Both the position numbers and the translations under genes were made by a program. Of a DNA stretch of 33,953 nt, positions 1-33,953 are shown piece by piece. Source of the stretch: a virus. Positions within the stretch are counted from its first letter, which is position 1, and the number at the start of each line of letters is the position of its first letter. The notes under the pieces were generated by a model. The model was not told where the DNA came from and did no database searches. It saw nothing but the letters and a program-made list of their open reading frames with translations. The DNA is taken from IMG/VR virus record IMGVR_UViG_3300038701_001532, positions 1 to 33,953 of that record, one strand, 5' to 3'.

Positions 1-127
1 CCATAACGCAATAGGGGTTTATATGTCTGATAACAAAAACAACGAAAAGGCCAAGATAGCCGAGCAAGTTTTTAATGAGCATGTTCTCGCCATTCCTGAG
101 CAACTTTTGCACGCTAAATTTGCCGAA
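1..127. repeat. Terminal direct repeat, copy 1 (identical to 33827..33953); most likely a circular-assembly overlap
   Basis: Base-by-base comparison: positions 1..127 (ccataacgcaataggggtttatatg...ctaaatttgccgaa) recur exactly at 33827..33953, which is the very end of the window. Confidence 0.9.
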
Positions 128-685
128 AAACTGGCCAAAGAAAAAGCTAGGGAAGAAAAAGCAAAGCAAATTGAAGAAGCGCGTAAAAAAAGAAAACAAA
201 CCATTAAAGATGAATGGCGCACGCCTCAAGATTTGTACGATGAGCTTAACGCCGAGTTCAGATTTATTGCTGACGCTTGCGCAACGGCTGAAAACAAACT
301 CGCAAAGTTTTACTTTAAAGACTGTACAACGGTTGATTGGGTTGATGAGATTAAAAGGCTTAAAGACCGCAAAGAAAAGATACACTTTAAAAAGCGCGCT
401 ATCTTTATGAACCCACCATATTCTGACGTTGGGCGCTTTGTACATAAGGCGCTTATTGAGTCGCAAAGAATAAAGGTTGTTTGCCTTGTCCCTAACAGCA
501 TTATTACTTGCCGCTATCTTGATGTCATGGACAACAACAGAGGTAAAACCCTGTTTCGCGATTTTAACAGCCGTATAGAGTTTAGATTTCTTAGCCGTAG
601 AACTAGGTTTAATCATCCTGTACTAGAACCCTCTAACCCGCCCGGCGGTTGTATGATCTTGATAATGTCACCACTTCAAGAATAA
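23..685 (+). CDS. dam: Phage Dam-type DNA N6-adenine methyltransferase
   Basis: 220-aa ORF. It has WRTPQDLYDELNAEFRFIADACA and the catalytic FMNPPYSD (NPPY) motif typical of the phage Dam family. A GGGG RBS lies 7 nt upstream of the ATG. Confidence 0.85.
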   Translation: MSDNKNNEKAKIAEQVFNEHVLAIPEQLLHAKFAEKLAKEKAREEKAKQIEEARKKRKQTIKDEWRTPQDLYDELNAEFRFIADACATAENKLAKFYFKDCTTVDWVDEIKRLKDRKEKIHFKKRAIFMNPPYSDVGRFVHKALIESQRIKVVCLVPNSIITCRYLDVMDNNRGKTLFRDFNSRIEFRFLSRRTRFNHPVLEPSNPPGGCMILIMSPLQE

Positions 686-1260
686 TGCACAAATTGGCCA
701 TAGGGGATTTTGTCCCCTTTAGCTTTGTACTTATTCTTTAAGTCTTCTAGTTGGTCGGCATCTTCACACTCGATCACAAACCTATATGATTGGCTATCCG
801 ATGGGTTGCGCTCGCTATCATCTACATGGTCAGTTTGCATAAACTCGGCAAACTCTTTCGGGTTCCACTTTGCCAAATCTTCTAGCTCAAACACATTACC
901 GAGCATGTCATGATCCCATTCGCCATAGCTGACATTGCAAGATATGTTAACCTCTTGGAACTCATTAGCCGTTAACTTGCGATCTGGTATGCGTACGTCT
1001 GCTTTGGTATAACCGGCCAGCTTGAGCACTTCTAAACGTTGATGCCCCGATATAACCGTATAATCAGCATCAATAATGATAATGTCATGATAGCCGGTTT
1101 TTTCAATACTCGCCGCTAGCCGTTTTACTTCGGCCTCTGTGATAGATCGCGGGTTGAATTCATAAGGCTTAAGCTCAGATAACTTTACAGTCGTGCTAGT
1201 CCATACAGGGGCGTTTATTGTTTCTAGCTCAGGCGCACCCAAAGCGCTTAGATCTTCCAT
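676..1260 (-). CDS. ParB-like nuclease (ParBc/Srx) domain protein
   Basis: 194-aa ORF. KPYEFNPRSI...IIIIDADYTVISGHQRLEVLKLAG is the ParB N-terminal domain signature (GHQR box). The C-terminal half is acidic. Its 3' end overlaps dam by 10 nt, convergently. Confidence 0.8.
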   Translation of the reverse strand: MEDLSALGAPELETINAPVWTSTTVKLSELKPYEFNPRSITEAEVKRLAASIEKTGYHDIIIIDADYTVISGHQRLEVLKLAGYTKADVRIPDRKLTANEFQEVNISCNVSYGEWDHDMLGNVFELEDLAKWNPKEFAEFMQTDHVDDSERNPSDSQSYRFVIECEDADQLEDLKNKYKAKGDKIPYGQFVHYS

Positions 1261-1371
1261 GTAACTACTCCATTTTTTTTACAATAATAACTCATCTAGC
1301 CGACAAACGGTATAGCAAAGCGTTTTATATGGTCTATATTTTAAGTATACCAACTAACAATCAGGTGAAGC

Positions 1372-1794
1372 ATGAACGAACTAAACGAACTTTTCGGCGA
1401 AGTAATCCATTCATATACACGCGAACAAGCTATTGAAGATGGTACGCTTGTTGAGCTGCCAATAAAGGATTGCGTCGAAGCTGGCATTAAAACCCATGTT
1501 GCAGTAACCAGATCTGTTTATTTCGATTTCATCCACTGGACAGACAAAGACAGCAAACGCCAAACCCCACAAGATGAGTCAGGCCGACTATGGGATCTAG
1601 TATGGATGCTTGCCAACGCAATGAGATCGCCATTCAACGAAAACAAAAGCGAGTTATTATTTGCACTGTACGTTGTCCCACGTGGTGATAAAAGCCGTGC
1701 TCGCAAACCCCGCAAAACAGTTTTAAAGGCTGTTATTGATGGGGGCGACAAAGGCATTCCAGTAATCACAATCATGCAGCTAGATGAAAGCTAA
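1372..1794 (+). CDS. Conserved hypothetical protein of a family seen on plasmids, ICEs and phages (recalled as a DUF6573-type family); function unknown
   Basis: 140-aa ORF with an AGGTGA RBS. The N-terminal IHSYTREQAIEDGTLVEL, then VAVTRSV, then QDESGRLWDLVWML and a C-terminal PVITIM match a pattern I recall from mobile-element proteins. The family number is from memory only. Confidence 0.5.
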   Translation: MNELNELFGEVIHSYTREQAIEDGTLVELPIKDCVEAGIKTHVAVTRSVYFDFIHWTDKDSKRQTPQDESGRLWDLVWMLANAMRSPFNENKSELLFALYVVPRGDKSRARKPRKTVLKAVIDGGDKGIPVITIMQLDES

Positions 1795-2243
1795 TCATCT
1801 AAGGGGGGTTTTAACTCCCCGCCTAAGTACCAAGTAACAACGCTCTTTATCTCATCAATCCCATAGCACACCGTCGCAAAATAGCCTTGGTGGTTCATTT
1901 GCTTAATCACAGTCTTTTGAGTCTCGCTAGGGTAGCGCCTTACAATCTTCTTATCTGGCTTAATCTCAACCCGTAGGCCAGCATAGCAAACGCCATCAAT
2001 GCAGCTAGTAACATCAAGCACTAAGTCAGGTATCCCAGATTTTAAACCCATGTCTTGCAAATCCTTGGCCGTCTTTTTATGCCTGTACTCACCATTTGCC
2101 GGGTGATAAAACACGTGGTAATACTGTGGATAGATCCGATGGAACCACGCCACCGCTTGACGCTGTACCGGCTTTTCATGTTCTACCCTCGGCTTTTTTG
2201 TGCGCGTGGCTTGCGGTCTTTTCTTAGGCTTCCTTGCAAACAA
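1791..2243 (-). CDS. VRR-NUC domain nuclease (PD-(D/E)XK fold)
   Basis: 150-aa ORF. GIPDLVLDV...GLRVEIKPDKK supplies the D...E-x-K catalytic arrangement. The basic N-terminal tail is also typical of VRR-NUC proteins. Confidence 0.75.
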   Translation of the reverse strand: MFARKPKKRPQATRTKKPRVEHEKPVQRQAVAWFHRIYPQYYHVFYHPANGEYRHKKTAKDLQDMGLKSGIPDLVLDVTSCIDGVCYAGLRVEIKPDKKIVRRYPSETQKTVIKQMNHQGYFATVCYGIDEIKSVVTWYLGGELKPPLDD

Positions 2244-2246
2244 TGT

Positions 2247-2618
2247 TTAATCCTTTTCTTGCTGGCTTTCCCCGCCACTTTGTTTTTTAATTATTTCGAG
2301 CCAATCATCAATCACCACCTGACGATCTACGTTTACGATTGCATCGGCTAGCTTTCCAGCATTCTCAATAATGGTTGAGATTAAAGGCGAGTGGCAGCCA
2401 TCAGGGGTAAGCGCCATGGCTCGACCTAGAAAGGCCATTGCTAGCGTTGAACAAATGCTAATATCTTCATTGCTTCCAATGTACTCATTTTGAGCAATCT
2501 GATCGCTTGATACTTTGGTGATGTTATATGCCAGCTTGCAGATCTCTGTTTCCATGCTCGCGGCGTTTCTTGTAGCCTTGTCATAATCTGTCATGGTTCC
2601 CTCTTTCTTGTTCAACAT
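2247..2618 (-). CDS. Hypothetical protein (the real start may be the ATG at 2594)
   Basis: 123-aa ORF abutting the stop of the upstream gene. The internal ATG at 2594 is preceded by AGAGGGA, which is a better RBS. No recognisable motif. Confidence 0.6.
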   Translation of the reverse strand: MLNKKEGTMTDYDKATRNAASMETEICKLAYNITKVSSDQIAQNEYIGSNEDISICSTLAMAFLGRAMALTPDGCHSPLISTIIENAGKLADAIVNVDRQVVIDDWLEIIKKQSGGESQQEKD

Positions 2619-3497
2619 TTAAGCCTCAATCACATTTTGCTTTCTTAGTCTTTGCGCAACATCAAAATAACTTTTTTCGCCAACTTTGGCGTGTCGCTCA
2701 AGTGTGCGTTTTGAATAGCCAAACATCATATCATCGTTTGGCTTGGCTGGCGCTTGCGTTTTAGTTCGCTGCCTTTCATGCATTGGGGCGCTGATTAATC
2801 CTTTGAGCTGCTTATACTTGTTCACCATGAAGCCGCACAAGTTGCGCATACGTCGCCCTTTGCCCCTAAAGTGGTAAGCCTCTTCAACCAAGCGTATTTT
2901 ATCCATTTCTGAGCAATTGAGGCGCTTAAGCAGCTGTTCAACCTCTTGAGCTTGGCAATCGTTGAAAGACTTATCGACCTGTTGTTTGACTGACGGCTCA
3001 AGCTCAACGTCTTTGACTTCGTGCTCAGACTTCATGAGCTTTGTTTTTTCATCAGCTTGAAAAGCACCATTTCCCATTAATGGATCTTTTTTGTTTATAT
3101 AAATAGTGTGCTCGGTTTGTTCCTTGTTTGTTCCTTGATTTGTGGCGACTGACTTAAATAAGTCCATAAATTTGTTTATTATTTGAACAAATGAGGGGTT
3201 TCTACCGTTCTTTTTTACCTGAAATATGTTTGCTTGCTTACACTTTCTATAGGTCGCCTCTACAACAGAGCGTGAAACGCCGCACTCATCGGCAATGGTC
3301 TTTTGTGATTTCTCACACCGCCAACGATGCTTGGTCGCATAATAGAATATGTGCTTGAATACTTTGAACTCTAATTTAGTCAGCCACATGCCGAGCTTCA
3401 CAAGCGATTTGTGCAGTTTGTCGGTTAATGTGTAGATCGGTGAGTTGTTTTGCTTAAAATGATTGACATGCTGATCAGATGTTGTAAAATTGCTCAT
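2619..3497 (-). CDS. Winged-HTH DNA-binding protein, putative replication initiator or early regulator
   Basis: 292-aa ORF with an AAGGAAGG RBS. SQKTIADECGVSRSVVEATYRKCKQANIF is an HTH segment. It is the first gene of a leftward operon next to a repeat-bearing divergent region. No helicase or primase is present elsewhere in the genome. Confidence 0.45.
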   Translation of the reverse strand: MSNFTTSDQHVNHFKQNNSPIYTLTDKLHKSLVKLGMWLTKLEFKVFKHIFYYATKHRWRCEKSQKTIADECGVSRSVVEATYRKCKQANIFQVKKNGRNPSFVQIINKFMDLFKSVATNQGTNKEQTEHTIYINKKDPLMGNGAFQADEKTKLMKSEHEVKDVELEPSVKQQVDKSFNDCQAQEVEQLLKRLNCSEMDKIRLVEEAYHFRGKGRRMRNLCGFMVNKYKQLKGLISAPMHERQRTKTQAPAKPNDDMMFGYSKRTLERHAKVGEKSYFDVAQRLRKQNVIEA

Positions 3498-3798
3498 GAA
3501 TTACGCGCCTTCCTTGGTGTGTTTTTTAGCAACTTCATTGTTGTGTTTCCTTTTTTTCTTGGTTGGGAAAAAGTTAACGTTCGTTTTATGCGTTTGCCGC
3601 GACATAAAACAAAAGCTAGGATGCAAATTTCTATGGGGTTGTTTATTCAACCCCGCCAAAGGGACTAATATTTAAGTCCACTTTCCAAAGCTCAATAATT
3701 CTATGATCAAATCTCTCCTTTGTCATTAGCTACACCCAATTATTTTTATTTCGTTTAATTCTTTAGATCTATTTGTCATGTTTAAATGTTTGATTTAA

Positions 3799-3881
3799 TT
3801 CGACACGTTTAACGCATATGTCTACACGTTCGACATGTTTTTGCGGGTGTTCGCATTGGGGGCGTTTCAGGGTGTTGCATT
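3799..3881. promoter_or_regulatory. Two pairs of direct repeats in the divergent intergenic region (candidate operators or iterons)
   Basis: TTCGACACGTTT (3799..3810) and TTCGACATGTTT (3829..3840) start 30 bp apart. GGGTGTTCGCATT (3845..3857) and GGGTGTTGCATT (3870..3881) start 25 bp apart. Confidence 0.5.
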
Positions 3882-3935
3882 CAAGCAATTAAATAAGTCA
3901 TTCTGATTAAGTTAGATTTATATAGAGGTCACAAA

Positions 3936-4145
3936 ATGGATGTGAAACAAAACCGTGAAACACTACCAGAAAACCAACTTAATATGATTACACTCGAACC
4001 AGATCCCTACGAACCAGACAGCTGTTATATAAGATACATTGAAGTTCTAACCACGTCAGGCACTCGAATATGTTTGCCGTTAAACTGGTATAGGTCTATG
4101 GATGATTTGATTAAGCGCACTGAAAAGGTTTTGTATACCACCTAA
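3936..4145 (+). CDS. Hypothetical protein
   Basis: 69-aa ORF with an AGAGG RBS upstream, followed 5 nt later by a GC-rich hairpin. No motif recognised. Confidence 0.55.
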   Translation: MDVKQNRETLPENQLNMITLEPDPYEPDSCYIRYIEVLTTSGTRICLPLNWYRSMDDLIKRTEKVLYTT

Positions 4146-4149
4146 AACA

Positions 4150-4178
4150 AAAGGGGGCTAAGGAATAAACCCCCCTTT
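4150..4178. terminator. Rho-independent terminator hairpin between convergent units (best on the minus strand, possibly bidirectional)
   Basis: AAAGGGGG-(13 nt loop)-CCCCCTTT. On the minus strand the stem is followed by TTTTGTTTT. Confidence 0.55.
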
Positions 4179-4318
4179 GGCGCGTTCTAGGAGTGAAACG
4201 GACATTTCACGAAAAAAGCAATTTAACCATAGCAACAATTTGTTATGCTGTCTATGCTGGTTTAGATTAGCTCTTTCGCAGCCTCTCCAAAGTCATAAAG
4301 CACTAAGCCAGCCACCAA

Positions 4319-4792
4319 TCAAAAAGGTATATCGTTTAGATCATCATCTTCAAAGTCGCTTTCTGTTAGCGAGTCACTCGATTGCTTTTGTCTTCTATAG
4401 TCGTCGCTTGTTTGACGGGTGTTTGACTGTTGTTTGCTACCGCCCCCATGCCCGTTATTTGAGCCTTTAGAGTCAAGCATCTGTAATTCTTTCGCCACAA
4501 TATTAACGGCGTACTGCGTCTTACCGCTCTTATCTTCCCACTTGTTTGTTTTAAGCGAGCCTTCAATGTAAACCTTAGAACCTTTGCTTAAATATTTGTC
4601 TGCAACTTCAGCTAAGCGACCAAATATAGTTATGTTGTGCCACTCTGTAACCTCTTTTTGCTCACCCGTGTTTTTGTCTTTGTACCGTTGCGACGTTGCT
4701 ACAGACATCTTTACAAAAATACCGCTTCTTGATTCTATGGTTTCAATCTTGCCAATGTTGCCTAAGATGATTACCTTATTAATTCCCGCCAT
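4319..4792 (-). CDS. ssb: Single-stranded DNA-binding protein
   Basis: 157-aa ORF. It has the N-terminal OB-fold pattern (MAGINKVIILGNIG...TEWHNITIFGRLAE...GSKVYIEGSLKTNKWEDKSG), a Gly/Gln-rich linker and the acidic C-terminal tip DDDLNDIPF. Confidence 0.95.
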   Translation of the reverse strand: MAGINKVIILGNIGKIETIESRSGIFVKMSVATSQRYKDKNTGEQKEVTEWHNITIFGRLAEVADKYLSKGSKVYIEGSLKTNKWEDKSGKTQYAVNIVAKELQMLDSKGSNNGHGGGSKQQSNTRQTSDDYRRQKQSSDSLTESDFEDDDLNDIPF

Positions 4793-5102
4793 TATATAGA
4801 TCCTTTATTTCACCCATCGATTCTAAAACTTGCTCATCAAACAAAGCCGTGCCGGGTGGGTTTAAACGCCTTCTATACACACGGTTTTCGTTTAAAGTGC
4901 TTTCGAGCATCCCCTCAAATCTACCAATTAAGTTTTGAATATGCATGATTTGCGATCTAGCTTGGTTTGCCGTCGGGCTTGATTTTAAGCTAGCCATGGC
5001 AGACTCGAAATAACCCTCTAATTCTGTAACAAGCATGTTCCAATTTTCGGCGGTTTCTTCACCACGTGATTTGATTTCAATTTTGCTCATCATCGCCCCC
5101 AT
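4779..5102 (-). CDS. Hypothetical helical protein (start uncertain: 5102, 5093 or 5090)
   Basis: 107-aa ORF in operon with erf and ssb. It appears to share a helical module with the two upstream genes (see findings). Confidence 0.55.
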   Translation of the reverse strand: MGAMMSKIEIKSRGEETAENWNMLVTELEGYFESAMASLKSSPTANQARSQIMHIQNLIGRFEGMLESTLNENRVYRRRLNPPGTALFDEQVLESMGEIKDLYNGGN

Positions 5103-5604
5103 TTAAATATTTTTCATCAATGAACCTTGTACCTTTTATCTCTTTCATTGCGGTATCAAGCCTTGCAGACAAGCTTTGAATCAGGCCGATTTGTTCGGCA
5201 TGATACTTTTTGTTTTCTTCACCTATAGCGTGAAACAGTCCCATAACCACATGATGCAAGGTTTGTTGGTAATAGTTCCAATAATTTACTAGGTCGTCTG
5301 TTCCAAAATGGATAAGCTCAAATCCACACCGCTTTTTTTCTAAGGCTGGATCTCTGTTTGACGTAATCATGACACTAACCCACGCCCCACGCCTACGAGC
5401 ATCTAACAAGCTGACGTTTGGCCACACACCTAAAGAAATTCTTCTTTCTTGTTTTTTATAGGTATACTTTTTGCGCCATAGCTTAGAACCGTTGGGCATC
5501 ACCTCAAGATATACCCCCCCGCCATCAAACAAATATTTGCTTTTTTCACCTGGCGTTGCCTTGGCTATCATGTCGGTTGTTAGCATTTCTGAGTGTTTCA
5601 TCAT
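5077..5604 (-). CDS. Stand-alone P4-type integrase arm DNA-binding domain (DUF4102 / Arm-DNA-bind_3-like) fused to an unknown C-terminal domain
   Basis: 175-aa ORF. LTTDMIAKATPGEKSKYLFDGGGVYLEVMPNGSKLWRKKYTYKKQERRISLGVWPNVSLLDARRR closely follows the N-terminal arm-binding domain consensus of P4-family integrases. There is no core-binding or catalytic domain. Confidence 0.75.
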   Translation of the reverse strand: MMKHSEMLTTDMIAKATPGEKSKYLFDGGGVYLEVMPNGSKLWRKKYTYKKQERRISLGVWPNVSLLDARRRGAWVSVMITSNRDPALEKKRCGFELIHFGTDDLVNYWNYYQQTLHHVVMGLFHAIGEENKKYHAEQIGLIQSLSARLDTAMKEIKGTRFIDEKYLNGGDDEQN

Positions 5605-5903
5605 TCAGCGCCAAGAAAGAAACTAGCCTCTTTCAATTTTCTACGGCTTTGTTCTGCTAGTTTTTGGATTTGTTCTGATATTGTGTGAACTTGGCTTATT
5701 AAACCTGTTAAATCTCCTACGTGAGTCGTGCGGGTTTCTATATCCATAGATTGCATTAAGTGCTCAAGGTTAGCCACCATCCCCGTTATGTTTTCCCATA
5801 TTTCATTGATATGTACAGGCCGATCGATTCTCATTTCTAAATTATTCACGGGGTGATCTTGCGGGTCTAAGTCTGTTTCAAATGCTATCGTTTCATCTGT
5901 CAT
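5601..5903 (-). CDS. Hypothetical helical protein
   Basis: I chose the ATG at 5903, which forms an ATGA overlap with the erf stop at 5900..5902. The longer 141-aa track ORF would overlap erf by 127 nt. Confidence 0.55.
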   Translation of the reverse strand: MTDETIAFETDLDPQDHPVNNLEMRIDRPVHINEIWENITGMVANLEHLMQSMDIETRTTHVGDLTGLISQVHTISEQIQKLAEQSRRKLKEASFFLGAE

Positions 5904-6742
5904 TTTTTTGCCTCTTTCGCTTTCGCTTCGTCTATCCGTCTTAGTATATCTTTTAGCCACACTTGCACTTTGGGTTGCAGCATTGGCCACGTTGCTTTTT
6001 TGCCTTCGTCGCTTGCTCGCTTCCAAGATCTATAAGCTTTAATCTGGGCGTTTTTGTCATCGACTAAGCAGCATTCAATTATAACATTCATCAACTGTAA
6101 TGACTGTTTCGGTTTTTCTCTTGTGGTTTTTTCTGGCAGCTTGTCAAAATGGTTTGATGATGGGCGGTCGTCGATTTCTTCTTTGCCATCGTCGATTAAA
6201 AACATGGCTTGCATGGCATACTTGCGTGAGTAGCTTTGTGCGCTTCCAGTTATCTGGCTTTCATCCTTTCCTTTTTGAACTTCTTGCTCTCTCGCCCACC
6301 CGTTAGCCGTGACTACATCGCCCCCATACTTAAAGTGTACGGTCGACTTGATGTAATAACGCTCGCCTTTGTGCTCTAAGTCGTCAACTATCCAGCAAGC
6401 CGCGCCATCAGGTAAGTTGCGCTTAATCTCTTTATACATCGATTCGGCGTTTCTATAGCTATAGCCACCAAATGAGTTGGTCATGTCTTTGGGTACTCTT
6501 AGCCGTGACTGAACATAAGTTAAAGCGTCGTGTACATCATCGTACTTGTCTTTCTCTTTAACCTCATATAGATCGGGGTCTGGCTCTGGCTCAGATGGGG
6601 GCGGCTCAGGTCTGCTTATGCCCCTAGCGTTTGCCTGTGTTCCCCTTACAGTGTCTTGCATCCAATTATGGTAATGCTCTTCACTGTCCATTTGCTGCCT
6701 GTCGTCGTAATCATCATCCGTCGGTATGTCTTGCTCATTCAC
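5900..6742 (-). CDS. erf: Erf-family single-strand annealing recombinase
   Basis: 280-aa ORF. VPKDMTNSFGGYSYRNAESMYKEIK...HKGERYYIKSTVHF...GSAQSYSRKYAMQAMFLIDD matches ERF family blocks. It lies upstream of ssb. Confidence 0.85.
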   Translation of the reverse strand: MNEQDIPTDDDYDDRQQMDSEEHYHNWMQDTVRGTQANARGISRPEPPPSEPEPDPDLYEVKEKDKYDDVHDALTYVQSRLRVPKDMTNSFGGYSYRNAESMYKEIKRNLPDGAACWIVDDLEHKGERYYIKSTVHFKYGGDVVTANGWAREQEVQKGKDESQITGSAQSYSRKYAMQAMFLIDDGKEEIDDRPSSNHFDKLPEKTTREKPKQSLQLMNVIIECCLVDDKNAQIKAYRSWKRASDEGKKATWPMLQPKVQVWLKDILRRIDEAKAKEAKK

Positions 6743-6776
6743 GTTGAGATCCCCTTATTAACAAAGCGTTATTATA

Positions 6777-6797
6777 TGCTATACTAAGCTATACCGC
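6777..6797 (+). promoter_or_regulatory. Extended -10 promoter (TGCTATACT) with a GCTATA-N4-GCTATA motif upstream of the plus-strand block
   Basis: TGcTATACT at 6777..6785. GCTATActaaGCTATAccgc is at 6778..6797. An AAGGAA RBS lies 10 nt before the ATG at 6820. Confidence 0.5.
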
Positions 6798-6819
6798 AAA
6801 GATAAGGAACATTGAATTT

Positions 6820-7029
6820 ATGAGAATATTTAGGCGTGAACGTCATGAAGGCCGACGACCTGAACAGGTGAATATACGCTTGTCAAAAGAAGAAAAAGAG
6901 TTGCTCGAAACCGTGGCCGATTCTCTCGATATGGGGGCATCTACCTATGTCGCCATCGTCGCACTTGAAAAAGCTAGAAAGCAACTGAAAGCCAACAACA
7001 CCAAAAAAGATAAAAGGAAACCTAAGTAA
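6820..7029 (+). CDS. Ribbon-helix-helix (CopG/Arc/MobC-like) DNA-binding protein
   Basis: 69-aa ORF. RPEQVNIRLSKEEKELLETVADSLDMGASTYVAIVALEKARK follows the beta-strand, helix, helix pattern of RHH proteins. The C-terminal tail is basic. Confidence 0.65.
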   Translation: MRIFRRERHEGRRPEQVNIRLSKEEKELLETVADSLDMGASTYVAIVALEKARKQLKANNTKKDKRKPK

Positions 7030-7030
7030 G

Positions 7031-7270
7031 ATGCTGTTTACTTATAGACTGGTTAGGCTGTTGGGGGTGAGTGGTGACAATGTAAATGTATACTCACAGC
7101 TTGGCATCATCTGTAACAATGAATCAGATCTAAGGCTCTTAGCTGACAGGCTCAAGGATGGGCAGATTAATGATCTATATGTAACACATGGCGCTACCCC
7201 TGACGCAGCTTGTCCCCTATCTGCTTATATAACAGATACACCAACATCTATTGTATCCACACCTAAATAA
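7031..7270 (+). CDS. Hypothetical protein
   Basis: 79-aa ORF starting 1 nt after the RHH gene stop (translational coupling). No motif recognised. Confidence 0.55.
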   Translation: MLFTYRLVRLLGVSGDNVNVYSQLGIICNNESDLRLLADRLKDGQINDLYVTHGATPDAACPLSAYITDTPTSIVSTPK

Positions 7271-7335
7271 ATTTAGTTATTTACCCCACGTTCAGCTATA
7301 CCGTGCTATATTGTTAATATAGGCAAACGAAACGG
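7271..7335 (+). promoter_or_regulatory. Repeated promoter/operator cassette, copy A
   Basis: About 65 bp that align with 8092..8156. The two copies share the 18-mer GCTATACCGTGCTATATT (7295..7312), which contains the extended -10 TGcTATATT. This is followed by the palindrome TATATT-gtt-AATATA and then GGCAAACGAAA. Confidence 0.6.
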
Positions 7336-7346
7336 GCAGCAAAAAC

Positions 7347-7505
7347 ATGAAGCTAAAATCAGTATTTGAAGAATTACTCAGCGACTACTCAAATGGTGTA
7401 ATCACCCTAGATCGCTTGGTTAGCATTGCTTCAACTTTCGACCTTAATGATAAAGAGTTAATCAGACTATCTTTAACCATCACCCAAAAAGCGCAAGCCA
7501 AATAG
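7347..7505 (+). CDS. Small hypothetical protein (52 aa; not in the ORF track)
   Basis: Manual translation gives MKLKSVFEELLSDYSNGVITLDRLVSIASTFDLNDKELIRLSLTITQKAQAK*. It fills the gap between promoter cassette A and the next gene. The RBS is weak. Confidence 0.45.
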   Translation: MKLKSVFEELLSDYSNGVITLDRLVSIASTFDLNDKELIRLSLTITQKAQAK

Positions 7506-7516
7506 GAGCTTCCACA

Positions 7517-7744
7517 ATGAAATCATTACTAGCAGTTACACTAATACTTTTATCAACTTCGGCTTTGGCTAATCGTGGCGTTGCTACCAACCCACGTATA
7601 ACAACAGTAGATCAGCGCGTTGTTTACGGTGAACAATCCAAAGAGTTCTACCAAGTCAAAAAACAACGTGTATGTAAAACAGACAGCAAAGGCAAGCAAA
7701 CTTGTTTTACTCGTGGCGTAGCGCAACACATACCCACTAGATAA
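7517..7744 (+). CDS. Small secreted protein (Sec signal peptide)
   Basis: 75-aa ORF with a TAGGAG RBS. MKSLLAVTLILLSTSALA|NRG is a classical signal peptide with an AxA cleavage site. The mature part has 2 Cys. Confidence 0.65.
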   Translation: MKSLLAVTLILLSTSALANRGVATNPRITTVDQRVVYGEQSKEFYQVKKQRVCKTDSKGKQTCFTRGVAQHIPTR

Positions 7745-7753
7745 GGGGGGCAT

Positions 7754-8077
7754 ATGAAACTTGATGAACCAGACTTAAGAATAGGCGATCTATTGTGTCG
7801 CAAAGGGGGCGAAACGGTCTATTGTTTAATAGCTCGTAGGGGCGACACACTCGACGTTTGCCGTCATGAAGATGCTAACGCCCTATTTCCGTTTTTGTTC
7901 AATGGCGACACGTTCAGCTTCCCCATGATTGACATGGTACATATAAACACCAAGCAGTTTGCTAAAATCTATAAAGCCGAGCATGGCAAGGATTTACCGC
8001 GTCAGTACGATATGCAAACCCATAAATGGGTGTTGGGTGTTGGGCGTGGTGAGCCTGACGAAAACGAAGAATTGTAA
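7754..8077 (+). CDS. Hypothetical protein
   Basis: 107-aa ORF with a GGGGGG RBS-like tract upstream. No motif recognised. Confidence 0.6.
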   Translation: MKLDEPDLRIGDLLCRKGGETVYCLIARRGDTLDVCRHEDANALFPFLFNGDTFSFPMIDMVHINTKQFAKIYKAEHGKDLPRQYDMQTHKWVLGVGRGEPDENEEL

Positions 8078-8091
8078 CTACACTTAAATAT

Positions 8092-8156
8092 ATTTAGTCG
8101 TTTACCACACATTGGGCTATACCGTGCTATATTTTAAATATAGGGCAAACGAAAGA
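8092..8156 (+). promoter_or_regulatory. Repeated promoter/operator cassette, copy B
   Basis: Aligns with 7271..7335. It has the identical 18-mer GCTATACCGTGCTATATT (8116..8133), then the perfect palindrome TATATTT-t-AAATATA and GGGCAAACGAAA. An AAGAGG RBS precedes the ATG at 8168. Confidence 0.6.
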
Positions 8157-8167
8157 GGTATTAAAAA

Positions 8168-8404
8168 ATGAATGAATATATAGCAATCGACGTAATCACA
8201 GCTAACTTAGTCCACCTTGGTTATAGAATGAACGATCCAGAATGGTTGGCTTTTAAACACTTATCGCTTGGCGCTGCCATGGTCTTTGATGCTAGGGAGT
8301 TGGGCGAGTTTATCGAGCAACTACACGAAAACCGGGTCGAAGTCGTTAGCAACTTTCAAAAGATGCATGACAATATCGTCAGCCATATGCAAAAAAGCGC
8401 ATAG
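8168..8404 (+). CDS. Hypothetical protein
   Basis: 78-aa ORF downstream of cassette B. No motif recognised. Confidence 0.6.
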   Translation: MNEYIAIDVITANLVHLGYRMNDPEWLAFKHLSLGAAMVFDARELGEFIEQLHENRVEVVSNFQKMHDNIVSHMQKSA

Positions 8405-8412
8405 GGGGCGAT

Positions 8413-8739
8413 ATGGACACGTCTACAATCAAACAGATACTAAGGCGGCTACAACTAGCCAACCATGCGATTAAAGATGCTCAGCGGCTTATGGTGGAGT
8501 CTGGCGACAACTCGCTAGCCTCTGATACCACAAGCCTAGAATTGACTATCGACTTTCTCAAGATGTCATTTGACAACGTCAAGTACTCAGCTAGCGCCTT
8601 GCAGATGCTCGACTACTTAGAGGGCGATCTAATTAATGACAGGGCTAGGCAAATGCAAGCCTACATTGAAAAGAAAGTCGAAGAAATCGACACCAAAGAG
8701 GCCAACAAAGATATAATCGATCCCAAAGATATTAACTAA
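8413..8739 (+). CDS. Hypothetical protein (predicted helical)
   Basis: 108-aa ORF with a GGGGG RBS upstream. No motif recognised. Confidence 0.6.
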   Translation: MDTSTIKQILRRLQLANHAIKDAQRLMVESGDNSLASDTTSLELTIDFLKMSFDNVKYSASALQMLDYLEGDLINDRARQMQAYIEKKVEEIDTKEANKDIIDPKDIN

Positions 8740-8752
8740 GGAATTCGTACAC

Positions 8753-8989
8753 ATGCCCCGCTTACTAATAGCAGCCAACTATATTTTGAACCTTGCCAGA
8801 TTCGCGGCTCTGTGGGCTGTTGTGGGCGCTCTGTCAGGTTTTTTGATTGGCCTTGTCCTAACCTTCTATTTTCTTGAACCCTATACGTGGGAGTCTGCAC
8901 GCTTTGGCCTTGAGTTCGGTTTCTTGTTTGGCCTTGGTTTTTGGCTCTCATGCGATGCTTATTTTTTAGCTAAGAGATTCAATTCTTGA
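8753..8989 (+). CDS. Small membrane protein (2-3 TM helices)
   Basis: 78-aa ORF. Hydrophobic segments include ARFAALWAVVGALSGFLIGLVLTFYFL and FGLEFGFLFGLGFWL. Confidence 0.6.
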   Translation: MPRLLIAANYILNLARFAALWAVVGALSGFLIGLVLTFYFLEPYTWESARFGLEFGFLFGLGFWLSCDAYFLAKRFNS

Positions 8990-9015
8990 CATAGATCTAT
9001 TTTTCTTTATCCTTG

Positions 9016-9043
9016 TTGGCTCGGCAATTCAGCCGAATATAAT
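9016..9043 (+). promoter_or_regulatory. Sigma70-type promoter dedicated to the double-glycine peptide gene
   Basis: TTGGCT (9016..9021), a 16-nt spacer, then a perfect TATAAT (9038..9043). An AAGGAA RBS is at 9055..9060 and the ATG is at 9069. Confidence 0.55.
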
Positions 9044-9068
9044 AATAAGCAAACAAGGAAATACGGAC

Positions 9069-9341
9069 ATGAAAGAGTTAGCAACAACAGATCTTAATCT
9101 TATCAGTGGCGGCAATCCAGCCTTAGCCGTGATTGAGGGGGCTGCACTGTTTATCGCAATTCCTGAGATTGGCGGGGCAATCGGGCAAGATTGGAGTTAC
9201 CCCACGATAGGCGCGGGGCTAGGTGAGTTTGTCTTTGATGTTACCCACGGCGACCAGCTAGGCCAAATGACTTATGATGCGTCAGATTTCGGTCTGTCTT
9301 ATATACCGTCAGCGTTCCCTAATGAATACCCTCATTGGTAA
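9069..9341 (+). CDS. Peptide precursor with a double-glycine (bacteriocin/microcin-type) leader
   Basis: 90-aa ORF. The first 15 aa, MKELATTDLNLISGG, fit the double-glycine leader consensus: L at -12, acidic at -8, L at -7, I at -4 and GG at -2/-1. The predicted 75-aa mature part has a Gly/Ala-rich hydrophobic N-half (NPALAVIEGAALFIAIPEIGGAIG) and no Cys. Confidence 0.6.
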   Translation: MKELATTDLNLISGGNPALAVIEGAALFIAIPEIGGAIGQDWSYPTIGAGLGEFVFDVTHGDQLGQMTYDASDFGLSYIPSAFPNEYPHW

Positions 9342-9622
9342 AAGTAGGTTGCTTGGACTAGTAGCGCCAAGCTAAGCGCCAAGGCTACAGGGAGGCCGTA
9401 TTTAACGATTCGGCTTTCTTGTACTGCCTTACTTGATAATCCCAAATATACCGGGTCTTGGCCTCTCAGAGCCGCCCTAAGCGCCATGATAGCCAGCACA
9501 ACACAGGTTACTTTAATCTCTTTGATTCCGATGATAACAAGTCCACATGCAAGCCATGTTTTTAAAGTGGTATCAGCGAACAGCTTTACATCACCGAGCC
9601 AGTTGTTTGTTAATGTCTTCAT
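9332..9622 (-). CDS. Small polytopic membrane protein (candidate immunity protein; inference only)
   Basis: The ATG at 9622 is preceded by an AGGAG RBS. The track ORF starts at 9646, inside the upstream gene. It has 3 hydrophobic segments (WLACGLVIIGI, VTCVVLAIMALRAAL, YGLPVALALSLALLVQATYF). Its 3' end overlaps the double-glycine peptide gene by 10 nt. Confidence 0.6.
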   Translation of the reverse strand: MKTLTNNWLGDVKLFADTTLKTWLACGLVIIGIKEIKVTCVVLAIMALRAALRGQDPVYLGLSSKAVQESRIVKYGLPVALALSLALLVQATYFYQ

Positions 9623-9635
9623 GTTTGATAGTCTC

Positions 9636-9902
9636 CTAATCATCATCTAATAAAAATATACTTTTCAATTTTTCGTAACCTTCGGCCTTTGCTTTCAGCA
9701 TATCATATTTGTGCTTGGTTATATTTAATATCTTGAGGTCTTCAAAAGTGCCGCTGTCATCCACCTTTAGGCTAAACGGGCTTAGGTTAGATGATTGGAA
9801 TACCTTAAAATCTGTTTTTTGAATTGAAGCCGCCAGCAAGTGCATTCTGTAATTTAGTAAATCGACGACCTCTTTTAAATACTTGACTTGTGTTTCACTC
9901 AT
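9636..9902 (-). CDS. Hypothetical protein
   Basis: 88-aa ORF with a 4-nt overlap with the upstream gene (operon coupling). No motif recognised. Confidence 0.6.
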   Translation of the reverse strand: MSETQVKYLKEVVDLLNYRMHLLAASIQKTDFKVFQSSNLSPFSLKVDDSGTFEDLKILNITKHKYDMLKAKAEGYEKLKSIFLLDDD

Positions 9903-10363
9903 CTTTTACCTGCCTCTAGCACTGGTAAACCGGCTTCAGTTGGTATGTAAATCACTTGATTACCTTGATGCAGTTTATCAATCCACAAGTATCTGAGATA
10001 GCTTTCATTGTCTCTTAACGAACTGCCAATGATGCGGTTAGCTTCAGCGACACCTTTTGCGCGTTCAATTTCAACTTGTGCCAGTGCCTTTGCTGCTTCA
10101 GCCTTTGCGTTCGCATCAGCGATCTGTATTTTACGATCCCACTCAGCGAGCATTAACCTTTTTTTACCCTCAATTTCTTTTATTCTAATGTCTGATATTT
10201 CCGTGGTTTCATAGGTTGTAAACTTTTGCTTTGATGCGAACCTTTCAAACTTATGAAGCGACCAGTTAAAGCCAAACAACATGCCGGTAAATAGAAGGCA
10301 ACCGGCCAAAACTATAGAAGTCCAAACCAATATAAATTGTAACTTGTTTTCAGTCTCTAGCAT
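9899..10363 (-). CDS. Membrane-anchored protein carrying only the C-terminal coiled-coil part of SPFH/prohibitin-family proteins
   Basis: 154-aa ORF with an N-terminal TM helix (FILVWTSIVLAGCLLFTGMLFGF). An Ala-rich coiled coil is followed by ERAKGVAEANRIIGSSLRDNESYLRYLWIDKL...VIYIPTEAGLPVL, which resembles the C-terminal segment of band-7/prohibitin proteins. The SPFH core appears to be absent. Confidence 0.5.
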   Translation of the reverse strand: MLETENKLQFILVWTSIVLAGCLLFTGMLFGFNWSLHKFERFASKQKFTTYETTEISDIRIKEIEGKKRLMLAEWDRKIQIADANAKAEAAKALAQVEIERAKGVAEANRIIGSSLRDNESYLRYLWIDKLHQGNQVIYIPTEAGLPVLEAGKR

Positions 10364-10372
10364 TCTTTATCC

Positions 10373-10690
10373 TTATTGCATTGTTGCGTCGTCTAGGCTG
10401 TCCAGCCGTTCAACTTCTATCATTCGTTCACGCGTTGAGATTGCATGTTGAATAATGATCTTAAGCTGTGATGAGTCTAAAGCCGATGATATAACCGCCC
10501 CCACCATCCTGCCCTTGTCATCTTCTTGCGCAACCGATAAATAATGCTTAACAACCCCATGCTTTTTGCATAGCTTTTGAAACTCTTTTCTAAACCGCTT
10601 CAATCTTTCGGATGGCTCAAGCATGTGTTTGTCGTTCGGAAAGTTCGCCTTTGTTATTGTTTCGTTATCCATGCAACTATTCCCATTCAC
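10373..10690 (-). CDS. Hypothetical protein (alternative start at 10672)
   Basis: 105-aa ORF. The first ATG overlaps the exonuclease gene by 14 nt, whereas the ATG at 10672 avoids the overlap. Confidence 0.55.
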   Translation of the reverse strand: MNGNSCMDNETITKANFPNDKHMLEPSERLKRFRKEFQKLCKKHGVVKHYLSVAQEDDKGRMVGAVISSALDSSQLKIIIQHAISTRERMIEVERLDSLDDATMQ

Positions 10691-11225
10691 CTAAAAAGTA
10701 TGGCTTTGTCAGTGCTAGATAAACCTCTGATAGTATCTGAACGTCAACTTTTGCCCCGTGCAAATCTCTGGGTATTTCAATTTTAAATTTCTTCATTAGA
10801 TTATCAAGCTTGTAACCCTTCTTGAACTTCACGCCATCAAGGAACCAAGCCAAGCGTAACGTACACATGGTTGCTATTGAGCCGCCTATTCTCCAATCAG
10901 CGCCCATTCTGTTTAGTTCGCTATCGATAAATTTAACGTCAAATTCGGCGTTATGGAATACGCACATATCACCATTGATAAAGTTTTTAAGGTCTGGCTC
11001 AATGTCTTTGAACTTGTTTTTATCTGTCAGGAATGCGTTTGTTATGCCGTGAACCTTGGCCACTTTTTCGGGGATCTCTCTACCGTCTGGCTCTGTGTAA
11101 TAGTGAAAGACCTTGCCAGTTAGTTTGCGGTTAATCATTTCCATGCCGCAGATCTCTATAATACGCTCGCCATTCTCTGGCTTTAATCCTGTGGTTTCTG
11201 TATCCATTAATACAATTCTGCTCAT
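10677..11225 (-). CDS. DnaQ-like (DEDDh) 3'-5' exonuclease
   Basis: 182-aa ORF with all three exonuclease motifs: Exo I (LMDTETTGL), Exo II (VFHNAEFDVKF) and Exo III (HGAKVDVQILSEVY). Confidence 0.9.
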   Translation of the reverse strand: MSRIVLMDTETTGLKPENGERIIEICGMEMINRKLTGKVFHYYTEPDGREIPEKVAKVHGITNAFLTDKNKFKDIEPDLKNFINGDMCVFHNAEFDVKFIDSELNRMGADWRIGGSIATMCTLRLAWFLDGVKFKKGYKLDNLMKKFKIEIPRDLHGAKVDVQILSEVYLALTKPYFLGEWE

Positions 11226-11242
11226 TTTTTTTTATTCCTTAT

Positions 11243-11500
11243 TTAAAGTGGTACTTCACCTTGAGCGCAAGCGATTTGCGCAAGATATAGGTTGTGCTCG
11301 ATACAATATTCATTAACTATATGGCGCATTTGCTCAGGCGTAAGCCTCACGCTTGCAGATGTACCGCCCATTTCGACGTTTATAATTATTCGGTCGGGGT
11401 CATAAGCAACGTTCACAGCTGGGAGGTTTAGCGCGTGTTCTATACTATCCAACTTATCAATGACTTGGTTTATTACGTTTGCCGTTTCATCTTCATTCAT
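11243..11500 (-). CDS. Hypothetical protein
   Basis: 85-aa ORF in the leftward operon. No motif recognised. Confidence 0.55.
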   Translation of the reverse strand: MNEDETANVINQVIDKLDSIEHALNLPAVNVAYDPDRIIINVEMGGTSASVRLTPEQMRHIVNEYCIEHNLYLAQIACAQGEVPL

Positions 11501-11696
11501 GCTTAAGCTTAGCCTCTTTTTTGTTTGTCAGGATTATAGCGAACATTTCAACAATATGGTGTGCATGCACCAATCTGTTTTGGTCGTTGCTCTTCAGCTC
11601 TTCAAATTCAACATCGCTTTGAATGTCTTTTAAAAGGTCGGCAACGGTCTGCAACTTCCCTAAAAATGTCATGTGTGGATATTGTTTTATACGCAC
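11493..11696 (-). CDS. Hypothetical protein
   Basis: 67-aa ORF with an 8-nt overlap with the downstream gene. No motif recognised. Confidence 0.5.
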   Translation of the reverse strand: MRIKQYPHMTFLGKLQTVADLLKDIQSDVEFEELKSNDQNRLVHAHHIVEMFAIILTNKKEAKLKHE

Positions 11697-11708
11697 GCTT
11701 TACCTGCA

Positions 11709-12068
11709 TTATTGTTTAGATCTATTTGTGATTGTGGCATTGTACCCCAATTGGTTTAACGTTACATTAAGAAATCGCTGTATGTGAAAGCTTAAATCAT
11801 GGTTGCCCCCTAGCATGTCGCACGCCCTTAGTATGTTCGTACCTAGCAAGGATTGAATCATTGATATCTCGGCATCAATTTTAAGCTCAGGCGGTAGATC
11901 TGAGTTAGCAAGCGCGGCCTTACACGCAGCCACACAATCAAAGGAAAGGTTAAGAATCGCGCGTAATTTGTCGGCCTCTTCTTTTGGTATCCCTTGCTCT
12001 TTGATGTCTTTTTCAATCTCTGCGATTACTTCGTTTGCGTCTAGCGATGAATAGCTTCTAAACTTCAA
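11709..12068 (-). CDS. Hypothetical helical protein (possible paralogue of 12677..13036)
   Basis: 119-aa ORF. It has the same length as the 12677..13036 product and similar N-terminal (MK...Y/F-S/T-x-L-D/E-x-x-EV), central (LNL) and C-terminal (Q-x-GY) landmarks. Confidence 0.55.
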   Translation of the reverse strand: MKFRSYSSLDANEVIAEIEKDIKEQGIPKEEADKLRAILNLSFDCVAACKAALANSDLPPELKIDAEISMIQSLLGTNILRACDMLGGNHDLSFHIQRFLNVTLNQLGYNATITNRSKQ

Positions 12069-12216
12069 TGTCTTTGCCCCTGTTCCAAAGTCTATATAAT
12101 AATGCAGCTGTAATAACTGACGTGGTCACGGCCAACAGTGAACCGATGTAACCGATCTCTTGCCAAGATACGCCACCATTAACCTTGTTCGTTTCGCTCT
12201 GTTTTAGCTGTCTCAT
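12058..12216 (-). CDS. Small TM peptide with a possible double-glycine leader (52 aa from the ATG at 12216)
   Basis: MRQLKQSETNKVNGG|VSWQEIGYIGSLLAVTTSVITAALLYRLWNRGKDIEV. The leader has L at -12, E at -8, V at -4 and GG. A GGAAAG RBS precedes the ATG. It overlaps the 3' end of the upstream ORF by 38 nt in another frame. Confidence 0.4.
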   Translation of the reverse strand: MRQLKQSETNKVNGGVSWQEIGYIGSLLAVTTSVITAALLYRLWNRGKDIEV

Positions 12217-12454
12217 CTTTTGGCTTTCCGTAGTAAGGGGCAATCAAACTTAACGTGCTAGTCTTGCATACAATCTTAACGTGTGTTTTGTTTGTTGCGT
12301 TAAACTCTAACATTGTAAACTCGCCCCCATTCATACCATGGATAAAAAAGGGAAAAGTCATATCTATAATATAGTTTACTTTTATGTCCACCATGTCGGC
12401 GGTTACATGGTTATCATCAATGTGTATATGTGTTGGTTCACATTCAATTTTCAT
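12179..12454 (-). CDS. Hypothetical protein
   Basis: 91-aa ORF in the leftward operon. No motif recognised. Confidence 0.5.
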   Translation of the reverse strand: MKIECEPTHIHIDDNHVTADMVDIKVNYIIDMTFPFFIHGMNGGEFTMLEFNATNKTHVKIVCKTSTLSLIAPYYGKPKDETAKTERNEQG

Positions 12455-12680
12455 AGTTTTTAAATTCCCCGTTTAACCAAACGTTTATATATCTTTCTAC
12501 GTTCTCGGCTGTGATTGTCATTATTTGGCAATGGTTCGTTTGGCCGTTAATGTTTTGTTTAAATGCTTCACCCTCTCGGACATATCCAATTTTCAAAAGA
12601 TCTTCTACCTCTTTTAAAACTATGCCCTCGTCGATATCATGCAATATTAAATATGGCTCAAGTCTTGGCGGCTCTCTCAT
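12444..12680 (-). CDS. Hypothetical protein, DUF1737-like pattern
   Basis: 78-aa ORF. PYLILHDIDEGIVLKEVEDLLKIGYVREGEAF...HCQIM parallels PYIVVQGSSWQELMASVKIAILKGYAPQGSLV...WCQAM in the 15403..15609 product. The family name is recalled from memory. Confidence 0.45.
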   Translation of the reverse strand: MREPPRLEPYLILHDIDEGIVLKEVEDLLKIGYVREGEAFKQNINGQTNHCQIMTITAENVERYINVWLNGEFKNYEN

Positions 12681-13036
12681 TGATCTTTGCTCTCTTTACC
12701 TATGCTGTGCAGTGACAATATATAACCCTGTTCACGTATTGGATTCATCATCAAGTTTGTGATGTGCTCTCTTAAATGCTCTTCACCCTCAACTTGCTTA
12801 ACCATTTCACAAGTTTGTGTAAACACGGTTTGCGCAATAGTTAGCAGCGCCCCTCTTAGCACTATGCCGCTGTGCTCTTTTCCACCGGCTAGCTCAGTAA
12901 AAAGCTGCTTAAGGATCTTATCTGCAAGGTTTAAAGCTTTGTTTACGTTTTCCCTTTCTTCTTGAGTAAGTTCTATTTTTTTAAATAGCTCTTCTACCTC
13001 TTCACTTTCTAGGTTTGTAAATGCGTGCGTCTTCAT
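12677..13036 (-). CDS. Hypothetical helical protein (possible paralogue of 11709..12068)
   Basis: 119-aa ORF. See the 11709..12068 entry for the shared landmarks. Confidence 0.55.
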   Translation of the reverse strand: MKTHAFTNLESEEVEELFKKIELTQEERENVNKALNLADKILKQLFTELAGGKEHSGIVLRGALLTIAQTVFTQTCEMVKQVEGEEHLREHITNLMMNPIREQGYILSLHSIGKESKDQ

Positions 13037-13202
13037 TTATAAGATCCCTTTCTATATCTTTAATTATGTATTCTAAGCAGCTAATACATTCATTCATAAG
13101 CTTACATGTGCCGTCGTAGCCTTTCGGCTGCAACACGTTTTGCAATACATGTCTGAGCGTTTCGACTGCAAACTTGTATGATAATACGTGTTGATTATCC
13201 AC
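13002..13202 (-). CDS. Hypothetical protein
   Basis: 66-aa ORF directly abutting the upstream gene. It overlaps the downstream gene by 35 nt. Confidence 0.45.
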   Translation of the reverse strand: MDNQHVLSYKFAVETLRHVLQNVLQPKGYDGTCKLMNECISCLEYIIKDIERDLINEDARIYKPRK

Positions 13203-13532
13203 TTAGTGCGCTTTGTTAGATTCATCTGTGAAATCGGCTTTAATTCCGAATATGTTAGTGATTGAGCCGATTAAGTTTATTAAGTCATTCACTAGTAATT
13301 GGCGTGGCGCTTTCCTTGTTAACCCTTCCATGATGTAGCTATTAATTAGTGTCTGAATTGTCGATCTAAATATGACTTGTTGTTGCCCTACGTTATCATC
13401 ATGCCTAGCTAACACTTGTTCTATAAACTTACCAATCGTTCTAACCTCAATCATGCCTTGCTTTATCTCTTCAAGCTCTTCGCCTTTATAACCCGCGTCT
13501 TTTGCTTGTTGTATTTGTTCGTCTAGTGTCAT
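13203..13532 (-). CDS. Hypothetical helical protein
   Basis: 109-aa ORF immediately downstream of the recombinase gene. No motif recognised. Confidence 0.55.
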   Translation of the reverse strand: MTLDEQIQQAKDAGYKGEELEEIKQGMIEVRTIGKFIEQVLARHDDNVGQQQVIFRSTIQTLINSYIMEGLTRKAPRQLLVNDLINLIGSITNIFGIKADFTDESNKAH

Positions 13533-13534
13533 AA

Positions 13535-14131
13535 TTATATTGCCCCTACCATTGCGCGTTGTGCCTCTGGGTTAATTTCGATGTATGCCTCAGTAGATCC
13601 AAGGCTGCTATGTCCAGCCATACGCTTAACGTCTTGTATAGATCCACCATGTAATGATGCAGTTCGAGCCATGTTTGTTATAAATGTACGCCTACCCGAA
13701 TGACTGGAATATCCAACAAGCTCAAGTTCTCTAAACCACGAGTAAAACAGCTTAACAATGCCGTTTGCTGATATCCTTTGACCGCGATAATTCAGCATTA
13801 TTGAATTTGTTAGGCGTGGCTTTATCCTATGTGTTTCGTATAGTTCTTGAAGTGCTCGCCTTAACTCTTTGTTCATGTAGATTATACGCCCCCCTGATTT
13901 ACCTTTCGATTGGTTGTCGTATATATCTATTTTCTCGCCTACCCTCAATTGATCGTCATCCATAACGTTTTGCCATTCAAGGCGTGAGATCTCCTTTGCT
14001 CTCAATCCAGCTTTGCAGCTTAATAAAAAGATACATTTGTTGCGCTTGTCATATTTGAGCGTTTCTAAATATCTTAATACCAAGTTTATGCGCCTATCGC
14101 TTAGATAGTTCGCTTTCTTTTTGTTTGCCAT
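13535..14131 (-). CDS. int: Tyrosine recombinase/integrase, catalytic-domain-only size (198 aa)
   Basis: Catalytic residues are recognisable: AGLRAKEISRL (Arg I), HSGRRTF (His-x-x-Arg) and GHSSLGSTEAYI (His/Tyr nucleophile). There is no arm-binding N-terminal domain, and only about 40 aa precede Arg I. The size matches FimB/FimE-type small recombinases. Confidence 0.85.
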   Translation of the reverse strand: MANKKKANYLSDRRINLVLRYLETLKYDKRNKCIFLLSCKAGLRAKEISRLEWQNVMDDDQLRVGEKIDIYDNQSKGKSGGRIIYMNKELRRALQELYETHRIKPRLTNSIMLNYRGQRISANGIVKLFYSWFRELELVGYSSHSGRRTFITNMARTASLHGGSIQDVKRMAGHSSLGSTEAYIEINPEAQRAMVGAI

Positions 14132-14322
14132 TTAACTTAACCTTGTGTCTGAATGAAAACCCGATTATTTAAGTTATTATTCAATCAACTAAAAAGGGTC
14201 GCCGAGTATAGCAAGTAAACATGGGCGAGTGAATAGAATGTGCATTTTATGTATCAAATATATAAAGCTAACAAGCTAATGCCCTAGAATAAGGGGGAAT
14301 TAAAAACGGGGTTGTCAAGGGT

Positions 14323-14333
14323 AAATTTGTCAC
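14323..14333. repeat. Left copy of an 11-bp inverted repeat (AAATTTGTCAC)
   Basis: AAATTTGTCAC at 14323..14333 is the exact reverse complement of GTGACAAATTT at 14546..14556, with 212 bp between them. A related GATTTGTGAC is at 14358..14367. Confidence 0.7.
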
Positions 14334-14473
14334 GATTATTTGATTTTTTTACTCCTTGATTTGTGACGCTCGCAATACACAAAATTGATTCTGTCTTGCC
14401 GACAATACGCAATGAAAACTCGAAGCTATTTTTAAACGTCGAGTTATCACTAAGTCAGGTGTCTTTTATTTAT

Positions 14474-14487
14474 AACCACTAGTGGTT
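14474..14487. repeat. Perfect 14-bp palindrome AACCACTAGTGGTT
   Basis: Read directly from the sequence; it is self-complementary. Confidence 0.8.
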
Positions 14488-14489
14488 GT

Positions 14490-14513
14490 AATGTTTCACG
14501 GAATGTTTCACGG
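14490..14513. repeat. Perfect tandem duplication of the 12-mer AATGTTTCACGG
   Basis: 14490..14501 and 14502..14513 are identical. Confidence 0.85.
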
Positions 14514-14545
14514 TTGGGCGGAAAGTTTTCGCCCAAATCGCACAG

Positions 14546-14562
14546 GTGACAAATTTGGTCAC
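14546..14562. repeat. Core-type near-palindrome GTGAC-AAATTTG-GTCAC (candidate recombinase crossover site); includes the right copy of the 11-bp inverted repeat
   Basis: Two 5-bp inverted arms flank a 7-bp AT-rich spacer. This is the geometry of tyrosine-recombinase core sites. Confidence 0.45.
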
Positions 14563-14573
14563 ATTGAAACCTT

Positions 14574-14673
14574 GCTACATTCGCTACATTGCTACATAGG
14601 GTTTACATTGCGTTGCATTAAAACCCCATATCACGGGCTTTAAGCTACATGGGGTTTACATAGGGGTTTACAT
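14574..14673 (+). repeat. Cluster of 7 same-orientation YTACAT repeats (4 x GCTACAT, 3 x GGGTTTACAT); iterons or arm-type sites
   Basis: GCTACAT is at 14574, 14583, 14591 and 14644. GGGTTTACAT is at 14599, 14652 and 14664. Spacings between successive units are 8-12 bp, with one 42-bp gap. Confidence 0.75.
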
Positions 14674-14739
14674 TGCAGCGCGGCGAACTGGTAAGGATTA
14701 CTTGATAGTTGAGCTATTAGAGAATTCCTAATAACTCAT

Positions 14740-14775
14740 TTTCGTAAAGTGCCGTTTTACGAAATACATTTCGTA
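14740..14775. repeat. Overlapping inverted repeats built from the TTTCGTAA motif
   Basis: TTTCGTAAA (14740..14748) pairs with TTTACGAAA (14756..14764). TACGAAAT-ac-ATTTCGTA is at 14758..14775. A fourth TTTTCGTAAATGCC copy lies at 15220..15234. Confidence 0.6.
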
Positions 14776-14838
14776 GTTCGCCCCCAACAACACGTTTTTA
14801 TGTTAGGCAGTATTCCGGTAATCCCGGATAACTGAAAC

Positions 14839-14868
14839 TTATCATTTGTTATCATTTGTTATCATTTG
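14839..14868. repeat. Three perfect tandem copies of TTATCATTTG
   Basis: 14839..14848, 14849..14858 and 14859..14868 are identical. The last unit covers the stop codon of the 14862..15128 ORF. Confidence 0.85.
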
Positions 14869-15128
14869 CCAAAGCATGAGCAATGCCACCACTTACGCCC
14901 ACGCTTTTTGCTTTCTTGTTTATCTTGCACTGATTCAACGTCGGTTTTGGTTATGCCGTATTCCCCTTCGATCTTAAACTTATGGGTTATGGTTTGATTG
15001 TGGTTATGGCTGTTTATGGTTTCATGCACATCAAGCTTGGTCGCTGTGTGCTCTGCATCAACAACCGGCTTTAACTCTTTTATAGCTGCCTGTGCTACAG
15101 CTGCCACCAATGGCGCACCTTCTATCAT
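14862..15128 (-). CDS. Hypothetical protein in moron position between the lysis genes and the att-like region
   Basis: 88-aa ORF with a strong GGGGG RBS 6 nt upstream. It has a His-rich centre (SHNHNQTITH) and a basic Cys-containing tail (KKRGRKWWHCSCFGK). Confidence 0.6.
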   Translation of the reverse strand: MIEGAPLVAAVAQAAIKELKPVVDAEHTATKLDVHETINSHNHNQTITHKFKIEGEYGITKTDVESVQDKQESKKRGRKWWHCSCFGK

Positions 15129-15273
15129 AACAACCCCCTTTTTGGTTCGTTACCTATATTAACTATGGCTGTTATTTTTAGGTTTGTCTAGCGGCTAACA
15201 CTTACGATGATTTTCGTAAATGCCTAGTTAACGACACTTCAAAAGGGTACAAAAGTGCTTCAAAGCAAAACTA

Positions 15274-15297
15274 AAAGGTGTCGGATTAGCCACCTTT
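15274..15297 (-). terminator. Possible rho-independent terminator after the lysis cassette
   Basis: AAAGGTG-(10 nt)-CACCTTT. On the minus strand it is followed by TAGTTTTGCTTTG. Confidence 0.35.
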
Positions 15298-15402
15298 AAG
15301 ATGTGGCCTACATAGTGGGGGTGTTGAAATTGCTAAGGTTTAGATACTGGCTCGTAAGCAAGGAGTGCTTTAAGGCAAATGGATTTTGCGCGAGTCAGAC
15401 CA

Positions 15403-15609
15403 TTAGCTATTTTCTCGCTTCCAAGCTTTCAGATCTTCAACAATCATTGCCTGACACCATACAAATACAACAATGTCATGCTTGCTGATAGGCTCACAAA
15501 CTAAGCTACCTTGTGGCGCATAACCTTTTAGTATTGCAATTTTAACTGAGGCCATGAGTTCTTGCCATGAGCTACCTTGCACAACTATATATGGATCTTT
15601 AGGTTGCAT
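15403..15609 (-). CDS. DUF1737-like small protein
   Basis: 68-aa ORF. Its ATG directly follows the stop of the upstream small ORF (TAAATG). For the shared pattern see the 12444..12680 entry. Confidence 0.5.
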   Translation of the reverse strand: MQPKDPYIVVQGSSWQELMASVKIAILKGYAPQGSLVCEPISKHDIVVFVWCQAMIVEDLKAWKRENS

Positions 15610-15753
15610 TTAGTAGATGTCCTTATCAGCAACTAAATTATGTAATACCATGCACCAAAACAAGTATTCTAAAATGTCAGGTATAAAATGCGTTGATACC
15701 GTAATGGCAAACGCACATATACCAACAAGTATACTAGTCGCTAGACTCTTCAC
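15610..15753 (-). CDS. Possible small membrane protein (47 aa, GTG start; not in the ORF track)
   Basis: Manual translation gives (V/M)KSLATSILVGICAFAITVSTHFIPDILEYLFWCMVLHNLVADKDIY*. It has one or two hydrophobic helices and fills the gap between the flanking genes exactly. The GTG start overlaps the upstream gene by 20 nt. Speculative. Confidence 0.3.
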   Translation of the reverse strand: MKSLATSILVGICAFAITVSTHFIPDILEYLFWCMVLHNLVADKDIY

Positions 15754-16039
15754 TGTTCGGGCTAAAATCTAAATTAATGGTTCCATCTTCTAAGTTAAAC
15801 TTTTCTTCGATGTGATCCTCGACGTATTCCTCGGCCATTTCTTCGACGTGATTATCATCGCCAAGGACAAATTGCGAGCCTATACCTAGCGCCGCAACAG
15901 CTGCCAATACAATTAACACAATAGATAAGTCGTATAGCTTCATTTTCTCACCCCATGAAAGTTTTAATATAAGATGCATTATCGAACAGATTACAACCGT
16001 TGCCAGAATTATAGCTACACTAAAAATAATACTATTCAT
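15734..16039 (-). CDS. Putative holin (2 TM helices and an acidic C-terminal tail)
   Basis: 101 aa from the ATG at 16039, which overlaps the upstream stop by 8 nt. TM segments are SIIFSVAIILATVVICSIMHLIL and LSIVLIVLAAVAALGIGSQFVL. The C-terminus is strongly acidic. A second in-frame Met (MKLYD) lies just before TM2. Confidence 0.45.
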   Translation of the reverse strand: MNSIIFSVAIILATVVICSIMHLILKLSWGEKMKLYDLSIVLIVLAAVAALGIGSQFVLGDDNHVEEMAEEYVEDHIEEKFNLEDGTINLDFSPNSEESSD

Positions 16040-16508
16040 AATAACCACCCACAAACAGATCCCACAACCTATAAAACCTATCTGGCGTTGCATCACCCTT
16101 GTATGTGTTGTAATGCTCTTTGTAGATGTCCCACATGGCTTTTGCATTGTTATAGTGTGGCAATGGCTCAGGCTTAATCCAAAACTTTAGCCTAGCAATG
16201 CAGATAGATAAGCGAAGATTCCAGACGATCGCCTCAAATGGCGGCATGATTTCAAGATAACACGCACTTAAGATCGTTTCTTTTAAGTCGGTTCGGCGGT
16301 TCAGATAATCAAGCAGATCGTAGTATGTGGCCTTTTCGATCTGGTTAAGACTCAACGCCCCACCGCCCCCAACTTGTTGCAAATAGGTTAGATTGCTCTC
16401 AACCAGAGGTATGATCATGTATAAGTTTTCGGCTGACTTTGACCACATGTTAACCGCTTTAAGCGTGGGTCTAAGCACTAGTTCCCTGTAATGCTTTGGT
16501 TCAATCAT
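16032..16508 (-). CDS. Putative lysozyme-like / lytic transglycosylase-like endolysin
   Basis: 158-aa ORF at the tail/lysis junction. PLVESNL (Glu-Ser) followed by GGGGALSLNQIE resembles the catalytic E-S and GLMQ-type motifs of SLT-fold enzymes. The resemblance was judged by eye only. Confidence 0.4.
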   Translation of the reverse strand: MIEPKHYRELVLRPTLKAVNMWSKSAENLYMIIPLVESNLTYLQQVGGGGALSLNQIEKATYYDLLDYLNRRTDLKETILSACYLEIMPPFEAIVWNLRLSICIARLKFWIKPEPLPHYNNAKAMWDIYKEHYNTYKGDATPDRFYRLWDLFVGGYYE

Positions 16509-16510
16509 AA

Positions 16511-17659
16511 TTATTGAGGGTTGTAAGCAGCTATTCCCGCCGCATCACTGTACCCCGTTATTCTCCCTTGGCTGTCGAATATTCTAGCTATAGTGTCACT
16601 AGCTGGCGCACCATTTGGGCTAGATGTTTCATAGATCATAAACCCGCCTTCGTTTGTGCTCGCTATCGTTCCATACCTCGTGCCACCATCAAAACAAAAA
16701 TCTACGTGACTATGCTTGTTATCCGTTAAGCGTGGCACTTTGTCAGCGTCAGGCTCATAATCTGAACCCGCAAATTTTCCATCAGATAGGGACACCTGCA
16801 TTGCGCCGTCAGCTGGCCACCTTGTGGGGGTGTCTATTGGGCAACCCTCATCAGAGTTAACAACGCATGCCCCGCCGGGTGTTACTGAATACTGCAAATC
16901 AATATCGGGTGGTGTTCTTGTATAGGTTCCAATCCAGCGACCTACACCCCCGTTAAAAGTTGGGTCATAGGTTGTTGAGATCGAAACATAACTAAACCCC
17001 ACGATGCCCGGTATTTGCTCAAGCAAGTTAAGCGGTGTTGCCCCGTACCTAACAGATCCACCAACCGCGCCTACGGTTTTCCATCTTTGCCCTAGCTCGA
17101 ATTGCTGATCTGGCGGGGGTTCGCCGTCATAATCAAGCCATGCATCAGGTGGTAAAAATGTGCCATCGGTTCTAATCTCTAAATCTGTCCCCGTGTCACA
17201 ATCTGTCATGCCGTCAAGCTTCTTTAAAAAGCCATTGCCGTAATTCTCAAGCTGGCCTATGCCACTATGTGCATCTGATGGCGTGTACCTTGATGGGGAA
17301 TCCTCACCGTCAATCAGATCGGTTGCGTCGTATGTGTTTTCGCCAGATCCGTAAGCACTACGATACGGGTTGCGTGGATCTACTCCGCCGTTTTTCTCAG
17401 CATCTTGATCGACTGCCTCGTCACCATTCTCAGGCTTAAGTGTTCCATTCTCTTTTTGTGAGTCTTTGAGCGTCGTACCTGTTTGACCGCCACCGGGGGC
17501 GCTGCCTGACTGACCGCTTACGCCGTTTTGACTGGCATTAAAGTAACCTATGCCACGTTTAGCGCCTATATTTTCCTTGCGGGTCGCTGAGCCTAACACC
17601 TTTCTAGTACGGTCATAACCTACAATTTCGCGCAAATCTCGTTGATATTTATTACCCAT
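16511..17659 (-). CDS. Tail-associated structural protein (possible receptor-binding or tip protein)
   Basis: 382-aa ORF and the last gene of the tail block. It has a Gly/Ser/Asp-rich low-complexity N-terminal third. Its start overlaps the upstream stop (ATGA). Confidence 0.5.
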   Translation of the reverse strand: MGNKYQRDLREIVGYDRTRKVLGSATRKENIGAKRGIGYFNASQNGVSGQSGSAPGGGQTGTTLKDSQKENGTLKPENGDEAVDQDAEKNGGVDPRNPYRSAYGSGENTYDATDLIDGEDSPSRYTPSDAHSGIGQLENYGNGFLKKLDGMTDCDTGTDLEIRTDGTFLPPDAWLDYDGEPPPDQQFELGQRWKTVGAVGGSVRYGATPLNLLEQIPGIVGFSYVSISTTYDPTFNGGVGRWIGTYTRTPPDIDLQYSVTPGGACVVNSDEGCPIDTPTRWPADGAMQVSLSDGKFAGSDYEPDADKVPRLTDNKHSHVDFCFDGGTRYGTIASTNEGGFMIYETSSPNGAPASDTIARIFDSQGRITGYSDAAGIAAYNPQ

Positions 17660-19674
17660 TAAAACACCACCGTTAAATCATCGTTTGGAATCTCAACGTT
17701 ATATGTTGCCGCTGCACTTGCTACTTGTTCTTGTCTAATTTCTTCGGGTATCTCTGGCACGTCAACTATAAACTGCTCTGTAAATGATGACCTGAAAAAC
17801 TGACCGGGGGCAAACCCATTACCTATGTAACCATTCCAATTAGCCGCCGCGTCAGTCGTTGGATCTTCAGCGTAATGATTGCCTAATACAATCGTGCCGC
17901 TTGGATAGTTCACTGTTGGCGCTGGGGGCGTTGGTCTAACCAAGGATGAATTGCTAGCAGATCCAACCGCCTTGCTAAGCACTAGGGTAAGCTCTGTTTG
18001 AGCCTCGCCCGTTCCTATGTCTAGGCTGTGATTAATCTTAAATACCTTGCCTTTGCCTTGCAGCAAATCGGTGTCGATCTCAACGGTATGTTGAAGGTCA
18101 ATAACTGGCCATATAGAACGATTGATAACGATTCTTGTATCGCGATGCGTGCCAAGTATGGTTGTTTTGGCGATGTTCAATGCAGTATTAACCGCCGCAT
18201 CAAATGTCGCTCTGTTCGTGTCTTGGTTTATGTAGTACGTTGTATCACCGCCCGACTCATTGCCATATGCTGTGTATTTTTCCCACTCCGAAGCGTCAAA
18301 TTCTGCCTGAGCTGCATAAGCGTTGTAACCCTCGACCGTGCCAAACTGTGCTTGTGATTGAGGCGCTTGCACGCTTAGCGTGTATTCTTCAGTCATGGTT
18401 TGCGACCATCTAGTAGAAGCTGTCCAGCTCGCCCCCATGCAGTAAAGCGGCGCAAAGTTAGTACCGCCTGTAATGCGTGTTTCGGTCACGTTGTTACCGT
18501 CTGCGTCTTTAACGGGGTTGCCGTCAGAGTCTTTAACAACGGTGGTTGTACCCGTATACGAAACAGTCGACCATCCAATATAGCCACCAACGCAGCCATA
18601 CCACCCGCTCGGCCAGATAGGAACAAATGTTATGTCATTCTTAAGAGGCCAGCCAGATGACTGGATAGCGGCGCGAATCATATCTCTAAACGTCAACGAA
18701 TAGCCCGACTGCAATATCAAACATATGTTGCCAGCGATTGGCGATGTCCAAGAAAAGTTGCGATCCATTTGATGCAATCTTTCATAACGATATTGGAATG
18801 TAATATTGATCTTGTTCGTGATGTTTGAGCGGCTTGTCAGCTCAACACGTGGGGTTGAATAGAATACGTCGGCATCATCAAGTACATAATCGGCGGTGGC
18901 CTTGGCTGCCCATGCAGTTAGGTGATAGTTTCCGTAAGCATCAAAATCAACCGAATATGGGATCGTTGAGAGTCTTTGCTCTAATGCATCGGCTGTATCA
19001 TCGATATCAGGGAATATGATGCTTGAAAAGTAACCAATACTATTTACGCCAGTAGCTAACTGATTATTGATTCGCTCGGTTCGTCTGTCAGTACATCTTA
19101 GGGTTATCTTTTTGCCGATGATATCAATCTCTGGTATGTCAACTGTGCCGGTAAATACCCTGAACGTGCCGCTATCTGTCCTTATGTCACAGGTAACAGG
19201 TTTGCCACGATAGAAATCAAAGTCTTGTGTGCCAGATGTTGGAATAAGTGTAACGGTCATAATCGCCGCTGTGTTTTCGGTTCGCTCAACGTCTATAACC
19301 CCGTGGATCTGTTCTTTGGGTATCTGGCTTGAGCCAATAACAAGCGTTGCATCCCACCCCGTTCTAGTAAGGTGTGTAGAAACCAATTCGACGTTTTGCT
19401 CAATGCTTATCAGGTTGCCGCTTTGTTCATTTGCGACTTGCTGCTCAATGCTAATGAGTTCGCCAGATCCAACAGTCCACAGTATTACGTCTTGCTCAAG
19501 GCTAATGATTTCACCTGAGCCAATAAAACCGACGTTTTGCTCAATGCTTATGAGGTTGCCGAGCGCCTCAGTTTGGGTATTTTGCTCAATGCTAATGAGT
19601 TCGCCAGATCCAGACTCATAGAACGTTGCGGCTGCATTGACTGGCGCGGCATTAAGTATGGATGCATTAGTCAC
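17659..19674 (-). CDS. Large distal tail protein with N-terminal LISIEQN repeats
   Basis: 671-aa ORF, the largest tail gene after the tape measure. Its N-terminus carries five copies of a G-x-(L/I)ISIEQ motif. Confidence 0.6.
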   Translation of the reverse strand: MTNASILNAAPVNAAATFYESGSGELISIEQNTQTEALGNLISIEQNVGFIGSGEIISLEQDVILWTVGSGELISIEQQVANEQSGNLISIEQNVELVSTHLTRTGWDATLVIGSSQIPKEQIHGVIDVERTENTAAIMTVTLIPTSGTQDFDFYRGKPVTCDIRTDSGTFRVFTGTVDIPEIDIIGKKITLRCTDRRTERINNQLATGVNSIGYFSSIIFPDIDDTADALEQRLSTIPYSVDFDAYGNYHLTAWAAKATADYVLDDADVFYSTPRVELTSRSNITNKINITFQYRYERLHQMDRNFSWTSPIAGNICLILQSGYSLTFRDMIRAAIQSSGWPLKNDITFVPIWPSGWYGCVGGYIGWSTVSYTGTTTVVKDSDGNPVKDADGNNVTETRITGGTNFAPLYCMGASWTASTRWSQTMTEEYTLSVQAPQSQAQFGTVEGYNAYAAQAEFDASEWEKYTAYGNESGGDTTYYINQDTNRATFDAAVNTALNIAKTTILGTHRDTRIVINRSIWPVIDLQHTVEIDTDLLQGKGKVFKINHSLDIGTGEAQTELTLVLSKAVGSASNSSLVRPTPPAPTVNYPSGTIVLGNHYAEDPTTDAAANWNGYIGNGFAPGQFFRSSFTEQFIVDVPEIPEEIRQEQVASAAATYNVEIPNDDLTVVF
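19390..19611 (-). repeat. In-frame internal repeats encoding GSGELISIEQ (x3) and GNLISIEQNV (x2); two of the units form a 141-nt duplication
   Basis: ACGTTTTGCTCAATGCTTAT(C/G)AGGTTGCC is at 19391..19419 and 19532..19560. TTGCTCAATGCTAATGAGTTCGCCAGATCC also occurs twice, 141 nt apart. Confidence 0.85.
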
Positions 19675-19685
19675 TAGCTGCCCCT

Positions 19686-20606
19686 TTAGTAATTCCGTCT
19701 AAGCAAGTGAAACTTACTACCAATAGAGAAAACGCCGCCAGACACGGCAAGTTTAGCCTCAACTAATGTATAGGTTGTATCCTTCCAATTGCCCGATCCA
19801 GTTTGCTTTTTACAATGCCCGAATGAAATTGCATTCATAATATCCCAGTTACAACTAAACCATTTAGCCGCGTCTTTTTCTCTAAGCATGACAAAACCCT
19901 CGATTGTTCTAGGTGTGTCAGCCGATAAATCGCTACAAAGTACAATGTTTGATGCAGATGTCGACCTGTTGTTTGTAAATGTGGCCGAGTTAGAATTTGT
20001 TTCTCTTTGGGTGTACTGGTAGTTTGATGCGCCGTATGTTGTTCCGCTGTCATCATAAGCAACGGTTAATAGTAGTGTCGCCGTTGAGTTATGCTGAACC
20101 CTATCTAGTACGATCTTATAAGTTCCAGCTGTTGAGATATCAAAAGTAACCTCGGCGGTTGTGCTTCCTAGTGTCTGCGTTTCAACGACGCTAAACTCAC
20201 CCCCACCACTAGCCGCAAAGGGTATCAGGTTGCCGCTAGCATCAAACTTAAGTTGGTCATTTTCTGAGGGAGCGCCACCACTAAAATCAACATCGCTCAA
20301 GTTTTCAAACTTAAAGCTTTCGGCTGTTGGTCTACACTCGACAGGTACTAAGCTTGCAAATGCCACGCCGCTTGTACCATCTTGCCCACGCTCAACGGTT
20401 AAAGTGCCTGAGCTGTCAGCGGTTACGTGGATTACTTCAATGTCTGAGCCGTCATCAATTGTCAGAGCAACATAATCATACGAGCTTAGCAGTGTGTTGA
20501 TAGTCCCGCCGGTATCTGCAATATCAATTGATGTTGCTACGTTGGTTATAGCCCCGTCTAACGTTGTTGCATAGTTATTTAAATAGCCTCTAGTGCCTGT
20601 AGCCAT
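19686..20606 (-). CDS. Tail structural protein (unknown role)
   Basis: 306-aa Thr/Ser/Gly-rich ORF in the distal tail block. No motif recognised. Confidence 0.5.
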   Translation of the reverse strand: MATGTRGYLNNYATTLDGAITNVATSIDIADTGGTINTLLSSYDYVALTIDDGSDIEVIHVTADSSGTLTVERGQDGTSGVAFASLVPVECRPTAESFKFENLSDVDFSGGAPSENDQLKFDASGNLIPFAASGGGEFSVVETQTLGSTTAEVTFDISTAGTYKIVLDRVQHNSTATLLLTVAYDDSGTTYGASNYQYTQRETNSNSATFTNNRSTSASNIVLCSDLSADTPRTIEGFVMLREKDAAKWFSCNWDIMNAISFGHCKKQTGSGNWKDTTYTLVEAKLAVSGGVFSIGSKFHLLRRNY

Positions 20607-20608
20607 TG

Positions 20609-21235
20609 TTAAACCTCACTTTCTACAACTTCGTTAATGAATACGCCGAGTTCAGGCTGTCCCGTGTTGTTGCGTACGGTGGTAACTGCATTAGTAACAC
20701 GCAAGTTAACCTCAACTTTATTTGCTGAGCCGCTTGTAATAGTTGTACCTAAGTTCATAGCCGCGCCAGCTGTAGCCCCTGAGAGGCCGCCAGATGTCGA
20801 AGCGAGCTTAATCTCTGTGGTGGCATGCTTTGCCCCTTTAAGAGTCCAAACCGCCGTGCCATCTGTTACGGTTGAACCTATGCCGGTAGTTGGCCATGTG
20901 GGTTCGGTCGTGGCGTGCGATGTCCCCGCCGTTGTACACTCGTACACGTTGCCATTGGGCGTGCTAGGCTCGATGTAGTCCCCTAGCGTGTACGCTGTTG
21001 CAACTACCCATCCATCGATTGTATCCGTGGGGGTGATTGTAATTTGGTCTGTGCCGGGGTTTGATGTCGCCTCTAGCTGTCTGGTTCCCGCTGTTTCAGC
21101 CGAACCGAAATACAAAACAAAATCTTGCGGGTTATCGCTTAGATCTGTTTGGTGTGTAAGCTGGTACAACCCCGAAAATGGGGTTGTTAAACTTGAGTCT
21201 GTAAATAGTCCAAAAGTTAAATCTGATAAAGCCAT
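20609..21235 (-). CDS. Tail structural protein immediately downstream of the tape measure gene
   Basis: 208-aa ORF. It contains YECTTAGTSHATTEPTWPTTGIGSTVTDGTAVWT, a motif I recall from phage virion proteins. The assignment rests on position. Confidence 0.5.
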   Translation of the reverse strand: MALSDLTFGLFTDSSLTTPFSGLYQLTHQTDLSDNPQDFVLYFGSAETAGTRQLEATSNPGTDQITITPTDTIDGWVVATAYTLGDYIEPSTPNGNVYECTTAGTSHATTEPTWPTTGIGSTVTDGTAVWTLKGAKHATTEIKLASTSGGLSGATAGAAMNLGTTITSGSANKVEVNLRVTNAVTTVRNNTGQPELGVFINEVVESEV

Positions 21236-21238
21236 TGA

Positions 21239-22645
21239 TTACCTCACGTTTTTAGCTCGTTCGCGGTCAAGATTCTGGTTTGATATCTCGACGATCTTTG
21301 TTTTGTTCATGGGTGAATTAACAACCTTGGCCGTTAGTCCATCATCTGCTTGGATCTGTACTTTGATTTCTTGAGGTACGTTGCCAGTTGATAAGCTTCT
21401 ACCGTCTGCGCCAGTGATGACACCAAAGCCACCTTTTGACGCTTTGTTAGCCGAGTCGCCCCCAATCCTAAGCGTTTCACCCGCTGCGTTTGTTATTTCT
21501 GCAAAGCCCTTGACCGATTGTGAGGCTTTTTGTGTTTCTTCAGTGAGGCCGCCAATCTGATTATTTAACTCAGCTGAGATCTTATCCAATAATGATAAGC
21601 CCTCGTTCGTTTTATTTAGTGCCGCGTCTGACTCTTTGAACGCGTCTATAGTTGGCTTTAATATGTCGGCTTCAATTTGAGATCTTTGATCGTCGGTGAG
21701 GTTGTCCCCGCCAAGCTGCCCAATGATTCTAGCCGATGCAGTGCCTAGTTTAGCCGCCCCAATCTTTATAAAATTAAAGGCGTTGTTTACCGACTGGATG
21801 ATATCAATCAACCCTGAAAAGCCTTGAATGATTGCTTGGATAGACTGCAATACAACCTTAGCCACACTGAGCGATACCTTTTCAATGCCGCCCATTTCTT
21901 TTATTGTCTGTACAACAACATCAATGATTTTCTGGAACGGTTCGGCGACGTTCGCGGTAACTTTCTGCTTTATCGCGTCAAAGATTGCGCCAAGTCTTGT
22001 TTTGGAGTCGTTGAAAGCCTCAACTGCTTTTGCTTGTGAGTCGGTTATACCTAGTCCCAATTCTTCAAACTCTTTGTTTAATTTGTTCAAATCTTGGCCA
22101 AGGGTGTTAACAAGCGCGACACCTTCAGAGTCGAATAACTTAAACGCAAGCCTGACCTTGTCACCTTGAGATCCAATATTCTTAAAGGCGTTAGCAATCT
22201 TTTGAAACTGTTGATCTGGACTGAGCTTATTAAGTGCCTTGGCATCGATGCCTAATTCTTGAAGCGCTGCTACTGCCTCGCCGGTTCCTTGCGCGGCTTC
22301 ACCCACACGCCTAACCATTCTTTGTAAGGCCATGTTTAAGGTGTCAGTACCTACGCCCGATAATTGCGCCGCATATTGGAGTTTTTGCAACTCTCTAACA
22401 GGCACGCCGAGCTTGCTTGATGTCTTTGCAAGCTTATCAATCTCATTAGCCGTTGAATTGATTAATGCAGTAACCGCAGCCGTTGCCGCTGTCATAGAGG
22501 CCGCAACAATAGTACCTATCTTTGCTAGGTTTTTTGCTGCATTCTTAGCAAACTTTTCAACGCTACCCTTAGCGCCTGATAGACCTTGCTTTAGCTTTGC
22601 AGAATCAGCCGAAATTTTAACTTCAAGGTTAGCCGTCGTTGCCAT
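21239..22645 (-). CDS. Tail tape measure protein
   Basis: 468-aa Ala/Lys/Gln-rich helical ORF. Its N-terminal region (KLAKTSSKLGVPVRELQKLQYAAQLSGVGTDTLNMALQRM) matches the TP901-type tape measure core. It follows the chaperone pair. Confidence 0.85.
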   Translation of the reverse strand: MATTANLEVKISADSAKLKQGLSGAKGSVEKFAKNAAKNLAKIGTIVAASMTAATAAVTALINSTANEIDKLAKTSSKLGVPVRELQKLQYAAQLSGVGTDTLNMALQRMVRRVGEAAQGTGEAVAALQELGIDAKALNKLSPDQQFQKIANAFKNIGSQGDKVRLAFKLFDSEGVALVNTLGQDLNKLNKEFEELGLGITDSQAKAVEAFNDSKTRLGAIFDAIKQKVTANVAEPFQKIIDVVVQTIKEMGGIEKVSLSVAKVVLQSIQAIIQGFSGLIDIIQSVNNAFNFIKIGAAKLGTASARIIGQLGGDNLTDDQRSQIEADILKPTIDAFKESDAALNKTNEGLSLLDKISAELNNQIGGLTEETQKASQSVKGFAEITNAAGETLRIGGDSANKASKGGFGVITGADGRSLSTGNVPQEIKVQIQADDGLTAKVVNSPMNKTKIVEISNQNLDRERAKNVR

Positions 22646-22883
22646 TTATTGTATCCCCTAATAACCGCTTAAACGCTATTATCTGTTGTTCACGGCTTAG
22701 TTTCCTTGATGCCTCTAGTTCTTTTTGCCTCATGTAAGCCGCCAGCCATTCGTCACTATTCGATAGATCATAGGCCAGCCATTCGGCGACCTCATCAAGC
22801 GTTAGAGTTTGTTCTAACTCTTTGACTGGCATACTAAGGCGCTCAGCAAGTGAAAACAGATAGCGCCTTAGTGGGCGGCTCAT
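22629..22883 (-). CDS. Tail assembly chaperone, T-like -1 frame segment
   Basis: 84-aa ORF in the -1 frame relative to the upstream G-like ORF, and reachable through the slippery heptamer. Its position between the tail tube and tape measure genes is canonical. Confidence 0.65.
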   Translation of the reverse strand: MSRPLRRYLFSLAERLSMPVKELEQTLTLDEVAEWLAYDLSNSDEWLAAYMRQKELEASRKLSREQQIIAFKRLLGDTINGNDG

Positions 22884-23233
22884 TAGTTTTTTGCTAGTTC
22901 GTCGACATCTTCGTCAGTAATACCGTTCAATGCTTGAGATATAGCAAACAATTTATCGACTACTTTTGCAGATCTGTATTGTAAGTTTTTCATATCTTCA
23001 AGGGTAAACATCAAGTCGCCCTTTTCATCAACGATGCTTGCAATCAAAAACCTAAGTCTTAGGTTTCGACGGCTTAGATCTTTGTCTTCAGAGGTTGCGA
23101 TCATTTCGATCTCTTCTCTGTCAACTATGGACATGGTAGATATTCTGACAACACCGCCCCACTCTTTAACCTCAACATCTTTGTAAGGTTTATCTTTTGC
23201 CGTGAAAATCTGTTCTTTGTTTAAAAGTTCCAT
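22883..23233 (-). CDS. Tail assembly chaperone, G-like
   Basis: 116-aa acidic ORF between the tail tube and tape measure genes. It ends at the slippery site. Confidence 0.7.
   Translation of the reverse strand: MELLNKEQIFTAKDKPYKDVEVKEWGGVVRISTMSIVDREEIEMIATSEDKDLSRRNLRLRFLIASIVDEKGDLMFTLEDMKNLQYRSAKVVDKLFAISQALNGITDEDVDELAKN
22886..22892 (-). other. Programmed -1 ribosomal frameshift slippery heptamer A_AAA_AAC
   Basis: The minus strand reads GCA AAA AAC TAA. The heptamer sits in the X_XXY_YYZ register right before the stop. The -1 frame continues CTA ATG AGC... into the 22629..22883 ORF. Confidence 0.65.
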
Positions 23234-23236
23234 TTA

Positions 23237-23398
23237 CTACCACCTACCTATGGGACATTTTGACTTTGTATAAGTAACCTTTGCGCGTATCAAACAGCCG
23301 CACTTATCACAAAAGCGGCTCTTTCTATGCTCGCATTGCTGACATAGATTAAACCGCTCTTTTCGTGTCTGCTTATCGGCTATTACAACGCTTAACAT
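23237..23398 (-). CDS. Small Cys-rich (zinc-ribbon-like) protein, 53 aa (not in the ORF track)
   Basis: Manual translation gives MLSVVIADKQTRKERFNLCQQCEHRKSRFCDKCGCLIRAKVTYTKSKCPIGRW*. It has CxxC, then CxxCxC, then CPxGxW. It fills the gap between the flanking genes and is coupled to the upstream stop (TAACATG). Confidence 0.5.
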   Translation of the reverse strand: MLSVVIADKQTRKERFNLCQQCEHRKSRFCDKCGCLIRAKVTYTKSKCPIGRW

Positions 23399-23399
23399 G

Positions 23400-23801
23400 T
23401 TATGACCAGACAACCGCGCCGGTTACTTTCATGTTTGCTGAGCCTGTAACGGTCGCATCAACACCACCGGCACTTGATAATGATTTAACGTAAGCACTGA
23501 ACGTTGCAACGTCACCGCTAGCTAAGGTCAGTACGCATACACGTGTAGCCTGTGCCGCTTTCGCTGTTAACATTTCAGTTTGCCCGGCATCGCTTGGATC
23601 TCTTTGTAGCTCAATGCTGAACGCCCCGAAATCTTGCAAGCCTTGTCTAAATTCTTTTGCTGTACTGGCTAGGGTTGTGATGTCGATATCACTAGCCTCA
23701 CCATCAAAGCCACTAAAAGAAACGATGCCACCCACTGTTTGAGGTGAGCCACCGCCGTTTTGAATTGTGAATGTTGCACCTTGCGCGTCTAAAACAGCCA
23801 T
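23400..23801 (-). CDS. Major tail (tube) protein
   Basis: 133-aa ORF located between the tail-terminator-like gene and the chaperones. GATFTI...DITTLASTAKEF..GLQDFGAFSIEL fits small siphovirus tail tube proteins. Confidence 0.7.
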   Translation of the reverse strand: MAVLDAQGATFTIQNGGGSPQTVGGIVSFSGFDGEASDIDITTLASTAKEFRQGLQDFGAFSIELQRDPSDAGQTEMLTAKAAQATRVCVLTLASGDVATFSAYVKSLSSAGGVDATVTGSANMKVTGAVVWS

Positions 23802-23818
23802 TGTTTGTATCTCCTTGA

Positions 23819-24247
23819 CTAACTAGTGTAGCAATTAAAGTTTATTCCTAATGAACCCGTAAACCAGAGCTTACCGTCTACCACTAGGCCGCCATTTTGA
23901 CCGCCTGTTGGTGTCTCTCTTGTAATCTCTCTAATAAAAATACTTGTGTCGCCCTGTGTTATTGATTGGTTAGCCTTAAAGTGCTCGTATATTTCGCCCA
24001 TCTTTAATAGCATTGCTTTAGCGCCTTTTTCAGGGGGGTAAAACAAATCAATCTGATATATACCGGGGTTTTGCTGTGCGCCCTCTACGTGTAGCAATGT
24101 AGCGGGGGCATAAAGCATTGTCGGCCTAAGCCATGGATCTTGTTGCGTGGGCGTATAGTTAACGTTTTCCCACGCCACGGGCAAGCCATCAGCTAAGCTT
24201 TGCAAGGTCTTATCAAACGCTATTTGTACGTCTTCAAAAAAACTCAT
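23819..24247 (-). CDS. Tail terminator-like protein (DUF4128-like)
   Basis: 142-aa ORF. VAWENVNYTPTQQDPWLRPTML resembles the N-terminal motif of the gpU-like tail completion family. Its position also fits. Confidence 0.55.
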   Translation of the reverse strand: MSFFEDVQIAFDKTLQSLADGLPVAWENVNYTPTQQDPWLRPTMLYAPATLLHVEGAQQNPGIYQIDLFYPPEKGAKAMLLKMGEIYEHFKANQSITQGDTSIFIREITRETPTGGQNGGLVVDGKLWFTGSLGINFNCYTS

Positions 24248-24642
24248 TTCTTATACTTCCTTGCCATCTTTTCTAAGTATGGGATGAACGCCTTAACGCT
24301 ATTTCTAACCATTCCATTTGGTCGCCTTCCAGCGCTGCCGTTTTCGATGACCTCGGCATAAGGTAAATTGTTAGTAAAATAGATAACATCTTTTAGGGCG
24401 AACTTATTAACGGCGCTCTTGGCTCTGGTTATAGTCGAGCTACCGCCCTTGTCTGTCGTGCTCACTACAGACTTAAGCGAACTGTTAACGGATGCTTGCC
24501 AATTACCACGTAAACGCCCCGTGTCTACAGGGGTTAGCTTGATGATTGCGCCAAACAACTCTAATGCTGCACCACGTACAACCTTTTCATTTGCATCAAT
24601 TACGATCTCAGTAGCTTTGTTGAACTCTTTTTCAAAGCTCAC
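24244..24642 (-). CDS. HK97 gp10-like head-tail joining protein
   Basis: 132-aa ORF. LTPVDTGRLRGNWQ is the hallmark motif of the HK97 gp10 family. Confidence 0.75.
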   Translation of the reverse strand: MSFEKEFNKATEIVIDANEKVVRGAALELFGAIIKLTPVDTGRLRGNWQASVNSSLKSVVSTTDKGGSSTITRAKSAVNKFALKDVIYFTNNLPYAEVIENGSAGRRPNGMVRNSVKAFIPYLEKMARKYKK

Positions 24643-24998
24643 TTTCTCACCGCCAATATGTAAATGATGTCTGAGCCTTGAGCTATCAGACTGTTAACCG
24701 AAACAACCCGGTATATGTCACCCGAAAATGTCACGGTGTCGCCAATCAGCGGCTTGGTATCGGTCTTGTTTACTAGCAACTTGGTGTCAGTGCGTTGTAT
24801 AACTGTACCGTCTACCTCATTCGCCATGAATTGATCTGGCTGAACTTTGCCGCTAAATGTCGTGAACGTGCTAGCGCCCATGTCGCCCGTTTGCGGGTTG
24901 TAAGCGCCCTCAACCTCACGGCTAAACGTTCCATCTTGCCCATAGGTAGTAAGTAGCTTTAACGCAACCGCTGTTAGTCCGTCACTAAACGCGCCCAT
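24639..24998 (-). CDS. Head closure / head-tail adaptor protein
   Basis: 119-aa ORF. The assignment rests on its position and a C-terminal GDTVTFSGDIYRVVSV pattern seen in head closure proteins. Confidence 0.5.
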   Translation of the reverse strand: MGAFSDGLTAVALKLLTTYGQDGTFSREVEGAYNPQTGDMGASTFTTFSGKVQPDQFMANEVDGTVIQRTDTKLLVNKTDTKPLIGDTVTFSGDIYRVVSVNSLIAQGSDIIYILAVRK

Positions 24999-25480
24999 TA
25001 GCCCCGCCCTACATTAAATTGCGAGCCGCCAGAGCCACCACCTAAAAGCTTTCTAAGTGATGAGCTAATCTTTCTTACAATTGTGGTTGATGATGCGTTA
25101 TCGGCATACGTGACGCTGAGAGATCCAACTGTCTCACTTTTAGTTGTTCTAGCAATATCAGCTAATGGATCTTGTCCGTTATCGATAGCAAGCGCCGATT
25201 CCATTAGACCGTTTTTTAACTCGGTCGGTATTTCATCGGCATCAACTAAGTAATCATCGACATAAACGCCAGCCCTTGGCCACTGCAAAGGTTGATCTTT
25301 AGTAAACTTAGTACCTTTGTAGCTTTGCGCCTCTATGTAGTCCATGCCTCTAATCAGTAATTGCTCACCGTCAGTTGAAAGCGTCAAGCCGCGAGCCGTT
25401 GCATAAGCTGTTAGCTCTGCTTCACTCACGTATGAGTTAGCGCCGGTTACGATCGTGCCGTCTTCAACAATGATAGTCAT
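24998..25480 (-). CDS. Head-tail connector (gp6-like / DnaT-like N-terminal domain)
   Basis: 160-aa ORF. IIVEDGTIVTGANSYVSEAELTAYATARG is the typical N-terminus of this connector family. Confidence 0.65.
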   Translation of the reverse strand: MTIIVEDGTIVTGANSYVSEAELTAYATARGLTLSTDGEQLLIRGMDYIEAQSYKGTKFTKDQPLQWPRAGVYVDDYLVDADEIPTELKNGLMESALAIDNGQDPLADIARTTKSETVGSLSVTYADNASSTTIVRKISSSLRKLLGGGSGGSQFNVGRG

Positions 25481-25989
25481 TATGCTGTTTCACCTATAAA
25501 GATAACGTCATATTCAACAGTGGTTGAACCCGCGCTATTTGTAAACCTGAGTATGTCGCCGGTTGTGGCAGTCACGACGTAGCCATCAGCGTTAGGATTA
25601 CATAAGCCCATAAATGTACCCGGTGGTAAAATAAGCGTGTCTGAGTCATCACCAAAGAATGTACCAAACACCGCTGAGCCTTCAGCCCCGATGATTAGAT
25701 TATTGGTGTTACCAGCCGCAGCCTTAACAAAGATCCCTTTAATAGATGTAAAGGTTATTGAAGTGCCTAGTGCGTTGGTTAATCCACCGGCCAAATCTAG
25801 ATCGTCGTTTCCTGACGCTGTGATCGTTCTAGTATCTGACCAAACTTGATTGGCTTGCGCTGCACCTGTACCGTCTGCAAAGTTTTGTGAAAAAGTTTGA
25901 TTCAAGCTAAAGTTAGCCGTTCCGATATCTAATGCATTTGATAGCGCGGCTGTTACGTTAAGCTTTACGCTCGCTGTTAATGTTGACAT
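25480..25989 (-). CDS. Virion-associated hypothetical protein
   Basis: 169-aa ORF in the head module with start/stop overlaps to its neighbours. The QANQVWSDTRTITASGNDDLDLAG pattern is recalled from other phages, where the function is unknown. Confidence 0.5.
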   Translation of the reverse strand: MSTLTASVKLNVTAALSNALDIGTANFSLNQTFSQNFADGTGAAQANQVWSDTRTITASGNDDLDLAGGLTNALGTSITFTSIKGIFVKAAAGNTNNLIIGAEGSAVFGTFFGDDSDTLILPPGTFMGLCNPNADGYVVTATTGDILRFTNSAGSTTVEYDVIFIGETA

Positions 25990-26010
25990 ATTTAAACCTC
26001 GTGTTTGTTG

Positions 26011-26910
26011 TTAAGCAGCTGCATATCTAATTACAGCCACGCCCTTAAAGCCGTCTTTGCCCGTAACGTTTGTGGTAAACCCACCGCTACCGCAACCGTA
26101 AGATACTGGACTGCTTCCAGCCGTTGGCGCTGCTTCTGTGCCGCCTGAGCCACTACCCGCATCAGTACCAGCCGCGCCACCCGTGCCGGGTTCAGCGTCG
26201 TTAGTTCTTGCGCCACCGCCACCGCCAGATGATAGTTTTGTCATCCCAGAAAATGAGGTAAGCGTTTTAGTGTCTGCGTCGATTGTCCAGCCTTCACCGC
26301 CGTAACCACCAACAGAGGCCGACGTAACGCCTTGGCCATCTTGACCAGCCGACGAGAAACCGCCACCACCGCCAGCGCCACCGTTTGAGTCTGTAGTCGC
26401 GTCGCCGCCATCATTACCTTGCGAGCCAGTACCGCCAGCCCGACCAGCTGTTGAGTTGTTGTTACCGCCACCGCCGCCCGATCCACCGTCTGCGCCATCA
26501 ACGCCGCTACTCTGACCAGTCCCACCAATGCCGCCTTTAACAGCCGTAAGCGTTCCAGCAGAATGCTCACATGTTGAGTCTTCAGCATCAGTATCGGTTG
26601 CAGCAATGCCACCCTCACCAACTGTAATTGCGTAAGATTGGCCTTTAACAAAAGTAACCTCTTGCCACTCTATGAGGCCACCGCCACCGCCACCGCCACC
26701 GCCGCGAGTAATCGAAGATCCCTCGCGCCCAGTGCCACCGCCAGCAACCAGCAAAACGTTAGCCGTTAAGTTTGAGCCAGCCGTAAACGTGCCATCCTCA
26801 GTAAACACGTGGTAAACATTATCGTTCACCGTGTCGATCTCATTGCCACCCGTGCTTGGGGCATCTGGTATGCCGCCGCCCTGCATGACTCTTGAAATAT
26901 TCGGATTCAT
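26011..26910 (-). CDS. Glycine-rich domain protein (possible capsid surface or fibre protein)
   Basis: 299-aa ORF. VYHVFTEDGTFTAGSNLTANVLLVAGGGTG...GGGGGGGGG matches the N-terminal pattern of glycine-rich-domain phage proteins. About 35% of residues are Gly. Confidence 0.65.
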   Translation of the reverse strand: MNPNISRVMQGGGIPDAPSTGGNEIDTVNDNVYHVFTEDGTFTAGSNLTANVLLVAGGGTGREGSSITRGGGGGGGGGLIEWQEVTFVKGQSYAITVGEGGIAATDTDAEDSTCEHSAGTLTAVKGGIGGTGQSSGVDGADGGSGGGGGNNNSTAGRAGGTGSQGNDGGDATTDSNGGAGGGGGFSSAGQDGQGVTSASVGGYGGEGWTIDADTKTLTSFSGMTKLSSGGGGGARTNDAEPGTGGAAGTDAGSGSGGTEAAPTAGSSPVSYGCGSGGFTTNVTGKDGFKGVAVIRYAAA

Positions 26911-26919
26911 AAAGCCACC

Positions 26920-27582
26920 TTATGCAACCGCTTTCACATCAAGCGCAACAACATTGCCATAAACTGTATCGCTGGCATCAGTCCAAAACGCCACCACATC
27001 GGTTCCGGTAGTCGTTAGAGTTGGCGCAGTACCGCCAGCCCACAAAACACCCGCTGGCCATGTGATAGTTGAGCCGCCACCGTTGACAATGTTTAACAGC
27101 AACGAGTTAACCTCACTGCTTGGAAACGTAAAAGCAAACGTACAGTTTGAGCTTACAGTCACCTCATGCAACGAGCCGTCAAGGTATGAAAATGTGTATG
27201 TTGTATCAGAGTCCGCGGTCACATCGTCGGCTTGATTGAGATTAACCCGGCGCTTTAACTCTGCGTCGACCTCATCGATTGCGCCCTCTGTCGTGGTTGC
27301 AGTTAGGCCGCTCGCGGTATTGTCGAATGATTGCGTTGCAGCGGTTGGAGCTGCACCGGCGAATGCTTCAGTTTTAGAAACAGATCCACCCTTTAGATCA
27401 ACAACGACAAAGTAGTCGACGTTATAAGATCCAACGGTGATTGGTGTAGAAGCGGTAACAGCTTGTAAATAAACTGGCGCTTCACCCGCTTGAGTTTGTA
27501 GCGCTACATATCCAGATGCGAAAGCATCCGGCGTAATAGTGACGCTATTCTCACGCGGCAAGAAAAAGACTTGCTTAGCCAT
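26920..27582 (-). CDS. Fibre-like or decoration-like structural protein
   Basis: 220-aa ORF directly after the coat gene. TTEGAIDEVDAEL and the C-terminal ITWPAGVLWAGGTAPTLTTTGTDVVAFWT resemble motifs found in phage fibre proteins. Confidence 0.5.
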   Translation of the reverse strand: MAKQVFFLPRENSVTITPDAFASGYVALQTQAGEAPVYLQAVTASTPITVGSYNVDYFVVVDLKGGSVSKTEAFAGAAPTAATQSFDNTASGLTATTTEGAIDEVDAELKRRVNLNQADDVTADSDTTYTFSYLDGSLHEVTVSSNCTFAFTFPSSEVNSLLLNIVNGGGSTITWPAGVLWAGGTAPTLTTTGTDVVAFWTDASDTVYGNVVALDVKAVA

Positions 27583-27610
27583 CGTATGTGTTCCTTACAT
27601 TTAGGCGAAA

Positions 27611-27638
27611 GCCTAGCGCCCCCAAAAGGATGCTAGGC
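27611..27638 (-). terminator. Stem-loop downstream of the coat gene (possible attenuating terminator)
   Basis: GCCTAGC-(14 nt)-GCTAGGC, followed on the minus strand by TTTCGCC. The T-run is weak. Confidence 0.3.
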
Positions 27639-27655
27639 CGTTAATCCGATTAATC

Positions 27656-28813
27656 TTAGTCGATTAACAATGCTAAATGTTCAGGCTTGATGACCTCATA
27701 GCCCCAAACGATTGCAGCCTCATAGCGAACACGTCTATATTCTGGATACATTGAGATTTCGAAAGCCAAGCCACTATGTGGGTCAACAATCAATTCTCTA
27801 TCCAAAGCCATGTCACCTTCTTCAGGTAACGCGGGCGCACGTGTCGCTAGGTGAATAGCATTTCTGCTAAACGCCATGTTGCGTTGTGCGTTGTCGACAA
27901 TAACGATATCAGCTTGAGCCGCAGAAATAGAACCAAGTAAGCCCGGTTCAGCAATTGTTACCGTGCCGCCTGAGTCCATGTTACCGCCAGTTGTTACGAC
28001 GTATTTAGCGCCACTAGCATCACTTGAAAAAGTGATAACATCACCGGCCACAATGGTTCCTGAACCATCAGTTGCAACCGTGATTTCAGTTGCGCCAACC
28101 GCATAACCTGAAGAATCAGTTTTCAAGCCTGAGCCTGTACCAGCTGTATGCTCAGCCACTTGAGCCGATTCTCTGATAGCCATTCCGTGAACGTCTAACA
28201 AAACACCTTGGCGAACGATATCCTCGCGCCCGGCTGTGTCTGCGCCAGCATACTGAGCATTACCGCGTAAAGCTGCGCCGCTTAGTGTGTTCAGGATTAC
28301 ATGCATATCGAACAATGGGCAACCATTATCAACAATAGTTTTACGAACATTGGCGATATCTTTGTAGTTGGCAGCATCAAAAAGAGTTGTACCGGCTGGC
28401 TGAACCGCACGGCTAGCTTTAGTATACAAACTCGCAAGATCTGCTTCCATTTCGTTTGTTAGTGTACGGAAAGCTTGCGCCATCTGTGCAGCACGAACGT
28501 TTGAATAACCAACGCCGCTTTGAATACCCATTTGTTGCTCGCCGTTCCAGCGAATTGGGCAATAGCGTTGTTTGCTAATGGTCATTGTTTTGTTAGTTAA
28601 AGTTTGGTCGCCGTTATCAGCTGGCAATTGGCCGGGTGTGATATCCGCAGCGGTTGCAGCTGGAGCAACAAAAGATCTAACAGTTTGGCCAACAGCGGCA
28701 CGCTCAACACTAGAATCACGTGATACGGCTGGAATGAATCCAACAAGCTCACGCGAAACAACGTCTAAGGCTTCATATAGATCAGGTAATAGATTAGTAA
28801 TGGTATTAGCCAT
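27656..28813 (-). CDS. Major capsid protein (P22 gp5-type, HK97 fold)
   Basis: 385-aa ORF after the scaffold gene. The N-terminus ITNLLPDLYEALDVVSRELVGFIPAVSRDSSVERAAVGQTVRS fits the P22 coat family pattern. Confidence 0.8.
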   Translation of the reverse strand: MANTITNLLPDLYEALDVVSRELVGFIPAVSRDSSVERAAVGQTVRSFVAPAATAADITPGQLPADNGDQTLTNKTMTISKQRYCPIRWNGEQQMGIQSGVGYSNVRAAQMAQAFRTLTNEMEADLASLYTKASRAVQPAGTTLFDAANYKDIANVRKTIVDNGCPLFDMHVILNTLSGAALRGNAQYAGADTAGREDIVRQGVLLDVHGMAIRESAQVAEHTAGTGSGLKTDSSGYAVGATEITVATDGSGTIVAGDVITFSSDASGAKYVVTTGGNMDSGGTVTIAEPGLLGSISAAQADIVIVDNAQRNMAFSRNAIHLATRAPALPEEGDMALDRELIVDPHSGLAFEISMYPEYRRVRYEAAIVWGYEVIKPEHLALLID

Positions 28814-28845
28814 TTGGTGTCATCCTTGTTTGTAAAAGTTATCGT

Positions 28846-29520
28846 TTACTCGTCGAAAACTGTACCGCCATCCTTAAAGAATTTGGCCTTATCAATAGAG
28901 CCAAGCTTTTTAAAGTCAGTACGTGATATAGACTTTTTACTAGGAGCACCACCCCCAGCCCCAGCAGCACCACCGCCGGTTGCCTTGGAACCTTTTAGAA
29001 GCGGCTTAAACTTGTCGCTTCTTAAAAACTCATTCTTTAGATCATCAAGGGTTGACACAGTCAAGTTACCTTTCTCATCTAATACTTTAATTTCACCATC
29101 CACGATTTTTATACGCTTAGAGGCAAACACGCTTAATAGCTCAATGCTTGTACCCTCTGCAATTTCAGCCGACAATGCGAGCGAAGTATTCTTAATGATC
29201 TCGCGCTCTCTTGCTGTCTCAATTTGCTGTAGCTTTTCGTTTAAGGTTTTGTTCTTTTCTTCAGATGACTTTAGCAGCTGTTCATAATCGCCATCTTTTA
29301 AAGCTTTCTGTCTTGCAAGTTCCTCGGCTCTTTCTGCTTCCTCACGCGCCTTTTTTTTAGCGCCTTTGGTTTCGTCAAGTAGCTCATTCAACTTGCTTTT
29401 CATTCGCTTATTATCTTCAATTATAGATGCAATGTCTACATCTTGTTTTTTTTCTTCTTTGTTCTCGCCTTCTTTGTTCTTGTCTTCGTTCTCGTTTTCT
29501 TTGTTAGAATCTTCACTCAT
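28846..29520 (-). CDS. Scaffolding protein
   Basis: 224-aa highly charged (E/K) coiled-coil ORF located between the MuF-like and coat genes. Confidence 0.7.
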   Translation of the reverse strand: MSEDSNKENENEDKNKEGENKEEKKQDVDIASIIEDNKRMKSKLNELLDETKGAKKKAREEAERAEELARQKALKDGDYEQLLKSSEEKNKTLNEKLQQIETAREREIIKNTSLALSAEIAEGTSIELLSVFASKRIKIVDGEIKVLDEKGNLTVSTLDDLKNEFLRSDKFKPLLKGSKATGGGAAGAGGGAPSKKSISRTDFKKLGSIDKAKFFKDGGTVFDE

Positions 29521-29533
29521 GAATTAAACTCCT

Positions 29534-30580
29534 TTATTCTAAACCCGCTTTTTCAAACGCTAGCGGTTCTTTGCGCTTTAATTGATTTAAGGTTAATGGC
29601 TTATAGTTTTGATCTACGAACTGCTTTACATTCAAACCCCCTTCACGAAATAGCTTTGCTTTGGTTGCGCCTAGCACCTCATCTTGAAAATCATTAGACT
29701 GTTGTTTCAACCATGAATTGTAGGTTTGTGTAAATGGCACCTCTTCTTTGCCATCGCTGCCCTTGGCTTTTCGCTTGAGCTGCTCATCAATGCTTAAACT
29801 GTACTCTTGCTTAACCTTTGGAATCGTTGTTGATCTACATCCCCAATGCACGGGTGGCCTTACGCCCTCGCCATCTGCGAAAAACTGACCATCTAACGCC
29901 TTGCATGTGTCAGTTGTGCGACTGTCCAGCGTGCTTACCCATTCAACGCCGGTTATCACATCTTTGTTTTGCTGCATGACACTATCACGCGCCGATGCTG
30001 AGGTATGATTTGCCAAGGTTCTAACAAGCGATCTAGCATGATTGCGCTGTATGCTCTGAGTAACAAAGCCTATATCTTTTACGATCTCTTGGTTTGTCTT
30101 GCCAGCTACTACGCCTTGCTTGATTGTTCCGATGATTTCTTGACGCTTGGCCTTAGAAAATTCCTTAAGCGCCCCGTCAATGTTGATATTCTTTTCAGCC
30201 AACAAAGATATGGGGGACTTTAAAACGGCGGCCTCTATCAGCTCAACGCTAGGTATCACAAACTCAACGCTTGTTGCTTTGGTGTACATCTTTGCGTTGA
30301 ACTCTGCCTCGTACTTGCCCAGCTCGGTCATGCCATCTTTGAGAGTCTCCCCCATTTCGGCATAGGCTTGTTGTAGCAAGTCATCAATACCGGCATACAG
30401 TCGCCTTAACCGATATCGGTTATATGATGTTAGCTCTTTACCTGAAAGCTTAGCGATTGTTTCACGTTGAACACGGTTTAGAAAGGGGATTAGCTTATTA
30501 AGCTCGCCCCCCGCTAGCCTCTCAACAAACACCGCGTGCCTTGTTGTTGCGTTTTTTAAAAACGTTTGAGTACTGGCCAT
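29534..30580 (-). CDS. Head morphogenesis protein (SPP1 gp7 / Mu F-like)
   Basis: 348-aa ORF. WVSTLDSRTTDTCKALDGQFF...PPVHWGCRSTTIP is the Mu F family signature. It follows the portal gene with an ATGA overlap. Confidence 0.85.
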   Translation of the reverse strand: MASTQTFLKNATTRHAVFVERLAGGELNKLIPFLNRVQRETIAKLSGKELTSYNRYRLRRLYAGIDDLLQQAYAEMGETLKDGMTELGKYEAEFNAKMYTKATSVEFVIPSVELIEAAVLKSPISLLAEKNINIDGALKEFSKAKRQEIIGTIKQGVVAGKTNQEIVKDIGFVTQSIQRNHARSLVRTLANHTSASARDSVMQQNKDVITGVEWVSTLDSRTTDTCKALDGQFFADGEGVRPPVHWGCRSTTIPKVKQEYSLSIDEQLKRKAKGSDGKEEVPFTQTYNSWLKQQSNDFQDEVLGATKAKLFREGGLNVKQFVDQNYKPLTLNQLKRKEPLAFEKAGLE

Positions 30581-31968
30581 TATTCACCACCAAAAGGCGT
30601 TATCCTGTTAAAGTCTGCCTCAAGTTCTGCGTCGATATCTTCGTCAGTTCGTGACGGGTCGATCTCGTTGTACTTGCGCAATGCATCCCTGATATCAGAT
30701 TTGGCCACGACACCCGCGTTATATAGCTGCAATTGGGCAAGCATTTTCGGCGCGTCGATAGACTTTTCAAAGAAATCATCGTTAATATTAATTTTGATTT
30801 GATCGGCTTCGGCCTCGCTGCCCATGTAATCTAGGACATAGGCGCATGATTTCCATATGGCATCATTCACATTGTTACGGATGATTTGAAGCGTTGAAGC
30901 TTCCCCGCTGTGCCTTCCCCTTGCTGCCTCGGCTGTCTCATTGGCTGCGCCTTGGCCACTAATACGACCGCCCATCATTACGATCTGTTCTTCTTTGCGC
31001 TGCATTGCCTTGTCGGGCAGCTGGTTTTCATTGGGTTGCAGCATGGTAGCTTGTCCAGACTGGCCAAGGTTATGACCTTTGCGCGAGCCTAACAAAATGC
31101 CATCAGGGTTTAAGCGTTCCCAATCTTCGGCGCTTATGTCCGTTGTGATAAATAATGTTGGCTGGCCAGCAATAAATATTGATTCTTCATAGTCTGCGCT
31201 GTTTCTCAAGTGTCCGATGTTCATTTCTGCAATATCAAACAGGGGTGAGGGGTCGCAAGCTGTGTCGTTATCTTCAGAGCCGATAAACACGAAAGGTATA
31301 TAATTAAACGCCTCGCCCCTTGAGTTGCGCGGCTGATACATAATTGGATCTTCGTCTTCTTTGTCTTTGTATAAAGATTGAATGTATACGCCATCGACAA
31401 GCCTAAGCACTCTAAATTGGGTGTGAGCTTTCCACCTAAAACCATCGTCGCCAATACTGTTAACCTCTTCTTTTAAAACGATCATGGTCACAACTTGAGC
31501 GCCGTTAACATTTTCGGTTTGCCAGTTAATTATTGACTCGGCATTGTATCGATAGATTCTTGCCTTTAGATTCATAGCCTCAACCTGTGCAGCTGATAAA
31601 CCCTCATTGGCTGGCGGGTAATCAACCAATAGACCATAGCGGCCAGACATTAAAACCTCGCCGGTCGCCTCTTGCGCTACCTTCTCAAGATCTACATCTT
31701 GCCCGGTTGCGTCGGTCTTGAGGTACTCAATACTAGGTGGTAATTCGATGATTGATTCTTTTCTGAACACCTGACCAACTAGGCTGTTGCGTGTTCGTGA
31801 CGTTAAGTTGGTGAACTTGGCCGACTCTTTGTAACGCTTGTTTCTATGCGCGTCGTTCGGATCTACGTCGAAAATGTATTGCTTGACGTTAGAGCGTACA
31901 ACATTACGCACTAAGTCCCATCTGTGGACGTTTTTGTCATACTCTGGATTCGTTGAATCAACACTCAT
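30580..31968 (-). CDS. Portal protein
   Basis: 462-aa ORF between terL and the MuF-like gene. The N-terminal WDLVRNVVRSNVKQYI...RYKESAKFTNLTSRTRNSLVGQVFRKE resembles the DUF4055-type portal family. Confidence 0.8.
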   Translation of the reverse strand: MSVDSTNPEYDKNVHRWDLVRNVVRSNVKQYIFDVDPNDAHRNKRYKESAKFTNLTSRTRNSLVGQVFRKESIIELPPSIEYLKTDATGQDVDLEKVAQEATGEVLMSGRYGLLVDYPPANEGLSAAQVEAMNLKARIYRYNAESIINWQTENVNGAQVVTMIVLKEEVNSIGDDGFRWKAHTQFRVLRLVDGVYIQSLYKDKEDEDPIMYQPRNSRGEAFNYIPFVFIGSEDNDTACDPSPLFDIAEMNIGHLRNSADYEESIFIAGQPTLFITTDISAEDWERLNPDGILLGSRKGHNLGQSGQATMLQPNENQLPDKAMQRKEEQIVMMGGRISGQGAANETAEAARGRHSGEASTLQIIRNNVNDAIWKSCAYVLDYMGSEAEADQIKININDDFFEKSIDAPKMLAQLQLYNAGVVAKSDIRDALRKYNEIDPSRTDEDIDAELEADFNRITPFGGE

Positions 31969-31974
31969 TGTAAA

Positions 31975-33246
31975 TTATCTCCCTATTACACCGAAATTAA
32001 ATGCCGAAACTGGCTTACTGACCGGCATTTCATATGCTATCGGGTAAGTTGTTGCGTCGTTTTGATGGTCTTTGCCGCCCGACTTATCAGGCTCGCCGTT
32101 TTTATTATATGCTTGCTCTTCTAAACAAGCCGCTACAGTTGGGCAAGTGAAGTCATTAACGTACACCCTACCCCGTCTAAATGCTTCATTCGCCGCGTTG
32201 ACTCTATCCTTTACACTTGGGTTAGTTTTCTTGACTCTAACCTCATATTTCGCGCCCCTCAATAGATCAATGTCGGACTTGCTCGCGTCTTTCGTTGATC
32301 TACCCCCGCCGCTAGCATCAGGATAGATTACAATTTTGTGACCGGGGAACCTATTGTTTATCGTGGTTATCATGTCGGGGGTGTCGTACATATCCGTTAA
32401 TTCTTCAACGGCATGCCAGATCTTACCACCCTCACGCCTGACGTATACGGTCGCGGCCATCTTGGTTACGTTAAAGTCACAGCCTAAAAAAAGGGTTTCA
32501 CCTTCTTTGATTCTCTCAAAGCTGCGCATCGCGTCACGACTGTAAGACTTATAAACCGTTCCGGCTGTTAGGTTAACGAACTTACCTTCAATGTAGGCAA
32601 TGGCCAATTCATCTGTGTAGGTTTCATATAGCGAATCAACGTACCCATCAGGCAAGTAAGGGTTAGATCGGCTGTCAGCTTGGACATAGTCGTAATTGTC
32701 GCCCCCCTTTTTAATCCACCTGTCATGTACGAATTGGAACCCCTCTGGCGTTGTGTATGCGCTCACCCTGTTTGTGGGGTTGCTGCATGTCGACGGCTTT
32801 TGACGGTTACGGCCTATAACCTTATCCCATACCTTGTTGGCATTCTTAAACTTTAAGGTGTCCAGCTCATCAATGTGTGATCTATACGTTTCGTAACCAA
32901 CGATTCGATCGGGGTTATCGCACGACCTAAGCACGAACCCGCCAAACTGCGTTGACTTGGTTTCGATCATGTTCTTTTTTTTGTTGTGAACAAACTTAAT
33001 GTGATGATCTTCGAGCATTTCTTTTAGTCGTGTAGCTATGATCAAATCAACTAGATCATAGGTCGGCGCATACAGACCGATTAAGCTTTTACGCCCCCCT
33101 TCACTTGCATCTAGCAAAGCGCCATTCATAAGCGTTTGGGTTTTGCCTGAGCCGTAGCCGCCAACAAACAAAGGGTACTTGCATTGCAGCGCCCTAAAGT
33201 CAGCCTGTGGCCTTGTCATTGTTATGTTAATCTGTCTCGACAACAT
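31975..33246 (-). CDS. terL: Terminase large subunit
   Basis: 423-aa ORF with Walker A (FVGGYGSGKT) and Walker B/coupling (SHIDELD) motifs and a C-terminal nuclease-like half. Confidence 0.9.
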   Translation of the reverse strand: MLSRQINITMTRPQADFRALQCKYPLFVGGYGSGKTQTLMNGALLDASEGGRKSLIGLYAPTYDLVDLIIATRLKEMLEDHHIKFVHNKKKNMIETKSTQFGGFVLRSCDNPDRIVGYETYRSHIDELDTLKFKNANKVWDKVIGRNRQKPSTCSNPTNRVSAYTTPEGFQFVHDRWIKKGGDNYDYVQADSRSNPYLPDGYVDSLYETYTDELAIAYIEGKFVNLTAGTVYKSYSRDAMRSFERIKEGETLFLGCDFNVTKMAATVYVRREGGKIWHAVEELTDMYDTPDMITTINNRFPGHKIVIYPDASGGGRSTKDASKSDIDLLRGAKYEVRVKKTNPSVKDRVNAANEAFRRGRVYVNDFTCPTVAACLEEQAYNKNGEPDKSGGKDHQNDATTYPIAYEMPVSKPVSAFNFGVIGR

Positions 33247-33769
33247 TAGCCTTTACCTTTTCAGGGTCGATTACTTCAATCTGTATTTTGCTTATGGGTA
33301 TGTCGTCTTCAATGTCCCCAATCATATCTACGCCAGACATCTTGCGCATGTCTTCTTTTAGCTTACGCCACAACTCTAAATATCTAGGGTCGCCGTGTTT
33401 GTTTTCTTCTTTGTAAATGCCCTCTGTGGCCTTACCGCCACCCTTACCGAAAAAGCCATCTTTCTTTTTTTGCGTCTTAACAACCGATGGTTCTTTTGAT
33501 TTGTGCCACGCCTCTTGTAACTCTTTCGCGTTATTCTCATATTGTGCGAGCTGCTTTTCTTTTTCTGCTTTCACATCAGCTAGGTTGTTTTCTGCATATT
33601 GCTTTGTGATTCTCGTAACTATTTTTGAAACGCCAGACTGTGTTATACCCAAATGGCTAGCTATTTCATGCTGAGGCCAGCCGCGTTTTATATATAATTC
33701 CCACACCATTTTTTCACGGGCGACACGCTTAGACTCTGTTCCGTTCCTGTTATATCCCTTGATTGTCAT
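33227..33769 (-). CDS. terS: Terminase small subunit (HTH)
   Basis: I prefer the ATG at 33769, which has an AAAGGGG RBS. The track start at 33799 is a GTG with no RBS. GWPQHEIASHLGITQSGVSKIV is an HTH, followed by a charged coiled coil. The gene overlaps the terL start by 20 nt. Confidence 0.7.
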   Translation of the reverse strand: MTIKGYNRNGTESKRVAREKMVWELYIKRGWPQHEIASHLGITQSGVSKIVTRITKQYAENNLADVKAEKEKQLAQYENNAKELQEAWHKSKEPSVVKTQKKKDGFFGKGGGKATEGIYKEENKHGDPRYLELWRKLKEDMRKMSGVDMIGDIEDDIPISKIQIEVIDPEKVKANVVETD

Positions 33770-33814
33770 ATCAATGAACCCCTTTAGTAATTGGTACACG
33801 TTTAGATCTATCTT

Positions 33815-33823
33815 TGGTATAAT
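33815..33823 (+). promoter_or_regulatory. Extended -10 promoter element (TGGTATAAT) for dam across the circular junction
   Basis: TGgTATAAT lies 26 nt upstream of the dam ATG (33849, equivalent to position 23), in the divergent terS/dam intergenic region. Confidence 0.5.
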
Positions 33824-33826
33824 GCC

Positions 33827-33953
33827 CCATAACGCAATAGGGGTTTATATGTCTGATAACAAAAACAACGAAAAGGCCAAGATAGCCGAGCAAGTTTTTA
33901 ATGAGCATGTTCTCGCCATTCCTGAGCAACTTTTGCACGCTAAATTTGCCGAA
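33827..33953. repeat. Terminal direct repeat, copy 2 (identical to 1..127)
   Basis: See copy 1. It includes the dam RBS and the first 35 codons. Confidence 0.9.

Follow-up and report, generated by a model that had tools for sequence, protein, structure and literature searches.

The stretch of viral DNA analysed here (33,953 nt, referred to as the window) contains on its minus strand an ORF at 5077..5604, with the stop codon at 5077-5079, that encodes a protein of 175 aa, which we call the arm protein. Translation of this ORF reproduced the 175-aa sequence quoted in an earlier note on the same DNA, so that the position and the sequence given there stand, whereas the strand has to be corrected to minus. 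An identical protein (P0001) was called on a Logan contig of 33,856 bp, to which the window could be matched in circularly permuted order. This permutation, together with a direct overlap of 127 bp at the two termini of the window, indicates that the window is a complete phage genome of ~33.8 kb. The GC content of the arm gene (0.411) is near that of the genome (0.439), and a megablast search of the region against phage genomes gave no match.

Based on Pfam matches and ORF overlaps, the arm gene was assigned to a putative transcription unit (4319..6742, minus strand) consisting of erf (5900-6742; Pfam ERF, E 4e-21), a 141-aa ORF (5601-6026), the arm gene, a 107-aa ORF (4779-5102) and ssb (4319-4792; Pfam SSB, E 1e-29), all on the minus strand. 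The ORFs of this unit overlap or abut each other; for example, the ATG of the arm gene overlaps the stop codon of the ORF upstream in the sequence ATGA. A terminator scan of the minus strand found no terminator-like site from erf to ssb. The sole minus-strand site between 3400 and 7200 is an intrinsic-terminator-like hairpin directly after ssb (4148..4179; a 12-pair stem with 6 G-C pairs, and a T-run), which would end the unit. The overlaps, the ATGA and the single terminator after ssb show the arm gene to be co-transcribed with erf and ssb in the putative unit, and agree with the earlier placement of the gene inside an erf-ssb operon. The 141-aa ORF upstream was considered as a possible integrase-like gene and rejected, its match having an E of 0.96 and falling on low-complexity basic sequence.

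Integrase-like N-terminus and orphan C-terminal region

Residues 8-92 of the arm protein (5329..5583, minus strand) matched PF13356 (Arm-DNA-bind_3), the arm-type DNA-binding domain of P4/SXT-type integrases, with an E of 2.4e-17 and 63.3 bits, against a gathering cut-off of 27 bits, the match covering profile positions 1-82 of 83. This family, formerly DUF4102, holds the arm domains of the IntSXT subgroup, with structures 3JU0 (HAI7 integrase), 3JTZ (HPI integrase) and 3RMP. Among PDB sequences, phmmer found 3ju0_A (E 4e-15) and 3jtz_A (E 5e-10), and the arm protein also matched the P4-like NCBIfam model NF007246. Using an alignment of 72 sequences, AlphaFold2 produced a model with a mean pLDDT of 82.6 and block means of 95-98 for residues 11-90; the prediction from the single sequence reached a pLDDT of 37 and was useless. 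A Foldseek search with the alignment-based model returned 3JU0 (rmsd 0.6 Å, TM 0.84) as well as 3JTZ and 3RMP (TM 0.93), and no further significant PDB chains. All invariant or near-invariant positions of the 72 aligned arm domains, including W43, R44, K46, Y47, G59, P62, A69, R70, D85 and P86, are kept in the arm protein, and residues 1-95 are basic, with a pI of 10.06. No match to an HTH family was seen in Pfam or Foldseek, the predicted fold being that of an integrase arm. We conclude that residues 8-92, with the fold taken from a predicted structure, are a bona fide member of PF13356, and the arm-domain assignment made in the earlier note is thus confirmed both in sequence and in predicted fold.

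The homology to integrases continued beyond the arm domain. When a profile of the arm protein and its one relative was compared by hhalign with a profile of 20 full-length P4/SXT-type integrases, the match had a probability of 99.9 and an E of 4e-32, and paired the query up to residue 113 with integrase columns 4-114. Residues 93-113 (5266..5328, minus strand) correspond to the linker of integrases and to the part where their first core-binding helix starts, with DLVNYWNYYQ in the arm protein at the place of the F..va.eW motif. At the level of profile comparison, residues 1-113 were therefore shown to be the first ~114 residues, at the N-terminus, of a tyrosine integrase of the P4/SXT type; the domain had been delimited before at residues 8-80, and although the domain itself stands, that extent does not.

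In P4/SXT integrases this region forms the N-terminus of an enzyme of ~400 aa, whereas in the arm protein it is followed by an orphan helical region of 62 aa. Pfam gave no match to a core-binding domain, the hhalign match ending at residue 113, within the first helix; in addition, there was no match to the catalytic domain (PF00589), which in such integrases carries the R-K-H-R-H/W pentad and the tyrosine nucleophile, and the chain ends at residue 175. Since both domains were tested for and found to be absent, as had been claimed from the letters of the sequence, the arm protein is not an integrase. Since the break falls inside a structural element, it looks as if an integrase gene had been truncated, and not as if domains had been neatly shuffled.

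The C-terminal region (residues 114-175; 5080..5265, minus strand) was predicted by AlphaFold2 to form a helical hairpin and a disordered acidic tail. Specifically, helices were modelled at residues 102-126 and 129-158, with block-mean pLDDT of 62-82 in a C-terminal model based on two sequences, and pLDDT fell below 50 at residues 160-167 and 169-175. No counterpart of residues 114-175 was found in Pfam, PDB or BFVD, and a profile search with the C-terminal part recovered, as the sole homolog, an 83-aa ORF (P0271) belonging to the one relative of the arm protein, indicating that this region is an orphan. The unrelated helical C-terminus proposed in the earlier note is consistent with these helices and with the lack of any Pfam or PDB fold match. 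Its interpretation as a degenerate core-binding domain was rejected, as the hhalign match stops at residue 113.

Relatives of the arm protein

A word-indexed protein search with the whole arm protein as query found only the arm protein itself. An exhaustive HMMER search of 1.84 billion representatives yielded 8,969 matches. Almost all of these were confined to the arm domain, and many of the short ones were frameshifted or truncated integrases in metagenomes. The identity of the arm domain to bona fide cellular or island integrases reached ~50%, about the same as to its one phage homolog. All four phage-database matches examined were full-length integrases, and Stenotrophomonas S1 gp28, Sinorhizobium PBC5 gp03, Klebsiella Chronis gp27 and Acinetobacter qsb1 were rejected as stand-alone arm candidates because each is a full-length integrase. 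Viral, metagenome and genome collections were also scanned by pattern for relatives of the arm protein, and nothing was found; an ERF scan of viral contigs gave nothing either. Scans with the SSB gave 160 loci, all with distant SSBs (at most 59% identity) and none from a close phage relative. The collections searched contained a single relative of the phage, on short contigs; none of the matches named a host, and a cluster look-up with the nearest integrases yielded no host taxon.

One true relative of the arm protein (P0003) was found, on three short contigs (L002-L004; reads SRR4039773/4). The gene order there is ERF, a homolog of the 141-aa ORF, the arm gene and an SSB of 157 aa, as seen in L003, and is thus the slot occupied in the window. 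The arm ORF of the relative comprises 109 codons and ends with an in-frame TAA, after which comes the ORF of 83 codons mentioned above. This TAA aligns with the CAA of Gln114 in the window, at the junction of residues 113 and 114, and because the product of the 83-codon ORF aligns with the C-terminal region of the arm protein, the architecture of an arm domain with a helical tail is common to both. A tblastn alignment read through the stop of the relative showed 45% identity over 157 residues. Judging from these alignments, the two parts were either separated in the relative or joined in the window, at the very point where the integrase homology ends; the TAA could reflect decay, or could mean that the tail is not needed.

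Nei-Gojobori comparison of the window with the relative gave pN 0.33 and pS 0.77 (saturated) for the arm part, and pN 0.46 and pS 0.74 for the C-terminal part. With pS saturated and pN at these lower values, both reading frames have been kept over a long divergence, which argues against a decaying remnant. As judged from these substitution patterns, purifying selection is shown to have maintained the arm gene, at an unchanged genomic position, in at least two phage lineages that have diverged. These two are the only lineages in which the gene was found among ~15 billion predicted proteins, which makes it dispensable for this phage group.

The 198-aa recombinase and the repeat array

The tyrosine recombinase of the phage (198 aa; 13535..14131, minus strand), which is encoded ~8 kb from the arm gene and in another operon, consists of a catalytic domain only (PF00589, E 1e-20, residues 14-188), in which the R, HxxR, H and Y motifs are readable. 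More than 1,700 homologs were listed at an E of 1e-10 or better, and the best 120 of them are nearly all 187-233 aa in length. This family of ~200-aa recombinases is present in phiCbK-like Caulobacter phages, Sphingobium phage Lacusarx, Ruegeria phages and others, and is thus shown, from these sequence matches, to be widespread without the arm gene. In one locus, L178, the recombinase gene lies a few kb from bacterial-type genes (with GATase/SIS, AsnC and NTP-transferase domains). It had been proposed that the recombinase of the window lacks exactly the domain that the arm protein supplies. The arm domain is indeed absent from it, but the word "exactly" does not hold, as the core-binding domain is absent too and this is a trait of the whole family.

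The XerA, XerC and XerD models of NCBIfam matched the recombinase best, though with scores far short of the cut-offs, and its match to a P4/SXT integrase profile had an E of 1.3. Searching the genome in six frames with the P4/SXT profile gave the arm ORF as the sole significant match, and no other fragment of a P4-type integrase, including its catalytic part, was found in any frame. By sequence similarity the recombinase is Xer-like, not P4/SXT-like. The difference in ancestry between an Xer-like enzyme and an arm protein of the P4/SXT type indicates that the two are not halves of one ancestral integrase.

If the arm protein served this recombinase, the two genes would be expected to occur together, as the earlier note had put forward. 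We compared seven recombinase-bearing loci (L005, L008, L009, L010, L177, L178 and L179; recombinase identity 40-50%), leaving out the three closest recombinase homologs because their contigs are too short. A tblastn search detected no arm homolog in any of the seven, within the available sequence, and the called genes of the six loci with gene lists contained no match to PF13356. L177 shares with the window the order of tail genes, recombinase, ERF, SSB, VRR_NUC and ParB_N-methylase, and L009 also has an ERF-SSB module; in both, the slot from ERF to SSB is filled by other small ORFs. The expected co-occurrence was thus not seen, even in the two loci with the module. As far as the comparison can be made from these sequences, the arm gene is an accessory insertion in a variable slot and not a regular companion of the recombinase.

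The candidate target of the arm protein proposed in the earlier note, the repeats at 14.5-14.7 kb, corresponds to a repeat array of 109 nt at 14561..14669, composed of ATGTA(G/A)(C/A) when read in the sense of the recombinase gene and seen as TACAT on the plus strand. It contains four of the seven exact GCTACAT copies in the window and three of the four exact copies of GGTTTACAT. The array is flanked by blocks of 42 nt and 39 nt, both of which are 100% identical and contiguous in L172 (reads SRR24908268), a contig with a recombinase 68-69% identical to that of the window. We therefore regard the array as a lineage-specific insertion of 109 nt into an ultraconserved block of 81 nt, the conserved block in the window lying at 14522-14711. 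At the junction, this block carries a palindrome, ATGTGAC-CAAATTT-GTCACCT, ~400-500 bp upstream of the recombinase gene, which from its sequence looks like a recombinase core site, and the units of the array resemble the left half-site of this palindrome. For the 81-nt block, neither an Rfam family nor a tRNA was found, and the genome and viral collections gave no exact match, providing no support to its being a host-derived attP core or a known RNA.

Other tandem arrays are found in the same region of sampled relatives. For example, L174 has four copies of CCGCAAATAAAACCCAATTCA, and repeats of 15 bp, with ATGTAG in some of them, are present in L009, a locus without the arm gene. Because the relatives differ in this way, arrays appear to be a variable feature of the recombinase-proximal region and, as far as their sequences tell, give no particular indication that the arm protein is their ligand. 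The repeats point to the recombinase or the replication module at least as much as to the arm protein.

Possible roles of a free-standing arm domain

The data may be best explained by exaptation, a reading to which we give about an even chance of being correct. The arm protein would be an integrase-derived, non-catalytic and probably site-specific DNA-binding protein that is independent of the small recombinase. It may have originated by truncation of an integrase gene, with homology ending in the first core-binding helix and no other P4-type fragment in the genome. Its basic arm fold would bind short, probably repeated DNA sites, by analogy with the arm domains of integrases, and the predicted C-terminal hairpin might provide self-association or contact with a partner. 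The protein would thereby act as a site-specific DNA-binding factor, possibly as a regulator, an architectural protein or a competitor at arm-type sites, and would do so alone, without being a subunit of the Xer-like 198-aa recombinase. Its independence is suggested by the recombinase family itself, which is Xer-like, has more than 1,700 members of 190-205 aa and showed no arm homolog at any of the seven loci compared.

A regulatory role may be supported by analogy with IntS of prophage KplE1 (CPS-53), the arm-type sites of which overlap the intS promoter, and the regulation of intS has been studied (Panis et al. 2010, PMC2951348). The "putative prophage CPS-53 integrase" was a tblastn match to the arm domain; however, IntS is a complete integrase that acts at its own attL. 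A directionality factor or a transcription factor derived from an integrase N-terminus, both named in the earlier note, would be possible forms of such a role. Excisionases have a small winged-helix or HTH fold (Xis, AlpA, TorI, HTH_17) and lie beside the integrase and the attachment site; the arm protein is predicted to have the integrase arm fold, and the recombinase is ~8 kb away. By predicted fold and by position, it is not an excisionase. Against exaptation, it has to be considered that the gene is present in two lineages only, that arm and tail are separated by an in-frame TAA in the relative, that a break inside a helix looks like accidental truncation and not designed shuffling, and that frameshift or truncation of an integrase plainly accounts for many of the other short metagenomic ORFs with an arm alone.

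These same observations would fit a non-functional remnant, in which the ORF is what a deletion left of a P4-type integrase gene and persists by chance or by hitch-hiking, its slot in the early operon being variable. The abundance of arm-only integrase ORFs in metagenomes, the rarity of the arm gene, the coincidence of the relative's stop codon with the end of the homology, and the occurrence of other small ORFs in place of the arm gene in L009 and L177 are all in line with such a history. However, the frame, the length and the conserved arm residues have been kept while synonymous sites became saturated (pS 0.77, pN 0.33), the Pfam score remains more than twice the gathering cut-off, and the gene is translationally coupled in an operon of essential early genes. 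In addition, the genome has no other integrase debris, and the 83 codons past the stop in the relative are still open and conserved. We therefore consider a remnant unlikely.

Alternatively, the arm protein might be a weapon against competitors; it would occupy the arm-type sites of a co-resident P4/SXT element and act as a dominant-negative inhibitor or hijacker of its integrase. Truncated transposases that retain only DNA binding, such as Tn5 Inh and IS1 InsA, regulate or inhibit their parent enzymes. The arm protein resembles them in having kept the DNA-binding part of a recombinase and lost the catalytic part, but their parent enzyme is encoded on the same element, whereas this genome has no parent P4-type integrase. 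An outside target would be consistent with the lack of a P4-type integrase or any other P4-type fragment in the phage, with the similarity of the arm to cellular and island integrases (up to ~50%, about as high as to the one phage homolog), and with the location of the gene in the early operon, in a slot that is accessory and variable. However, the specificity of an arm domain is not predictable from its sequence, and we hold the weapon to be distinctly unlikely.

The split integrase envisaged in the earlier note is not supported by our data and seems very unlikely. In the form considered here, an arm protein bound to the array at 14561-14669 would, in trans, recruit or activate the 198-aa recombinase at the adjacent palindrome. 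The recombinase does lack both arm and core-binding domains, a direct-repeat array does lie beside a core-like palindrome upstream of its gene, and the insertion of this array was seen only here, in the sole complete genome known to carry the arm gene. Nevertheless, arm homologs were absent from all seven loci, including L009 and L177, the members of the large recombinase family manage with ~200 aa, the two genes lie ~8 kb apart in different operons, and the P4/SXT arm and the Xer-like catalytic domain differ in ancestry. Moreover, the recombinase itself could bind array units that are like a half-site of the palindrome, and relatives carry other tandem arrays in that region. That the split-integrase reading survives is due only to the lineage-specific array adjoining a core-like palindrome.

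An engineered binary lambda integrase, with the N-terminal domain and the C-terminal domain made as separate polypeptides, shows that the principle is workable (Williams, Voziyanova and Voziyanov 2022, PMC9791396). This system is artificial, requiring an activating mutation and a transferred peptide; the unmodified lambda fragments fail to cooperate as separate polypeptides and do not recombine (PMC9791396). It resembles the split-integrase reading in dividing arm binding and catalysis between two polypeptides, but the two proteins of the phage come from different recombinase subgroups and do not co-occur in relatives. Most improbable is the more specific scenario of a natural two-polypeptide integrase, in which a foreign arm, captured and bound to the inserted ATGTA array, would license the Xer-like recombinase and make it heterobivalent and directional. 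If cooperation with the small recombinase were nevertheless true, the phage would have a natural binary integrase, the first case of natural arm binding in trans and a template for engineering.

A full-text literature search on DUF4102 and on arm domains acting alone or in trans turned up no arm-domain protein that is both free-standing and characterised. Together with the engineering needed to make lambda fragments cooperate (PMC9791396), this supports the remark in the earlier note that no characterised example of arm binding by a separate polypeptide was known to its author. Arm-binding domains are thought to mark the step from simple tyrosine recombinases to integrases of mobile elements that are regulated (Smyshlyaev et al. 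2021, PMC8138268). The exaptation that we favour would represent the reverse path, in which an arm domain was freed from its integrase and selected as a free-standing protein in an early recombination operon, in a phage that has no integrase of the P4/SXT type. If the arm protein is a regulator or a decoy of arm sites, it would define a new class of small phage DNA-binding proteins and be a bacterial counterpart of AP2-type exaptation, in which integrase DNA-binding folds were co-opted. For the present it is a curiosity, well documented and with a clean, conserved and unusual architecture in an unusual place. Its best family match is to phrog_3423 of PHROGs (function not characterised; a profile of 157 positions), with an E of 8.6e-22 and residues 1-91 aligned to positions 1-91, a match that is limited to the arm part of the 175-aa protein, suggesting that short phage proteins with this N-terminus have already been clustered.

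Small recombinases and a conserved non-coding block

The 198-aa small recombinase of the window phage (13535-14131) belongs to a very large family of tyrosine recombinases (more than 1,700 matches) of about 200 aa, in which both the arm domain and the core-binding domain are missing; the relatives whose loci were considered are L005, L008-L010 and L177-L179. Contigs the size of a phage genome, about 22-38 kb, carry members of the family, as do phiCbK-like Caulobacter phages. In two of the relatives, L008 and L010, ParA genes adjoin the recombinase gene, and in a third, L178, bacterial-type genes lie a few kilobases away from it.

The window phage and the phage of L172, another recombinase relative, share an 81-nt non-coding block that is 100% identical between them, whereas their recombinases are only 68-69% identical. 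The block is located at 1497-1577 of L172 and within 14522-14711 of the window, where the 109-nt ATGTA array interrupts it. Among its features are a GGGCGAAAACTTTCCGCCC hairpin and the palindrome ATGTGAC-CAAATTT-GTCACCT. Looking for an Rfam family, a tRNA or an exact database match gave nothing for this block, which may represent the sequence at which the small recombinase recombines DNA, an origin or a partition element.

The tandem repeats upstream of the recombinase differ by phage, with the window, L174 and L009 each having an array of its own. A 21-bp unit is present four times at 1-100 of L174, and 15-bp units make up the array at 2695-2754 of L009; besides the ATGTA array, the window has two copies of AATGTTTCACGG and three of TTATCATTTG (14490-14513 and 14839-14868). 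The pattern of these upstream arrays is iteron-like and fast-evolving.

Arm domains in other proteins and an in-frame stop

The second-best match of the exhaustive HMMER search with the arm protein was P0002, a metagenomic protein of 839 aa in which Arm-DNA-bind_3 occurs five times in tandem; the roughly 400 residues after these domains do not match the query. P0021 (191 aa) has two such domains. Together, the two suggest that multi-arm proteins lacking a recombinase domain exist. Two BFVD entries, A0A6H0X3H1 from Klebsiella phage LASTA (90 aa) and A0A6M3YP48 from Alteromonas phage vB_AcoS-R7M (201 aa), matched the arm-domain fold weakly by E value (0.04-0.11), yet with a probability of 0.99, and may be further free-standing arm-fold proteins of phages.

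The sole known relative of the arm protein comes from three contigs, L002 to L004, which are perhaps not independent samples, and in all three it contains an in-frame TAA (517-519 in L002) at the position equivalent to CAA in the window (Gln114, codon 5263-5265). A GTG lies four codons 3' of this TAA and is followed by a conserved 83-codon ORF. The stop could reflect fission or fusion of genes, read-through or incipient decay.

Genome layout

The window has a terminal direct overlap of 127 bp (1-127 and 33827-33953), and in the Logan contig, a matching contig of 33,856 bp, its genes follow one another in an order that runs past the window's ends. Hence the window represents a complete genome of about 33.8 kb, assembled as a closed circle. 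Among its genes no CI-type repressor could be recognised, whereas HTH_3 genes are present in L177, a recombinase relative. Inside the plus-strand gene block, a 102-nt direct repeat (7250-7351 and 8071-8172) with 75% identity between its copies may correspond to the 'promoter cassettes' named in the earlier note.

Follow-up and report, generated by a model that had tools for sequence, protein, structure and literature searches.

A mobile cassette of a temperate siphovirus encodes a double-glycine-leader peptide and a convergent membrane protein: a possible exporter-less form of the class II microcin and immunity theme

We analysed a 33,953-nt stretch of viral DNA (IMG/VR record IMGVR_UViG_3300038701_001532, hereafter the window), which is the complete genome of a temperate siphovirus. 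Its TerL is 58% identical to the TerL of Enterobacteriaceae siphoviruses, and no tRNA gene was found in the window. A first-pass annotation, made from the DNA letters alone, had described a small peptide gene with a double-glycine (GG) leader and a private promoter, convergent with a gene for a small membrane protein that could provide immunity. All of the features that it listed were found where it had placed them, and they are collected in Table 1 together with the neighbouring elements that we identified.

Table 1. Features of the peptide cassette and its surroundings in the window
Feature	Position	Strand	Basis or remark
78-aa membrane protein with two hydrophobic segments (context gene)	8753..8989	+	upstream of the cassette
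Nucleotide homology block shared with chromosomal locus L027 (76% over 735 nt)	8883..9595		blastn
Promoter-like TTGACA-N16-TATCCT, candidate cassette promoter/operator	8986..9013	+	consensus scan, conservation
Promoter-like TTGGCT-N16-TATAAT	9016..9043	+	consensus scan
Ribosome-binding site AAGGAA	9055..9060	+	8 nt before ATG
90-aa precursor gene	9069-9341	+	MKELATTDLNLISGG then NPALAVIEGAALFIAIPEIGGAIGQDWSYPTIGAGLGEFVFDVTHGDQLGQMTYDASDFGLSYIPSAFPNEYPHW, cut predicted between
Double-glycine leader, 15 codons, MKELATTDLNLISGG	9069..9113	+	predicted cleavage after Gly15
Predicted mature 75-aa peptide and stop codon	9114..9341	+	family alignments
Overlap of the two convergent 3' ends, 10 nt	9332..9341		sequence
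Candidate immunity protein, 96 aa from MKTL	9332..9622	-	conserved convergent partner

The predicted mature peptide has a mass of 7.99 kDa and a pI of 4.05, contains neither Lys nor Arg, and also lacks Cys, as had been claimed. It consists of a hydrophobic Gly/Ala-rich helix, a conserved core and a C-terminal tail. Family alignments gave the core as G..GE..F..TH(P/G)(N/D)xLGQMxY..DF, with the THPNPLGQMxY..DF portion conserved, and the tail as SYIPSAFP.E(Y/F)PHW. The hydrophobic segment covers residues 16-39 of the precursor, and a low-confidence AF2 model (pLDDT 59.6, pTM 0.24) places helices at residues 17-37 and 44-59. In the same low-confidence model the leader forms a short helix of its own, with a break at SGGN, so that the N-terminus would not belong to a folded domain.

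The leader carries the residues ascribed to it, namely Leu at -12, Asp at -8, Leu at -7, Ile at -4 and Gly-Gly at -2/-1, and the behaviour of the N-terminus is that of a double-glycine leader. Across about 55 homologues, which are otherwise just 29-66% identical, the position-specific pattern is kept. Among 50 distinct leaders of 13-18 aa, Gly at -2 and Gly/Ala at -1 are each found in 100%, Ile/Val at -4 in 98% and Ser at -3 in 76%, and the remaining leader positions are variable; the GG site is thus kept among the homologues. Of the 247 ORFs in the window that start with Met and have 40-150 aa, only one matches the GG-leader pattern, whereas 100 shuffles gave 0.01 on average, and the window leader is therefore beyond chance. 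When the family profile was aligned by hhalign with verified colicin V, the score was 33.7 (26.7 for the leader alone), and it dropped to 12.8 +/- 2.2 once the leader of microcin V (MccV) was shuffled. The likeness between the family leader and the signal of microcin V rests on the order of the residues.

We took the operational definition of class II microcins from Parker et al. 2025 (PMC12219008). The precursor, at 90 aa, lies within the size range of the class (<=150 aa; mature peptide about 5-10 kDa), and the leader found in the window agrees with Motif 2, M[KEQI]x[IL]x9G[GAS], of the class II microcin screen (PMC12219008). The published regular expression fits only 21-22 of the 55 family members because many of the leaders are 13 aa long. 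The first-pass annotation had also proposed a search with bacteriocin signal models. TIGR01847 aligns with the window leader over its full length, model positions 1-15 of 15, but at 13.1 bits (E = 0.13) stays under its 15.7-bit cut-off, and it gives any match at E <= 1 in 3 of 32 family members. Family members weakly match 15 NCBIfam models, seven of which describe bacteriocins or pheromones with a GG leader. The best of these, TIGR03949 (lactobin A/cerein 7B family of class IIb bacteriocins), matches four of the 32 members weakly (best E = 2e-4) and gives no match to the window protein.

The window leader also weakly matches the BlpC and EntF induction-factor models, and GG leaders are common to pheromones and bacteriocins. 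The product might thus be a secreted signal of the ComC/BlpC type through which cells or phages communicate, exported by a host PCAT, with the membrane protein modulating sensing or export. In the Berkiella-type islands described below, the family gene follows a small HTH regulator directly downstream and has an S24 repressor nearby, which would suit a signal. We consider this explanation improbable, as the 75-aa mature peptide with its hydrophobic helix far exceeds known GG-type pheromones, a histidine kinase or receptor gene stands beside no cassette, and the adjacent polytopic protein of 72-96 aa suits an immunity protein and not a sensor. Lanthipeptides and other RiPPs also use GG leaders, and the gene product could be a RiPP precursor: enzymes with genes elsewhere would alter its core, and GG-dependent export would follow. 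At locus L023 a different small ORF with a GAG motif does adjoin an ATP-grasp gene, as a RiPP system might have it. We give very little credence to such a precursor, however, because no modification enzyme is encoded in the phage or beside any cassette, the window peptide lacks Cys, its core of 75 aa is long and, like a folded or membrane domain, conserved throughout, and a leader of 13-18 aa is short compared with typical RiPP recognition leaders.

An exhaustive profile search recovered about 60 sequence clusters, which form a family that had no annotation before. Searches of Pfam, NCBIfam, PHROG, PADLOC and PDB returned nothing significant for either the peptide or the 96-aa partner, and neither INPHARED phages nor PLSDB plasmids, searched at the nucleotide and protein level, yielded a match to the region, the tail genes, the peptide or a subfamily member. 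Viral-contig scans located family members on just two IMG/VR contigs, and a genome-collection scan found two loci alone, both in Candidatus Berkiella MAGs (Legionellales-type). The assignment to the bacteriocins and microcins did not extend to the mature peptide, for which no homology to known members was demonstrable with Pfam, NCBIfam, PDB or the MccV comparison. Mature-region homology to microcin V was rejected, with an hhalign score of 12.6 for mature against mature region and 9.8 +/- 2.0 for shuffles; the full-length MccV score is obtained because the leader carries it. Homology to microcin V had first been hinted at by a likeness in 'YDY..THKPNP' and an hhalign probability of 83.7%.

The partner gene is the last gene of a leftward operon, and its AGGAGA ribosome-binding site overlaps the stop codon of the upstream 88-aa gene; an upstream ATG at 9646 would give a protein of 104 aa. 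The product had been described as having three transmembrane (TM) segments. It is indeed a membrane protein, but a Kyte-Doolittle scan gave two to three hydrophobic segments. The overlap with the peptide gene, previously put at 10 nt, is exact. The proposal that this protein is the partner of the peptide found support, as it is conserved, convergent and overlapping with the peptide gene in seven cassettes from phage, plasmid and chromosome. Homologues in L002/3, L018-20, L023, L025, L027/28 and L029/30 are 29-78% identical and share the motif P.YLGL...ES.IVKYGLP. In the seven cassettes the partner is a protein of 72-96 aa with two to three TM segments encoded next to the peptide gene, the peptides are 33-91% identical, and a 3'-end overlap of 4-13 nt is kept in 7/7. 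Divergence of the peptide and that of the partner correlate (rho 0.61). The L027 cassette is mosaic, with a peptide 91% identical to that of the window and a partner 78% identical to that of L003 and 58% to that of the window, which argues against strict one-to-one specificity of peptide and partner. Microcin and immunity genes are usually co-directional, and a convergent overlapping layout is unusual. Published immunity proteins of microcins come from an immediately adjacent gene, have 216 aa or fewer and contain TM helices, and the partner fits this description in size, position and TM helices (PMC12219008). Most family members outside the clade of the window occur without the 96-aa-type partner and show other arrangements instead; in other phage lineages a leaderless paralogue of the peptide takes the partner's place. 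The convergent ORF that adjoins the peptide gene in L012-L014 was considered as a partner and rejected, as it is unrelated to the 96-aa protein; it is weakly homologous to the window gene at 14862-15128.

The first-pass annotation had read the private TTGGCT/TATAAT promoter and the ribosome-binding site as the architecture of a moron. The promoter sequence is present, but neither the related phage L002 nor L027 conserves it, and promoter-like hexamers are not enriched in the region (8, against 9.7 +/- 2.9 in shuffles). The 79-nt gap upstream of the peptide gene holds two promoter-like sites, one of which is conserved in related cassettes. The conserved site, TTGACA-N16-TATCCT, has a -35 hexamer that overlaps the stop codon of the 78-aa gene and contains the palindrome TAGATCTA at 8992-8999; it is kept in L002 (TTGACT...TATCCT) and in the chromosomal L027 (TTGACATAACTC...TATCCT). 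The TAGATCTA palindrome is also found upstream of the L002 and L018 peptide genes, and judged by sequence this element could serve as promoter or operator of the cassette. The AAGGAA ribosome-binding site was confirmed, and in 8/8 of the cassette or family loci that were compared a motif of the AAGGA type precedes the ATG by 6-10 nt. The position of this motif fixes the start codon and hence the length of the leader. The hallmarks of a moron, an autonomous transcription unit with promoter and terminator set between phage operons, otherwise gained little support: besides the lack of enrichment of promoter-like sites, no terminator-like site was found between the convergent genes, and the deviant GC content that might have marked a moron is not seen in the phage (45.5% vs 43.9% genome-wide, 68th percentile).

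The cassette is nevertheless mobile. The block shared with L027 takes in the 3' remnant of the upstream 78-aa gene, and in L027 the homology stops at a degenerate CRISPR repeat. The 78-aa gene itself is conserved in L002, is represented in L027 by the 3' remnant alone and is absent from the other cassettes. One chromosomal copy of the cassette sits inside the trailer of a CRISPR array and has a GC content above that of its flanks, other chromosomal copies have housekeeping flanks, and one copy is carried by a circular Rep_3 plasmid of ~3.9 kb, which has no exporter and also encodes a second, unrelated Gly/Ala-rich peptide with a GG leader. These locations show that the cassette moves independently. 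The CRISPR array of L027/L028 has 21 spacers, none of which fits either the window or any of the related phage loci. Compared with L027, the peptide gene has a dN/dS of 0.057 at a dS of 0.63, and values of 0.10-0.19 were obtained for the partner; both genes are under purifying selection. A small ORF lacking database annotation could in principle have arisen by chance or be a defunct remnant in which the GG motif is fortuitous. This explanation is effectively refuted by conservation, given the low dN/dS at this distance, about 60 homologous clusters, the conserved ribosome-binding site and a leader pattern expected by chance 0.01 times per genome.

In agreement with the first-pass annotation, neither C39 peptidase, ABC transporter, HlyD nor modification enzyme was found in the phage genome by Pfam, PHROG and a motif screen. 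Likewise, the fetched flanks of family members, 317 kb including redundant loci, contain no C39, ABC or HlyD gene nearby. Verified class II microcins are normally clustered with PCAT and MFP genes, and linkage to a dedicated PCAT and MFP, which belongs to the criteria of the class, is seen neither in the phage nor in the fetched flanks. Other GG-leader peptides are present in the same islands and on the same plasmid as the cassette, and the bacteria there should therefore have a machine that processes and exports such peptides. Berkiella genomes have been reported to have a T1SS, tied to RTX substrates; the Berkiella genome paper with its supplements and the reviews of T1SS and PCAT neither support nor deny a catalytic PCAT in these lineages.

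The finding that an exporter is linked to no family member also suits an explanation in which nothing is exported. The two proteins might act on the membrane inside the producing cell, in phage-host or phage-phage conflict or in lysis timing, by superinfection exclusion, abortive infection or a holin/antiholin-like mechanism. The first 15 residues would then be a cytoplasmic cap, the Gly/Ala-rich helix would enter the producer's inner membrane, and the partner or a leaderless paralogue would modulate the peptide. The family is concentrated in phage accessory regions, and in four phage lineages a GG-leader member lies beside or near a leaderless paralogue (hhalign 95.2%), which has 61 aa in L012 and 66 aa in L031; such copies, differing at the N-terminus alone, recall holin/antiholin pairs, which are likewise small phage membrane proteins. 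In L031 the leader/leaderless pair is located about 0.4 kb from holin-like and endolysin-like genes, and no canonical endolysin or holin is recognisable in the window phage by Pfam or PHROG annotation. Even so, we regard an intracellular role as unlikely. It leaves the strict GG-leader pattern and the order-specific likeness to the MccV signal unexplained, and to our knowledge holins carry no GG-type leaders. The cassette also persists alone on the small plasmid and in chromosomes, outside phages and far from phage genes, and no PADLOC model matches it. In the window, a plausible lysis cassette, consisting of a 158-aa phrog_3108 protein and a 2-TM protein with an acidic tail, is found 6 kb away at 15734-16508, and the peptide gene does not take the place of a holin, that is, of a TM protein encoded beside an endolysin in a lysis cassette; the L031 pair, with lysis-like genes close by, leaves a small probability of such a link.

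We lean, with limited confidence, towards a toxin with its immunity protein, both of the class II microcin/bacteriocin type, which form a mobile cassette carried as accessory cargo by a temperate siphovirus and dependent on an exporter of the host. The lysogen would make the 90-aa precursor, and a host-encoded transporter would send the anionic, hydrophobic 75-aa peptide out by an MFP/TolC-type route. The mature peptide may then target related bacteria without the cassette, at their envelope or inner membrane, while the convergent 96-aa inner-membrane protein would shield the producer. Cleavage, immunity and the identity of the host exporter are inferred, as are export and toxicity, because no exporter lies near any family member. 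The original proposal is thus supported in part: it holds for the leader, the conserved partner and the exporter-less temperate phage, and gained no support for the specific promoter, the moron architecture and homology to known bacteriocins. Our verdict is an exporter-less, mobile form of the class II microcin and immunity theme.

Among known systems, the toxin and immunity cassette proposed here can be compared with the class IIa microcins of Enterobacteriaceae, for instance microcin V (CvaC, with the immunity protein Cvi and export by CvaAB-TolC). Both have a 15-aa double-glycine signal with the same hydrophobic spacing, an unmodified precursor of <150 aa, a mature peptide of about 8 kDa with a Gly/Ala-rich hydrophobic region, a small polytopic membrane protein encoded immediately adjacent, and carriage by mobile elements, including a small plasmid. 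Unlike microcin V, the phage cassette is accompanied by PCAT or MFP genes neither within the element nor close to it, and its mature domain is not homologous to MccV or other annotated microcins. Its peptide has no Cys or disulfide and is strongly anionic, its genes are convergent with overlapping 3' ends instead of co-directional, and it is carried by a temperate phage with genomic relatives in Candidatus Berkiella MAGs and not in Enterobacteriaceae.

Dependence on a distant transporter has a precedent in pneumococci, in which GG peptides are exported by BlpAB, ComAB and RtgAB, a PCAT encoded elsewhere (PMC7018657). The pneumococcal class II loci resemble the cassette in that GG peptide and small immunity genes occur as satellites apart from the transporter (PMC7018657) and in that several different GG peptides are found per genome or plasmid. 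They differ in envelope and lineage and share no mature-region homology, and no two-component system or transporter was identified with the phage cassette. The nap island of Neisseria encodes bacteriocin-like GG peptides that mediate autolysis; it is a horizontally acquired island of a Gram-negative bacterium and, besides peptides with a GG motif, specifies a small protein resembling an immunity protein, a small regulator and a membrane protein of holin-like character (PMC11798529). The Nap peptides, however, are cationic (pI 9-10) and have 16-36 aa, in contrast to the anionic 75-aa peptide described here, and the island has its own C39 peptidase and export channel, whereas no peptidase is linked to the cassette.

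Described class II microcins are clustered with exporters and come mostly from Enterobacteriaceae, and no phage-borne class II microcin was found in the literature searched. It has been argued that class II microcins mediate competition between bacteria on a wide scale (PMC12219008). If the cassette works as we propose, temperate phages, a tiny plasmid and chromosomal islands would disseminate a toxin along with its immunity protein, a pair reliant on an exporter that the recipient already has, and lysogenic conversion would extend to microcin-type allelopathy. One new family of peptides and one of immunity proteins would be added in largely uncultured and poorly studied amoeba-associated gammaproteobacteria. 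The pairing with leaderless paralogues would moreover suggest that the toxin itself can be the evolutionary source of immunity to membrane-active peptides. A bolder version, which we think distinctly doubtful, holds that lysogens secrete the peptide through a hijacked host exporter to kill or disable relatives that are not lysogens, with immunity provided by the phage, and that in sister phages a leaderless, membrane-anchored copy of the toxin core acts as a decoy or dominant-negative immunity factor. If true, a leaderless copy derived from the toxin would represent a new immunity principle for GG-leader peptides, and the cassette the first exporter-parasitic microcin system in phages of Legionellales-type intracellular bacteria. 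The leaderless paralogues begin with a basic, hydrophobic N-terminus.

The residue positions that the first-pass annotation assigned to a double-glycine (GG) leader in the 90-aa product, and its statement that this peptide has no Cys, are both correct in the sequence, and the promoter hexamers that it proposed are present at 9016-9043. The GG-leader pattern fits 1 of the 247 candidate ORFs in the genome, compared with 0.01 expected from shuffles. The peptide had no match in Pfam, PHROGs, PADLOC or the PDB, and its sole NCBIfam match was TIGR01847, the 15-residue bacteriocin-type signal, which aligned over its full length though at 13.1 bits, under the cut-off of 15.7. Searched exhaustively with a profile, 1.84 billion representatives yielded 35 family proteins, and a second search of a 5.8-billion-cluster collection added about 25 further members; almost all are 68-111 aa long. 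They follow a common plan, in which a leader of 13-18 aa, with GG (rarely GA) at its end, is usually followed by NPA and then by a Gly/Ala-rich hydrophobic helix, and they have the core G..(L)GE..(F/Y)..(T)H P(N/D)xLG(Q/K)M.Y...D(F/Y). SGG-NPA is invariant in three close homologues (64-97% identity), and the residues before it vary. The proposed GG site holds in homologues: counted back from the predicted cleavage site, 50 distinct leaders have Gly at -2 (100%), Gly (94%) or Ala (6%) at -1, Ser at -3 (76%) and Ile/Val at -4 (98%), with Leu/Ile frequent at -7 and -12. The start codon can be fixed in every locus compared because an AAGGA-type RBS is conserved. An AlphaFold2 model built from 55 sequences, of low confidence (pLDDT 59.6), puts the leader in a short helix of its own (residues 6-12), which a break at SGGN sets apart from helices at 17-37 and 44-59. 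It gives no sign that the N-terminus belongs to a folded domain, which the first-pass annotation had named as a counter-indication. Between the peptide gene and its copy in the chromosomal locus L027, dN/dS is 0.06 at a dS of 0.63, indicating strong purifying selection. These comparisons indicate a real family with a conserved GG leader and without earlier annotation; a spurious ORF is scarcely credible.

We compared the family profile with colicin V (microcin V, MccV; the reference sequence is 100% identical to annotated cvaC), and hhalign gave a probability of 83.7%. Shuffling the MccV leader lowered the score from 33.7 to 12.8 +/- 2.2, the leader alone scored 26.7, and shuffling the mature part instead still left 28.6 +/- 2.1. 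Homology of the mature domains was rejected, as mature against mature scored 12.6, no better than shuffles (9.8 +/- 2.0). Because the score comes from the leader alone, we regard the N-terminus as a double-glycine signal of the MccV type and the mature domain as a family in its own right. The window leader also matches Motif 2 of a published class II microcin screen (PMC12219008).

The convergent 96-aa partner has 2-3 hydrophobic segments and gave no match in Pfam, NCBIfam, PHROG, PADLOC and PDB searches; its homologues have in common the motif P.YLG(L/F)...(I/V)VK(Y/W)(G/T)LP. A partner-profile search of the whole collection found only eight clusters, and the partner adjoins a family peptide in every locus whose context was examined. 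In seven distinct cassettes it is convergent to the peptide gene with an overlap of 4-13 nt (10 nt in the window). The divergence of peptide and of partner is correlated across cassettes (rho 0.61), and a dN/dS of 0.10-0.19 indicates purifying selection on the partner. One exception to co-inheritance is L027, where a window-like peptide (91%) accompanies a partner resembling that of the phage locus L003 (78%; only 58% to the window's). This mosaic points to recombination within the cassette and makes a very narrow specificity of the partner less likely. A leftward operon, whose genes before the partner lie in window 9636-10363 (minus strand), ends with the partner gene. Two genes upstream of it, 9899-10363 encodes a membrane-anchored 154-aa protein with an SPFH/prohibitin-like C-terminus that matches phrog_11227 'protease' (E = 8e-37), and the stop codon of the intervening 88-aa gene overlaps the RBS of the partner.

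The cassettes occupy phages, a plasmid and chromosomes (see the table). Window 8883-9595 has 76% nucleotide homology over 735 nt with the L027 chromosome; the shared stretch is confined to the cassette and what is left of the 3' end of the phage gene before it. The L027 cassette (about 970 bp; GC 41.6% vs 35.1% in the flanks) lies between two degenerate repeats (9347-9374 and 10342-10369) at the trailer end of a type I-F CRISPR array of 23 repeats (GTTAACCGCCGCACAGGCGGCTTAGAAA), and appears to be phage-derived DNA inserted there; no match to the window phage exists among the 21 spacers of the L027/L028 array. This spread, together with the conserved partner, is what a bacteriocin and immunity module would be expected to show at the genome level, and the comparative evidence for a conserved, mobile cassette of GG-leader peptide and partner is strong. 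Upstream of the peptide gene, in the -35 region or immediately behind it, is a palindrome, TAGATCTA (window 8992-8999), which recurs at L002 (about 860) and L018 (about 1380), in cassettes whose three peptides are only 51-64% identical; it may be an operator. The IS-rich non-phage contig L001 (IS66 TnpB, IS200-type Y1 transposase) carries two tandem peptide gene copies (1053-1325 and 1491-1760), the second apparently decaying because PG replaces SGG and a frameshift lies near its 3' end.

Features of the peptide family, its cassettes and the window genome
Feature	Location	Strand	Remarks
90-aa peptide ORF, N-terminus MKELATTDLNLISGG	window 9069-9341	+	AAGGAA 8 nt upstream
Convergent 96-aa partner	window 9332-9622	-	
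Cassette	window		this phage
Cassette	L002/L003		syntenic phage relative
Cassette	L018-L020		chromosome; flanks EamA and NhaA-like genes
Cassette	L023		flanks ATP-grasp and HipA-like genes
Cassette	L025		short contig
Cassette	L027/L028		chromosome, beside type I-F CRISPR-Cas locus
Cassette	L029/L030		circular ~3.9-kb Rep_3 plasmid
Cassette in CRISPR array	L027 9347-10369; L028 9764-10786		
Leaderless paralogue P0035	L005 6126-6350		paired with family protein P0012 in L005/L024
Leaderless paralogue	L012 9810-9995		arrangement in L012-L014
Leaderless paralogue	L031 4198-4398		
Leaderless paralogue, shorter copy	L015 8950-9090		about 1 kb upstream; arrangement in L015/L016
Unrelated small ORFs with GG-type leaders	L021 1240-1440; L007 9483-9698; L029 2159-2353; L023 932-1123		
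Weakly homologous phage proteins	window 14862-15128; L012 10317-10595	-	88-92 aa, 31% identity
Candidate lysis cassette	window 15734-16508	-	158-aa PHROG 3108 protein + holin-like protein; no canonical annotation

With slightly better than even confidence we infer, for every functional step, that the cassette is a class II microcin-like toxin and immunity pair. The precursor would be cleaved after Gly15 and exported via a host C39-peptidase ABC exporter (PCAT) or type I secretion system (T1SS), the 8-kDa peptide, anionic and with a hydrophobic helix, would target the envelope of bacteria without the cassette, and the convergent inner-membrane protein would confer immunity. In how it works, it probably comes closest to class IIa microcins and their immunity proteins. 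The cassette resembles them in its leader, its size and the presence of an adjacent membrane protein, whereas it lacks a clustered PCAT and HlyD-family partner (MFP); for this reason, and because its mature domain has no homology to those of described microcin families, it should not be filed under any of them. That the peptide is instead a signalling peptide is improbable, and that it is a RiPP precursor more improbable still; both readings, like the spurious ORF, are less likely than the microcin-like pair. Class II microcins carried by phages were not reported in the literature searched, which, as its coverage is incomplete, is absence of evidence only, and recent class II microcin survey papers do not mention phages.

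Genome annotation and a motif screen bear out the first-pass annotation in finding no C39 peptidase, ABC transporter or HlyD genes in the phage, and none of the 33 loci retrieved has one either (317 kb with redundant copies counted). T1SS components (ABC, HlyD-family MFP, TolC) are reported in Berkiella genomes, but linked to RTX proteins (PMC9803151). Several different GG-leader peptides in the same islands and on the plasmid suggest indirectly that leaders of this kind are processed in these bacteria; the Rep_3 plasmid, for instance, carries a second, unrelated one (MKELNTFEIKSVSGG before and YTFGTAAGGALALALGAAGG after the predicted cleavage site), also with no exporter. This second peptide has 64 aa and is Gly/Ala-rich. 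The family was not found among the deposited phages and plasmids searched, and the only taxonomic anchors are copies in Berkiella MAGs, ankyrin-rich and IS-rich flanks of chromosomal copies and a gammaproteobacterial-type terminase; the host range likely lies among amoeba-associated Legionellales-type bacteria.

Outside the window's clade the partner is absent from family loci. Several other phage types (P22-like portal, Sf6-type terminase, T7-like connector, ParA-bearing elements) carry a GG-leader member with a leaderless paralogue adjacent to it or nearby; in the paralogue a basic, hydrophobic N-terminus replaces the leader and the core motif is kept (95.2% hhalign probability for the family profile against the L012 paralogue). 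The paralogues, found in four other phage lineages, may be toxin-derived immunity or antiholin-like partners. Their resemblance to holin/antiholin pairs, the proximity of the L031 pair to lysis-like genes and the lack of exporters linked to peptide genes favour the main rival, an intracellular membrane-acting phage module for exclusion, abortive infection or lysis timing. We nevertheless consider this module unlikely, as it leaves the leader pattern unexplained, the cassette also occurs outside phages, and the window has a separate candidate lysis cassette, whose holin-like protein has two TM segments and an acidic tail (101-aa form starting at 16039). Elsewhere in the window genome no endolysin or holin is recognisable. 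The L031 homologue (4837-5298) of the 158-aa protein of this candidate cassette has a motif, GWWQMEP, that recalls lytic transglycosylases. The peptide and partner pair is distinctive in its new peptide and partner families, its lack of an exporter, its convergent genes with overlapping ends, the alternative pairing with leaderless paralogues, and its occurrence not only in temperate phages but also on a mini-plasmid and in chromosomal islands.

The window is a temperate siphovirus-type phage, and its 127-bp terminal direct repeat (1-127 and 33827-33953) marks it as a circularly closed, complete genome (~33.8 kb unique sequence, GC 43.9%). It encodes a large terminase (TerL), portal (DUF4055), Mu-F-like protein, major head protein, tape measure protein, lambda-like tail tube proteins, an integrase with arm-binding domain, Erf, SSB, Dam and a ParB-like protein. 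No nucleotide match to the genome was found in INPHARED and no tRNA genes in the window; TerL is 58% identical to that of Kagunavirus-type phages of Enterobacteriaceae.

The Candidatus Berkiella MAGs and related metagenomic contigs have the family gene immediately 3' of a small HTH gene. Another small ORF of the GG type precedes the family gene, an S24 repressor is near, and DUF7683 and MFS_3 genes come after it. In L006 (3606-5971) and L008 (10528-12841) the genes after the family gene encode DUF7683, ankyrin-repeat or uncharacterised proteins and an MFS_3 ('transmembrane secretion effector') transporter. The GG peptide upstream of the HTH gene reads ...LKQVSGG/KRSCTIP...DYCQL..., and in L023 an RiPP-like ORF (...KKISGAG/KECW...) lies directly 5' of an ATP-grasp gene. 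The convergent ORF of L012-L014 was rejected as a partner, being a charged protein unrelated to the 96-aa one; it has weak homology to a gene elsewhere in the window genome, and the two products end in polybasic, Cys-containing tails (KKRGRKWWHCSCFGK in the window, KKKHKGCFANCFKKKKKKG in L012). Such a tail resembles eukaryotic-type membrane-targeting motifs which, if it is one, would be notable for phages of intracellular bacteria.

Follow-up and report, generated by a model that had tools for sequence, protein, structure and literature searches.

The recombinase gene considered here lies on the minus strand at 13535-14131, encodes a protein of 198 aa and is the first gene of a co-directional early operon of about 4.8 kb. 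The window, by which we mean the whole stretch of 33,953 nucleotides that was analysed, is a circular complete assembly in which bases 1-127 recur as the last ones, so that the unit measures 33,826 bp. Over the 16.9 kb compared, a Logan assembly made independently from run SRR15330770 was base-identical and had the same orientation. The genome is siphovirus-like, with a minus-strand run of genes for the small and large terminase, the portal, head and tail proteins, two large tail-tip proteins and lysis. After the lysis genes comes a non-coding region of 730 bp (14132-14861), followed by the recombinase and about 20 small early genes, with an RNase T-type exonuclease among those beyond the recombinase. 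Nine small plus-strand genes (6820-9341) break the minus-strand run, and a gene for an RHH protein occupies 6820-7029. The other gene content includes Erf, SSB, a small Rep-like protein, a junction resolvase, methylase-associated genes and a stand-alone DNA-binding protein of 175 aa with a P4-type arm-binding domain (5077-5604). No CI/Cro-type HTH repressor was recognised among the proteins of the genome and no ParA/ParB partition system was found in it; as ParA is missing, a plasmid state is not evident for this phage. A blastn search of the phage collection with positions 13000-16000 gave no match. The closest cultured relatives of the tail protein, at 27% identity, belong to the F10/JBD68/MD8 group of Pseudomonas phages, which are temperate.

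The only Pfam domain of the 198-aa product is PF00589 (residues 14-188, E 1.3e-20; 74.4 bits against a cutoff of 27.1), the PHROGs that it matches are integrases, and neither Pfam nor the AlphaFold model revealed an arm-binding or core-binding domain on it. An alignment of 21 family members shows no variation at R44, K76, H144 and R147 of the H-x-x-R motif, H174 or Y183, and the model computed from this alignment reached a pLDDT of 91.3. With Foldseek, the model matched only the catalytic domains of XerA, Tn1549 Int, Cre, IntI, lambda Int and XerH; for the first five of these the E values were 2e-9 to 7e-6 and TMq 0.6-0.77. The TM score of the model was about 0.75 on the query and about 0.5 on the targets, and about 0.73 for Cre. 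The description in the earlier note, a recombinase with Arg, His-x-x-Arg and His/Tyr motifs and without an arm-binding domain, thus agrees with the single PF00589 domain and the six active-site residues. Judged by alignment and model, the protein is a complete, catalytic-domain-only tyrosine recombinase in which the active site and the predicted fold are intact. By the same comparison its small size is native and not a truncation, because family members at 84 loci measure about 190-205 aa and nearly all of the 120 homologues listed fall between 187 and 212 aa. The earlier note had also assigned the protein to the size class of FimB and FimE (198-200 aa), which is correct as to size; membership of the Fim or Xer families is a different matter. 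The NCBIfam model for Fim-type tyrosine DNA invertases (NF007370) scored 30.9 bits against a cutoff of 221, with residues 2-56 alone aligning (E 1.9e-7), and the best of the Xer families (XerC/D/A/S) scored 51.9 bits against cutoffs of 220-335, over the C-terminal half of the models only. The protein is placed in neither.

What kind of family is it then? A word-indexed search returned 1,717 family clusters. Species-representative genomes hold more than 554 family loci, mostly in Alphaproteobacteria, and among 185,579 species genomes the best 80 homologues are at most 49% identical to the query and stand in unrelated contexts. Family members occur on 387 plasmids, chiefly of Acinetobacter and Piscirickettsia (2-3 copies per plasmid) and also of Legionella. 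Among phages, 65 of 50,697 records gave matches, and the 30 listed of these 65 are all phages of at least 100 kb, including phiCbK-like and DSS3P8-like phages, Lacusarx and a Microcystis phage. Several of these large phages are described in the literature as virulent. The phiCbK genome paper had noted that its 208-aa homologue, gp143, is missing the clamp domain, and proposed for it a function in multimer resolution together with a required accessory protein (PMC3556154). No tRNA was found within 1 kb of the family gene at any of 60 bacterial loci, and the bacterial loci share no conserved neighbour gene. Their immediate neighbours are heterogeneous, comprising defence genes (Thoeris SIR2/STALD, Shedu, AIPR), antitoxins, resolvases and transposases, and phage hallmark genes were not found directly beside the bacterial members. 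An arm-binding protein that co-occurs with the recombinase was likewise not found in the related phage and bacterial loci L002-L088, nor was one present within 20 kb of the DSS3P8 gene. To our knowledge, which rests here on a literature search and general background, no DNA substrate or biological role is known for this family outside the Fim/RecV-type invertases. A phage recombinase that consists of the catalytic core only is a kind already known, and what is new here is a concrete, testable pair of candidate sites.

These candidate sites emerge from a comparison with the close relatives of the phage. The recombinase of L003, a short metagenomic contig, is 68% identical to that of the window, and that of two further metagenomic contigs, L090 and L004, is 77% identical; the latter two share 397 bp of overlapping sequence at 100% identity and hence belong to one phage. 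All of them show the same order of lysis genes, long non-coding region and recombinase, and a relative of 33,989 bp that was found in seven samples has this arrangement as well, with about 850 bp of non-coding DNA between its lysis genes and its small recombinase. A search with the tail-tip protein yielded 100 relatives, all on contigs of at most 52 kb and mostly of 30-41 kb. Within this lineage the recombinase is optional: no copy lies within 10 kb of the tail gene in L095 or in 17 of 19 IMG/VR relatives. One relative (L005) encodes an Sf6-type terminase and has ParA and toxin-antitoxin modules, and these modules suggest an episomal state. Both genes that border the non-coding region were on record on a single circular contig only. 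Pattern scans gave no matches for GTCACCTGTGCGATTTGGGCG in viral and metagenome contigs, for AACCACTAGNGGTTATAAA.. in genome, metagenome and viral contigs, or for GTTATCCGGNATTACCGGAATACTG in viral contigs only, and the scans thus added neither close relatives nor prophages. The hosts of the lineage are probably uncultured.

Within the non-coding region, the GTGAC-N7-GTCAC sequence to which the earlier note had drawn attention as matching the geometry of a crossover core is present, as GTGACAAATTTGGTCAC at 14546-14562, and it is conserved in three phages. Read in the recombinase orientation and with its flanking bases, it is (K)GTGAC-N7-GTCAC(C) at 14545-14564, a candidate crossover site or operator. 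A palindrome with 5-bp arms and a 7-bp spacer is by itself no rarity, as by our own estimate about 30 of any sequence are expected by chance in 34 kb; the particular GTGAC-N7-GTCAC pattern is expected 0.04 times in the genome. Four of the genome's 37 copies of GTGAC/GTCAC fall inside 234 bp, against about 0.25 expected. In L003 the palindrome is identical and forms part of a run of 45 consecutive identical bases, and the block that contains it (14514-14566) is the best conserved of all, with 96% identity. For comparison, coding DNA, including the flanking genes, is 65-70% identical to L003, and the non-coding blocks 84-96%. The corresponding position of L090 reads GCATGTGACAAAAATTGTCACCGC: both arms are identical and the spacer is AAAAATT for CAAATTT, with two of seven bases changed and the length kept. 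The flanks of the L090 palindrome cannot be aligned with the window, yet arms and spacer length are preserved; it follows that selection acts on the palindrome, which raises it above the chance expectation of about 30. In the three non-coding regions, GTGAC/GTCAC occurs in the palindrome and in an outward-facing GTCAC-N29-GTGAC pair (window and L090/L004) and nowhere else. In the window this pair lies at 14329-14367; it is kept in L090/L004 and deleted in L003. There is one full palindromic site per genome. On these alignments the palindrome is genuinely conserved, as an island in three phages, and has the geometry of a recombinase core; that it is a recombination site is plausible. A CRP-like site was rejected by inspection, as the spacing of TGTGA-N9-TCACC is wrong.

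One function proposed in the earlier note was that of a switch, in which the recombinase flips the 212-bp segment 14334-14545 between two 11-bp inverted repeats. The repeats themselves exist: AAATTTGTCAC at 14323-14333 is the exact inverse of 14546-14556, 212 nt away, next to a recombinase of FimB/FimE size whose N-terminal 55 residues align weakly with the Fim-type model (E 1.9e-7). The left repeat, however, is a half-site, made up of one arm of the N29 pair and the spacer-like bases AAATTT, with no second arm. In L003 an 85-bp deletion has taken it away while the recombinase, its promoter and the palindrome are intact, and its equivalent in L090/L004 reads GTGACAAACTCG, so that the spacer-like bases there differ from the spacer in the palindrome of the same phage. 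Asked whether the repeats are conserved in relatives with the recombinase, we can therefore answer yes for the palindrome, which is identical in L003 and keeps its arms in L090, and no for the left 11-bp repeat. Nor is a second copy of the 11-mer in the genome unusual, as two are found against 1.26 expected (with up to one mismatch) and 39 of 100 shuffled sequences reach two; only the proximity of the pair is. The conserved promoter of the recombinase lies outside the segment, between the left repeat and the gene, and none is predicted inside. Both independent assemblies show one orientation only, and the score for the Fim family is far below its cutoff, as given above. With the left repeat lost or diverged in the relatives, the promoter outside and the second copy unremarkable, the switch is unsupported and we consider an invertible element here highly improbable.

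The GTGAC palindrome is not the only element of this kind in the region. A block at 14410-14491, with 88% identity to L003, contains TTATAAAT and an 18-bp palindrome centred on ACTAGT, ATAACC-ACTAGT-GGTT(G/A)T (14472-14489), which likewise resembles a crossover core in its geometry. L003, L090/L004 and also L100, a relative whose recombinase is 47% identical, all retain its core, CACTAG[AT]GGTTATAAA; in L100 this core lies upstream of the recombinase and the rest of the region cannot be aligned. All 18 of the lineage relatives without a recombinase that were examined lack this core. The restriction of CACTAG..GGTTATAAA to relatives that bear the recombinase ties the region to the recombinase module. 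The ACTAGT palindrome, 74 bp from the GTGAC palindrome and more widely conserved, could be a rival functional site.

Could these sequences instead control transcription? A sigma-70-type promoter for the recombinase operon is predicted on the minus strand at 14205-14233 (TTCACT-17-TATACT, with the TG of an extended -10), and its place and form are kept in L003 (TTCCAA...TGgTACAAT) and L004 (TTCAAA...TGtTATATT). The TTGACA on the minus strand just outside the left repeat, which the earlier note had pointed out, is indeed there at 14313-14318 and is also found in L003, and it is followed by the conserved block GTTTTTAATTCCCCCTTATTC (14287-14318 together, minus strand); it has no -10 hexamer at a usable spacing, however, and the promoter scan did not list it. 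The palindromes, the N29 pair and the repeats may bind a phage regulator, be it the RHH, the Rep or the arm-type protein, that controls the early operon, with the substrate of the recombinase located elsewhere. At least five different conserved palindromes lie in the 730 bp upstream of the conserved promoter, as would suit such an operator region, and dimeric repressors typically bind 17-bp palindromes of this build, in which the arms are conserved and the spacer is free to vary. GTCAC directly adjoins the -10 of a weak plus-strand promoter (TTGTCA-16-GATTAT), the CCGTGAAACA repeats are common to the non-coding region upstream of the recombinase and a candidate origin region at 3942-3962, and GTGAAACA occurs eight times against 1.47 expected. 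The wider family gives no support to a general link between recombinase and palindrome: palindromes at first seemed enriched 0-200 bp upstream of the family genes, but the difference vanished against a control of upstream regions of other genes (59% vs 46%, p = 0.23). Against an operator, the GTGAC palindrome lies about 310 bp upstream of the sole good promoter and overlaps none, a CI/Cro-type repressor was not detected, and the CACTAG..GGTTATAAA element is confined to recombinase-bearing relatives. Regulation by way of these sequences seems to us a serious possibility, if a doubtful one.

The remaining elements of the region are mixed in their conservation. Two tandem 12-bp repeats, AATGTTTCACGG (CCGTGAAACATT twice), lie at 14490-14513 on one side of the GTGAC palindrome. 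The array of direct repeats beside the palindrome differs in each phage, and in L090 it consists of 4.5 copies of a 21-bp unit of which the first takes in the right arm of the palindrome. A 23-bp near-palindrome, TTGGGCGGAAA-G-TTTTCGCCCAA (14514-14536), is kept in L003 and absent in L090, and is followed by a T-run on neither strand. On the far side a 103-bp block of direct repeats (14567-14669), with three copies of ATGTAAACC and four of ATGTAGC in the recombinase orientation, is an insertion relative to L003 bounded by a duplicated CAATGT, and its repeats resemble the adjacent palindrome arm ATGTGACC. Further blocks at 14670-14775 show 87-91% identity to L003 and include the palindromes TTATTAGGAATTC..CTAATAG and TACGAAATGTATTTCGTA, and the imperfect palindrome CAGTTATCCGGGATTACCGGAATACTG (14808-14834) is conserved at 96% over 26 nt in L003 and L090. 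We also considered other functions for this DNA. A non-coding RNA or tRNA-like core was rejected, with Rfam at noise level, ARAGORN empty and folding z-scores of -2.2 and -1.2. A replication origin is less likely here, since a separate AT-rich and repeat-rich region adjoins the rep gene. With the Sf6-type terminase of L005 as a guide, the terminase is probably of the headful type, and a cos site is accordingly unlikely.

The other function proposed in the earlier note was that of attP. The phage would be temperate, the small recombinase its integrase and the palindrome the C-O-C' core, with a 7-bp overlap shared with a bacterial attB. The module lies between lysis and early genes, as does attP-int in lambdoid and P22-like phages, and the genome has temperate-like genes, namely Erf, SSB, the small Rep protein and a run of small genes on the opposite strand. 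The cultured relatives nearest by tail protein are the F10/JBD68/MD8-group phages already mentioned, a separate arm-type DNA-binding protein is encoded, and the spacer varies among relatives, as would be expected of different attB targets. The search for a prophage was negative: among the 185,579 species genomes there was no integrated relative and no close homologue, and no attB, junction contig or excisionase was identified. Every contig of the lineage is at most 52 kb, and neither ARAGORN nor Rfam found a tRNA or tRNA-like match within the window. The pattern scans of the genome, metagenome and viral collections were empty, the family phages listed are all large and several of them virulent, the recombinase is optional in the lineage, and a repressor was not found. 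Family and lineage data thus lean away from chromosomal integration, and the absence of an integrated form together with the family distribution makes a classical attP the less likely role. Non-integration is not proven, as the hosts are probably uncultured. Overall we regard attP as unlikely.

A variant of integration would be an integrase in two pieces, in which the core-only recombinase is targeted and given directionality by the 175-aa arm-domain protein (5077-5604), bound to the flanking direct repeats. The functions of a lambda-type integrase would then be split over two genes 8 kb apart. A core-binding domain could not be recognised in the C-terminal half of the 175-aa protein. We think such an arrangement improbable.

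Most probably the non-coding region is the cis-acting partner of the recombinase module. For the way in which it acts we tentatively favour a self-contained module comparable to lox or res, in which the GTGAC palindrome would be the crossover core, and we rate this as somewhat short of an even chance. According to this model, the recombinase and the roughly 730 bp of non-coding DNA upstream of it would travel as an optional module between lysis and early genes. The recombinase would bind the two GTGAC arms at 14546-14562, cleave where they meet the 7-bp AT-rich spacer and exchange strands with an identical site elsewhere in the phage DNA, be it in the same molecule or in a second copy; its partner, we infer, is such a phage site and not a bacterial attB. 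The outcome would be the circularisation of terminally redundant DNA or the resolution of multimers instead of chromosomal insertion, as with Cre/lox, Xer/dif and TnpI/IRS, while the arm-like direct repeats and other palindromes may serve as accessory or regulatory sites. A single full site per genome is what is expected of a Cre/lox-like system.

Several points speak against the lox/res-like module. The GTGAC palindrome is limited to the three closest phages, and the true site could be the ACTAGT palindrome, which is conserved further out. Promoters and operators of the early operon must have their place in the region too, and the palindrome with its adjacent repeats would equally fit a repressor such as the RHH protein (gene at 6820-7029). 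For a recombinase without a clamp domain, arms of 5-6 bp are short, the boundary between lysis and early genes is the classical position of attP-int, and a headful-packaging phage with Erf has no obvious need for a resolvase. The operator and attP are close rivals of the lox/res-like module. The earlier note had weighed attP against a switch; it had missed two readings of equal merit, an operator and a lox/res-like site, and also the ACTAGT palindrome and the arm-type protein.

Why does this module deserve attention? Catalytic-domain-only recombinases of about 200 residues are very common, on bacterial chromosomes, on plasmids and in large lytic CbK-like phages. The phage of the window and its two close relatives offer a short list of candidate sites right beside the gene, namely a palindrome of 17-19 bp, whose arms are conserved and whose spacer drifts, and the 18-bp palindrome centred on ACTAGT. 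The module could thus supply the first substrate for a very large family of minimal recombinases. If the 198-aa protein recombines a short site alone, it would be among the smallest self-sufficient site-specific recombinases and perhaps a compact tool; if it does not, this would be an ordinary regulatory region next to an orphan recombinase.

Among known systems, the lambda- and P4-type integrases share the catalytic chemistry, the fold and the position beside a repeat-rich non-coding region, but here the recombinase has no arm- or core-binding domain and a P4-type arm domain is found on the separate 175-aa protein. The FimB/FimE invertases have the same size of 198-200 aa and no separate core-binding domain, and their model is collinear with the N-terminal 55 residues; they differ in that our region lacks a complete pair of inverted sites, conservation of the second repeat and a promoter in the segment. 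With Cre/loxP of P1, Xer/dif and TnpI/IRS of Tn4430 the module has in common the catalytic fold and a single palindromic site a few hundred bp upstream, and the arm-like direct repeats beside the core recall the accessory repeats of TnpI. Unlike these systems it has no N-terminal clamp or core-binding domain, and the arms measure 5-6 bp against 11-14 bp; unlike P1, the phage of the window has no ParA/ParB, and recombination activity is here putative. A further likeness is with the gp143 type of the CbK-like phages, DSS3P8 and Lacusarx, which is homologous (tblastn, 31-38% identity over more than 90%, E 1e-15 to 2e-25; for the phiCbK homologue 32.6% over 92% of the protein, E 5e-18) and also consists of the catalytic core only (about 200 aa), with no known substrate in either case. 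In DSS3P8 the gene stands among DNA-metabolism genes, whereas here it belongs to a 34-kb phage with temperate-like genes and is found at the lysis/early boundary, beside a conserved non-coding region.

Next to the palindrome (GTGAC-N7-GTCAC) that lies upstream of the small, catalytic-domain-only tyrosine recombinase, arm-like direct repeats form a block of 103 bp (14567..14669). This block sits exactly at the palindrome arm's edge, has a duplicated CAATGT on both sides and is an insertion when compared with L003, the metagenomic contig of a close relative. Repeats are also common to this region and to a second place in the genome. There are 8 copies of GTGAAACA where 1.47 would be expected, and tandem CCGTGAAACA-type pairs were found both in the AT-rich region beside the rep gene (3942..3962), which with its repeats is a candidate origin, and adjoining the palindrome (14492..14511). 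The presence of these pairs at both places hints that one DNA-binding protein acts at the candidate origin and at the palindrome region.

Could the arm-binding function be supplied by a separate protein? Between erf and ssb, a gene on the minus strand (5077..5604), ~8 kb away from the recombinase that lacks such a domain, encodes a stand-alone protein of 175 aa. A P4/CP4-type integrase arm-binding domain makes up its first ~90 residues (Pfam PF13356, E 2.4e-17; PDB 3ju0, E 4e-15), and its C-terminal 85 residues are unique. Short stand-alone relatives of this protein are numerous, and none was found adjoining a small recombinase in the other loci.

The 127-bp terminal direct repeat (1..127 and 33827..33953) shows that the window is a complete, circularly closed genome of 33,826 bp. 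Its only opposite-strand gene block (6820-9341) is bracketed by a perfect 20-nt inverted repeat, TTAAAAACATGGCTTGCATG (6196..6215 and 9546..9565), for which we estimate ~5e-4 occurrences by chance. One arm lies within erf and the other within a 104-aa membrane-like ORF, and inversion between them would split erf. The repeat is absent from the related phage contigs L089 and L006. The opposite-strand block of L089 contains an inverted duplication of its own (18545..18749 and 19172..19376; 121 + 62 nt, 71-77% identity), which links a 92-aa ORF with part of the adjacent 326-aa gene.

Another related contig with a small recombinase, L005 (~31 kb), carries ParA together with RelE/MqsA-type toxin-antitoxin genes (6006..7628), an indication that some members of the lineage live as phage-plasmids. 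Among the loci L007-L088 (neighbour-gene alignment A3), the bacterial small recombinase often adjoins defence genes (Thoeris ThsA/ThsB, Shedu, AIPR), and antitoxins and transposases are likewise frequent neighbours; in L007 (10001..15742) it lies within an island possessing its own large serine recombinase. Piscirickettsia salmonis has many copies of the gene (L068, L082, L086; plasmid matches H59-H83), with 2-3 on each plasmid and some on scaffolds of 0.7-2 kb which hold little else, and this multi-copy pattern resembles that of a repeated mobile unit.
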